A stretch of 63,016 bases of DNA, counting the filler, from Salisapilia sapeloensis CBS 127946 (taxonomy: Eukaryota > Protista > Oomycota): NCBI GenBank assembly GCA_023334545.1. It is 10 parts of 10 records of this genome, joined end to end, with 100 filler letters (N's around TTAATTAATTAA, not from the genome) between each part and the next. Parts side by side here need not be neighbours in the genome. Positions count along the whole stretch, not along the records: positions 49,701 to 51,870 come from JAADVB010000945.1; 9 more parts are not named here. The stretch is one strand, 5' to 3'. Within the stretch, counting starts at the first letter, position 1; each line of letters starts with the position of its first letter. Under the pieces are notes generated by a model. The model did no database searches. It saw nothing but the letters and a program-made list of their open reading frames with translations, and was not told the origin of the DNA. The position numbers were made by a program, and so were the translations under genes. Below are positions 1 to 63,016 of the stretch, in pieces.

Positions 1-228
1 CCTTGTAATCGATACTGTCATCTCCCGAGTAATTTCTTCCCAGAAATTGCAAAATGTGAAACCCTTATTATTAAGCGTCCCTTCACTGCGAAACTTTATC
101 CAGTTCTAACATTACCTTGCCTCACGCGTTCTCTTGCTTGTGCTCGTAGCTCCCGTAACCGAGTACATTTGCAGAAAGCATCAGGCTAAGACATTTAGAG
201 AAAGAAAAGGATACTTTGGCGAATAGCC

Positions 229-2355
229 ATGGCTATGAGCAAACGCAATAGCGTGATTTTGATGATCACGTTCGCGACATTCCTCGCGTTCATGGACATC
301 AAGGATCTATACTACAAAATCGCAATGACAGGACCAGCGAGAACTTTGTCCTTCACATTCAACTTTATCGAGCATCCATTTGGCGTTGACCTGACCAAGT
401 TATTGCTCATAGATAAAGAACCCAGAGTCACGCCATCGAACATGTGGAACGCATTTGCTGAACGCTGTGATTCTCTTATGCCTTCGCAGCTCCTTGGCGT
501 GTCTGGTCATATTTCTTCCGTCGGCACGAATTGCACGATCGATAAGCATCTCATTGAAGGTAAGCATCTCATGATCCCCACTGTGAGCATAGATCATGTG
601 GTATGGATCGCCGGTATCATGGGCGACGTTCTACACAAACCAATGCCAAGTAAACCATACACAGCAATGATCTATGCCAACATTTATGGAGTTGCAGAAC
701 GTCAACTTCGAAGGGATCTCGCTGACACGATCAAAGAAGAAGATGCTGAGGAGCTTCTTACTCTGGCGCACGCGATATTCCGAAAAGTCGGTAGCCGCAT
801 GGATGTCTGGGACAATATGACGTGTGTTGAATTGGTATCTTTTCCGGAAGAGGGGGGATTTGTCGAGAAAAAAACACCAATCGAATATGCATGTATCTGG
901 ACGGACGATACGAACACCGAAGTTATTGACATACACATTGACGAACGCATGGGTGTCTACTTCCGGTACATGATGGAATCAGCTCATACATTTTGGCAGC
1001 AAGTGGAATTTTTTTACGTCGGTTCTTCTTACATTCGGACTGACTTACGCTGTGAAACGAAGTACTCAGTCGACAGAAGAGTGCCGTCCGTGGTCGAGGA
1101 GGAGACATACTACCATTACAACACCTGTGATGTTGCAGTCACGGGAGTCTTGTACTACCTCATGATCTTCATAGAAGTGCTAATTATCTATATCAACATT
1201 GGAGACTCGTGTACAGTTGCCTATGGCGTCGTTCAGCCTTTAATTTTAGGCAGCACCAAGTCCGTTTATTCGATCAAAAGCTCGAATAGGACGAAAAAAA
1301 CGACGATAGTCTCTTCGGCTGGTGTAGAGGAAAGTGGACGCAGCCAACATAGGGCGGAGTCAACGAAAGAAAGCGCAGCTGCAGATGATAACAAAGCCAC
1401 GAAGAATGAGGCACTGTCGAGAGTGTTGTTATACACGGATCTGAGCAGCGTCTCCTTCTACAACAAATTTCTCTGTGTGCTTATCTTCACCGACGCTTTC
1501 TTATCCTGGATTTATATTGCGCCCAATTCAACTATCTTAACTTATTCGGATGATTGGTTTCAGGTTATCAGTGCCATCCTCAGTACGTTTCGCGTGTGGC
1601 CCATCACAGTGATTTTGGTCAACTTTATTTGGCGGTACACTATCGTTTTAATGAATGAGCGCGTGGCTGCCTTGATCACAGAGCATACGTACATCACAGC
1701 ATTTGAGGCAATGACGGGGACACTGCTAGGAGTTTGGACTGAGCTGGCTGGTCTGCAAAGTATCGTCTTGATCTTGCCACGTTATAATGGGAATCGATTC
1801 GTTCAGCCAACGTTGGCAGATCCACTTGTCCCTTTTAGCATGAGTTATAGTGCATACAAATACGGAGATTTATCGTACGAATCCGAGATGATGAGTGTAT
1901 TCTTCACTCCTCTTATCAATGTCCTGGGTTACAGTATCTTATACTCCTACCTTATGCTCTTCGTCAAAGGAATCTTCTACGTCTACATGAGGAAATCTCG
2001 CAATAACTTGTCAATTGGTAAGTTTTGGCGCACTTATGAACGCAACTCGATCGAAGTGATTATGAATGACCCAATGCGTGCGAAAGCGATTGTCCGATCT
2101 CAATACCAAATGAGCTATACATTCGGACGATCAGTGTACATCAGACCTTTCGTGTACCTAGAGCAGAATTACTACATCCACGACGGTTATTTTCAACAGC
2201 GCCCAACCATTCCTTTGGTAAGTTTCGATTCGTCATCATCTAGAGCCAAAGTGAATACGAAGGCATATCAGATCGAAGGGGTTGTTCGCGATGATGAGAC
2301 GAACAAGCTTCGCAGTAAACGCAACGCCAGAGACAATCAGATTCCCCTCTCGTAA
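229..2355 (+). CDS. Uncharacterised multi-pass membrane protein (oomycete-type)
   Basis: 708-aa intronless ORF with an N-terminal hydrophobic segment and several hydrophobic helices in the C-terminal half. No family motif recognised. Confidence 0.65.
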   Translation: MAMSKRNSVILMITFATFLAFMDIKDLYYKIAMTGPARTLSFTFNFIEHPFGVDLTKLLLIDKEPRVTPSNMWNAFAERCDSLMPSQLLGVSGHISSVGTNCTIDKHLIEGKHLMIPTVSIDHVVWIAGIMGDVLHKPMPSKPYTAMIYANIYGVAERQLRRDLADTIKEEDAEELLTLAHAIFRKVGSRMDVWDNMTCVELVSFPEEGGFVEKKTPIEYACIWTDDTNTEVIDIHIDERMGVYFRYMMESAHTFWQQVEFFYVGSSYIRTDLRCETKYSVDRRVPSVVEEETYYHYNTCDVAVTGVLYYLMIFIEVLIIYINIGDSCTVAYGVVQPLILGSTKSVYSIKSSNRTKKTTIVSSAGVEESGRSQHRAESTKESAAADDNKATKNEALSRVLLYTDLSSVSFYNKFLCVLIFTDAFLSWIYIAPNSTILTYSDDWFQVISAILSTFRVWPITVILVNFIWRYTIVLMNERVAALITEHTYITAFEAMTGTLLGVWTELAGLQSIVLILPRYNGNRFVQPTLADPLVPFSMSYSAYKYGDLSYESEMMSVFFTPLINVLGYSILYSYLMLFVKGIFYVYMRKSRNNLSIGKFWRTYERNSIEVIMNDPMRAKAIVRSQYQMSYTFGRSVYIRPFVYLEQNYYIHDGYFQQRPTIPLVSFDSSSSRAKVNTKAYQIEGVVRDDETNKLRSKRNARDNQIPLS

Positions 2356-3575
2356 GCAGCTCTAAAAGGAGTTGCGACGGCGAGTCGCAACTTGACGACT
2401 TGGGCTAAGACCGTAGCTGAGATCTTCTTAGGTCAGAAGAACGAATTTGATAAATGCAACATAGCTATTCTATTCTAATTGAGTTACTCGAACAACCAAA
2501 TGCGGCAGATGTGCTGCTATGACTCTGCATGCATGTTTCCATATAAGGATTGTAACAAAGCTGTTCTTGTCTTTGCAAATTTGGCAAGGTACTAAGCCCC
2601 TGCACCCATTTAAAGCTGTATGCACACAACGTCGATCTACATGGCCGGATGCATGTGCTTTCTTTGACAGCACTTTTTCACCCAGTGGTCGGGCGTGACT
2701 GCTTGAACAAAAGGAGAAGGAACGGTCATCATTGGCGTCCTCCACGGTCTGTCGCATCGAAAGTTCGCAGTGGAAACTTCGCATCGATAAAGTAGCAGCA
2801 CATGAGAGAAATCAGACTGGATATGGCGTATAGAGCGGCATTCGGTACCAGAGTTGGTTTGACAGGATGCTTTTATCCTACTACAGCGTACGTTTGTTGC
2901 TCATTGCAAAACCGCAAATACGAAATATCACGTGTTATCGTTGCACCGAGGAGCAATCCAACCCGTCGTTCCTGGCAGTCAGTCTCTTCAGACCTTACGC
3001 TTTGAGCATACAGGGTATTGCGCTGGTGGAATCGACATGGCAAAGGTTTCAACTACGCTTGGGACCTAGCGCTCGACAATTCGTCGTCACCCATATCTCC
3101 ATGCCGATTTCCAATACACTTGTACTAAATTTCGCTCATTCTGAACCAGTTTGTCCGCTATGCGCATGATGATTTCTGGCTTTCGGAGGATTTGAAAGGG
3201 TGACCACACTGGTAACCTAGCTTTTGATATGTTTCTGTGCACTCGCTTCGAGAGCTACGCTCCCACTGTGGTCTCACGTTCTGTATACCATCCTGCTTTG
3301 AACCGACAGGTCGAGTGGCAGAAAACTACGCTGGTAAAGAGCAAGATTGCTACGAGTCGTTGGCAGGAGATATGTGTAGTAGAAGTACATCTGCCACGCT
3401 CCATGACCCGACTTTTGGCTTCCTTAACTTTTCATATTGTTCAAGCACGTAAAATCGTCCATGGCTACAAGATTGCTATGGTATGCACGTACAAGTGCAC
3501 GAAATTCCCCAACCCAGTAAGAGAAATTCTGAATGTAAATTGTATTTAATTCCTATCAAAAAGAATCATATATAT

Positions 3576-6500
3576 CTACGAAACTATCCTCCTATAGCAG
3601 CAGTTCACACGCCGCCACGTCTCCCACTTCGACACGCTTTCGATGCGATCCTTTGGTCGCCACAGTGTCAAGTCCTCGTCCAGGCCTTTGCCGTGAAGAC
3701 TGGCGCTGTCGGAAGTCCCATACTGGAGCTCCGTCTCCACCAACATCCGGCGCCCGTCTGCCGCCGCAGCCATCTTGACCACAGCCTTCCAACCTTCGTG
3801 AGTCAGTCCAAACGAGGTACTGCTCGATAACAACGGAGGCAGGACGGTTCGCTCCGAGCTCTTCTTCCACCAGTACAGCTCTAGCACCAGACGCTCCGTG
3901 GCGGTGTCGTGGTAGCACATGTAGTCGCCACCAATGTTTTGGCAGCCCCCGCCAACAAGACTCGACAAGCCGTTTGGAAACACGCGCGTGATGCGTGGTC
4001 GCCCGTCGCAGATCACCTCCATCCATCCTTCCTTGCGCTCTGGCAGCAGACTCTGTTCAGACCGGACCTACGTTCACACAAAGCTGTCAGTACCATCGTT
4101 CACCTTCGCCGCTACTCTCCAAAGATATTTAGTTCATGAGAGATAGGAAATGCACGCACCCGAAGCGTTCGCTCCGCCGTCACGTTCAGGCGCACTCGCC
4201 TCAGCTGAGACAGCGCCAGCAAAGACGACCACAGCGACATTCCACTGCCACCGACGCCTGCACCGCCAGACGCTCCGTCGTTGTTGCTGTCGTTTCCGCG
4301 CGAGCCGTCTTCTTGCAAGATCCATTCGCCGTCGAAAGGCGATATGAACGTCCGACCCATCCGCTCATCGGACGACGGCGAGGACTCGTCGGACGACGCA
4401 TCTCCTCCCAGCTGCTGTACCTGCATCTCATCCTATTAGCTACTGCCTCCTATCCTCTTGTGCACGAAATGAACATTCGCTCCATCCAACGTAAACGTAC
4501 CATGTAGTTCTCTCGCATCTGCGCCACAAAGCTTTCCCACGCACCCACCGACGGGTCCGACAGCACGCTTCGAAGTGGAGAGCGGAGGCTGGCGAAGCGG
4601 TCGTACTTGAACACGAGCATTAGCACGGCGTCGCTCAGCCACCTCGTGCTCGCTTGCTTCTTCGCGTCTGCGAATGCAAATGAGGACGATCGGTTGGCAC
4701 TTTGCTCCTCCTTCGACTCTCTCGCAGCAGCCTCGCCGCCACCTTCAGTTTCCTGGTTGTTCCTGTCTCCAGCCGCCTCTGTCCTCTCCGTGCTACTCGT
4801 GAAAGCAGCGCCGTGCTGTGGTCTGTTCACCATACCTCCCCCCTCTGCTCTCGTCATCATGTCACCCAGTGCAGTCTGCAAACGCTCACTCCACATGCTG
4901 ACCCAGTGTCCGAACGACCGACGCAGCTGCTGCTTTTCTAGCAAGGACGGCGTGTGCAGATGCAGGAACTCTCTCGCCAGCGCCAAGTTCTGCTGCGTCA
5001 TCGACCAGATAGCTACCTCCAGCAAAGGACGCAACAGCCTTTGCACGTCCGTCGCACCTAAAGCCTCGTCTCCCATCGGCTCATCCGTGCTGGTGCTGTT
5101 GTTGCTCGCTAGAGTAACGGGCGCCGACTGCGCCGTTCCTGCCGCCAAACCTGCCGAGCGTCGGTGCGAAGGCGAAGCGAGTCTGTGACTTTGTGGGTGA
5201 GGCAGGAAGCGTAGGAGCACCGACAAGTCTTCCCGAGCCTTCGGAGCTGTCGAGCTCTGGGTAGTCCCTCGGCCACCCGACCGGTCCATCGGCCCAGACT
5301 TGCTGCTTGTGGCCACCGGATCTTCCTCGTTACCAGTCTCGACGCTCGATCCGTCCCAGTGCTCTGCCAACGCCCGCTCCAAGGCACTTCGCATGACTGC
5401 GTCTTCCACGATGTGCTGCAAAGACACGTTGGACAGGAAGAAGTGGACGACAGCCAAGTCCTTGAGCTGCTCTCCGGTGCCACGGTTCTGAAACTCCCAC
5501 GAAAACTGCTCCTTCATAGATGCACTCTTCCGAGCGTCCACAGCTGGCGTGCCAGAGACACCTCTCTCGGCAGACGGAGATTGATCGTCCGACAAGACGC
5601 ATGGACAGCAGTATTCGTCCTCCATCTTCCTCTGGATCGACGGTCGTCGCCTATAAGGACTCCGGGCGCGTGGATGGCCAGAGGAAGCCGGATAGTACGA
5701 ATAGAGATGCGTCCGCCCTCGCTCTCGAGCGAGCGCACCGCCACCGCCCTCCGTCGCTCTCGGTCCGCTCTCGATGCGAGTGTCCACAGGTCGAGCGGTT
5801 GTCTGCATGGGGTAATCGTACGGAGAGAATCGGTTCTGTCGAAGCCCTGGTCTGGCGCGAGGCGACGGATGCCGGTCTTGTGGCGTATGACCACCATTGT
5901 CGTCAGGTCCGAAAGGATGGCGGTTCGTCACACTCAACTCGGCGAACCGAAGGCGATGGTGCGCTTCCCCCATCAAGGAAGCGTCGCCTTCGCCTAGTCC
6001 TTCTTGCTCGTCCCCCATCGTATCGTCCTCTCTTTCGATTGTGTCCTGCGTAGTGGACCTGTCCCCGCCCTCCACGACCATCTGCGTGTTAGCTCTAGGT
6101 AATCCTGAACGAACCGTCTCAGCGGACGACTCGGCAGCTACCTCCGGCCGAGACCTTGCTGCTCGGTCACCTGTCGTGGTCCCGGTCAGCAGGTCCGGTC
6201 GAGCCAGAGCAGTGGGCGTGGAAGCGTAGGTGCCGTCGTTCGCGCTTTCAGGAGATGATGCGTCCTTTTCCTCCTGTAGCCGATGAGACCGGAGGCCCGT
6301 GTCGGATAGAATGCTCGCAGGCGTCGACTGGTACTCTTGGAAGGCTCGACTTATCTGCTCCCGGACGATTTCCTGCAACTCTGGGTTATTCGCGCCCAAA
6401 GGGTTCGAGTAGTGCGGGATCATGCCTTCCAGAGGTGCCGTTTCATTTCCAGACCGTCGATAGGAGACGACTGTGAACGCCGGCGACTGGACGATTTCAA

Positions 6501-7508
6501 CCACCTTTTGTGTAAAAGTACAATTAGTAAAAGGCTAAGATTGAAAATCTGTGGAGGAGCGTCAAACGTACCTGCACCAGATCCGGTGCACACGACATGC
6601 CATCGCCATCGTCGTCCGGTTTGGCTCCACTCGACGACACGCGATGGAAGACGTAGGCCTTGAGCACGTGCTTTGTCAGTCGCTGCGTCTTGTTCGCGCC
6701 GCTCTCCCAGTTGTAGAACCACTTGGCATACGCCTGGCCGTTCAGAGCGAACAGCCTCGTGGAGCTGTTGGACGCGTTCGCAGAGTTCGCCCGACTGAGG
6801 TTGGTGATCACGGCGCCGGCGGGCGTGCTGGCCACGGTCTGCTGCACGCCTTCGATCCACGGCGCCTCTGGGTTCTCTTCTGTCTGACTCCCGCTTAGCA
6901 AAGAGTCGAGCGTGTAGTACTGGCCGACGTAGAGTCCCCTCGGCGCGTCCAGCGTCTCGAAGCGAGCGAACACGAACAGGTCCTGGTTCCGAGCAGCCTC
7001 TGGGTGGTCCAACTCGACCGCCACGTGGAGAGGTGAGCCGCAGTAGCTCCGATCTACGTGATGCGGACAGCAATGCGGGAAACATCTGGCCAGAGAGACG
7101 AGTTAAGCGTCGGTAAACAGTAGTGAGCCGAGGAGAAAGCATCGTACCGGAGGATCTACAGTCGGTTAGGAGGCGAAAGAGCACACGAGTGGATACGGTC
7201 AGCGGGGTGATAAGCACGAGCGAGAGTCGGGCAGGCGAACATAGAAGGAGACTTTAGTCCATCGAGTACATGGCGCCGCATACTAGGAAGAAGACGAACC
7301 TTTGTGCCGCGGTTACGGTTGCTCCTAGTAGTCCAGACGCCGACAGCGAGGCATGAAAGAAAGTGAGGTTTACAGTCAAGGACGCCGTGTCAAAAGAAGC
7401 ATTTGACGGAAATAAGGGCACGTACCGCTTGTACTCCTTCTCGAAGAGCGCCTGGTGCTGGCAATGGAGGCGCAGGAACGCGCCCGAGCAAGAGATCGTC
7501 TCCGACAT
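3576..7508 (-). CDS. Oomycete-type uncharacterised protein with N-terminal RCFPHCCP Cys/His domain; 7 exons
   Basis: Exons deduced by hand: 7508-7426, 7324-7300, 7155-7148, 7085-6572, 6504-4501, 4420-4160, 4067-3576. All introns are GT-AG with consistent phase. Splicing gives FEKEYKRSNRNRGTKILRCFPHCCPHHVDRSYCGSPLHVAVE, then LKAYVF...SPAFTVVSYRR, and a C-terminal RVFPNG...GGDY domain. This joins four separate ORFs of the track. Confidence 0.75.
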
Positions 7509-7858
7509 ACTCTGCACTGTTCAATAGCCTTATCTGATTGTTGGAAGGCCGGTCTCCAGGCAGCGCGTCAAATCGGCTGTGTCGCGCTGTCCTTCCTACA
7601 CTCGGTTTTGCTTTTTCCTGTCGACTCGGCCGCTCTATGTCTGGTAAAAGAAAACTGTCTTGGGACGGCGACGGTCGCTTCCACTTACTCGGTGGGTCCA
7701 CCGCAGCGTCTTTTGCAACGGAACCGGAAAGAAAAGATCCATACCTAGCCGCACGATTGGCCCCCGCCGGACCCGCACGCGGCGTTTCTGACCACGGCTT
7801 CCGCCTGCCTTCTCGCTCCGATCAGTGACTATTCACACGAGCAGACTCTGCTCTAGTC

Positions 7859-7958
7859 NNNNNNNNNNNNNNNNNNNNNNNNNNNNNNNNNNNNNNNNNN
7901 NNTTAATTAATTAANNNNNNNNNNNNNNNNNNNNNNNNNNNNNNNNNNNNNNNNNNNN
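7859..7958. other. Artificial contig linker
   Basis: 44 N + TTAATTAATTAA (stops in all six frames) + 44 N. Confidence 0.99.
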
Positions 7959-9209
7959 CGATGGAGGTCGATATCCGTTCATGTGCATATCTCGGATGGA
8001 TGATCTCGAGTCCGTTCGACTGCTCATCGTCCGTCCCTTCAGTAACCTCGATCGGGACAGTCGATGGATGTCGGGTGCTCGAATCGACATCTCTTGATCT
8101 TGGCACGGCACGAATTCCACACGACAAGCCTCGCCTCTCGTGCTGACATCCACTAGTCGACCGTCTTCGCGAACGCCGACGTATCTCCGGTGCTGGTTCA
8201 TGCTCTTCAGATTCCCCAGCGTCGAGTACTCCCACGTGAACCCCGTGCCACGCAGCCACCACCGCTCCTTCGCCATACTCAGCTCCCGCCGGAACGCAAA
8301 CGTCGACCGACTGAACATGAACTTGTCGGACTCTTCGTGGTAGAAACTGACCTTGACGCAGTTGTACACTTTGCTCGAACAGCACAGGCGGAACTTGGTC
8401 GGCTCCGGCGACTCCACACTATCTACAAAAGGAACGCTCGAGGAGCCCGGCAGCGGCAACACCTCCAACTGCCCGTTCTCGCTGTTCACGTGGATATAAC
8501 GCGTGTTATCCACCCGCAAGTGGACCAGCTTTCCGTCCAGCGCCACAATCTCCTCGATCACAGCTTGCGACAGCTGCTTGATGTGCTCGATCTCTCGGTT
8601 CATCGTCTCCACCGTCTCCTTCTTCATCTGACTCTCGAACGGAACCTTACCTTTCGCCCATGTCAGGTTCTGCTTGCACCACTGCTCCCCCGTCATGCAC
8701 CAGTGGGCCGCGTGCTCGCAGTTCTGCCGAAACAAATTGAACTCCCCGTAGCCCAGGCCCAGCAGGAACTTGCACCTCGCCAGCACTACCTCCGGCAGGT
8801 CCGACTTGGCCAAGTGCACTTCTCCCCACCGATTCAGGAACTCTCGGAGAGCAGATGTGTGGTACTCGACCAGCCGGAGGTTCTTCGGACTCCTCTTGTA
8901 TAAAAAGTCTGTCAGCGTAGACACGCGAAAGTGAGAGTCCGCGTGGGCCTCCCGGGTGTCCTCAAACGGGCTCCAAACGTGACAGACACGGACCTCGTCT
9001 GGCGTGTTCCCAGACGCAAAGACGATGCCGTGGTGCTGGTACGACAGCGGCCAGCGACTGTAGTCCCAAATGGCGATGTGGTCCCCAGGACGGAGCGAGT
9101 CCACCTGCTGGACTCGAGTATACACGCCACCCATCCACGACACGCTGACGGCCGCCTTGGTTGCCACGCTGTCGGACGCAGTGGACGCGTCACTCGATTC
9201 GGGCGTCAA
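7959..9209 (-). CDS. LRAT/NC (permuted NlpC/P60) domain protein with possible C-terminal fascin-like beta-trefoil; 3' end lost at contig edge
   Basis: Motifs LRPGDHI, YQHHGI, V.H and Y..FNL..QNCEH.A.WC.TG are the LRAT-family catalytic His/His/Cys signature. First ATG is at 9134, so the start is uncertain. Confidence 0.8.
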
Positions 9210-9355
9210 GAGCGAAATTCTGACCTGATTCGCAAGCGATGCGGTGGTTCAAGTGTCAGCGATTTCGCTGACCAAAGTGATCGGGAGGAGTCTCAGAGCG
9301 GGAGGGACAGAAAATGTTGACAAAAGCAGGCGGTATTCTCGCCCGCCACAATGGC

Positions 9356-9455
9356 NNNNNNNNNNNNNNNNNNNNNNNNNNNNNNNNNNNNNNNNNNNNT
9401 TAATTAATTAANNNNNNNNNNNNNNNNNNNNNNNNNNNNNNNNNNNNNNNNNNNN
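9356..9455. other. Artificial contig linker
   Basis: Same 100-nt linker. Confidence 0.99.
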
Positions 9456-11022
9456 AACCCTTCGCGTCTATTCTTCTGATAGAGTCTATGTTTTCGCTTC
9501 GGATTTCGCACTTGGTTGGAGTATGGGCGAAGGCGCCTGGGACGGCGTCGGTGGCCAGTGGCGGGCATAGCGAAAGCAAGTGAGTTGGGTCGAGCGGGGT
9601 AAGAAACCGGAGCAGGAAATAGCAGTTTAGAATCGTCTGGGAAGGCGTAACGACGGCCAGCGGATCCACGCGCACCGAAGCTGGAGGGCGCATAAGAGAG
9701 CATGAGGACGCGAGTGCGTAGACGGCAGACGCAGGACGCAGCGCCGCGGTCGTCGGCGACCGTGACGAGGCGGCACAGCGAGACGGCGGTGGCCAGTCCG
9801 ACGAGCAGGAGCGCAGGCGGTTCGACGGCAGGCGACGGTACGTCCGGGTCGGTTTCATCGACGGCCGTGTCGACAACGCCTTTGGACCCTCGGTTGATGA
9901 CGGAGCGGCAGCAGTTGGCGTTCCTATTGCGTCAGACGGCGCCGTCGTCTCCGTCGGACGAGTCCGATTCCGAGTCGGAGTCGGAGGCAGACGAAGAGGA
10001 GGAAAATCCGGATGAGGAGGACGAGGATAATCAGGACGAGGAGGAAGAGGAAGAAGAGGACTTTGACTCAGCGGTGTCGACGGTGCGTCCACTTCGCAGG
10101 AGCACTCGGCGTACGAGTGGTTCGTCCAGAGGTACGCTTCTTTTTGCTATTTTTATCATTTCGTGTGCGCATGTCCTGTCGAGTGGTCGAGTGGTCGAGT
10201 GGCTTTGTCTCTATGGTCCTACACGACCGCATCGAAGTCAAGAGACGGAATCAGTGGCTCTCGTCGCCTCGACGGAAACGCATTTGGAGGAAGAGTCTTG
10301 TACTGACGACTTTTGATCCGACAGAGAGATCGCTGAGGAGGAGCACGAGGTCGAAGCGGACGCTGAGGTCGCTGTCGCTGTCGTCGGACGTGGAGGACAA
10401 GGAGAACAAGAAGACAGGGCACGAGGGTGGTCGGAGGAGGGGCGTAGGGAGCAAGACGAGTCGTCCTGAGACAGAGAAAGAGACGAAGGAGGAAAAGGTG
10501 GAGCAGCCGCAGGTGAAGAGACGTCGGGGGAGACCTCCGAAGCGGCCTCGGGCGTCCACGACGTCGGCGCTGTCGACGGTGTCGACTTTTTCGGACAATC
10601 AGGTATCGTCGGATCGGCCGGCTCCTCCTGTGCGTCGATCGACTAGTCTGTCGTTCGGTGTGAAGAGTGGGAACCAGGAGGAGGAGGAGGCGATTGTAGG
10701 TGGAGGGAGACAGGATTCGAAGGACGAGAAGATGTCGGACAAGATGGAGGAGGAGGAAGAAGAGGACGGCAGCCACGAGACGAGTCCTTCGAGTGCGAGC
10801 GACATTCTGATGCTGCCGTCTCCGTTCTCTCACCATCCGCCGGATCGGGACGTGAGTTCGGAGGGCGGGTTCTGGCGGAACCACTGCGCTTTGTGCTGTC
10901 TGTCGTCCGGCATGCAGCAGCAGCATGCGTCGTATAGTCCGAGAGCAGAGGCCGACGTCCTCTTCCTGTGTCCTTCCTGCGACCAAAAGTACCCGACGCA
11001 GAGAGCGCTAGGGCGGGTCTGA
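9456..11022 (+). CDS. Internal fragment of a low-complexity nuclear protein with an AT-hook and the start of a C2H2-type zinc finger
   Basis: An in-phase GT-AG intron at 10132-10324 joins an acidic ORF to an ORF containing RRRGRPPKRPR (AT-hook) and FLCPSCDQKYPTQRALGR. Both ends are open at contig edges. Confidence 0.6.
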
Positions 11023-11122
11023 NNNNNNNNNNNNNNNNNNNNNNNNNNNNNNNNNNNNNNNNNNNNTTAATTAATTAANNNNNNNNNNNNNNNNNNNNNN
11101 NNNNNNNNNNNNNNNNNNNNNN
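11023..11122. other. Artificial contig linker
   Basis: Same 100-nt linker. Confidence 0.99.
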
Positions 11123-11425
11123 ATGTCGAGGCAGCGTTCGGCCCGGAAGATCTTGCAGCTCCAGGTTTCCATCGACTCGAACGGAGCTTTGGTCCTGAGG
11201 AGATGCGTGGACGACCGGTCACTTCTCCGTTCGAGCGTCGTCAGACGCGTCCACGCCGCTCGTGATTTACTCTAGACGATGATGTTGAGGTCATAATGCG
11301 AGGAAATGCGATAGGGTTGCTCGAACAGTGGAATACGGTTTCTAAAAAACTTTTGGGTGCTGATATTGATTCGAAATACGTTACAGTTGCAGTGGATAGT
11401 TTTGTGAAGTTTTGCAAAGTCCATT

Positions 11426-13025
11426 TTATTTAGCTTTTGACTCTTTAGGTACTTCAATAGTGTCCTTTGGACGCTTTAAAGTTTGAGCAAACGCCAGATT
11501 GAGAACGAGTGCACTTGCGAGAATGATGACCAAGTATGTGGCAAAGCTTTGGTACCCCTTCCCACAAACCATGTACTCGTTGCTCGTAAAACGTAGTTGA
11601 TCGATCGGATAGTTGCAGAGATTGAACTCTTCGTCAAACTCATGCACGCAGAGGTATGGTTTGCGCACGTGCTCTTTACCAACGACAGACATGAAAATTT
11701 CTGTCTCAAGACAATTGCCAAGAGGTTGATGTCGTCCGAGCGATATCACTTCTGCTGGATTTGCAAAGAGGACCAGTCCACTCAAGATAAATGTGTAGAT
11801 GAACACCAACTGATTCACAGCATGATCAATCGTCGGGTACAACCAGTCGCTGTCATAGGCGTCCACTGGCGCCAAAGATCGTTGTACTTTTGAATCATCT
11901 GCAGAAAAGACATAGTAAATGAAACTGCACGACACTCTTGTATATACAACAAAGTACCTCGATCCCGGTCTGCAATCCAGCAAAAGACTAGAGAGCAACT
12001 AAGCAAGACCATCATCCACGCCTACAGCACTTGGTAAGCTATGCGAGTACACATGGTAACTGCATTGGGCTGTAGTACCTGAGGATGGATATGAAGAAGA
12101 TAGACTGGTGTCTCGTATGCCAATACAAGAAGCATAGCTGCTGCCAAAGTCGAGAAAATTGGCTGTATGAAAGTATAGCTCCATTCGCGCTTCTTCCGCT
12201 CTTCTTCATAGTAGTCACTTTGAAACAGAGTGCTAGATCCAGCAACAAAACAATAAGACACATATTCTGCGAGTGGTAGGTAAATACGCACTCATCCAGC
12301 AAGTGATGGATTAACAAGAACGCGTATCCGAAGAAAAAGTGAAGAAAGCACATGTGCAGTGGGACGCCGTATAGGCGTTCATCTACCAGTGGATCTGTGT
12401 CGTGCCATGTCCACCACAAAAATTTAGCTCCAACGACTTCAGTAGGAAATGTGAGCAGTAGGGTCAAGCATGCCATTGCTAGTGGCTGAACCAGTATGTC
12501 AATCCGCAGTCTGGACGTTGCCACAAACGCCCTGTGATCATTACTGTTAGCTTTGAGGTATTCTATTGCATAATATCTAGCGTACGCATAGTAAAGCATG
12601 CTATGCAGAACGGCAAAAAATAGCGGAAGCTGACCGGGTATAAGCATGAACTGCATACAGTGCGTCAGTAAGAGTAACACACATGCAGTTGAATGCAAGA
12701 TCATATATACCAAAGCTTCTGCGTGCCACCGCTTGGCTGATAAAAATACAAGCTCGATGAGTAGCGTTTGCACAAAGCTCGCCACGAGAATGATAGCGTT
12801 CCTTTTTCCCGATGACTGAACATGCAAAGCCGTGACGAACACCATGATGTATGTTATGAGCTCCATGGTTACGAGCGATACATTTTCTTGCAGTAAACCG
12901 AAGAAGGCGCCAGAAACTAGTCTCGATGGCACCTCCCCTGCCATTTCGCCTCGTAATGTCCTGATTTGTGTCTGTCTTTGATAATTGCCTTCTTTTGACT
13001 TTGTTCCAGATAATAACATTCCCAC
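11426..13025 (-). CDS. Multi-pass membrane protein of an uncharacterised conserved family (WWTWHDTDP motif; DUF7802-like), spliced
   Basis: Overlapping hydrophobic ORFs 12039-13025, 12022-12291 and 11426-11998. Motifs KFLWWTWHDTDP...ERLYGVP and YLC..EFDE.F.LC...Y.VCG. Intron borders not fully resolved. Confidence 0.6.
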
Positions 13026-13066
13026 ATACGCTTCGACCCGAGTGCAGACGATCGCAACGTTCTGAT

Positions 13067-13531
13067 ATGTCTTCCACGACCTCTCCTCTCGATGACACAG
13101 ACGTCCATTGGATGCAGAAAGCTATTGAAGAAGCGCACAAGTCTCCTAAGTCAGAATCTGCCTATTGCGTCGGTTGCGTGATTGTCGAGAATGAACATGT
13201 GCTCTCAACTGGGTATTCACGAGAACTACCAGGCAATATTCATGCCGAGCAGGCAGCACTTATGAAAGCCAATTTCAAAGCACGTGGAACAACATTGTAC
13301 ACGACTATGGAGCCTTGTAGTGTTCGTACTTCTGGTAACACTCCGTGCGTACAGAGTTGTCTCAAGGCCGGCGTGGAGCGTGTGGTCATTGGGGCGAGAG
13401 AGCCGAAAAATTTTGTCGAATGTGAAGGTGTTAGGCTACTAAAGGATGCTGGCGTGAACGTGATAGAGTTGCAAGGGCTAGAAGAGGAGTGTCTGGCGCC
13501 AAATCGGCATCTGAACCTGCAGACAGAATAG
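13067..13531 (+). CDS. Cytidine/dCMP-type zinc deaminase, riboflavin-pathway (RibD/Rib2 deaminase domain)-like
   Basis: HAE and PC...C zinc motifs (GYSRELPGNIHAEQAAL; LYTTMEPCSVRTSGNTPC). ATG at 13067. Confidence 0.85.
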   Translation: MSSTTSPLDDTDVHWMQKAIEEAHKSPKSESAYCVGCVIVENEHVLSTGYSRELPGNIHAEQAALMKANFKARGTTLYTTMEPCSVRTSGNTPCVQSCLKAGVERVVIGAREPKNFVECEGVRLLKDAGVNVIELQGLEEECLAPNRHLNLQTE

Positions 13532-14226
13532 CTTAATACGACACTGATATACATCGAATGAGACTTCACGACCACTTGTTCACTTTTGCTAGCGACTCCT
13601 GCTTCGTACAAAGACAGGATTTAGCTCGTGTGCCCAATTATAGCTTAATCAACGTGGAGGTGCTTAGTACATCCATCGATCTATAGCTCCAGGCCATTCC
13701 AAAATCACGAGCAGACGGGAACGATAGTATTCTATCATTCATCTTCCTCGCAATATTATACTTTTATTAAAGTTTGGTATCACTTCTGGTGCTGGATCGA
13801 TTGTAAAGAGAAGCAGCGACCTCGATCTACCTCGGTCGCATTCAAGAGACATAAAGAGATAATATCAATTAAATGCATGTCAAGTTCGCATAAGAGTGCC
13901 CAGGGTCGGATGTGACGTTTAGTTATCAATACATCACCTTTGTGCATGGTTTCTTTGACGACAGAAGCGGTGATCATGGATAGACTGGAGTGCTGTGCCA
14001 GGGACACTAGCTCTGTGCATGATCCAGCAGCAATGACTTTTATGCCGTAAGCGCCAGTAATTGTCAATGTAGCCATTCTCCATCATTTGCTCGATCGCGA
14101 CCTCTAGCGCTTTCCACATAAGACAACGTGAATCTGGTACGGATACGTGTGTCAGATTGTCGTAGAACGTTCATAAACAATTTATTGTTATCAGCACTCT
14201 CGTAGCCATCGATAGGAACAAGATCG

Positions 14227-15578
14227 ATGGGTACGCAGGACGGACAAGGCTCACGCAATCGTCGCTGTAAGGCAGGCACAAAAAGGAAAAAGGAGGAAGA
14301 CGAGAGTGAGATTAACGAGCCTCGTGTTGGTAAGCAATATCAGGCAGACATTCCTCCTCTACTTCCCAAAGGTAATCGCCCACCTCCGGTCGATCGAGGT
14401 GCAAAGCAGCGCTGGGCAGCAGGTCAGCTGAGCGAGTCTAGTCTCCACAATTTTCTCAGCAAAGTCTATCGTCATGAAAAAGAGCAGGTAGACCCTAACT
14501 TCTTTATTCAGGATGATTATTTTACGACATCTCCACACTTTTATCCTGCCGATATCTTTCTAATGGTTCAACTACAGGCCATGAAATGCCTCTACGATTG
14601 CAACTATGACGAGGAAGCTGCAGAACGAGCCATTCTGCAGCTCCGTCGCAGTAAGATTCGATCCAAATTGCAGCTACAATCCCTCTACAGCAATGAGACC
14701 TTTCTCCGGGTTAGCCAGGATCGTATGAAGCGGTACGTAGACCAATGTCAAACCATCCGCGGGCCTTCTAAGCACAGTCACTGGAAGTGCTTTCACGACA
14801 TGACGGTATCGGATGAATGTTATCCACCTCACGTACACATTCTGATGTCTGGAGGCAGAAAGAGTTTGCTCCGGCCACGACGGCGCAGATCATCTCTCGG
14901 TACTATGAGTGGAAGACGACGAACTCTTACGCAGATTTTAAAAAGTGGAGTCTTCTAATGACGATGAGGACGAGACAACGCAAGTTGCGGGTGGCACAAG
15001 TTCAGAATAGTGAAGACCAAGTGCCTGATCTCTTGGGCGACGGTTTCTACGACCTGCACCACAACTACTGCGATGTATGTGGAGAAGTAGGAGGTTCCGT
15101 CACGTGTTGCGACGGATGTGAGAGGTCCTACCATTCTAATTGTATATCCGAGACTTCGGAAGACCAGGATGAAAAGTACTGGTACTGTCCTCCTTGCCAG
15201 CAAACGCTGGACAGACACGTCCGAGAACGCGAGAGCATGGCTGTGCCCGGCTTCGTCGAGTACGAGCTAGTCGATATGCCGGATCTGAAGGATCCGGTAT
15301 TCGAAGACGAGGCGAAGCAACATGACCAATGGTCGTCAGACAGGTACTTTCATGCTGATGGTAGTGTTTATAGTCATAATAAAGTATTAGACACAGTCCC
15401 GAGCCCGAACCTGTGTTTCAAGAAATCGCAAAGAGCGGTGTCTCGGTGCCTACTGTCGACACAACAATTAATAACGACAATATTCACGCTCAGGCTTCTA
15501 CTTCACCCCGTCCAGAGGCACTCCATCGCCGACGAAGCAGAAAGCAAAGTACTCCTCGTCGAGGTCAGTCGGATGTGA
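14227..15578 (+). CDS. ELM2-SANT-PHD chromatin regulator, spliced
   Basis: EPRVGKQYQADIP (ELM2), QIISRYYEWK (end of SANT) and HHNYCDVCGEVGGSVTCCDGCERSYH..C...WYCPPC (PHD), spread over two overlapping ORFs. Confidence 0.8.
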
Positions 15579-15745
15579 AGCTACGATAATGACACGTGCT
15601 AAAATTCTCTTTCTAGATGCAAATACATGAAAATGAGCTTTATATCGATTCGACAAGGTATACGTACTAAAGGTCCTTATCAAAGATAACTCAAGAAAGT
15701 AGTGGACGTATGTGATCAGGTCATTATCGTTTTAAGTTTTAATGA

Positions 15746-16741
15746 TTACAGTTCAACGACGACCTTGCCAATATTCTTCTTGGCGTACATGTGGTCGATA
15801 GCGTCAGCGATCTGCTCAAGACCCTTGAATTTGGTGGGGTCGAGTCCGGCCTTGATCGTGCCGTTCGAAACCTTCTCCACAAGCTTGGTGATGTGCGACG
15901 GGATGTGCTCGGCGTGGTTGAAGAGGATGAAACCACGGATCGAAGCAGACTTCGGGAGCAACTGCATCACGAGTTCCGGCGACTCAATAACGTACTCCGA
16001 CTGGCGCTCGAGGTATCCAGAGATCATACCGAAGGTAATGATACGGCCCTTCTTGGCAACGTTCATGACAGCGTCCTTAAATAGCTTGCCACCGACGGTT
16101 TCAAAGGTGATGTCGACACCGTTCGGGTATTCCTTCTTGAGGACTTCACCAAGGTCTTCCTTGTTGTAGTTGACCACACGGTCACAGCCGATGGACTTAA
16201 GGTACTCGCCCTTCTCGTCAGAGCTGCACGTACCAATGACGTGGTTGCCGGCCTCCTTGGCGAGCTGCACGACGAACTGGCCGGTGCCACCAGCAGCGGC
16301 GGTGACCAGAACCGTTTCATTCGACTTCATTTCACCGATCTGCTCAAGGGCGATCGAGGCAGAGATACCACAGACAGTGATTGGCAGCAGCTTGGCAGAC
16401 GCCTCCGGAGCCTTGATGAGGCTCGCGGCCGGGGCGACCTTGTACTCGGCAAAGGCGCCCATAGACTGGTAGACGACAGCGTCGCCGGCCTTGACGTTCG
16501 TGACACCGGCGCCGACTTCCGTGACGACACCGACGGCCTCAAGACCAATGTCGAACGGCGTCGTGGTGTTGCCATAGCCTCCGTTCACGACGTTAATGTC
16601 CGTGGCGTTGACACCGACGTACTTGTTCTGGATCGTGACGTGGTTCTCAGGCGGCGACGGGATCTCAGCAACTTCAGTAAGTTCAGCGGCCTTGCGGAAG
16701 TCCTTGGATGGTTCGTTGACGGAGAGTTTCTTGAATCCCAT
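15746..16741 (-). CDS. NADP-dependent medium-chain oxidoreductase (prostaglandin reductase 3/ZADH2-like)
   Basis: GVNATDIN, FDIGLEAVG, VLVTAAAGGTGQF and GVDITFETVGG motifs; strong codon bias; intronless. Confidence 0.9.
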   Translation of the reverse strand: MGFKKLSVNEPSKDFRKAAELTEVAEIPSPPENHVTIQNKYVGVNATDINVVNGGYGNTTTPFDIGLEAVGVVTEVGAGVTNVKAGDAVVYQSMGAFAEYKVAPAASLIKAPEASAKLLPITVCGISASIALEQIGEMKSNETVLVTAAAGGTGQFVVQLAKEAGNHVIGTCSSDEKGEYLKSIGCDRVVNYNKEDLGEVLKKEYPNGVDITFETVGGKLFKDAVMNVAKKGRIITFGMISGYLERQSEYVIESPELVMQLLPKSASIRGFILFNHAEHIPSHITKLVEKVSNGTIKAGLDPTKFKGLEQIADAIDHMYAKKNIGKVVVEL

Positions 16742-16775
16742 GGTGTAGTAGTAGTTGTTTCTTGTGTCTTGGACA

Positions 16776-16793
16776 GCAAATTCGAAAATGAGA
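16776..16793 (-). promoter_or_regulatory. Oomycete Inr+FPR core promoter of the oxidoreductase gene
   Basis: Minus strand TCTCATTTTCGAATTTGC is YCATTYY followed by MWTTTNC, about 35-50 nt upstream of the ATG. Confidence 0.65.
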
Positions 16794-17080
16794 TTGGAAA
16801 CCGATCAAATTTAAAAGTGTTGACGCATCATGTGCTCTGGTAGCCGGATGGGGTTAATCAAGATGCATTTTCGATGAGATTTGTTCGCATTATATATTAT
16901 TTAATGCGAATTTCAAGCTAAAGACGACGGTAAATGGTTTGCACGAGTACCTTTCGAAATATAGACCTCTCACAAGTGCATGGCGGTCTCCAAAAACATC
17001 TAAAGGGCGCAAGATCGGAATGTATAACATGAGACAGGCAACCAGCTTGTTTGACGAAAAATGATTTAGTAATCAAAGCT

Positions 17081-17123
17081 GTCGCTACCGGTCGCTACCG
17101 GTCGCTACCAATCACTACCGGTC
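17081..17123. repeat. Short tandem repeat of the 10-mer GTCGCTACCG (about 4 copies, decaying)
   Basis: gtcgctaccg gtcgctaccg gtcgctacca atcactaccg gtc. Confidence 0.85.
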
Positions 17124-18889
17124 ACGACGTCATCTCGCTTAAGCGACGTCCGAGTTATTTGCTATGGAAGTGATGCTCGCACCAGCCAGTTCTATCACTA
17201 GAAGAATGAAACTTTTATACTGGATGTTTATCTCTGTCAAAGTCGGTGACTAGATGAATGGAAACCCAAGAGAAAAGGCCGTGCCATCACGAGCGTCGAG
17301 ATCTTCAATAGGTTTTTCGACGTCAACACTTTTGTGTTCTAGAATGTACTGCGAAGTGATATCCTATTGTTAGGATGCTTGACAAATTAACTTTGTCATG
17401 TTGCTTTATTTGTTGGCTATGTCGAGTCAACCATTAGGAGAGAGAGTTTGTCGAGTACGATAATGGCTGAGTTGGCGGTAGAATCAAAGAGTATTTTGTT
17501 CATTTAATCCAACCTCTAAGTCTAAGTCTCTAGCTTTTGATCGACTCGAGCCTTCTGAATAGTAAGATAAGCTCCGTGAATGCAAATTAGACCAAAAGAA
17601 AATAGTATATCAGTTGTTAGTGCATGTCATGGATAATTGTAATTGGCAAAAGGTAGAAAGTTGGGTAAAGCAAAAAGTTAATGGATGCAAAACCAAATAG
17701 GTTACACTGCACGAACGGAGAAAACGCAATAATCGTTTGTATGGAGGTGTGAAAATCGTCTAGAGTGGAGCTACATTTAAATATTGAGGAACAATGAAGA
17801 GCGAAAATCGGATATACGATACAACATGTTGAAGTTTCAGCTTCAGACAGAAGATCAACAAGGAGCAGAAGCATGTATACTTGCGATGTTAAAACCTGAA
17901 CATAGCCTGCTTTTGACTGACGAGAAAAGCATCTATAACTAGACACCTCCTATCAGCATAGATCGATAATGCATGTTCTTTCATGTGCTTGTCGTCAGCA
18001 CCAAGATCTGCTTAGACGCGGTCACTTTAAGGTTCAATACGTAGATGCTCCACATCCTACTACCACCATGTTGTAGTCACCAAATTTTTTGAATGAGGTG
18101 CAATGAAAAGTGAAGTTAACAGACTTCAAAGCTTCCCGATGGCGACACCACAATCTATGTAGATATCAACAGAGTAGGTGTCATATTAATTGACTACTGC
18201 GTTCAGCACAACTTCTTTTGACTTCCTACGACTTCAAACTCATTTCAAGTCTCTCACACGATCACACAGTGCTCGATCAGACCACAATTCCTAGAACACG
18301 GATACAGCTATCTTCTCACAGTCACATAGGTAAAATGTACAAAGACTTTATTAGAGTAGACGCTGAGTTTTGATGCTGGACTATATCTTAAACTAACGGG
18401 ATATAGCGATGTTGATGGTTTTGTTTATCAGTTGTATTCCCTTAGACGCCAATGATGCATTTATCTGCTAGAGCAGTCAATAGCAAATCCACATAAAGAC
18501 TTTTATGCAGCAAACGCTCCGAAGTGATCATGCACTCTCACTGCTAGTTACATTGGCAAGACTTGTCATCGTGCTATCTTGTCATCTCTTCAACTAATCT
18601 GCATTGACTAAGAAGTGATTTGATGACCAGCATGTTCACCAACGTACCCTTACACAGCGCCGATTGAACGAATACTAAAACAGAGAGCACTAATCTTGGA
18701 ATGATGTACGATGTAGATGCTTATACAAAATGCAATGTAGTCACTTGAATACCTCAGTCGGAATCCTCGAGATCAGTCATACACGATGCGTGAGCATCTT
18801 GCGGCGATGAGTCGCTTCTATTATTGGCATATGCCGTACCTGGATGTACTACTACCTTCTTCACATTTGCATTCTCTCTATATCAAGCC

Positions 18890-19735
18890 ATGTCGCCACA
18901 GCTAACAGCCTCACCAGATCCGGACACTGGACATAGTGGCGATTACTCTAGACCAAATTCATCTCTGTCGCTCACCACTAAAGATAGTACAAAACTACTA
19001 GCAAGTACTGTAGGTTTGCAACCGCGATGGACTATGTATTCAAGCATCCTAGTGTGTTTGCTGCATGCCATTCAAGGAGGATGGGTAAATGGACAAATGA
19101 ACTCATCAACCTTTAATCGAGATGAAGATTGTGCTGCCACGCGCATTGCAGAAGGAACCTGCGTAATGTTTCCTGGTCACACGCAGTTGGAGTGGACCGT
19201 TGGAGTCAATGCATGGCTCGTTGGAGCTTTCATTGGCAGTATCGGTATCGGCAAGTTTGCTTACGGCTATGGAACCAAGAACGTATTATATGGAAACTGC
19301 ATTGTCATGGCTGCTGGGGCCATTGTTCAGGCAAGCGCTTTCAGCATATGGCAGTTCACGGCCGGAAGATTTATCTCTGGTCTTGCCACCGGCATCACCT
19401 CTGGCGTGTCAGCAACCTACCTGTCGGAAATCTCTCCTCCGAACCTTCGAAGTGCCTTTACTACCTCGTTCCAATTCACCGTCAACTTTTTCGTATTCGT
19501 TGTATCTCTCACGTTCTTCTTCGCGGATACGTACACTGGTTGGCGATACATCTCTGCTTTTCCAACATTGCTGGCAGTATTATTCCTTGCACTCGCTCCC
19601 AAGTTCATGGTGAAGAGTCCAGCGTGGCTCTTGTTGCATGATCGATATGATGAAGCGGAGAGAGAGCTCACTCGTCTGTATGGAGCGGAGAACGTGCCGA
19701 CTGCCATGGCGTGGATCGAGTCTCAGCACAACAAA
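18890..19735 (+). CDS. MFS sugar porter (GLUT-like), N-terminal half; truncated by contig end
   Basis: GRFISGLATG, YLSEISPPNLR and PKFMVKSPAWLL sugar-porter motifs; ATG at 18890. Confidence 0.9.
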
Positions 19736-19835
19736 NNNNNNNNNNNNNNNNNNNNNNNNNNNNNNNNNNNNNNNNNNNNTTAATTAATTAANNNNNNNNN
19801 NNNNNNNNNNNNNNNNNNNNNNNNNNNNNNNNNNN
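19736..19835. other. Artificial contig linker
   Basis: Same 100-nt linker. Confidence 0.99.
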
Positions 19836-20304
19836 ACTTGGCAGCTAGTTTGCTAGATAGTCCGATGCAGTCAAAGTCTCCATTCCAAGACACGTAGACG
19901 CCTTCGTTCCGTCCGTTTAGCATGAAGAACACGCTCGAGTCGTCTTTCGGAGGAGACGCCATGGCATCCTTCACATAGATGAAACCGTCTTTAGACAGCA
20001 CTTCCGGCGTGAAGTCAGCCTCGCACTTGAGCTCACTGACAAAGTGTCGTGAAGGCATTTTAACCATATCCGTGGCATATTTATTCGGTAGCTTGTCTTC
20101 TTCTCCAGAAAGAACACGTTGCATCCATTGCTTACCAGTGACTATGATTTCGTTGTCACTGTCGCTCGTGTAGATCCCGCCGGCAATGGCGATGATGACC
20201 ATGAGTAATGAGATCATGACCCAAATGCCATTCCCACGGCCTCCATCCTGCTGCACTTTCTCCACTTGCTTTTCTTTCTTGGGTGATTTCTTTTCCTCCC
20301 CCAT
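19836..20304 (-). CDS. N-terminal part of an oomycete type-II membrane prolyl 4-hydroxylase-family protein; truncated
   Basis: Basic N-terminus, one TM helix, then FFMLNGRNEG.Y..W. The paralogue at 32337+ continues GVRLYSQ...HILLDFQLWQWPGI, which I recognise as the region preceding the catalytic domain in oomycete P4H-like proteins. The catalytic domain is not in the window. Confidence 0.6.
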
Positions 20305-20491
20305 TGCACTCCACTTGGACAACTAGTATACTGGCGCAAGCAGCGGATGGAAGGTTAGACAGCGTCGGATCCGTTTCTATAGCGTAGCTAGTCAGCACTT
20401 CACCTAGATACTGATTGGTATAAAATGCTTTGGATACATGGCACGGAGCCAATCTAAATGCAGATCTTTCTTTTGTCTTGTTTTTATTTTC

Positions 20492-21381
20492 TCAGCCAGA
20501 TAGTTGTTCAAGGAGACCTTGGCGGATGAGCTGCTCGACATCTACGCGTCGAAGGTAGTGCGTTGAGTCCTTGGACAAGTGGACTGCCCCGTTTTCGGTC
20601 ATGACTTCGCCGCAGTCTTGTAGCACACGCACTTGAACGTACAGCTCTTTCGGAGGCTGCGAATCCTATTGGACAAAATGGGTTAGTAGTGTAGACGGAC
20701 ATGGAAGCAAGATACACTTTACAGCAGAGAGGTCGAGGTCGAAACTCGACATGTAGTCGGTCAGTATTTGATCGTACGAATGGAAAAATTGGGTTTCTCG
20801 CTGGCAGAGACTGTATATAGCAGTAAATAGGTATGATTCAGTTCATATGAAGATGTCAAGTCCTACTTTTGTGCCAGTGCAGATGGAATGACCGTTCCTG
20901 TCTCCCATCGTAGCTCTTTGACTTTTTCCAATCGTTCATATCTGCTCAGTGCAAGCGGATTAGTTGTACATTTATTGCAAGCTAGACTAATAATTCTTTA
21001 CAAATAGGCGAGAATGCATCGCTTGTTGCGTAAGAGGCACTGATGGCTGATAATCAGTCCACAATGAGCCGACGGTTGCTGCTCAATTTCTTCTCCATGC
21101 ACTCTACAGCCGACGCATGTCTTTAGCATCGATGCCACGCCTTATCAAAGATTTCACATTACCTCAGTTTTTCCACAATTTGCTCATGCAACCCGCCGAT
21201 CTCGTCCACCAACTCGCGAATAAGCTCTTCCTGCGTATTCATACCACATTTTCAATGTTTAGACATTAAACTGCACTGATATCCACCAAGGAAGTATACA
21301 ACATACATTGTAAGGTGGTAGCCATTCGCTACGCTGCAGTTCTCGCAGCAGCTCCTTGCCTTTGGCGCCTAGCTGAGCCAT
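20492..21381 (-). CDS. PSF1: GINS complex subunit Psf1 (GINS1), multi-exon; absent from the ORF track
   Basis: Hand-spliced protein: [36 protein letters not shown]...[34 protein letters not shown]...[10 protein letters not shown]...[21 protein letters not shown]...[22 protein letters not shown]. All introns GT-AG. Confidence 0.92.
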
Positions 21382-21761
21382 CCTAGCTTTAGGTCTAGTT
21401 TTGGCAGCTTCTAGTCAAAGCGAATGACTTGACTTTTGTATAGTACGGGCAGCGAAAGTGTCCTCTTAAGTCAGTCCATTCTCCACATCTACTTGTATGA
21501 TTAGTATACGTTCTACAGTACGAGTACCACCACTTAGTCATCCGAAGTCTAATGACATCAGTGTTGGTCACGTAGAAGTCAAACAGTATATCGTACAGTA
21601 CATTCAGATAGAAACTACCACTATGTGTATCTCGAGTACAACCTGCATGGCATCTACCTTGCACGACCAAGATGAGCTTTTTTAAAAAGAACCATTCACA
21701 TTCGACTACGTTTTTCACCGCAGACTTTTTTTTTGATTTCAACTACAAAGAGCAAGAAAAA

Positions 21762-23453
21762 CTATTTCGACACTGGCTCCGCTTCCTCCTCCTCGTCTCT
21801 CCCCAAACCGTCCAACTTACTCGCCATGGTCGACTCCATCCGTTCCAATTGCTTCGCCATATCATCAATCTGCTTCGAGTGATTCGTTATAGTGCTCACC
21901 ATCTGCCCTTGTTGGTTCTTTAGCTGCTCTTGTGTATTCGTCGTCTGGGACAAGAGTTGCATCAGTTGACTCTCCATCCCAGCGTCCGTGGATGCGTTCT
22001 CGTCCTTCTTCATCTCCTGACTCGACTGTGACATCATCGACGATGAAGAGGCAGAAGACTGCGTCCGCTGCATATTCGGAGGTCTAGTCGGAGCAGGAGC
22101 TCTAGGCGCAGGCCCAGTCGGTCTTGACGCAGGTCCGTTCGGCGCCTGCTTTGCCCCTCCCTTTCCATTGCTAGAAAAGGATGCAGACGTGTGCGGGCGT
22201 GACCTAGCCTTGTCTGAAGATGACGCGTCAGGTTTAGAAGCTGCAAGGTCCTCTAATTTCTTCTGCAGCCCTTTCACGACGCTCTGGAGCTGTGAAATGA
22301 CATCCACGCACGCGAACTTGGAGCTCGTGTCGAATACTTCGATCGCACCGACCACGTGCCCGTTCTTAAGCGTGAGCGGGATGCCGGCGTAGAAACACGC
22401 CTGGAGCGTATCTCGACGCCAGGGGTTTCCAGCAAACCGGATGTCCGCAGACAAGTCACTGCAGACCAACGGGACACCACTACGCGCGACGTGCGCGGCG
22501 ATACTCCGTTCTTTCGCCACACTTTCGACGTTCGTCAGTCCGTGCTGACCAATGATGTCGTAGTTGTCTGCTCCGAGGATGCCGACAATGCACGTGCCAC
22601 AGGAGGTGGCAATAGCCGCCATCGACGCGAAGCGGACGAAAGAGTTAGTCGCTTTCGAGTCCTTCTTAATCGCCTCTTGGAGCGCAGCCACCGACGTCAT
22701 GCGTTCCTCTTCATTGTCCAGCTTGGCAGCTGAGATGTACCGGTCTGGACTCTTTCGCTTGCCTTGTTGAATGGCGTACGGGATCTCGAAAAAGTCACGA
22801 ACGGGAGCACACGCCTCGTTCATGCAGAGGGGACAGTCTCCTGGCGCTGGGTTCGGTGCCGACGACGATCCGAACGAGTCTCGACGTGACGGTGTCGTCG
22901 AGTGGGAAGAAGATGCTGCGCTGTCTTTACGGGCGCTGCGTTGGCTGGATCCGATTGCGGAAGACACCTTCGATTCGTACGTAAGGTTCGGGACCGAGGA
23001 CGAGGAGCTCGAGTGGTGCGACGTTAGGCGGTCGCTACTCGTGGGGCTAATGCTCGCGCTTCCACCGAGATTAGAAGAACCTTCGATGTCGTCGTTCTGT
23101 ATGACGTCCGAGGCCATGGAATCGAGCTTGCACGAGACGCACATGCGTACGGTGATGGTGCCTTCGTACGGCGCATCGACTTTTCGAGAGATACTGCAGT
23201 TGGAGCAGACGACGGAGCTGCAGCTTCGGCACTGGTAACGGCGGCGTAAGGGGTTAAATGACTTGCCGCACACGGTGCATCGGCGTGTGGAAGACTTGCT
23301 GACGTTCCCGTTGGACCGGGCAGTGGCGCTCTTAGACGCTTCATCTCGCACGGCACCTGACTCACGGAAGGACATATTGCTCGAGGACCGTGAGGAAGCA
23401 CTGCGTTCCGAGCTGCTCTGGTTATAGATGTATTGACGCGGCATGCAGGACAA
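21762..23453 (-). CDS. FYVE-type zinc finger + GAF domain protein with C-terminal coiled coil
   Basis: CTVCGKSFNPLRRRYQCRSCSSVVCSNC...RMCVSC; GAF region DIRFAGNP...FYAGIPLTLKNGHVVGAIEVFD. Confidence 0.85.
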   Translation of the reverse strand: MSCMPRQYIYNQSSSERSASSRSSSNMSFRESGAVRDEASKSATARSNGNVSKSSTRRCTVCGKSFNPLRRRYQCRSCSSVVCSNCSISRKVDAPYEGTITVRMCVSCKLDSMASDVIQNDDIEGSSNLGGSASISPTSSDRLTSHHSSSSSSVPNLTYESKVSSAIGSSQRSARKDSAASSSHSTTPSRRDSFGSSSAPNPAPGDCPLCMNEACAPVRDFFEIPYAIQQGKRKSPDRYISAAKLDNEEERMTSVAALQEAIKKDSKATNSFVRFASMAAIATSCGTCIVGILGADNYDIIGQHGLTNVESVAKERSIAAHVARSGVPLVCSDLSADIRFAGNPWRRDTLQACFYAGIPLTLKNGHVVGAIEVFDTSSKFACVDVISQLQSVVKGLQKKLEDLAASKPDASSSDKARSRPHTSASFSSNGKGGAKQAPNGPASRPTGPAPRAPAPTRPPNMQRTQSSASSSSMMSQSSQEMKKDENASTDAGMESQLMQLLSQTTNTQEQLKNQQGQMVSTITNHSKQIDDMAKQLERMESTMASKLDGLGRDEEEEAEPVSK

Positions 23454-23850
23454 ATGGCGCTGATGAGGGCGATAGGACGAGTGGCGATTTGGCGGTTAGC
23501 GACACAATGCGACGATCATCCGGCGGCCCAGAAATGCTTTCGCTAGGATGTCACTTTATCTGTACTCGAGTAAGGCGTGAGGTATAGCCCGTGACGAGCT
23601 TATAATGGGACAAGTGTTCGGTTGTCAGCTGGCTGCCGTTTCCTTTGATTGCGGATATTTGAAGTCAGTGGAAGATCGGGCACATACAAGACCAAGTGAC
23701 AAGCACCTGTCAAGTCGAATAAGGCACCACGTGCAGCACCGTTAGTTGTGCCTGGCTCGACACTGCGCTGACAACTTCAACGCAACTACAACGTAAGATC
23801 CGACCACACGTATACAAATCCATTCCTTATTCCATGTTCCTGTCTTGAGT

Positions 23851-26832
23851 TCAGCCGTCGAGCTTACTGGCGAGTGCTGATTCCATTCGTTCCAGTTGCT
23901 TCGCCAAATCGCTAATCTGTTTCGAGTGGCTACTGATGCTGCTCATCATCGTTCCTTGCTGGTTCTTCAACTGCTCTTGCGTATTGCTCGTCTGAGATAA
24001 CAGGTCCATCAGTCGGTCCTCCATCTGCGTTTCAGAAGCATTCGCCGGCTCCTTCTTCACTTCCTCCTTCGCTTTCGGCACACTCATATTCTCCAGCTCG
24101 TTCGCTCTCGCCAAGAACCCTTCAAACTTCTTGTGCAGACCCTTGAGCACGCTCTGCATCTGATCCATCACGTGAGAGCACTCGTTTCCGGCGTTCGTAT
24201 CAAACACCTCCAATGCTCCCACTGTATGCCCGTTCGACAAGGTGATCGGGACACCGACGTAGAAAGTCGAGTCCTTTAGATATGTCTTCCGCCACTCGTT
24301 TCCAGAAAAGCGAACGTCCGCCGGTAAGTCACTGCAGGCCAACGGATGTCCGTACCGGCACGTGTGCGTCGCAACTGCCTGTTCTCGCGGGACATTGTCC
24401 AGTCCGACACTTCCGTAGACACTAATGAGCACATACTCGTCTGACGTGAGCAGTCCAATCAGAGCAATTGGACATTGCGTCGCTAATGCTGCCATCGAAC
24501 TCATCTGCGGTAAGACGTAGCTCGCTGTCGGAGACACAGCCAGGCCACGTTCAATGATCCGCACCGTCTGCAGTCGCTCCGTCTCGTTATCCAGCTCGAC
24601 GGCAGCTAAGCATCCTCTCGCAGCATTCGAGGGTCTGTAGACCGGGTACGGGATTCTCGAGATGTCTGCAACAGGATCGCACACGTCACACGTATACAGC
24701 TCTCGCAGTCGAGACTCCATCTGCTCCGTCGGTTCATGCGCTTGTGCTTGTGGTAACACCACGTCAGCACTTGGGGCGACATCCGCAGGTGCGAATTGAG
24801 GATTCTTATACGGTCCAGGCGCATTCGTAAGTTCATTCGCGCGAGATAAAAAGCCTTCAAACTTCTTGTGCAGACCTCGGACGACAGCTTGGGAGTGTGC
24901 AATGATGTTGACGCACTCGAGACGGACGCTCGTGTCCATGATCTCGAGTGCTCCGACAGTATGTCCATTCGAGAGGGTGATGGGAATGCCGATGTAGAAG
25001 CAGCTTTTGAGCGTACTCCGTCGTCGCGGGTTCCCAGCGAATCGAATGTCCGAGGACAAATCGCTACATACGAGTGGTCGTCCGTAGCGACAGGCATGAG
25101 CTCCGAGCGACTGTTCTCGAGGAATGTGCATCGGAGACTGGACACCAAACTCGCTGATTAAAATGTACTCGTCGTCCGTCAAGAGTCCGATGACGACCAT
25201 AGGACACCGTGTTGCTATAGAAGCAATCGACGTCAGCTGCGGCAATACGTAGTTGGCGGTCGAGGAGTGCGCGAGTCCGTTCTGGATGATCCGAACTGAC
25301 TTCATGCGTTCGGCTTCATTGTCCAGTTTAGCTGCAGCCACGTACTGGACGTTGCCGGAAGCATCCTGTGAGACTTCAGCAACGTCGTACGGAATGTCCT
25401 CAACTTCTTCCACTGGCGAACATGCTTCTCCGTTGCACAGCTGACAGACGTTGGTCATGTCCTTGTGTTTAGATTGTCCTGATGAAGCGTTTGCACTGCG
25501 ACTGCCGTTACGAGAGATCGGAGACGCGTTCGGACGTGTCTGAGACGTCATCCGACGTTCCGACGAGACGTTACTCGACCGACTCGCTTCACTCGGATTG
25601 CTTTGGGAACCTATGATCGAAGGTGCGTAGCCTTCGAACGAGTCTTCTAGAGACGCCGCATACGTGTCTCCGCTCGTGTTATTCGCAAGCTTGCAGCCGA
25701 TACATAGACGTACGTTCGGAGCACTTTCATCCACTGCGTCCGATGTGCGTGCAACGCAACAGGCGCTGCAGATGATCGTCTGACAGACACGACAAAAGTA
25801 TCGACGACGTAGCGGGTTAAAGCTCTTGCCACACACTGTGCATAATTTTGCTTTCTTCATAGCGTGCTTGTGTTCAGAGCTCATGTTATTACGATCGCGT
25901 GGCGGGTGACCTGGTACTGGTGGCTGTCGGTCTTGTGAATGCACCGACACGTAGGTAGACGAGTGGTTCGTCGCAGAGCTTCGAAATTCGGAAGCAGAGT
26001 CATGAGAACTGTTTTGACTCGCCTGGAGTCTTCGACTTGCATTTCCACCGCTGCTGGAAGATGAAAAGCCGTCTTTATCAAAGTACTTCCAGAATTTGCG
26101 TGAATCCATAAACTTTTGAAAGTGCTCGACTTGGTACTTGCTATCGTCATCTTCTAGCTCTGTGACAATGTACGGCTCGACAGAATCGACAAAGTCCTTG
26201 TCCCACGTGACGTGATGCAAGACGTTCATGGACAGCAGCCGACGACCGATGAGTACGGCATGCGCACGATCCGTCGCCATGTCATCTCGTACCAAGAAGC
26301 TAACGATGTTCTCACCGGACGCTGATCGAATGGATAAGTCGCTACGAATGCGCAGTGCCGTTAATGGCAGTGCGTCTTTCAAGTGGCTAATGACAGGTTC
26401 TAGATCCCACACGCCGTAGTTCAGGTCAAGTCCGACGGAGCTGAGTAGATGGATGTTCGTGCCGATTGCAAGCACCCACAAGTCGCGGTCTTTACGTGAT
26501 TTTGTACGGAACGAGATCTCGGCTTCCGGTAGGACGCCTCCAAGACACCGAATGTCGAATCGGCGCGTGAATTTGGTCGCAGCGTCGACGTCGTCCAGGT
26601 CGGTCACGTTGACACCAGGCCCGAGCTCGATGGCTGCAAGACGCGATGCGTCCCGTTCACGTTTGTACATGGCAATCCATCGGCCTTCAAGTCGAACGTA
26701 GAGTTCAGACCATGAGGAAAAGGTTCCTCCTTTGAAGCGCACTTCAATCGGTCCGCTCATCATTTGCAGTTTATCGCCATACCGGTTCGACATGCCTGGT
26801 TGGTCGTTGCGGACGTATGCTGCCGGGGACAT
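23851..26832 (-). CDS. PH + DEP + FYVE + 2x GAF protein, tandem paralogue of the neighbouring gene
   Basis: PH-like N-terminus (SFRTKSRKDRDLWVLAI), DEP-like (SGENIVSFL...AVLIGRRLL...LHHV), FYVE, two GAF repeats, and the same LLSQT.NTQEQLKNQQG tail as 21762-23453. Confidence 0.85.
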   Translation of the reverse strand: MSPAAYVRNDQPGMSNRYGDKLQMMSGPIEVRFKGGTFSSWSELYVRLEGRWIAMYKRERDASRLAAIELGPGVNVTDLDDVDAATKFTRRFDIRCLGGVLPEAEISFRTKSRKDRDLWVLAIGTNIHLLSSVGLDLNYGVWDLEPVISHLKDALPLTALRIRSDLSIRSASGENIVSFLVRDDMATDRAHAVLIGRRLLSMNVLHHVTWDKDFVDSVEPYIVTELEDDDSKYQVEHFQKFMDSRKFWKYFDKDGFSSSSSGGNASRRLQASQNSSHDSASEFRSSATNHSSTYVSVHSQDRQPPVPGHPPRDRNNMSSEHKHAMKKAKLCTVCGKSFNPLRRRYFCRVCQTIICSACCVARTSDAVDESAPNVRLCIGCKLANNTSGDTYAASLEDSFEGYAPSIIGSQSNPSEASRSSNVSSERRMTSQTRPNASPISRNGSRSANASSGQSKHKDMTNVCQLCNGEACSPVEEVEDIPYDVAEVSQDASGNVQYVAAAKLDNEAERMKSVRIIQNGLAHSSTANYVLPQLTSIASIATRCPMVVIGLLTDDEYILISEFGVQSPMHIPREQSLGAHACRYGRPLVCSDLSSDIRFAGNPRRRSTLKSCFYIGIPITLSNGHTVGALEIMDTSVRLECVNIIAHSQAVVRGLHKKFEGFLSRANELTNAPGPYKNPQFAPADVAPSADVVLPQAQAHEPTEQMESRLRELYTCDVCDPVADISRIPYPVYRPSNAARGCLAAVELDNETERLQTVRIIERGLAVSPTASYVLPQMSSMAALATQCPIALIGLLTSDEYVLISVYGSVGLDNVPREQAVATHTCRYGHPLACSDLPADVRFSGNEWRKTYLKDSTFYVGVPITLSNGHTVGALEVFDTNAGNECSHVMDQMQSVLKGLHKKFEGFLARANELENMSVPKAKEEVKKEPANASETQMEDRLMDLLSQTSNTQEQLKNQQGTMMSSISSHSKQISDLAKQLERMESALASKLDG

Positions 26833-28365
26833 TTTTAATCAAACGGAACGGTCCTGGCTAGATGTTGGTAGTTTAATGATAAAGTCAGGCCAATGCAAGT
26901 GCGAATTAGTTCGCAATGTGCGTTGTTGAGTATTCGTTGCTTGGCTTGTCAAGATGAGGCAAAGCGGCAAGCAGCTTACTTTGCTTGGGATAGAGGTCGA
27001 GACCGAAAAGGGGATCAGGTCGAGTGAGGCGTTCCTTGTGCTCACTCGAATGCGATACTGATATTCACGTCCGAGCACGCACCCGGAAAGAAGGACGAAG
27101 GGGAAGGTCAGTTGGAAGAAACTGCTGACGTTTTCGAATAAAAACCACTGGCCTTGCTCTCTCGCTCTCTCTTCCTATATCGAGCTACTGATACCCTCGT
27201 TTCTTCTACCAAACAACTAAAACTTGACGGAAAGATATAGGTATGCGCAACGCCACGACCATCCATAATGCGCACTTGCTACGAGAAGAGTTCGAATGAA
27301 CGCCACAGTACGGCATGCCGATTTGGTAGAAAGTTGTAGCATGCACAGTACAGAAAAAACCGCTTGAAGACCTCTATATCTTATTCCATCAATCAGTAGC
27401 ATTCAAGTAAACATTTTGCGCGGCGGTAACGCCATGAAGCCTTCGTCTCCTCCACCAGACCAGATTAGACACTCCAGATGACTCGGCCAGGTGCAGAGCT
27501 AATGCTGGAAGCGCACAATGGTAGCGCTGCCCTGACCGCGAGCCTGGCTCATAAATCTTTTCGAGCAATTGTAAAAGGCTCGATGGAAATGCTAGCTAAC
27601 GACGCATGCTCAACGTAGACGGGAGTAGAGACTGTTGTAGGACGCAAGGAGGATATGAGGAGCCCACGTGTCCAAACGTATATTGTGCATCCACTATCGA
27701 TGGGTGAAAGCTGTTTGCCACGAATGGGAGAGGTCATATCAATCAAGTGAACAACTCAAGTGGACGCAAATGTACCTACCTGGCTGGTGCATGTTGAGTA
27801 AGGTTTGCCTTTCCGACCACCATGCATTCCATTTCGTAGTCACGTTCGTAAGCGAGTCGATGGACTGTAGAGTCGCAAACATTCATGTGGCCCCCTATGA
27901 TCGGTAAAAGCAGAAAGTATGACTTCCTTCACGCTTGAATGGACAGGGTGTTTAATAAGTTAAACCGTAAATGAAGTTGTCATCGCGTTGTATTTGGGAT
28001 GGAGCAAAGCAACACGTTTTCCTGCGCTTGTGGCGATCGCGTCACTACATGTGGTAACCTTGTCAATCGATTTCACGCTCGTCACCTTCGCAAAGAAAAA
28101 TTTTCGACCGATATGAAAGAAAAGTACGGATAAAAGTATCCTCATCTCCGTCACTATCCTTCTCTTGTTCGAATGCTCGACGATATACTCCATATCTGAG
28201 CATGGTGGTATGTCGCCAGAACGCTGGCATATGAGTATTTCCACAAAAATGAGTATCTTTCTAACTGATATTGTGAGCTACGGTACTTCAAACCTCGATG
28301 CCAACCAACAATTCATCAATACGACCCAGGCCATTGCTCAATACTCTCAGCTTCTACAAGCTATC

Positions 28366-30612
28366 ATGAGCCATGACAATGCCGTGCAAGTGGCCCTGGC
28401 TCGCAACCTTCTATCATCCATGCTGTCGTTCGGTGTGGTGAAAGACGTCGATTCTCCACTCGATGCGCAGCTCGAGACGCTCGAGCAAATGTGTCGCCAG
28501 CATAACATCTTTGGCGTTATTACGGACGGCAAAGCCTTGTCAAAATTCCACACGAGACTGTATGAACTCATTGACGGTGACGCCAAGAGCTGTGAAGCTG
28601 GTTATCGTCTATGGAAAGTCGTGCTGGAGCAAAGTCCACTATCATCATTAGAACACCAGTGCTCTACCTTGTTTCCTCGTATTACCACTGCCATTAAGCA
28701 GCTCTTTGATAAGCAGCACTACGCTGCTGCGGCACGTGCATGTGAAGCAGCTCGTGAGCTAGTGCGCTGTGGAAGCAGCGTCTCATCTGATGTCAAGCGA
28801 GACTTGTCTGAGATACTGAACAAACTCCAGCCCGTGCTACTTTCTAGACTTCAATCAGTTGCGAAAGATGATGCCGGAGGGTGGAAGGTATCTCTCCAGC
28901 CTGCAGAGCTGGACTTTTGGCTCCAAGCGCTTTCCATTTTCTCCGTCTTGCTTGAAGCAATGCCAACGACCGTCCGGTCGTACGCGACCAAGCTCGAAAA
29001 TGCTTTGGCCTATGCCTTCTACTCGACAGATTCAAATGTCCAAAACTCAGATATTCCATCCAATGTCCTCATCAACTTGTGTCGAGCAGCGTCAAAGCCG
29101 ACGGAAGCGTGGAAACAAACCGCTGATAAGACCATCGCGAGCTTACACCAGCAGCTGAACATCTTTGCTGGTACCCAAGGAGATGACCAAAAGGGTCGGC
29201 CCAAGCCTTGGGTTAAGGATGCCGAGCTAGATCGTTCCGACGCACCAATCTACTCTCGCGCACAGTCTTCCATCATTCGCTTCCAGACGGCAGCCTCCCT
29301 CTTATCCAACATGATGCACAGCCAAGCTGTGAGTGAACGCGAAGTGCAGATCTTTTTACCGGACATCATCGCTTTTACTCGTCGCGCATTCGTGATGAAC
29401 GTACGGGAGATCGGGAAGCAGACGGGTGTGTCAGACGATGGTGTTCGACTTCCCATTAGCATCGTCTACGGCGTCGTCCCGCAGATCCAGCAGTCTGGAC
29501 TACAGCTCTTGTCTTCCTGTATCGATCGTCTAGGCCTATGTGCGCTTCGTAAAGCCAGCCACATCCGTCGTACACTCCAGCTCGCGAGTGAAAACGTCAC
29601 GGACGAAAGTGTTGTTGCTTTCTACGACACCATCACTACGTGCGTACAGCGCATGGGTGCTAGCAGTATCGATCGCTTCGGCGTGTCTCTACTCGATGAC
29701 ATCGTCCAGTCCATCAAGCACACGCTTAATGCTTCCGTACAAGCCCCTCAGGCTACGAATGCAGACAAGAGTGGTGCACAAAAAGGAAAGAAGCGAAAGC
29801 GTCAACCAGACGTGGCTCAACTTTCATTGCAGCATCAGTCCAAAGCCACATTCATGTCGAAACAACTGCAAAGTCATGTCAGTAAGAGCGTATATGCAGG
29901 TTTATACGCATTGGCAACGTGTCGGAGTGTGTATGGCTGCTTACTCTCGACGGCATCTCGCAAAGCTATTGAGGAAGTACTCTTCATGTGTATTCAAAAC
30001 GAACACGTTGGCCGTGACGCCACGTCCATTGCACTCTTGTCCGACGTCGTGACTGCTGACGGCAATGGCGTCCACGGCTCCAACCTGTTGCAGGCAGTGC
30101 AGCACTGGAAGCAACAGAGCCAGCGCCCTGCCAAGTCTTCTGATAAGTCGTTAATGCCGTTGCTGTCTCTTTCGGTCGGAGAAGCGCTCCTGCATCCTCG
30201 ATCGATGCCGATGTACATTGCTGACCCGAGCGACGTATCGGGTGTCGATGTTGGGATGGAAGACGGATATGGTGGTGTTATTGGGTCGAGGAAGAGCACA
30301 AAGAGCTCTTCCATGAAAGGAGTGAAAGGTGCAAATGATTGGGACGCAGCGGAACAAGTACAAGAAGCGAAGGATGAGGTAGAGGCGCCAGAGGAAGAGG
30401 TTGTGCAAGAAGAGGTTATGGAAGAGGAGGTTGTGGACGATGATGATGAAGATGAAAGACCTCCTGTCGAAAAGATAGATGTAGAGAAAAAGGTGACAAC
30501 AGTTGTGCAAGATCAAGAGCCAAAGACGCAAACGGAGAGCGTGACTGCCGCCGTAGCAAAAGAGGAAGAGGACGAGTTCCCTGATATCGTCATGGACGAC
30601 GCAGATGAATAA
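28366..30612 (+). CDS. Probable Rix1/PELP1-like pre-60S biogenesis factor
   Basis: Long alpha-solenoid-like body, basic NLS (KGKKRKR), acidic tail ending EFPDIVMDDADE as in Rix1/PELP1-type proteins. Likely ATG at 28366 within the ORF starting 28165. Confidence 0.55.
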   Translation: MSHDNAVQVALARNLLSSMLSFGVVKDVDSPLDAQLETLEQMCRQHNIFGVITDGKALSKFHTRLYELIDGDAKSCEAGYRLWKVVLEQSPLSSLEHQCSTLFPRITTAIKQLFDKQHYAAAARACEAARELVRCGSSVSSDVKRDLSEILNKLQPVLLSRLQSVAKDDAGGWKVSLQPAELDFWLQALSIFSVLLEAMPTTVRSYATKLENALAYAFYSTDSNVQNSDIPSNVLINLCRAASKPTEAWKQTADKTIASLHQQLNIFAGTQGDDQKGRPKPWVKDAELDRSDAPIYSRAQSSIIRFQTAASLLSNMMHSQAVSEREVQIFLPDIIAFTRRAFVMNVREIGKQTGVSDDGVRLPISIVYGVVPQIQQSGLQLLSSCIDRLGLCALRKASHIRRTLQLASENVTDESVVAFYDTITTCVQRMGASSIDRFGVSLLDDIVQSIKHTLNASVQAPQATNADKSGAQKGKKRKRQPDVAQLSLQHQSKATFMSKQLQSHVSKSVYAGLYALATCRSVYGCLLSTASRKAIEEVLFMCIQNEHVGRDATSIALLSDVVTADGNGVHGSNLLQAVQHWKQQSQRPAKSSDKSLMPLLSLSVGEALLHPRSMPMYIADPSDVSGVDVGMEDGYGGVIGSRKSTKSSSMKGVKGANDWDAAEQVQEAKDEVEAPEEEVVQEEVMEEEVVDDDDEDERPPVEKIDVEKKVTTVVQDQEPKTQTESVTAAVAKEEEDEFPDIVMDDADE

Positions 30613-30628
30613 ATGCACTTCTATCGAC

Positions 30629-31906
30629 TTATAGTTTGGACGTGTTCACTAGCTTTGCATACTCTCCATCACTATCGTACTCGTCTCCTGATAAGAACCC
30701 AGTGATCTCGTCTTCCTCCATGTCTCTTCGATGAGATGACTTGTGCTGAACGAGTAATGTGACACCAGCAGCGATGGATAGCAAAGCCAAGGGATAGACA
30801 ATGTACTCTCTCCTAGAGTACGCTTGGTCCGTGTCGTAGAAGACAGCTCCACCCACGACACTAAAAGTAATCCAGACAGCTTGGAAGACTGGGAACACTG
30901 TCATGATGTCTCCAAGTGACGTCGCGAGATTGAGGAAGTGGGTTTGAATAAGAATCGAGATGAGCATGCCGCCGATGAAGACATACGTGAGCTTATACTT
31001 GAACTGGTTGTCGCCTTCAATTGACAGTGCGATCATGATTGCCGAGCACTTAGCCAACAAGACGGAGATCGCTCCGACGATACCAGAGCTAATGGCATAA
31101 TAGTACGGAACTCGATTCGGCACCTCGTCTTCCTTCACCCCGGAAGAATATCGTCGCATTGCGTGATACTTGAAGGACTCAGCAGCTGCTTCACTAGTGT
31201 CAGAGATGTCGCTGGAGGATTCTCTACTACTAGTCGGCTGGAGTAGCTTCTCTTCCATGGACAAGAGTCGATTCTCCAAGTCCGTTAGTCGCAGATCAAA
31301 CTGTTTCATCTGCTGCTTTTGCTTCTTGTTGGACAAGGACATTTGATTCTTGAGTTTATTCGCGAGAGATCCTTTGATTGTAGCAAGCATACTGAGTGTG
31401 CACACTCCGACGATTGAAATGTAGACGAGAAATTCCTTTCGGAGAAACCGCTGCTCAAGCTCTGGGAGTGGGTAGTCTACATTCGGCTTTGATACATAGG
31501 CGATGAGGACTACGCCAACGAGTACGAAGAATACGCCGCCCAAGTCGGTCTATCACTAGCATAAATATACGTGCACAAGGAGAGGGAAAGTAGGGAGTAC
31601 CAATCGTGGAGCTTCGTGGTTCATCCAGTATGCTGTTGCTACGTTGGATATGAGGGTCGTTCCGCCTCCGAGGGCGGCTACAAGAGACTGTGTCGCGAAT
31701 CCGAAAGCGGAGAAGTCCCCGATGCTGCCAACGACGACAAGTGTGAGGCCAAACCACCACAACGGGCGTTGGACATAAGGCCTCTGCAGTCGTCGAGGTG
31801 CTCGTGCTTCCGTCACGTGAGAATACTTTTGGATGTTGACACCCAGGTTCGATATGATAGATGCAACGACCGCGAGTACTCCGCCCACGACCTCCAACTT
31901 CGTCAT
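30629..31906 (-). CDS. NIPA-family magnesium transporter, one intron
   Basis: SIISNLGVNIQKYSH, PLWWFGLTLVVVGSIGDFSAFGFATQSLVAALG and Q..FLN.A...VFPVFQ motifs. Confidence 0.88.
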
Positions 31907-32129
31907 GTTAAATGACCGTCAATTCTTCCGTTATAAGATTTATGTGTCTATCTTTTCGATTTGAAGTCCTGAGTCAGTCTCTTGTCCCGCGTATCCGCTC
32001 GGATTCAGTTAGCATCTTCGTACTCACTTGGCAGGTGAATAGCTACTTGGAAGGATGGAGATACTTATATAAAGAGGACGGGAGCTAAAGTAGAGGCTGG
32101 CAATATTGCATCGTCTACCGTGATGTGGT

Positions 32130-32715
32130 AGATCGCGAACGTGTACTATTCGCGCTAGTGACTGCAGTGGTGGATACTGTTTGGCCGCAAGCTACTTGTG
32201 CAGTAAAAATGGACTATCACAGGAAGTAGATGATAAAGAACTCATGAAGAAACTAGAGGCTGAAGTGTCAGTAGAGTTGGGCAAAAGCAATGCAATAGAT
32301 CTAGCGACTACCGGGTAGTGTTGGGATCAGCGATATCAAGTGTGAGGTTGACTTCACGCCGGAAGTGCTGTCTAAAAATGGATTCGTCCACGTCAAGGAT
32401 GCCATGGCGTCTCCTCCGAAAGATGACTCGAGCGTGTTCTTCATGCTAAACGGACGGAACGAAGGCATCTACGTGTCTTGGAATGGAGACTTTGACTGCA
32501 TCGGACTATCTAGCAAACTAGCTGCCAAGTGGCTCGGTGCGGACCAGGATGTGATGGCGAACGGCGTTCGGCTGTACTCTCAGATGGGTCATCCTATTCG
32601 AAGTGCAGAAGATCTGGTATCGTCAAAGCGTTTGGTGCATATCCTATTAGACTTCCAGTTGTGGCAGTGGCCTGGCATCGAGAAGGGTTACAAGTACCAT
32701 TTGGAGGACGGCGTG
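32130..32715 (+). pseudogene. Second P4H-family copy; 5' part frameshifted, 3' part lost at contig end
   Basis: 32337-32530 is near-identical to the reverse complement of 19836-20030. Upstream, a continuous reading needs +1 A in gtaaaaat (~32204) and -1 G in accgggtag (~32312), and no in-frame ATG was found. Confidence 0.55.
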
Positions 32716-32815
32716 NNNNNNNNNNNNNNNNNNNNNNNNNNNNNNNNNNNNNNNNNNNNTTAATTAATTAANNNNNNNNNNNNNNNNNNNNNNNNNNNNN
32801 NNNNNNNNNNNNNNN
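32716..32815. other. Artificial contig linker
   Basis: Same 100-nt linker. Confidence 0.99.
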
Positions 32816-34092
32816 CTGAAATCACGAAAGATAAGCTCATGCAAGGTGCTGGTCGCCTGCGTCAGCTTGGCTGTAACCAACAACTGCACTTTGCCGCTTT
32901 GGACGAGGTGGTCGAGAGCGTACGAAAGCACGGGAATAAGTCACACGCCAAGGAGGTTACCACCTCGGACATTCTTGGAAGGGTGATGGCAAACACCACG
33001 TCGGAAGCAGAACATAGGCTACTGGAGTGGGCTAGCAATGGCATTCACTTTAATCAAGCAACTACGTCACCGAGTTCTGAGCTGGTCGAGGATGATTGGA
33101 GTCTTGCGCTCCACTATGACAATCCAAATCGCCCGGAACTCATTGGTAACTTGATTTCGGCTCATGTCACCAAAACGTATCCTCAAATTTCTTCTCAAGA
33201 TCGGTCACTGCTACCCGATACTGTCCGAGGCATCGTTGAAAGAAGTTGCACGTACGGAATGGATCGAGAAGTGGTCGTTGGTTTTCACTCGAATGAGCAA
33301 GAGACCGAGCTCGAAATCGAGCAAGAGGAGGAAAAGGAAGCGGAAGTATCGCTTCCATCCGTGCAAAGTTGCCAGCACGTTGCCTGGAACTATCGAGCAG
33401 CTTTACAAGCTACATCCCTTGCTGAAACCAAAGGTCTTGTCAACATCCAGAAGCTTGGGGAGTTTTTGGTGCAAAGGATCCGGATCAAGTTGGGCAAGGG
33501 CATTCAATGGGATCAGGCTGAAATTTACTATACACAAAACTTCCGACGGACAGTTACTGAATCACCAAGCAACTCCGACAAGTCTGAAAAAGAAAGCGGG
33601 CTGTATGAATACCTTCGCGTAGCTGACGCTATGATTTACCTCCGCGATGGTGCATTGGTGCTGCTGGATGATCAAGAAGCCGATGCGATTCTAGGATATA
33701 TCTGGAAGTCGCCTACAAAGTCTCAGATTCGCTTTTTCAATGTAAGCTTGGAATCGGATGCTGCCAACTCCGGTAATCGCTTCCCATTGCTGGATCCAAT
33801 CACTCGAAGTATCGGGAACACAGAAATTGGGAAGAAATACGTCCCGGACCTCTCCTTAACTGCTTGTGAACTGTACAATGGATCGACGTGGTACTCATCA
33901 CATGCGGAGGGAGACCTAAAGCTTTTGCTTGGTCAGTTGAAAGCTTGCGAAGACAAAATGCAAGGGTTTGTCCGTAGTCGAGGTAACAGCCACAAGTGGC
34001 AGCGATCTGACTTGCATGCTATTTGTCAAAAGATCGATCTGGACACTGCAAAGTCGACCAAACCGGTCGTACGAGTACTAAGGCGAGGGTAA
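32816..34092 (+). CDS. C-terminal fragment of a large DUF3638/DUF3645-type protein
   Basis: Begins EITKDKLMQGAGRLRQLG, then EQETELEIEQEEEKEAEV and EYLRVADAMI, the segment that follows DUF3645 in this family. 5' end open. Confidence 0.75.
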
Positions 34093-35099
34093 GGACGGGG
34101 GAGAGGATGAGGACAAGAACAAGCATCAGTAATATGGTTTTGACCAGTAGTGAGTGGGAAATCAATGAACGGAAGATTTGGGTATAGTCATAAATTGGAT
34201 GTACTATTTGGTAACTTAGAACGGACACCTGGCTGAGATGCTGCTAAATTCAGCTTCATGTCCCACCACCACTAGTATGGCTTTGCTTATCTGTAGATAT
34301 ACCTGTTGAAAGTACCAGCCTGTCGACTTAATCTCGATGCATATGTTGAAGGCGTTGAGCGTATCATTGTGACGTTGAGATAGATACTTGTGATTTCTGG
34401 TATTAATGGTACGCATGCATGTCCCTCGACCAAGGTTGGAGACGGTGCTGTCGTACATAGTCCGACGAAATCGTCCGACGAATAACTGCATAGTTGTGCT
34501 AAAGCCTTTTATTGTACCACACGAAGAGTTTCTTTCCACGTGAGTCTGTCCAAATGAATCCGGCGATATCTTCCGGTAGTGCTCCAGACTGGCGACTGTG
34601 ACTATTCACCACATCAACGTGCTTGCTGCACACGCGTCCTCTAGCACAATACCACAGACGCGAAGATGTGTTCAGCAGCAGGACAAAACTAGTCGACTAT
34701 AGACAAGCCTGGTTTATAGAGTCTGCAAGTGAGATGAACCCAGTGGTAATTTCGCAAGTGCCAAATGTGACGTAGGATTGCATAAGTGGATGCATCCTGT
34801 CGAGAGTAGGATAAACTACATAGAGTGGGACGTTGCGGTTGGATTTGATCGTGGATTCGCCGTGAAAGCTTGGCTCTCGTTACTCGTGACCAGACAGGCA
34901 ACGATAAATGGAAAGAAAACGCTCGCGCCCTGGATTTTTCTGTGCCCATTAGACTGCAGAGTGGTAGAGCCGTTGCTAGTGGCCACCGAATCCCATGGGG
35001 CTGAGTTTCCACGCATCGATGTCCTTCCGTGCATATCACGAGGGTTGTCAGAGTCCATCATAATCCGATCTTCCATTATCTGCATATACCACGCCACCG

Positions 35100-35717
35100 A
35101 TGATTTCATCTCAAGTGATCCGAGAACTGAATACCGTACGCCGACTGCTCGACTATCTTCCACAAGCCCCTCGAACGGAGCATGGGTGGACTGTTAACGA
35201 GGAGCAGCGCTTTTGGGAAGCTCTTGATTTGTATCCTCAGGGACCGTGGACAGCAATTGCCGAGTATGTTGGCACTCGATCGACTCGACAGGCAATGACA
35301 CGGGGGCAGAAACTGAGGCAAAAGCTCATGCGATGGAGAGATCGACTTCAAACGCTCCCGATTACATCGCAAGTGTTGGAAGAGCTATCTCGTGATGACC
35401 GCTATGCGATTCCTCCTTTCCGTCCACCCACCTCGACGTTGGCAACGACGCCGCATCAGCCACAATGCCTTATGCCTATTCAACCAACTACCTCCGTTCA
35501 AGACGGCAATTCGTGTAATGATAAAATTGCTAGCGGAGAGTATAATCACACCAGCACCCTGGATTTCAATCAATGCTGCGTCCCGACATCGCCGGACGGT
35601 CCGAATGATCTATTCTATCCGGCAATCGACATGACGATCGAAATGACCGAGCTCGACATTCCCCTCGACACCATGCGTGCCTCGGAACTACAGGACCTCC
35701 TCCGTGTCTTTTTATAA
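35100..35717 (+). CDS. Single-repeat Myb/SANT transcription factor (SHAQKYF-class variant)
   Basis: GWTVNEEQRFWEALDLYPQGPWTAIAEYVGTRSTRQAMTRGQKLRQK. Confidence 0.85.
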   Translation: MISSQVIRELNTVRRLLDYLPQAPRTEHGWTVNEEQRFWEALDLYPQGPWTAIAEYVGTRSTRQAMTRGQKLRQKLMRWRDRLQTLPITSQVLEELSRDDRYAIPPFRPPTSTLATTPHQPQCLMPIQPTTSVQDGNSCNDKIASGEYNHTSTLDFNQCCVPTSPDGPNDLFYPAIDMTIEMTELDIPLDTMRASELQDLLRVFL

Positions 35718-35838
35718 TTTCTAGTATGCCTTATTGAATCGACGGCTTTCAAGCAGAAGTACCTTGAAGTGGTCGGTGAGATAGCTCTGGATAGTAATGA
35801 CGTAATCGAAATGAACTTCAAGTACAGTCGACATCTAT

Positions 35839-37887
35839 TTGCAGTCAGCGTCAAATGGCTTGCAGAAAAAAGACGTTTATATACAGCACTTCTTGCTTAC
35901 TACGCAGTCTCGTGCGCCCAATACTCTCATGGTCATTAGACCCCGACCACCCCCTGCTTTCATATGCGTCAAAGTAGTGACTTGCAGTCTTGCGCAGGGC
36001 AGTCAGACCGCGGATGACGTCGCTCGTCTCATCACAACTTTCCTGGACCCATCTCGGAGTCGTACACTAGCGCATGCAGCTGCCCTCGGCTCCCCATATC
36101 TACTCCAGCGCTGGCTCTTCTTCGTTAAACGCCATGTTCGTCATGGGGAGTGGGTGGACGCGATGGAGAGTGCAGCTACTCATGGACACTTCGAATCCCT
36201 CCACTGGCTTCGTGCCTTTCGGCTCGACCGCGTGATCCCGCGAGAGGCCTTAGATGCAGCTGCATCCATGGGTCATCATGCGATTGCAGAGTGGCTAAAT
36301 AGCGTTCGTCCTAACACCTTTAGCTACAAATCGTTTGATGAAGCAGCTCAAAACGGTCACTTGGTACTAGTGCAATGGTTACATTCTTTGGGCGTGGATG
36401 CAACTGAGAAAGCGATATCCAATGCAGCAAAAGGAGGTCACTTACATGTTGTGGAATGGCTGTTGGCACATCGGGTAGAAGGAAGCTGTAGGATTGCTAG
36501 TAAGGCTGCGTCAGGTGGGCACATGCACATTCTCAATTGGGTCGAGACGAACATGCCGGATGAATTGGTCTTATCGACTAGCCTTGCAGCAGCCAAACAT
36601 GGACAGACAGGTTCTTTGGATTGGCTGTTCACACGAGGATACCTGACATTGGACTCCAATACTATCAATCAGCTCATGAGTGTAGCCGGAGAGCATCACG
36701 CCGCTATACTAGACTGGCTTACTGCCAAACTCAATGCTACACCAAACATTCAACTGTCATCGCCATCCGTGGCGATACAACGAGTGTTCAAGAAAGGAGA
36801 TTTGAATACGCTGCAGTGGATGTGTGACCACATGCATAACGATAGCTGGAAGGATGCATTTTATACGCCATGTCTGCTCGCTGTTCAGAGCGTTCGTGAT
36901 GTCAACGTAGTGTTCTGGCTGTGGAATCGGCTCGTGCAGGACGGATGGGAAAAGAAAAGCATGCGTTCACCCGTGCTATACCACTTGGCGGCACAAGGAC
37001 TGCTGTCAGCATTCGACCAATTCTATCGGTTGTACCCTCCAGAAGAAACGATGCTGGAGTGTGCAGCCAAAGGAGGGAATTTGGACATGATCCGTTGGAC
37101 TTTTGAAAAACACCCATTCGAGTGCTCCTCTTATGTCATCAGTGTCGTAGCTCAGCTAGGACATTTGCCACTGTTGAAACGGATGACAGAATCTTCGGGA
37201 CTCAACTGCTCCAGTGAAGACCTGAGTCTTGTCGCCAAGAGTGGTCACGTCGATTGTCTTCGGTATTTGCATGAAGTACGAGGTGTTGCCCTCCCCCCGG
37301 ATGCATTGTACCAAGCTTGTGGAAGTGGACATTTGGAGATGATGAAGTATCTCTTTGAAAAGAGTTCATTGGAATGGACGAAAGCGCCCATGGATAACGC
37401 AGCAGCTCATGGACATTTGGAACTTGTCATTTGGCTTCATGAAAGAGGCGTAGCTTGCTCTACGCTAGCAATGGACATGGCAAGCACGCGCGGTGACTTG
37501 GATATTGTCCAATGGCTTCATACGTACAGGACCGAAGGGTGTACGACAGAGGCGATGGACGGTGCTGCTGGGTCGGGCTTTCTGGACGTTGTGAAATACC
37601 TACATGAGAATAGGTCGGAAGGAGCGACGTCACGAGCGATCACGCGTGCAGCAGCGAACAAGCATTTTGCCGTCGTAAAGTGGCTTCGCGTGCATCGTAG
37701 TGAAGGATACAGGATGCAAGACATTGCCGGAGCACCACGACACATCAAGTCGTGGCTTTTGAAGCACTACCCCGATCGGCACAGTTGTGGTGAATGCAGC
37801 TCCGATGGAGCACCTGGGGCATCAACGCGCAATCAGAGGACGGATGCTTTTAGTCGAATGAACGGAGAAGGTGAATCTGAGCTGTAG
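35839..37887 (+). CDS. Ankyrin-repeat protein (expanded oomycete family)
   Basis: Many AA..GHL.VV.WLH and AMD.AA..G.LD.V.WLH repeats. True start probably downstream of the ORF start. Confidence 0.9.
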   Translation: MQSASNGLQKKDVYIQHFLLTTQSRAPNTLMVIRPRPPPAFICVKVVTCSLAQGSQTADDVARLITTFLDPSRSRTLAHAAALGSPYLLQRWLFFVKRHVRHGEWVDAMESAATHGHFESLHWLRAFRLDRVIPREALDAAASMGHHAIAEWLNSVRPNTFSYKSFDEAAQNGHLVLVQWLHSLGVDATEKAISNAAKGGHLHVVEWLLAHRVEGSCRIASKAASGGHMHILNWVETNMPDELVLSTSLAAAKHGQTGSLDWLFTRGYLTLDSNTINQLMSVAGEHHAAILDWLTAKLNATPNIQLSSPSVAIQRVFKKGDLNTLQWMCDHMHNDSWKDAFYTPCLLAVQSVRDVNVVFWLWNRLVQDGWEKKSMRSPVLYHLAAQGLLSAFDQFYRLYPPEETMLECAAKGGNLDMIRWTFEKHPFECSSYVISVVAQLGHLPLLKRMTESSGLNCSSEDLSLVAKSGHVDCLRYLHEVRGVALPPDALYQACGSGHLEMMKYLFEKSSLEWTKAPMDNAAAHGHLELVIWLHERGVACSTLAMDMASTRGDLDIVQWLHTYRTEGCTTEAMDGAAGSGFLDVVKYLHENRSEGATSRAITRAAANKHFAVVKWLRVHRSEGYRMQDIAGAPRHIKSWLLKHYPDRHSCGECSSDGAPGASTRNQRTDAFSRMNGEGESEL

Positions 37888-38236
37888 CCTTGATAAAGAT
37901 TGGTAGCCTCTGGATAAGGCCACCTGAAATCAAGAATTGAGTTTATTTGTATGTGGATAAGACGAAAAGTGAAAAATGAAAATCTGACCTTGATGTACTT
38001 GTGTTGATATATAAATGTTTTCAATTGCGATGGATATCTATCGAATGTCTTGGTACCAAATGGATGGACCTAGACAATCTAAGAGCGATTCTCGCGTCAT
38101 TTACAGCGTACGGAAATCTACATGTCCAAGTATCCAATGGCAAGCGCAACTTCAAACTCCAGTCTTCGAACGACCTTCCGGCAACCTCATGTCGACCAAT
38201 TCCGGCCAACGAATACTCAAATCGCACTTTTGTACC

Positions 38237-39803
38237 ATGTCGAAGCGGAAGGCAGAGCGGACGAAGCCGTCAAAAGGTACGGTAGCTTACTTTTTCGTTC
38301 ACTTTACTCTTATACATCTATAGAGCCTATTGCTGACATTTTGTATCGTTTGACATTACAGAGGAGGAAGATTTGGCTCAGCAGCTCTTCCAGTCCACGA
38401 GGACTACTAAGAAAACAGCGACTGAGACTGGGAATGATAACGAAGGCAACCTTCCAAAGCCTGCATGGGTAGATGACGATGATGCGGACCTAGAGATTAA
38501 TCTCGAAGACCGCAGTCGTCTTCGAAAGCTCCGCAAAACAGAAGAAGACGTCGCAGTCGGTGGAGACGAGTACCAGCAACGCCTCAAGAATGTGTAAGAC
38601 AGTACTTGCATTCAGTAAACTCTATGCATATCACTCACAACATGCACATATCGCAGTTTTAAAGCAAACCAAGGCACGGTATCATGGGCAGACCCGAAAA
38701 ACTTCATGTCAGAAGGCACTGGCCGGACGGACGACGCTTCTGACAGTGACTCGGACGATGAGGAGGCTATCATGAGTGAAGACCAAGTCATCAGAAGTAC
38801 GTCGAACATGCTGGATGGCTCCACTTCCCTCCTACCCCCGGGAGAGCTTGAAGTTTGCCGAGTCAAAGATGCCAACCAGCACTCTCCCTCCAATGCTGTC
38901 ATCCAGTCCACGCAATTCCATCCGAATGGCCAGCTTCTCTTAACAGCCGCACTGGACAAGAAGCTCAACCTTTTCCAAATTGACGGATCGGAGAATCGAA
39001 GTGTCGAAAGTGTGTTTCTAAAGGACTTGCCGATGACGGACGCCAAGTTTACCCTGGGTGGCTCACGCATCGTCATGACTGGTCCTCGGTCATACTACTT
39101 TTCGTACGACCTGGAAGCTGGACGTGTGTCCAAGATCCCAGGTCTTGGCGTCCGGAAAGAGAAGAAGCTGCAGCAGTTGGAGGTGTCATCCTCTGGTGAG
39201 CAGCTGGCGATGCTCGGCAGTAGTGGCTTTATCAATCTTGTATCCGCAAAGGCATACACATCCATTGGTAGTCTCAAGATGAATGGCGCGGTCAACGCGG
39301 CATCCTTTACCAGTGACGACAAGTACCTTTTGAGCACAGGTTCCGACGGCCAGGTATACACGTGGGACTTACGCACGCACAAGTGTCTGTCTGTGCAGCA
39401 GGACGAAGGCAGCCTAGGGACACACGCGTTGGCTGTCAGTGGTGACAACAAGTACTACGCGACAGGCTCCGAAAGTGGTGTGGTCAATGTGTATGACAGA
39501 TCCAAGGTCGGATCGGGTGCCACTACGCCGACAAAGGCGCTCATGCAGCTGACGACGAAAACAGACTTGCTCAAGTTTAACAAAGACTCACAGATCCTCG
39601 CGATGGCGTCTGGGGAGTCGAAAGACGCGTTGAAGATGGTGCATGTGCCTTCCATGACGGTCTTTGCCAATTGGCCAACGGTCCGAACGCCTTTGCAGTA
39701 TGTGTCGGCAATGGACTTTAGTCCGAGCAGTGGATACTTTGCCTGTGGTAACGCACGTGGCCGTGTCTTGCTATACCGACTTACGCATTACAACACGACT
39801 TAA
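38237..39803 (+). CDS. UTP18: U3 snoRNA-associated protein 18 (WD40), two introns
   Basis: PAWVDDDD, RSRLRKLR, VKDANQ, FHPNGQLLLTAALDK.L.LFQIDG..N and VFANWP...TPL motifs. ATG at 38237 with in-phase introns. Confidence 0.92.
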
Positions 39804-39949
39804 GGCAGTAATAGAGCAATTGATTTGTGTTTTCTTTCTAGCTTGTCGACGAGTTATACGTATGCAACAGAGTCAGTTGGTGAACTTTGGATGTAACAGA
39901 GTCGAATGTCCGGTCCGCTTCTCGCTCCAGTCCTACCACAAAATGAATC

Positions 39950-42005
39950 ACCTAGAAAGTATAGGAACTTTCGAACTCCAGCTTACCTGTACCAGTGCGA
40001 CGGTGGGGTGCAACCTGACTTTTGTTCTGTAGGTTCCTGGTATCTACTTGATCAGTTGTAGTCTTGGCATCTTGGCGATAACTGTTGCGACGATGCTGTC
40101 ACAAACTATCGTTCAAGTCATGCATTTAGATGAATGAGTGACAAAGTTTACCTCATAAGCTTTCGTAGGCTTCTGGAATCGAGGTAGGTATAGATCAGAA
40201 TCATCATGAGATGTAAGCGGGTGTTCCAACTGGTAGCGAAGTGCATTCATAGCAGCACGTGTCTTCATCGAATTTGGCTATGATGAAAATTATTACACTA
40301 TTGTATAATTCATCCTCAGCGGGAGGTATCATACCTTTTGTGCCCCACCCTTATACGTCACCTGCAGGTTTTCTGATAATGGTGTTCTCTACGAAAAGTT
40401 CGACACATATCAACCTTGGTACGTGCAAGTAGGTTACGTCATGCCAGCTTACCCGAGTGTCGGTCTCAGACTCCAAATTTCGGACGGTTTCATCCAAAAT
40501 ATCTTCGATGCCAACCCCTGTCAAGAACGTCGAGTCCAAGTTATCAAAAGCTACGAAGAGCTATAAGTAACTCGTAATTCTATTAGTCAGAATATCCGCC
40601 AAAGCTTACATTTCACCATGGGCTTGAGCACGAGGTCCTACATTCCAACAATACGAACATAAGTTTAAGTGATACTAAGGTTTGACTTAGATATACCTGT
40701 TGTCGCTCTTCCTCTACCCTGGATATCGTCTCCTCACTTGGTTTCATTGCAAAAGGTTCTTTTGATGGTGCCTCAGTCGGTAGTAATTTAAAGATCTCCA
40801 CCGCGTCGTACGGCATTGCTGCATGAGGTTTCCGCTTCTTTGTGGATGGGTACGCTGCTTCAACTATAATCTCTTTTTCATACTCTTCAATCCTCTCCGT
40901 TAGTGTCGGAAATGGATCGTACATGAGCTTGGACTGGTCATAGGAACTGACAGCAGGGTGTGCGACCGGATTTCCGTACAGCATTAGTTTCTGTAGTGAC
41001 CGCAATTCGCTCACATACACAACTGCATGCTCCTTGCTTATCATATTATACGACAAGTTCAGTGTAAGAAGATGATAGAATCCCGATCCGCGCTTTCCAT
41101 CCAATGTCACAGCCGCCTACATCTTAGCGTATCAAAATGCTGTCATTCACCGGAAGTTTAGCATGCTAAAGTTACCTCTGGAAAATTCTTTAGTTTGTTA
41201 TGACTTAAGTCAAGGTGGCGTAGTCGTGGCATTTGGGCTAAGAACGAAAAGTTTTCGTCTCCACTAAGCCGGTTGTGCTCTAGAGAAAGCACTTCAAGCC
41301 GAGAGAAGTTGTCCAAGCCCGGGGGAAGAGATCGGATCCAGTTATTGGCGAGATACAGCTCTCGGATGCGCAATAGTTTGGATAATTCTTCCACATCTAC
41401 TGTTGTCAAGCAATTGTAGGACAAGTTGAGCACCTATAGCTAGCGATTAGCTGCGACAACCTTCTACTAGCAGATAAGAGTATGCCTCTAGCAGTTGGTA
41501 TCCTCCGTGAATTTGAAGATTTTCAAGTGCATTGCATTGGAAATCCAAGTCTGTCAATGCTGGAAGGCAGCTAAATGCTTCAAATGGAGCCTAAGGATAT
41601 ATCAATGTGTAAACATCAAGCAGTGACGAGGTGATCCGATTATATGGAGTACCTCCTGACCTCGTTATCACTCATGTCCATCCGCTTGAGATTGGTAAAA
41701 AAGAGCAAGTCTTCTTCCACCACATTCTTGATGCCTAAGCCGGACAATGAGACCGATACAACTTCATCCGGAAACTCCTCTACGACTATGGGTCAAGCGA
41801 AGTGTAAGCTAGTAGACATGAACCGAGTACCTCGACATTGGTCCAGCAGTAGAAACCCATCCAATGTTCTCCCAGTCCACGGCATTCTCCCAGTCTCAGA
41901 CCTTTGATTCATTTGAGAAGAGGTAGATGCAGTGCCTCTCGAATGGATTGATCGGGACGTCTGGAGACGCTTCTGACTCAACATTTTACTTTTCTCCCAA
42001 CTCAA
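39950..42005 (-). CDS. Multi-exon leucine-rich-repeat protein, XRRA1-like
   Basis: LNLSYNCLT..DVEELSKL.RIRELYLANNWIRSLP and LNLSYNMISKEHAVV....L.KLMLYGNP in successive short ORFs. 3' end approximate. Confidence 0.6.
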
Positions 42006-42111
42006 CGACTTACTCTAAAAATAAACCTTATAAATCGTGCAAACAAGGCTGCTTTCTCTTTTGTTTTCAAGCAAAATATACCTAGGCAAAAGGATTCTTT
42101 CATCTGGGCGT

Positions 42112-43087
42112 TTATGCAAATTTATCAATAAGCTTCCAGATGATCACGGCCAGGAGCGCGACGATGACAAAGTAGAGGACGAGGATCTTCCAAAAGGCTT
42201 TACGCTTAAGGTTCGCCAAGTGGTATCCAGCCTCCTTGGTATCGTTGCGTGTTGTGTCGACCTGATTGCCAGTTGTTAATACTGTCTCAATACATAAAAA
42301 GAATACAAGTGTACATTATCACGGACGCCATCGAGCTGCTCGCGCTGGTCTGCCAGCATATTGCGGGTATTATTAGCGTAGTTGGTCGCCTGGTGCATGT
42401 GGGACTGTGCTTCTTCCAAATGCTGCCCGGTTCTATCATACAGGTAAGACATAGTGGTGGTTGAGATGTCAGCAATCAACGTACCGGTCGATTCGCTCTT
42501 GCTGTCGAACCATATCGTCTCTCTAGCCATTTTAAATATACGGTGGGTCACGTGGAATGACTGTAACAAAAACATGTACGTACCACATTGCCATCTTTTG
42601 GACGGTCTTCCAGCCGCTGCTGACTGTCTGCAACGAGCTGTGTCTTCTCCAACTTGGACTTGAGCTTATCCATGTGAGACTTGTACTGCCGAAGCTGTAT
42701 TTCCATAGTTATAACTTCAGTTGAATGGATAGTAGCGTAGGAAGTGCATACCTGTTGGTGCATTTTACGGCGCTCCTGAGAGTTCCCTGCCTTAGACTCA
42801 CTCTCGAGAATTCGGTACTAGCATAGTAAAAGATAAGGCTACTGCTAAAGCAAGGCATGCATAGCAACGTACGTATCGTTCTGCCTCGGACAAGTTGTTT
42901 TGGGCGCTCTCGAGCTTCTCATCTCTCTCTCCTACAAGTCACTCGCCACGTCAGTGCCAATACGTTCCCAAGAGTATAAGAGCCATATACGTTTCGAAGA
43001 AGCTTTGGCAGCAGCATTCAATTCTTCATTCACATCATCCCGATACTGTTCAAAGTCTTCGCTGTACTCGACGAACGTGTCCGTCAT
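42112..43087 (-). CDS. VTI1: Qb-SNARE, Vti1-like, multi-exon
   Basis: Hand-spliced: MTDTFVEYSEDFEQY...AQNNLSEAERY.RILESE...QLRQYKSHMDKLK...DRTGQHLEEAQ...LADQREQL...KRKAFWKILVLYFVIVALLAVIIWKLIDKFA* with a C-terminal TM anchor. Confidence 0.75.
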
Positions 43088-43240
43088 GGCTTATATCGTC
43101 TTCTCAGAAAAGAACTGAATTGTTGTCCAGTTGGTACCTCCTGGTACACGTCAGCCGAAAGAAAAGAAATCCAAACAAAAGAAAAGTCTGTCCAACGCAC
43201 TTCTATCCAAAGAAAAGAAAATCAACCACTCTCTTTCTTT

Positions 43241-45646
43241 CTACAGACACACTTCGTCCTCGTTGTCGCCAGCACCCGCGTACTCGTCGGTAAACAAAGA
43301 GTCTCGCAGGAAACTCGAGTCTCGCAAAGAGCTCGGTCGGTCGCTTATCGACATCAAAGACTGATTGGACCACGACCCAGACAAGTCGCTCCGTCTGCTC
43401 ATGCTGTCACGGAAGTTGTATCGGAACGTCCCGTCAATCTCGTCGTCGCTCTCTTCATCCACCTCTGACCTCACCGCCAGTCCTTCGCCATTATGATCTC
43501 GATCCTCGTCAAAGAACAGGTGCTCCCAGCACTCTTGACAGAACAGTCGCTTCTTCCCTCCTTCAGTCACATCCGCCAACTCCTGCGTCCGTTTTCCACA
43601 TTGAGCGCAGGCATAGTCCTCCTCCATCAACGTTGCCCGTTGGAATTTACTCGTGTTTTCCTCTGGCAGTTCCGGAAGGTTGCCCATACCGATATGCGAA
43701 TGTCGTTCGAACTGCGCTTCCATCTCAAGGCTCGTGAGAATCTCCTGGATCTCATCCATCATGTTCTTCTTTAGCAGAAGGACGCCAACAGGTTTATCCC
43801 GAATCACGTCGTGAACGTCATACACATTGCCATAAGCAGACTGGACGATCGGATGGTCTAAAGACGATTCTTCTTCCTCGTCGGAGCTCGACAGTCGGTC
43901 CTCCTCCTCCTCCTCTACATGCACCAAACTCTGTCTTTCTGCTTCGCTCGGTTCTCTCCTTTCCACCGAATCTCGCTCCTTGCTCTCTTCCTGATCATCT
44001 GGATGGAGGTAGTTGCTCGCAGCGTCGTCTGCCTCTTGCTCCGACTCTCGGACCGACGCGTCGTCCAAGATCTCTGCGTCTGTCGTCAACCCACCGACGG
44101 AAGACATGTAGTCATCCAGAGGATAGAACGACCCGGAGCCTTCATCCAGATCCACCTTGTCTGGCTCCAACTCTATCATCTTGTCTTCCACCTGCACAAA
44201 CCCGTCACTCTTCCCACTGACACGAACATCTTTCTCTACATCCTGACTCTTTCCACTCGCATGGTGGTCGTTCTCCAAGTCCTGACTCTTTGCACTAGCA
44301 CGTGGTCCCTTGTCCGATTGGAAACTGTAGGCCAAATAGTTGCTACGTTTCGAAGACGTCGACTGAGACCGCTCTTGCATGCTCTTGGCGACACACGTAC
44401 GGGCAAAGACAATGAGCATGCGAGCTTCATTCGACCCTGGTTCCATCGACATGACGCTCTTGCCTGCAAACTCACACTCTTCCACTGGTCTACCTTGTGT
44501 GTACGCCACCACCTCCCTCGCCTCCTCCAATGTCATGTCCGGACGGACACTCCCGTTGGATGTGATGGACGATTCGCGCGTGGAGCTCGAGAAAGAGTAC
44601 GTCTGACGACGAGACATGATGTCGTCACTAGTGGAGCGAGTAAAGTCGACGGGAGTGAAGTGGGCTGTGCCGTGCGACTCGCTCAGTTTCTCCTCTGTCG
44701 ATCGATTGAAAGACTTGGATGTGCTGTCCACTTCCCACACATACGGCAGACGGCCGGATGCAGATGAGTCGAAACGAGGGCGAGCACTGCCTTGGACGAC
44801 GAGCTGCTTGTCCTCATGCACGAGGTCTTTGGACGTGAGCTTGCTACTTGTACGTGGCCGCGCGAAGGCCGTAAAGGACGGTGCGCGAGTCTGATTGGCG
44901 TTTTCGATGCGGTTGGAAGAGGCATGGAAGCGCAGGACGACGGGCTTGTCGATGACGAGAAGCCATCGAAGCACGCGCTCGACACCGAGCTGCTTGGTTT
45001 TCTCCCCGTTGATCGCGATCAAGACATCGTTCACACATACTTTATCCATGTTCCGACCCGAGCCACGCTGCTTCGCGATGAACTCGACGCACGGGACGTT
45101 CACTTTATTACTGTATGACCGAAAACTAATTCCGAGACTTCCGTCGTCCCACACGGCTGTATACTGCTTATTGAGCTTCCGTTGGTCCGACTCACTGAGC
45201 TTGGGTTCCTTCTTCGTCTTCGTCTTCGTCTTTTTCTTTTTCTTTTTCTTGTCCTTTTCACCCTGCTTGCGTCGAAGCTTATGTCGATAATCACTGGATA
45301 AAGATGCAAATACATCATCTTCGAACGGAGCACGAAAGTGGAGGATGACAGGGAGACGCTCTTGGAATAAAGACCGAACGACTTTGGCGTACATTTGCTG
45401 TGACGTCTTCTTCCCGTTCACACTCACGAGCATGTCCCCAGCACGCACGCCAGCCACACTCGCAGCAGAGCTCTCTGGTAGCACGTGTGCGACCACAGGT
45501 GGCATATCCGGACCCAATGCCGGCCGGAAGACGAGGCCTAGTGGTCCTGCATTCCAATTAATCAAATAGTCCGGACGCTCCTGTGCTTCCTCCTTTACGG
45601 ACTGCTTCGTGCGAGCATTGCTGGCCGAACGCGTACGGGATGCCAT
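43241..45646 (-). CDS. Protein with two PDZ-like domains and a C-terminal CxxC...CxxC module
   Basis: AGPLGLVF...AGVRAGDMLVSVNG and GSLGISF...VNDVLIAING; CAQCG...FCQECW near the C-terminus. Confidence 0.75.
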   Translation of the reverse strand: MASRTRSASNARTKQSVKEEAQERPDYLINWNAGPLGLVFRPALGPDMPPVVAHVLPESSAASVAGVRAGDMLVSVNGKKTSQQMYAKVVRSLFQERLPVILHFRAPFEDDVFASLSSDYRHKLRRKQGEKDKKKKKKKTKTKTKKEPKLSESDQRKLNKQYTAVWDDGSLGISFRSYSNKVNVPCVEFIAKQRGSGRNMDKVCVNDVLIAINGEKTKQLGVERVLRWLLVIDKPVVLRFHASSNRIENANQTRAPSFTAFARPRTSSKLTSKDLVHEDKQLVVQGSARPRFDSSASGRLPYVWEVDSTSKSFNRSTEEKLSESHGTAHFTPVDFTRSTSDDIMSRRQTYSFSSSTRESSITSNGSVRPDMTLEEAREVVAYTQGRPVEECEFAGKSVMSMEPGSNEARMLIVFARTCVAKSMQERSQSTSSKRSNYLAYSFQSDKGPRASAKSQDLENDHHASGKSQDVEKDVRVSGKSDGFVQVEDKMIELEPDKVDLDEGSGSFYPLDDYMSSVGGLTTDAEILDDASVRESEQEADDAASNYLHPDDQEESKERDSVERREPSEAERQSLVHVEEEEEDRLSSSDEEEESSLDHPIVQSAYGNVYDVHDVIRDKPVGVLLLKKNMMDEIQEILTSLEMEAQFERHSHIGMGNLPELPEENTSKFQRATLMEEDYACAQCGKRTQELADVTEGGKKRLFCQECWEHLFFDEDRDHNGEGLAVRSEVDEESDDEIDGTFRYNFRDSMSRRSDLSGSWSNQSLMSISDRPSSLRDSSFLRDSLFTDEYAGAGDNEDEVCL

Positions 45647-46013
45647 CGGTAGTCACTTCTAATGAGGTCAAGTGATGCAAACTGGTCCTATACGGATGCG
45701 ATGGACAACGAGGACTGCTGGTGTCTCGAGCCGTCTCTTTATCTACTTGACGTAACGGAGTTGTGTGTCACTTCGATACAAAACTCAAGTCAAAAGGGCA
45801 TCCTCCGATGGTGCTGTCAACAGTCGTTCGCGAGAGGCGGAGAAAGACGAATAAGAGGCACAATAATGTGCTCGGCCCTGGTCCTCCTATTGGATGCTCG
45901 CGTTAGTCACTCGCCGACATCCTGGTCGGATACGCTGGAACTACGGGGGGACAATCACGCTTGTGAAAAGGTACGATAGCTAGTACTGGGAATCTAGACG
46001 AAGCGTCCGTTTC

Positions 46014-47758
46014 ATGCTTGCTCCTAGTGCCGCCAGTATCGTTTCTCGTCCGTCCCATGCGAAACGGCCAATACAGATGATATTGACGCGGTTACTTGCT
46101 ACCGAGTCTCGTGGGAACCATCTTTGTATGAACAGCTTAGTCTATGGCAGTCGCCTACGGCGACCTTCTCGCTCCAGCTTCTCGAAGAGACTAAAGACTC
46201 GACTTTTCGAGCGCTTTGGCGTAGTGATGCAGTCTCCCTTACCTCCGACACCACCTATTCCGTGAACGTATCTTCCGGGTTAAGTGGTTCAGCCGCTGTT
46301 TCGATCACCGAGAAGACAGCAAACCGTCGCACACCGGAAGAGTTCGTGGCAGACGTCGCATGTGGCCTATTCATGTCCATCGTTCTCTACCATCTCTATC
46401 GTCGAGCACCCAACGCTCGTCCCCAAACGCACTCCTTTTCCACTCCGTCCAATCGTCAGCGACTGCTTCCTGCTAATGAAATGCCTCGATCGTCCCGTTT
46501 CCTGGCCTTGGATGTCTTTCGAGGACTGACAATTGCTTTCATGATCTTTTGTAACTACGGTGGTGGGGGCCTATCTCCTTTCCAGCACAGTGCCTGGAAC
46601 GGATTAACCGTGGCGGACATTCTCTTCCCATGGTTCGCGTTCATCATGGGCTTCAGTCACTTCCTTGCATCCAACTCGCATCCGTTTCAACTGTCCAAAA
46701 CACTTCTTCGGTCCACCAAACTCTTTTGTCTTGGACTGGTCATTAATACGAGAAACTTGACTAGCTGGGTCATGGCACGTATACCTGGCGTGTTGCAGGC
46801 TCTTGCCATCGCCTATCTACTCGTTTCGATCGTCACGCACATACTCAACGATCGAGTTTCACCGAATAGAAGCATACAAAAAGCCCTTCAAGTGCATATT
46901 CTCCTAGGATTCGTTCCTATGCTCACCATCAATCTCCTGCTCACCTTTGTTCTGCCTGTTCCTGGATGCCCAACAGGCTACATCGGTCCTGGTGGCGTGT
47001 CCGACCACGGACTTCACTATTTTTGTACTGGAGGCGCACATCTATACCTAGATGAGAAAGTGTTCGGGAGAAAGCACATCTACCAGCATCCAACCGTACA
47101 GAAAGTGTACATGACCGGACCGTATGATCCAGAAGGCTTGTTGAATTGGCTCATGGTCGCGGCAACGGCATATATCGGATACATCTGCGCCATGGGTATG
47201 AATAGTGCGAGGTCAGCGACTGGTCAAGCCAAGTGGCTCATCGGCATTGGCAGTGGGCTCTTAATCACTGCAGCAATCGTTGCTGCTTGGTGGATTCCTA
47301 TCAACAAGAACCTGTGGTCTCTGTCGTATGTACTGACGACAAGTGGACTGGCGTGCTTGGTGCTGGAAATGCTGTGGGTATCAGTGGACAGTCCGAGACA
47401 GTGCTGGTCAGGCTATCCATTTGCTTCCTTGGGCAAGAACGCCATCTTGATCTACGTTCTGGTGCGTAGTCTACTTGTATCTATTGTGGACTTGATGATA
47501 CTGATATGACCGATATCGCAGCATGAGATTTGCCATGACTTTGCGCCGTTTATGCTTCCGCCTGGGCGCATTGGAGAGATTGTACCGAAAGGGGAGATGG
47601 TGCTCTTTAATTCGACTGCAGCCTTGTGGTACGTTGAGTCATCTGCCATACGCAACACCTATCGAGCTTACATTGTGACCGCCGCTTGCGTGATTGATTG
47701 TAGGTGGATCTTTGTTGCAGTTTGGCTGCACGCGCGTGAGCTTTTTGTCCGAGTTTGA
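46014..47758 (+). CDS. HGSNAT: Heparan-alpha-glucosaminide N-acetyltransferase (HGSNAT)-like, spliced
   Basis: RFLALDVFRG.TIAFMIFCNYGGG, HSAWNGLTVAD..FPWF.FIMG, RIPGVLQ, DPEGLL and PINKNLWSLSY motifs. Last exons end HARELFVRV*. Start uncertain. Confidence 0.88.
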
Positions 47759-49600
47759 GGATAGTATTTGGAGGAGATCTTAAAAGCGCATGGTAACAAG
47801 ATCAGTCGTTTAGTTTGGGAGATCATTTAGATCATTTACTTCATTTAGATCAAATTATATGGCAAAGTACTTATAGTAGCTTTAGCAACAACAATAGTAC
47901 AGCATAAAAAGAAAAATCATGAACACAGACTGACAATTGTAGTTTAGCTAGACTACATGCATAGTAAAATTCGACAAATTTATTCGAAAGAATACACATA
48001 CAAGGTTTTCAATCTAAGAGTAACGAAATAAATATTCCAAGCATAGCCTACTGGATTGGCTGGATGGATTCTATCTTAATTATCTCATCGCCCTCAATGA
48101 AAAGCTCTCCTCGTCAATTAGATAAATAGAATAGTATATTTACATTTAGTACAGTTAGCTATCGACCTTGATGCATATCGGTGAGATGATGTCTATGATG
48201 GGCTTCACCATCATGCTAAAGCCTAAATTGGCAATGTTACTGACTGGTGTATGCAAGCATGTGTTCTATAGCTTAATAAGTGCCTTCAAGTAATCCAAGG
48301 AGGATGTGGAAACCTAGCTTCAAAATTGGATAAGCGCTACGTGGCTGTCCTGAAGCTATTAATTCACAGTCTCTGCCTACATGTAGCGCAGAATCCATTA
48401 ATCTTTGTCTCAAGGTCAAATTTTACAGATAGCATGGGCGCGATTCTACCGATATACCCATTGGATCAAGGCTACATTTTATCGACGTGTATCGTCACCC
48501 ATCTTATAAGCGGCACATCGCATCGTAGTGCATCATATACCGTTAGCTGAACTTGGCGCCTTTGGTAACTATGGGACATTATCACTCTAGTCCTTCCAAG
48601 AAGCAAAACGCAATATACCAACTGAAACGAAAACTCTCTTCCCAACGTTCTTACGATACTCTCAAGATGATCTGCCTTCATATCGCTATGCACAATGCAT
48701 GGACATGGATTCCGTAAAGATAAGCAACCAGCTACAATGGCGTTGAACTCACGAGCGGAGTAATGATTGCTAAGTTGATCTTGTCTCATGACCTTACAGG
48801 TAAAAGCGTTTTCTCTTGACTTTAATGATAATGATTTAATTGAATTCAATGTTTTCAAATACATTCGGGACATGAAAGAAGAAAATCATCTACTATCAGG
48901 TCATGGCTACTTGAAGTTTTGTGGAAGAGATAAAATACAGCGTCTTCTGCCTTGACATCATCAGATCATCTCAGGCACCAAGTTACGCCAATAACAGCAC
49001 GTAGCAGCACCGAGTCTTTTCGAATCAAGTATTGTACCCATAGAATAGTCTTCAAAAAAGCGTAGATGTGCTTTAAAATCTAGTTTATCCATTTAAATCA
49101 TCTTCGAAATTAGGCAGAACATTTCCAGTAGAATCTGCGGCTTCATCGCTCTGGGCGGTAGATTACATGTCTCTTCACAAAGATTGTGTCACAGTTTGTT
49201 ACTTACCTGGTAATTTATCGCTCACCTGGATTACCATGCATGGCATATCCGGAGAATTGCACCATGAGATCTCTGAAGTAGAGAATTTCTGCACCTCCAT
49301 TCGTTGGACACGATGCCAAATCCATTCTTGTTCGAAGATGCATGACTACACTTGCATACTCGATTCGAGTCAACTCATCGATGGATATTTTGCGAATGTA
49401 GCCACCATCCACCTGCCGCTTCCGTCGCTACGAGTTTGGGTTGGATCTGATGGATGTGTCATTATTCATTCCACCACCAACTACGTACACCTCCACTTCC
49501 AATGGCAATCTCGGATTCCGTCTACAACCAGCTCGTCGACCAAGACGGATCGACCCAAGGGCCACGCGTGATCAAGATCGCGCCGAACTCGACCAAGGCC

Positions 49601-49700
49601 NNNNNNNNNNNNNNNNNNNNNNNNNNNNNNNNNNNNNNNNNNNNTTAATTAATTAANNNNNNNNNNNNNNNNNNNNNNNNNNNNNNNNNNNNNNNNNNNN
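49601..49700. other. Artificial contig linker
   Basis: Same 100-nt linker. Confidence 0.99.
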
Positions 49701-49976
49701 ATCCCAAGACCGTGTTGTGCTTGACAAGCGCGACGGTAGACTGGTTCATCTTTTGCGTGCAAGTGGTCGATTTGTGTACTGACCTTCCTGCATGCTTTTC
49801 ATCTGCTCATCCTCTCGTTCTCGGACGAGATCGTCTTCGACGATTGTACCAAGCTAATAATAAAGGGATATCAAAGAAAAGAAGATAGGAACGATAGAGG
49901 GTCTCAACGGGATTCATGTTGCCATTAGAACACGACCCTACCTCTTGACATGGATTGATAGACGTAGTGGCTCCAT

Positions 49977-51040
<1,064 letters not shown>

Positions 51041-51042
51041 GG

Positions 51043-51094
51043 CTGGTACATACACACAACATAGCCGTTATATCGGCGATATTCGTTCAAGCAG

Positions 51095-51125
<31 letters not shown>

Positions 51126-51284
51126 CAAGAGTATTTCTCAGCCTCAGCATCCGCCGACCCTCTCGTCATGTACGAGCAAGAGTTTCGACATTGCCTTTGG
51201 CACCCCTCGCTGAACTCCCATTAGTGTGTTTCGTCCAGGCAACCCGATGCATGTAGGAAAGAACGATAGGTAGAAGTTACATAC
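51043..51284 (-). other. 5'-UTR intron of THI4 containing the riboswitch
   Basis: Donor CG|GTATGT at 51284; acceptor TACCAG|CCATG, 2 nt before the start codon; lies downstream of an Inr element. Confidence 0.8.
51085..51215 (-). ncRNA. TPP (thiamine pyrophosphate) riboswitch aptamer, cis-regulatory
   Basis: Minus strand: GUUCAGCGAG-GGGUGC-[long P3]-CUGAGA-AAUACUCUU-GG-AACCUGAU-CCGG-GUCAUA-CCGG-CGGAGGGA-CUGCUUGAAC. The TPP consensus elements (GGGUGC, CUGAGA, UACYC, ACCUGAU, AGGGA) are present and P1-P5 can pair. Confidence 0.96.
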
Positions 51285-51329
51285 CGAGTTGAAGAAGCGA
51301 AGAGTTCTTGTTGACTTGCGTAGTACGGT

Positions 51330-51347
51330 GCGAAATCGAGAATGAGC
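51330..51347 (-). promoter_or_regulatory. Oomycete Inr/FPR core promoter of THI4 (predicted TSS about 51343)
   Basis: GCTCATTCTCGATTTCGC versus the oomycete consensus GCTCATTYYNCAWTTT; about 60 nt upstream of the first donor. Confidence 0.7.
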
Positions 51348-51870
51348 AAGCTTTGCGGTTGTGAACACTCCAGAGTTGAGCACCCTCTTTCTACGAATTG
51401 CACATATCTTTCTATAACGGAAATATAGAAGACAGAAGAACTATAACGAATTGAAGATGTGCAATTTGTAAACGAGATCCTTGAGGGACGGATGGAATGA
51501 TTGTACCAACAATGTTGAAGTTTCCACGAGCACCTTTACTTGAGCAGATCTACCTCACGGTTAAGGTGTTATTGAGGCTGAATGAGTCTTTACTTTCAAT
51601 AGATGGTGGCTTTTGTCAAGGTAACTGAGAAAGTATTGACAGTCTTTGTTCGAGCTGAAATGGAACATTTATTTCGTATGAAAAGCTATGCGGAAAAAGT
51701 ATTCTTGAGTTAAAAACGACTTCGCAGCAGGGTTTGGAATATAGTCATGTAGAATTGATGGAAGTTTGTTTTTCGATTTCGTCCATAATGGTACCATTGC
51801 CTTTTGATGGTGATTTGCAGAAAGCTATTTGGCCGACTTGTACCCACAGCTTAAATTTATTTGGACACAT

Positions 51871-51970
51871 NNNNNNNNNNNNNNNNNNNNNNNNNNNNNN
51901 NNNNNNNNNNNNNNTTAATTAATTAANNNNNNNNNNNNNNNNNNNNNNNNNNNNNNNNNNNNNNNNNNNN
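51871..51970. other. Artificial contig linker
   Basis: Same 100-nt linker. Confidence 0.99.
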
Positions 51971-54900
51971 TGCTACGAAGTGCCTCGTGCAGAGACGGAC
52001 TGGTCGCTAGATAAGATCATGAAGAGGCTACAGGACTACGACGCATTGGTGCGCGATGAAAAGAATGTGTGCTGTGCGCTCAAAAAGTTTGAGTCGCGGG
52101 AGCTGATCCACTTTATGCTCACACCTACAAAGTCTCACAAGATTCACTTGCCTCGATACAACCTTAGCTTTGAGCCGTCGGAACATAATCGGTTGGAGTC
52201 GATGAACATGAGAGGGTACTACTTGGACACTCAGCAGCAACTTGCTGATTGCTTTCCTCGCTTCCAACGATACCTCGTTCTCCGGCCTGTTGATACTGGG
52301 AATAAAAATTGTCCACAGCTGCGGATTGTGGTGCCCTCTGGTATTTTGTACGGTGAGGTGCCCAACATGGTGGATGTCAAGCTACCGACTGCATGTGATA
52401 AGCAGCTTGATTATGTCGTGTACGACGAGCATCCTCGACTCAAGACCTTTGTGGCCGAAACGATTTGTGCGAGATTACAGCTAGCAGCGTTGTATGCCAG
52501 TTCCGGCAGTTCCTTGCCCGATGATCGGCTTCAGATGACCGGTGCGGAAGCAGCGCTGCAGACATTGCGTGCGTGTCGCAGTAGTCGGCCTTATTCGTCG
52601 ACGGAAGAGGCTCTGCTGAAGAATGTCGTCAAGTACGGATACACGGAGCCGACAATTCCGATCTTTGTCGAGCATTTGCTGGGTAAAGCCAACCGGAACA
52701 GGTTTTTATTCGAAATGCCAAGCGATGGACAAGCGAAGCAAAGCTACATTGATCAGAAAGACCAGTACCACGCAATGTGTGCTTCCACCCCGGCACGGAA
52801 TTGGTTGCGCCATCGCTTTAGTTTGCAGGAAGAAAAAAATATTCTTGGACATGTCGTGACGAGTAGAAATGCAAGTCTGCACGGCAAGATGGCGGCCATG
52901 GAGATCTCGTCGCCGCCTATTGATCAAACGGTTGTCAAAGAAGTGGAGCAGGAGTTATCAAAGTTGGTTCATTTGCAGATAAACAATGAGTCGAAGGAGT
53001 TTCCACTGTCCAAATCAGCGCAAAGCCAAATGGGACACGAAATGCAAGAGGAACTGGTGGAAAGTTGGAGTGCTCGGCAAAGCCATGGTCAAATGGAAAT
53101 CTCGACAAAGCTTCCTGATATTTTGAAACTAGTCCAAGAGTACTTAAACAAAGTACATCTCCTCCGGAAAACAATGGAAGAGTACTTGCATCAAGCTGTC
53201 AACCAAGCTCGAAGCAGTGACCGAGACCGCCTGTTGGCTACTGCGAATTACGTACCCAAGTTGACAGTGGTGGATATCGTGCGATCTTCTTTCAATATGT
53301 CGACGCTTGTGCGCCTAGCTCCTAGACTAAGTCATTCATCCCGCCAGGGATTTCAAAAGGCAGCTCTGATATTCATGGAACTGTGCGTACTTGAAGACAA
53401 ACTAAATCGGCTAGCGTATCGTGGGCAGCATCTGCAATCTGTGTCGCTCCAGCATTTGATCGATGACTTACACTGTGTTCGTGAGTGGGATAGCAGGGAG
53501 CACCGATTATGGCTGGTATTCGAAGTGGAAGGCTGTATCCAAATTCGGCACGAGCAGTATGTGATCGCCAAGCATTTGATCGACAACCGAGGCGCAATTT
53601 GTCAGCTCAACATGGGTCGAGGCAAGACAAGAGTTATTCTTCCTATGCTCCTGCTGTACTTTAGCCAGCATCAACCAGACCAAATTGTTCGCACTCACTT
53701 CCTCACCCCGTTGCTCAGTGAGACACGCCACTACATGCATCGCTACCTGACGGCCACTACCGCTGGACTGGCATTCTTCGAGCAACCTTTCCATCGAGGC
53801 CTGGATATCTCCTTGTATTATCTCAAGATAATGCAGGAGACTATCGAGGATGCCAAGTCGAATAAAGGGTTCATGATGGTCGCGCCGGAGCATCGATTGT
53901 CGTTAGAGCTGAAGCGGTTAGTGTATGTCAACGCCCATGATGATGAGAGTAGAGCGATTGTGGCGACCATTGATGAAATACTCCGTTCAGATCAGTATAT
54001 TGACATTCTGGATGAGTCAGATGCGCTGTTGCATCACAAGTACCACTTGGTGTATGCCATGGGTGATCCAATCCCTCTTGCCAATGGCACAGATCGATGG
54101 ACGGCAGCCCAAGCTCTTCTTCGAGTGCTCGTGAGCAATACTAGCGTTCGTACGGCAAAGCTACTTGCACAAAAGAACGCATGTTGTGTCATAAGTGAGT
54201 ACTCTGATCGACTAGGAGCATACAGCGGTCTCCGACTGAATATCAAGACCAAGTCGGATGTTGAATGGAGTAAGAAGTTTGAATGTGCGCTGGCAGAGGA
54301 CTTGATTGATAGTGCTCCCTCTGATCTCTTATGGCTTGATTCGTTTGGCAAGAACGATAACGAGACGAAAAGTAAGTTGGTGAATGCTATCACCGATGCA
54401 TCGCAGAGTCTGCAAGATCTTCTTGGGGATTCCCTCATCAAGAGCCTATCAAACTTTATGGACTCGTTGCGAGCTCTTCGTGGCCTCGTGGCATACGGAA
54501 TCTTGGAGCATTGCCTCCTGAAGCGCCATCGAGTAGAGTATGGATTGCCAGTACGAGGATCTCGCAAAAAGCGACTAGCAGTTCCATTTCGAGCTGCTGA
54601 TTTACCCAGTGATCGGTCCGAATTCAGTCACCCAGACGTCAGCATCCTGTTGACACAGCTGTCGTACTACCAGTCTGGATTAGAGGACAGGGAGGTCATC
54701 AGCATCTTCAGAACTATACTACGCCTGGATGTTTCCAGCCAAAAGTATCACTACGATAAATGGTTCGATTCTGTCAAAGATCGGCTCAAGCAGGAAACAT
54801 TCGACACGCTACGAAGCGTGGGCTTTATTAGCCTCAACGACCGAAGCCAGCGAGAACTCATCATTGCGACGTATCGGTATTCGATGCCTGTGATTAACGC

Positions 54901-55396
54901 TTTCCTCAACTACCACGTGTTCCCAACTGATACCACTCAGTATCCTCAAAGACTGTCGCGGACAGCATGGAACCTCGCTGCTGGAGAACAAGTGACGGGC
55001 TTTTCTGGGACGAAGGACAACCACCGTTTGCTCCCATTGTCGGTCAAGCAATACGAGCCGAACGAGCAGTCGCTTCGTGGTACGGATGGTAAGATGCTCG
55101 GCTTGATTTTAAAGGAAAATCGAGGCTTCGAAGTCATTTGCAGTGGCATGGCAAACTGTATCGTATGGCAGAAAGTCGTCACGTTAGCACTCAAACAGAC
55201 ATTGAGTGCGATCATTGATACAGGTGCGTTGCTCGCCGGCGTGCCTCTCCATAACGTTGCCGCCTTCCTGATCGAACGCGACAATTTTAACTTTAAGGGA
55301 GTCACGTACTTTGACACGCGAAGTGGATACGACTGCTGGGTTGTGCTAGAGAAGGAGCGTAACTTTTTATCCCGGCTTAGTGACTCTGCTATTCAA
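51971..55396 (+). CDS. Internal fragment (>1140 aa) of a giant DUF3638 + DUF3645 P-loop protein
   Basis: WLVFEVEG.IQIR..QY, QLNMGRGKT.VI.PML, DILDESD..L, RLAVPFRAADLPS.RSEFSHPDV..LLT.LSYY and GFSGTKD motifs. Open at both contig ends. Confidence 0.85.
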
Positions 55397-55496
55397 NNNN
55401 NNNNNNNNNNNNNNNNNNNNNNNNNNNNNNNNNNNNNNNNTTAATTAATTAANNNNNNNNNNNNNNNNNNNNNNNNNNNNNNNNNNNNNNNNNNNN
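55397..55496. other. Artificial contig linker
   Basis: Same 100-nt linker. Confidence 0.99.
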
Positions 55497-55637
55497 ATAT
55501 GGACCACACATTTCAATTAAACCTTTATCTACAACTTTATAAGTAACATTATAACCAATTTTTAAAATATATTGATTTAAAAATTCGTAATAAATTTTAT
55601 CAAAATACCATTTTCTATTTAAAAAATTATATAAATA
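55497..55637 (-). repeat. Mitochondrial inverted-repeat arm; duplicated internal 3' fragment of nad5
   Basis: Exact 141-nt reverse complement of 60647-60787. Reads YLYNFLNRKWYFDK...GLIEMCGPY on the minus strand. Confidence 0.95.
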
Positions 55638-55700
55638 AAATATTATAAATATATAGCATTATAGTTCATGAGATTTACATTTAATTATACAAAACAATAA

Positions 55701-57692
55701 ATGATTGATATATATATTAATAATATAAAAACACAAGTTGAAAAAAATTCAACAGTACTTCAAGCTTGTGAAAAATTGAAAATTGAAATTCCACGATTTT
55801 GTTTTCAAGAAAACTTGCAGATTGCAGGTAATTGTAGAATGTGTTTAGTTGAGGTTGAGAATTCTCCAAAACCTGTAGCTTCATGTGCAATGCCTGTAAT
55901 GCCAAATATGAAAATTTATACAGATACACCTTTAGTTCAAAAAGCTAGAGAAAGCGTATTAGAATTTTTACTTATAAATCATCCTTTAGATTGTCCTATA
56001 TGTGACCAAGCTTCAGAATGTGATTTACAAGACCAAAATATGGTTTTCGGTTCTGACCGTAGTAGATATTTCTTTAAAAAAAGAGGTGTAGAAGATAAAT
56101 ATTGCGGACCATTTATCAAAACTATAATGACACGTTGTATCCATTGTACAAGATGTGTACGTTTTGTTGATGAAATTTGTGGTATTGATAACTTAGGTAC
56201 TACTGGTCGAGGAAATAAAACAGAGATAGGTTTTTATTATCCAAATATATTAAATTCTGAATTTTCAGGTAATCTAATTGATTTATGCCCAGTAGGTGCA
56301 TTAACTTCAAAACCTTTCACTTTTAAAGCACGTTCTTGGGAATTAAAGAAAAAAGAAGGTATAGATATATTAGATGGTATAGGTTCAAATATAAAGGTAG
56401 ATATTTTAAATAATGAAATTGTTAGAATTTTACCTAAAACTAATTTTAATATAAATAAAGAATGGATTTCTAATAAAACAAGATTTTTTTTTGATAGTTT
56501 AAAATATCAACGTATTGAATATCCTTTATTTAAAGATGAAAATGGTATTTTTAAAAAAATTTCGTGGTTTAAAGCATTAAATATCATTAATAATAAAATA
56601 GTAACAAAAGATCCTTCTAAATCAAAAGTTATAATTGGAGATTTAATTGATTTTGAATCATTATTTATTTTAAAAAAACTTTTTAAAAATTTAGGAATTT
56701 CTAATATTTCTTCTGAAAAATATTTAAATTCAAAAAAATTTAAAATGAATTCGGATATTACTTCTAATTTCTTATTTAATAAATCAGTAAAATCAATTGA
56801 AGAATCAGATCTTTGTTTAATAATTAATAGTGATATACGTAAGGAAAGTTCTATTTTAAACATTCATTTAATAAATAGAATGAAAAAAGGAAATTTTGAA
56901 GTAGCTTATATAGGTAATAATGTTGATTTTACATATCCTATCACCAATTTAGGAAATAATTTTAATACATTAATAAAAATTTTTACTGGTAAACATAGTT
57001 TTTGTAAAAAATTAAAACAAGCTAAAAATCCTATGATAATATTCGGTGAAAATGTTATAAATCAAAAAAATGGTTATGATGTTATTTCAAAATTTAAAAA
57101 TTTAAATAAATTTAATATAAATTCTGTAAATTTTCTAAATTCGACAAGTTCATTAATAAATTTATTAGATGTAAATATTAATAATAAATTAAATGTAAAA
57201 AATGATTATGAAATTTGTTATTTATATAATACTGATTGTATTATGAAAGAAAATAAAAATAAATTTTATATATATCAAGGTCATCATTTTACAGAAGATG
57301 CTCAAAAATCAAATTTAATATTACCTGGATTAACTTTTTTAGAAAAAAAAGGGACATATATAAATATTGAGGGTTTTATTCAAAAAAATGAACAAATTTT
57401 AAATTTAAATACTCAACAACGTAGAGATTTTATTATTTTTAAAAATATTTTTAAATTTATAGAAAGAAAAAATAAAACTGTATGTAAAGAATTTTTAAAT
57501 TTAAAAGATATTTTTCCTTATCTGTCAAAAAATAAGTTAGTAAATATCAACAATTTTTCATTAAATAAAAAAAAATTAAAAATCAATATAAATTTTGTAA
57601 ATTCATTGATTAAAAATTCATATTATACAAATATTTTAGAAAAATACTCAAAAGTATTAATAAATTCTAATAAAATAACTAATAAATCATGA
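55701..57692 (+). CDS. nad11: Mitochondrial NADH dehydrogenase subunit 11 (75-kDa Fe-S subunit)
   Basis: IPRFC...[37 protein letters not shown] and DLCPVGAL Fe-S motifs; strongly AT-rich. Confidence 0.98.
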
Positions 57693-58666
57693 TATATAGT
57701 ATTTTAAAAATTTTAATAATAATAGTTTGTTTATTAATATCTGTAGCTTATTTTACATTAGTTGAACGTAAAGTATTAGCTTCTATTCAACGTAGAAGAG
57801 GTCCGAATGTAGTCGGAACCTTCGGTTTATTACAACCTTTATCAGATGGGTTGAAATTAGTTTTAAAAGAGACTGTATTACCAAGTAATGCTGATATTAC
57901 CCTATTCGTATTAGCACCTATAATATCTTTTTTTTTAGCTTTATTAAATTGGACAGTTATACCTTTAGGATTTGGTATGCAATATACTGAATTAAATATA
58001 GGTGTACTATATTTACTTGCCATATCTTCTTTAAGTGTTTATGGTATTATTATTGCGGGTTGGTCTAGTAATTCTAAATATTCTTTTTTAGGGGCATTAC
58101 GTTCTGCAGCTCAAATGGTTTCTTATGAATTAACAATGGGTTTTGCAATTTTATCAGTTATAATATGTGCTCAATCATTAAATTTAAGTGAAATCGTATT
58201 AGCTCAAAATAAAATTTGGTATTGTGTGCCTCTTTTTCCTATATTTATTATATTTTTTATTTCAGCATTAGCGGAAACTAATAGACACCCTTTTGATATG
58301 CCAGAAGCTGAAGCTGAATTAGTTTCAGGTTATAATGTGGAATATTCAGCTATCGGATTCGCTTTGTTTTTCTTAGGTGAATATGCTAATATGCTTTTAA
58401 TGTGTAGTTTAACCTCAGCATTATTTTGTGGTGGTTGGTTTGCTCCGTTTCCATTTAATTTAAAATTTATTGACATATTACCTGGTTCGTTTTGGTTTAG
58501 TATTAAAATAGTTTTTTTTGTAATACTATTTATAGTTGCTAGAGCAATATTACCAAGATATCGATATGATCAATTAATGAGATTAGGTTGGAAAGTACTT
58601 TTACCTTTCACTATTGCTTGGTTTGTTTATAGTACCGTTATTTTAGTTAGTTTTAATTGGTTATGA
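57689..58666 (+). CDS. nad1: Mitochondrial NADH dehydrogenase subunit 1
   Basis: [54 protein letters not shown] and PRYRYDQLM motifs. Confidence 0.98.
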
Positions 58667-58965
58667 GTATATTAAATCATTTTATAGTTCATTTTTTTTT
58701 ATTTTGTTTAGGTTTATTTGGTATAATTTTAAACCGTCAAAATATTATAATTATTTTAATGTCTATTGAACTACTTTTACTATCAGTTAACTTAAATTTT
58801 ATATATTTTTCAGTATTTCTTGATGATATTGTAGGTCAAATTTTTTCATTGCTAATTTTAACAGTTGCTGCTGCTGAATCAGCAATAGGTTTAGCTATTA
58901 TAATTGTTTTTTTTAAACTTCATGGAAGTATTTCCATATATAAAATTAATTTATTATCATTATAA
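58663..58965 (+). CDS. nad4L: Mitochondrial NADH dehydrogenase subunit 4L
   Basis: [16 protein letters not shown] and [13 protein letters not shown] motifs; ATG at 58663 overlapping the nad1 TGA. Confidence 0.97.
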
Positions 58966-58984
58966 ATTAATCTAAATACATTTT

Positions 58985-60787
58985 ATGCTTTTATCATTAA
59001 TAATATTTTTACCCTTTTTAGGATCGATAACATCCGGACTTTTTGGTTTTTATATAGGACGTGAAGGTTCTGTATTTATAACAACTTTAACAACTTTTTT
59101 AAGTTTTATTTTTTCCTTAATAATATTACATAATTCTATAATTTATAATTATGAATATTTATTATATGTAATGACATGGATAAATAGTGGTTTATTTAAT
59201 TGTAATTGGAGTTTTTTATTCGATACTCTTACTATGGTTATGTTAATTGTAGTTACAAGTATTTCAACTTTAGTTCATTTATATTCTGCAGAATATATGC
59301 ATGAAGATCCACATTTATCTAGATTTATGTCATATCTTTCACTTTTTACATTTTTTATGATAATATTAGTTACTGGTGATAACTATATACAAATGTTTGT
59401 AGGATGGGAAGGAGTAGGTTTTTGTTCTTTTTTATTAATAAATTTTTGGTTTACTCGTTTACAAGCTAACAAAGCTGCAATTAAAGCTATGTTGGTAAAT
59501 AGAGTTAGTGATCTAATACTATTATTAGGTATATTAACAATTTTTTATAATATAAGAACAATTGAATATTTCAGTTCATTTGCAGCTATTTCTATAGTTA
59601 AAGATTATAACTTTATTTTTTTTGATTATACATTAAATATTATCGATGTAGCTTGTATACTTATTTTCATAGGAGCTATGGGAAAATCAGCTCAAATTTT
59701 TTTACATTTATGGTTGCCTGATGCAATGGAAGGTCCTACACCAGTATCAGCTTTAATACATGCTGCTACAATGGTAACTGCAGGTGTTTATTTAACTACC
59801 CGTTGTTCACCTATATTTGAATATTCTATTTTTTCATTAAAAGTAATAACAATAATTGGATCATCTACAGCATTTTTTGCAAGTACAGTAGGTTTAGTTC
59901 AAAACGATTTTAAAAAAATTGTAGCTTATTCAACTTGTAGTCAATTAGGTTATATGTTTTTTGCATGTGGTTTATCAAGTTATCCTGTAGCTATTTTTCA
60001 TTTATCAAATCATGCATATTTTAAAGCATTATTGTTTTTGTGCTCAGGAGCTGTTATACATGCTATGGGTGATGAGCAAGATATTAGAAAAATGGGTGGT
60101 TTACGCCGTATATTACCTTTTACTTATATGATGTTTTTAATAGGATCTTTATCTTTAATGGGATTCCCTTTTTTAACAGGATTTTATTCAAAAGATTTAA
60201 TATTAGAAGTATCTTTTGCTAGTTTTAGTAACGTTGGGCATTTTGCATATTGGTTAGGTACTATAGGAGCTTTTTTCACTGCTTTTTATTCAACTAGATT
60301 ACTATTTTTTGCTTTTTTAAGTGAAACAAATGCGTATAAAAATGTTATAAAAAATGCACATGATGTTCCATTTTTAATGGGTTTACCTTTAGGTTTATTA
60401 GCTTTTGGAAGTATTTTCATAGGTTATATTACTAAAGATATGTTTGTTGGATTAGGTACTGATTTTTGGAATAATTCAATTTATATTCACCCTTTTCATA
60501 ATTATATGATTGATGCAGAATTTATACCAACTTTCTTTAAATTACTTCCCGTAATTTTAAGTTTTAGTGGTCTTTTTAGTGCTTTTTATCTATATTTTTT
60601 TAGATTTAGAACTTTATATGAATTGAAATTATCAAATTATGGTTTATATTTATATAATTTTTTAAATAGAAAATGGTATTTTGATAAAATTTATTACGAA
60701 TTTTTAAATCAATATATTTTAAAAATTGGTTATAATGTTACTTATAAAGTTGTAGATAAAGGTTTAATTGAAATGTGTGGTCCATAT
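58985..60787 (+). CDS. nad5: Mitochondrial NADH dehydrogenase subunit 5; 3' end beyond contig edge
   Basis: YM..DPH..RF, GWEGVG, GKSAQ..LH.WLPDAMEGPTPVSALIHAATMV and AYSTCSQLGYM motifs. Confidence 0.98.
60647..60787 (+). repeat. Mitochondrial inverted-repeat arm (within nad5)
   Basis: Exact reverse complement of 55497-55637. Confidence 0.95.
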
Positions 60788-60887
60788 NNNNNNNNNNNNN
60801 NNNNNNNNNNNNNNNNNNNNNNNNNNNNNNNTTAATTAATTAANNNNNNNNNNNNNNNNNNNNNNNNNNNNNNNNNNNNNNNNNNNN
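60788..60887. other. Artificial contig linker
   Basis: Same 100-nt linker. Confidence 0.99.
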
Positions 60888-61201
60888 CGAGGTGCCAGGC
60901 ACGACTGCATCCGGTATGCGGACACTACCGTTGCTCGATCGGAAGGACCACATCTCGAGCGGTACACGAGCGGCATCACCGATTGCCACAGCAGTCGCTG
61001 ACGTGAGCAAGCCGACTGTTCTCCAAACCATTCTCCTTTGTATCGGCACAAGCAAGAATGATAGAACCCACGTGAGCTCGGCTCAGCTGGCCGCAGCTTC
61101 AACCACGCTGCAGAGCTGTACATGGTACTGTCAAGAGATGCAAGGAAGGTAATGGGAATGCCAAACTTGTTTCGAAACTCTACACTTATCGATCTAGACA
61201 T

Positions 61202-62297
61202 CTACGTGTGTTTGAGCACCAGGAGCAGCGTCATGACTGCGATAAGTGTCAGGAGCAATCCAATGCACTTCATCGGTCGACTGTTCTTCTGGGACTTTTC
61301 TGCTCGCTCCAGTTCGTCCATCCCCTTCTCCGTCTGTTCCACCACTTGCTCCATGTTGTAGTCAATGCGATCGAGAATCGTGCCCTGGTCAATCACGAGG
61401 ACTGCCAGCTCTTTAAATATAGTCGCGAGCTCCGTGATGCTACCTGCAATCCGTTTGATTTCTTCATCTCGTTCATTTATCAAATCCTCTTGAATCTCCA
61501 TATCCGAGATTTGTGCAGAGGTAAAGCCCTATCGGATACAAGCAAGCGGTCAATACTCTCTATTCACATACAAATCAGGTAGAGGGACAAGCATGTACCA
61601 TCTGCGCCTGCTTAGATTGGGACTCGGACAAGAAGTCAAAGTCCACTGGACCCTGCTTCTGGTTCTTGACACGCGCCAAGTACTCTTTCTGAGATTTACG
61701 AAACTCTCCAGATAGCTGCTGAAGCTGTGTCGCGAGTGCTCTATATGGAACAAAGTGAGACTATAGAGGTAGTGAGAAGCTAAGGAAGTGACAAGTACCT
61801 CTGTACATTCTGCCTGGTCTTGACCTCGGCGTCGGATAGCGCGCCATGTGCACTTTTGGCCATTCGCTGCAACGCTTTTTCTGCTTGTCGGAACTCGGCT
61901 GTGATTTCTTGTGTTGCGTCTTGAATCTCCTGTTCGTGCTGTGACTCGGACCCATCGAAACGTACCATCAATCGCTTCGTATGCAGCTTACCCAGATCTC
62001 GCACTGCATTCACACAATTAGCACAAAATACGCATGAGCAAGAAGACTCATTAAGTATAGTAGCGTAGCCGTACTCTTTTGTTTAATATTGTCAATATGC
62101 TGGTTGCTCTCGGACACAACGGTGACCCACGCAGGAGCGACATGCACGGCAGTTTCAGGTCGCTCTGCTTCACCGTCGTGCTTCATGAGCGCATTCCCTT
62201 CCTCCGTGGACTTGGCAATGTTCTTCCGCCGTAAGCTCTTGGCTCGAGCATCGGAACGGAGCTGAAGAAAGGAGCGGGACAGGTCTCGCGATGCCAT
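61202..62297 (-). CDS. STX16: Syntaxin 16/Tlg2/SYP4-type Qa-SNARE, multi-exon
   Basis: MASRDLS.SFLQLR, PAWV, LHTKRL...FD and ERDEEIK.IA.SI.ELATIFKELAVLVIDQGTILDRIDYNMEQV motifs plus a C-terminal TM helix. Confidence 0.93.
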
Positions 62298-62618
62298 GTC
62301 CGAAGCTGATCAAAGCGTTTTGTGTTTAACCCATGAATCCACACTTGGCGTTCCTTACGGTACTCCATACAAAATCCAGTCAAATGAATATGAGGACGAA
62401 TGACAAAATTAGCCTAAAACATTTATTTCTGTAGAAAGTAGAGAATATAGTCAAATGTTTGAGTATTCTGTGAGTACATGTAATCTCTTTTCCGTAATGT
62501 AGTCTGACAACTACTTGAGCAACGTTATGATGGAATGAAGCTCTCATCTTTAAGACGGCCTTACTTCCTTGTATCATTCCCATCTAGTGCTGGTAACTAC
62601 TTGCAACACAATTAGTAT

Positions 62619-63016
62619 GTATGGCAACGTATCCCGATCGTGATGAATTTCGTAGTAACCGTCAAAACGTCGAGGTCATTCAGCAATCTGACTTGGATCA
62701 AGGTCGTTCTGCAGAGTAATTTCACCCGTTTGCTCCGTGCACCTAAAACAGTTAGTCTGGTCGTAAGTTGGATGTCCCAGTTTGTCTACATGAGACTTTA
62801 GGGTTTCTCTAAGCAGTACCCAGCAAATCACTACATCTCTGACATCGTCCGGTCAGGCTCTGTCGGCTTTGATGCCATCAAGAAGCACGCAGGTACGGTT
62901 AAAGATGGTCTCTTGACGTTTTGTGCATGGGCAACGAATGACGATTTTATGGAGAAGAACATTCCGATCGAGTTGGAGAAGATGTTGGGACCTGGGCCAA
63001 GACTAGAGCTTGCGAA
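62619..63016 (+). pseudogene. C-terminal fragment resembling an oomycete alpha/beta-hydrolase; no intact N-terminus found
   Basis: After a GT-AG intron the frame reads ...FCAWATNDDFMEKNIPIELEKMLGPGPRLEL, similar to the AW..DD...E....EL....GPR region of such hydrolases. Upstream frames contain stops; runs off the window end. Confidence 0.4.

Follow-up and report, generated by a model that had tools for sequence, protein, structure and literature searches.

The window analysed here is a stretch of 63,016 nucleotides from Salisapilia sapeloensis CBS 127946, made up of joined pieces of its genome assembly. One of these pieces, at window positions 49701-51870 (JAADVB010000945.1), holds a single gene, on the minus strand. 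The features of this gene and of its leader are, in the direction of transcription:

51330..51345, minus strand: INR (TCATTCT, 51345-51339) with a weak FPR, likely the core promoter and transcription start (pattern match)
51285..51343, minus strand: non-coding exon 1, about 59 nt, without AUG (sequence; start inferred from the INR)
51043..51284, minus strand: candidate leader intron, 242 nt, GTATGT...CAG, with the aptamer and eight upstream AUGs inside (both ends fit the splice consensus)
51247..51252, minus strand: ATGCAT box, a conserved upstream AUG motif (6-mer comparison of leaders)
51220..51224, minus strand: branch-point-like CTAAT, 7 nt 5' of the CAG opening P1 (spacing conserved in relatives)
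51085..51215, minus strand: TPP aptamer, P1 to P1 (RF00059 match and fold)
51045..51089, minus strand: AG-free tract from aptamer to acceptor, 45 nt (its first AG is the proposed acceptor)
51043..51045, minus strand: proposed 3' splice site CAG, 2 nt 5' of the start codon (sequence; first AG past the aptamer)
50862..51040, minus strand: THI4 coding exon 1, ATG at 51040 (RNA joint)
50809..50861, minus strand: coding intron, 53 nt, GTAAGT...AG (removed in four of four RNA runs)
49977..50808, minus strand: THI4 coding exon 2, stop codon included (PF01946 Thi4, 355 bits)

The PF01946 match agrees with the earlier note, which had named the downstream gene as THI4. Joining 51040-50862 to 50808-49977 yields an in-frame coding sequence of 1011 nt, and the exon 2 product matches Arabidopsis THI1 (PDB 1rp0) with an E-value of 3.4e-124. 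The nearest named proteins are those of Aphanomyces astaci (79%), Globisporangium polare (78%) and Saprolegnia diclina (78%). When 49 THI4 proteins are compared in a maximum-likelihood tree, the S. sapeloensis protein falls in a 13-member clade with all named oomycetes (support 98/96), as sister to the other 12 members; chytrid, Rhizopus, green-algal and Perkinsus THI4, as well as sequences of haptophyte type, are placed outside supported branches. The codon and phase of the coding intron (after ..Y[T/A]FA, GC/GT) are the same as in A. astaci, S. diclina and G. polare, and the position also matches, by eye, in a further contig (L004). Judged from these comparisons of protein and gene structure, the host gene is an oomycete-type THI4 orthologue. 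Its sister placement means that the host could also belong to a very close, non-oomycete sister lineage.

With 56.4 bits (E 7.5e-10), the Rfam TPP model RF00059 has a match on the minus strand at 51077-51217, which is complete (model positions 1-105) and not truncated. The score lies above the curated gathering score of 54.3 bits, at or above which a covariance-model score denotes membership. The aptamer limits proposed from reading the sequence, 51085-51215, prove exact from the pairing of P1, in which GUUCAGC (51215-51209) pairs with GCUUGAAC (51092-51085). The aptamer fold has a z-score of -2.3. The RF00059 score is modest because of three features of the S. sapeloensis aptamer: a 53-nt insert in P3 (51145-51197, minus strand), folding into a long hairpin; the lack of P3a; and one C-to-U change in P2, which makes a G-C pair a G-U pair. 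The blocks that contact the ligand (CUGAGA, ACCUGAUCCGG and ACCGGCGGAGGGA) are intact in the Rfam alignment, and the P1-P5 architecture is present throughout, with CUGAGA (pyrimidine pocket) and ACCUGAUC...GGCG.AGGGA (pyrophosphate arm). These ligand-contacting blocks and the core are invariant in nine aligned oomycete-type aptamers. The P3 inserts differ in sequence, and most of them fold as hairpins. For the CUGAGA block of S. sapeloensis we relied on the Rfam alignment, as MAFFT had picked the wrong copy of a duplicated GCUGAG. This tandem duplicate (GCUGAGGCUGAGA) is located at 51136-51149 (minus strand), on the 3' side of P3, and the second copy alone fits the Rfam model. The aptamer ends 45 nt 5' of the Thi4 ATG; both are on one strand and within one RNA contig. 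On sequence and fold, the S. sapeloensis riboswitch is real, conserved and attached to an oomycete-type THI4, and it is predicted to bind TPP.

Upstream of the aptamer, the earlier note had recognized an Inr/FPR promoter. The combined INR and FPR pattern (16 nt: YCAYTYY, 2 nt, MWTTTNC, that is, YCAYTYYNNMWTTTNC; PMC3599244) has one match in the piece, at 51330-51345 (minus strand), with one mismatch; 0.2 matches are expected by chance, so this match is weak when taken alone, and we retain it as a likely promoter. TCATTCT is the commonest INR form in P. infestans (PMC3599244). Part of exon 1 (51285-51314) is covered by one RNA contig. The proposed intron boundaries have the sequences described in the earlier note: a GTATGT donor sequence is found at 51284-51279 (minus strand), and a CAG ends at 51043, immediately before the last two nucleotides of the leader. 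All eight upstream AUGs (uAUGs), at 51282, 51252, 51221, 51191, 51169, 51150, 51062 and 51051, are located in the candidate intron, and those at 51062 and 51051 open reading frames that extend across the main AUG in a different frame. With eight uAUGs and two reading frames running over the main AUG, an RNA that retains the leader would be a poor template for THI4. A second CAG, at 51210-51212 (minus strand), lies within the 5' strand of P1.

Our own scan detects RF00059 directly 5' of THI4 in seven loci:

L001, A. astaci: RF00059 at 3846-3970, 53.6 bits
L002, G. polare: RF00059 at 3791-3910, 70.2 bits
L003, S. diclina: RF00059 at 3808-3957, 56.6 bits
L004, Logan contig: RF00059 at 551-670, 67.9 bits
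L005, transcript-like contig: RF00059 at 30-152, 64.6 bits
L006, transcript-like contig: RF00059 at 89-184, 79.3 bits
L008, transcript-like contig: RF00059 at 140-261, 68.9 bits

Altogether, the same aptamer is observed directly 5' of THI4 in Aphanomyces, Saprolegnia, Globisporangium and five more full oomycete-type contigs, at 53.6-79.3 bits; two further contigs, cut at the 5' end, hold its 3' part. The A. astaci and S. diclina leaders follow the same plan as that of S. sapeloensis, with an INR-like sequence, a short exon and a GTAAAT or GTAGTG donor. Across ten leaders, the AG-free tract that follows the aptamer measures 13-71 nt, with a median of about 47 nt compared to about 16 nt expected, and is often pyrimidine-rich. 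Aptamer and tract together contain 28 AUGs. In the related leaders, uAUGs are carried by the P3 insert or by the downstream tract; between the first AG and the main ATG, there are none in any of the nine leaders that have an AG.

Two further sequence elements recur 5' of P1. ATGCAT is the sole 6-mer common to at least five of eight leaders in this region (shuffles give 0.00). It is found in S. sapeloensis, L001, L004, L006 and L008, 20-87 nt upstream of P1 and often adjoining the donor; in L001, L006 and L008 it comes immediately after a GTAA donor-like site. This box may be a conserved first uAUG or a splicing element. The other element is a CTRAY box, mostly CACTAAC, positioned 7-8 nt before the P1 CAG in S. 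sapeloensis, L002, L004, L005, L006, L008 and L016; no such box was detected 5' of P1 in the two Saprolegniales leaders (Aphanomyces and Saprolegnia). Just past the 3' strand of P1 comes UUGAC or UGAAC. As oomycete coding introns use CTRAY about 10-20 nt before their AG, the boxes flanking P1 look like splicing signals.

Oomycete TPP riboswitches have been described before. According to Mukherjee et al. (2018, Sci Rep 8:5563, PMC5882874), NMT1 and THI4 are under their control 'in a manner similar to fungi'; the same authors list THI4 riboswitches in eight oomycetes (Supplementary Data S2): A. astaci, A. invadans, S. diclina, S. parasitica and, in Pythium, P. aphanidermatum, P. arrhenomanes, P. 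irregulare and P. iwayamai. The suggestion that a THI4 riboswitch might be undescribed in this lineage must therefore be abandoned. The accompanying statement that oomycete riboswitches reside mainly on transporter genes holds for Phytophthora and Hyaloperonospora, the only entries where transporters are the sole hosts, but not for Aphanomyces, Saprolegnia and Pythium with their THI4 elements (PMC5882874); the transporter-only entries are probably what that statement refers to. Our L001 and L003 matches are the published elements themselves (A. astaci KI913212 113866-113985; S. diclina 233090-233236), both of which are marked 'Intron' (PMC5882874), and the annotated A. astaci and S. diclina genes begin 248 and 273 nt upstream of the ATG, respectively. 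The S. sapeloensis locus is a further case of an already described kind, whose description so far is computational: our literature search found no experimental test of any oomycete riboswitch.

RNA from the same organism was available as assembled Logan contigs from four runs (two samples, one study); such contigs lose rare isoforms. Each of the four runs provides one contig, identical to the S. sapeloensis sequence and skipping 50809-50861. Since the contigs skip the coding intron, they derive from spliced RNA. From 50862 they continue through the acceptor at 51043 and the whole aptamer, to 51259, 51259, 51274 and 51314, and the contig reaching 51314 also crosses the proposed donor at 51284. 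Neither a 51284/51043 nor a 51284/51210 joint is observed in the contigs of the four runs, where a minor spliced form could be lost. The uninterrupted contigs indicate that the dominant transcript retains the leader. No contig of the four runs covers 51315-51870, and the contig ends place the transcript start between 51314 and about 51345, which fits the INR. The proposal of a riboswitch within a 5'-UTR intron is therefore supported as regards the layout, the splice consensus and the leaders of relatives, while the splicing of 51043-51284 is not seen in the RNA contigs.

Contigs of relatives present a similar picture. In L005, L006, L007, L008, L009 and L010, THI4 appears without the conserved coding intron, and the aptamer or its 3' part is kept; these contigs are probably mRNA-derived. 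A search for spliced leaders among the relatives' short transcript contigs returned none, six of six transcript-like contigs keeping the aptamer. Contigs L007 and L009 begin inside the aptamer. We also observed that RNA runs X6-X10, from a second organism and dated 2025, share with the piece 5-8% of its sampled words, which probably correspond to a conserved part of THI4 in a relative.

Our preferred explanation, to which we assign a probability of roughly two in three, is that the THI4 leader of this oomycete-type stramenopile harbors a TPP riboswitch that acts through regulated splicing of a leader intron. Transcription would start from the INR near 51343 and yield the 59-nt AUG-free exon 1, followed by the 242-nt segment 51284-51043. 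When TPP is scarce, the entire segment would be spliced out, leaving a short and clean leader that permits THI4 translation. With TPP bound, splicing would be hampered by the closed aptamer, whose long P1 is adjoined by branch-point-like sequences on either side and itself contains a CAG. Occlusion of the branch point or of the 3' splice site by the closed aptamer is the most likely cause of retention, and the uAUGs and upstream ORFs (uORFs) of the retained leader would then block THI4 translation. What we infer in this scheme is TPP binding, the splicing of 51284-51043 at all, and the direction and cause of the switch. We favor a regulated leader intron because of the arrangement of the uAUGs, the AG-free tract leading to the acceptor and the recurrence of this layout in ten related leaders, and because the orthologous A. 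astaci and S. diclina elements are located in annotated introns. Against this explanation weigh the missing 51284/51043 joint in the contigs of the four runs, the aptamer kept in the six transcript-like contigs of relatives, the single 5' splice site upstream of P1, leader-aptamer complementarity at chance level and the small changes in predicted accessibility.

The computed fold energies are compatible with such a switch. Left unconstrained, the leader adopts a structure of -94.0 kcal/mol that is not the aptamer fold, compared to -87.8 kcal/mol when the aptamer is enforced. That the unconstrained structure is about 6 kcal/mol more stable is as expected if ligand energy is needed for the switch. 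Predicted splice-site accessibility changes little: the donor is predicted to be paired in both the free and the aptamer-enforced state, and only the distal CAG and the AUG shift, modestly. Retention of the leader together with removal of the coding intron is also what the Neurospora crassa model, as outlined in PMC5882874, predicts for thiamine-replete cells, and the cultures from which the RNA was obtained were probably thiamine-replete.

The RNA data also accommodate another view: splicing of the leader would never occur, the mature mRNA would be the RNA with the aptamer, and TPP would act on THI4 translation or mRNA stability, much as in the 'Type IV' class that Mukherjee et al. (PMC5882874) describe and that is so far unexplained. 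All ten transcript-type contigs (four of S. sapeloensis and six of relatives) keep the aptamer and have lost the coding intron, and enforcing the aptamer lowers the predicted probability that the main AUG is unpaired from 0.80 to 0.55. We nevertheless hold this view to be unlikely, as an RNA with eight uAUGs and two ORFs overlapping the start codon is a poor THI4 template in either state, and as conservation is seen for the donor consensus, for the AG-free tract and for the lack of uAUGs past the first AG; the annotated introns around the orthologous elements (PMC5882874) argue in the same direction. In a further scheme, P1 would decide between 3' splice sites or branch points instead of 5' splice sites: a proximal branch point (the CTRAY box) and acceptor within P1 (a 75-nt intron, 51284-51210) would compete with the distal acceptor at 51043. 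In its favor are the CTRAY box at fixed spacing before the P1 CAG in S. sapeloensis, L002, L004, L005, L006, L008 and L016, the use of CTRAY shortly before the AG in oomycete coding introns, and the relative's contig L010, which (over positions 1-10) starts exactly at AG/CGAGGGG, that is, at the P1 CAG. Such a start could reflect a graph branch at a splice acceptor, or chance. Use of the proximal acceptor would however keep the uAUG-bearing aptamer in the RNA, while P1 would hide the CAG precisely when TPP is bound, so that the simple version of the scheme has the wrong regulatory sign. Moreover, the 75-nt segment is itself retained in the RNA, in L006 only some 26 nt separate the P1 CAG from the nearest donor, and the CTRAY box is absent in Saprolegniales. 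Overall, we hold this scheme to be unlikely as well.

It is very improbable that the aptamer is a functionless, decaying relic, or that the contig stems from a fungal or algal contaminant. A relic might be suspected from a score about 2 bits over the gathering threshold and from the extra G-U pair in P2, but the low score is due to the 53-nt P3 insert, and the ligand-contacting blocks do not vary among the nine aptamers. As for contamination, which the earlier note had mentioned as a potential refutation, we reject it: the THI4 protein belongs to the 98/96 clade of named oomycetes, apart from fungi and green algae, the coding intron is at the position common to oomycetes, and an INR of the oomycete type is present.

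Returning to the regulated leader intron, the S. sapeloensis element can be compared with known TPP riboswitches. It shares with the oomycete THI4 riboswitches (A. astaci H257_17149, S. diclina SDRG_11906 and four from Pythium; PMC5882874) the core CAGCGAGGGGUGC ... CUGAGA ... ACCUGAUCCGG ... ACCGGCG.AGGGACUGCU, a location just 5' of the THI4 ATG, a short exon 1 behind an INR and the position of the coding intron. It differs from them in its longer P3 (the 53-nt insert), its duplicated GCUGAG, the C-to-U change (G-U pair) in P2, CTAAT instead of CTAAC upstream of P1, and a THI4 protein that is sister to the others. In the 'Type I' riboswitches of N. crassa NMT1 and THI4 (Cheah et al. 2007, as summarized in PMC5882874), high TPP raises unspliced and uORF-bearing forms. 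In the Type I scheme, two 5' splice sites surround a uORF and a strand of the aptamer pairs with one of them. As in Type I, the S. sapeloensis aptamer would lie in a 5'-UTR intron, the non-productive form carries uORFs and unspliced RNA is expected at high TPP. In contrast to Type I, S. sapeloensis lacks a second 5' splice site flanking a uORF and any detectable pairing between aptamer and splice site, and it carries the oomycete-specific ATGCAT and CTRAY boxes. A search of the 130 nt upstream of P1 found a single GTRNGT-like donor, at 51284, and no second 5' splice site. Complementarity between leader and aptamer, evaluated with RNAduplex in nine leaders, was no better than in shuffled sequences, 0.03-0.99 of which were at least as good. 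The donor (UCGGUAUG) matches the L5/P5 strand (CAUACCGG) over 8 bp, but we rejected this pairing, which is at chance level and not conserved.

These comparisons lead us to a tentative idea, which we would call possible but less than probable: oomycete THI4 leaders may use a lineage-specific expression platform composed of a single donor, an ATGCAT box, a CTRAY box 7-8 nt before the P1 CAG and, after P1, a second branch-point-like motif and an AG-free tract. In such a platform, TPP-driven closure of P1 would control the availability of the branch point or 3' splice site and result in retention of the whole intron, instead of a choice between 5' splice sites.

Green-algal THI4 and THIC genes reportedly have TPP riboswitches in 5'-UTRs or introns, where an extra exon is said to introduce a uORF or stop codon. 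The S. sapeloensis element resembles the green-algal switches in its gene family and in being a eukaryotic aptamer without P3a and with a variable P3; unlike in these, no extra exon with a uORF or stop is evident. Bacterial thi-box leaders of thiC have a nearly identical core, but they are without introns, and their platform is a terminator or sequestration of the ribosome-binding site. When we scanned metagenomes with the exact aptamer core pattern, 13 loci were obtained, 12 of which are bacterial thiC-type leaders (L011-L015, L017-L023), in agreement with the published remark that oomycete aptamers closely resemble bacterial ones. The remaining locus, L016, is Globisporangium-like and unspliced, and no spliced leader form was found among the 13 loci.

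The locus adds one more lineage to those with an oomycete THI4 riboswitch, apparently an early-branching one on the THI4 tree, which supports the view that the group's common ancestor already had the element. The general understanding of TPP riboswitches in eukaryotes is unchanged. As S. sapeloensis RNA-seq data with leader retention exist, the mechanism predicted for oomycetes could be examined directly, and the value of the locus lies in this testable question of how oomycete leaders turn TPP binding into gene control.

A few observations concern the surroundings of the gene and its product. The RNA contigs extend 313-413 nt beyond the low end of the piece (49701), so that the 3' UTR would measure at least about 590-690 nt, or the contigs run into a neighboring transcript. 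In G. polare, the THI4 protein (P0006) is labelled 'Rib72 protein' in its source, and the gene directly downstream is a DM10-domain (Rib72-like) gene, so the names appear to be shifted by one gene (L002 4001-5208 and 5760-7443). The order THI4, DM10 gene, Ins134_P3 kinase is common to L002 and L004, and in L001 and L003 THI4 is flanked by an MFS_1 gene on one side and a 2-oxoacid dehydrogenase gene on the other.

In the S. sapeloensis protein, a Thr (50295-50297, minus strand) occupies a position in the motif A-T-GHDGP where the other 12 clade members have Cys (S-A-C-GHDGP). The same Thr is observed in fungal, Perkinsus and some green-algal THI4 proteins. We considered a 'non-Cys THI4', in which the sulfur-donor Cys is lost, and rejected it, since N. 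crassa THI4 (3jsk) has Thr at this position too. The TQSCMDPN motif is kept in S. sapeloensis, and it is in this motif that the donor Cys presumably resides, going by yeast Cys205. A paper on cereal THI4 places Thr213 just upstream of the active-site residue, in agreement with a donor Cys in TQSCMDPN.
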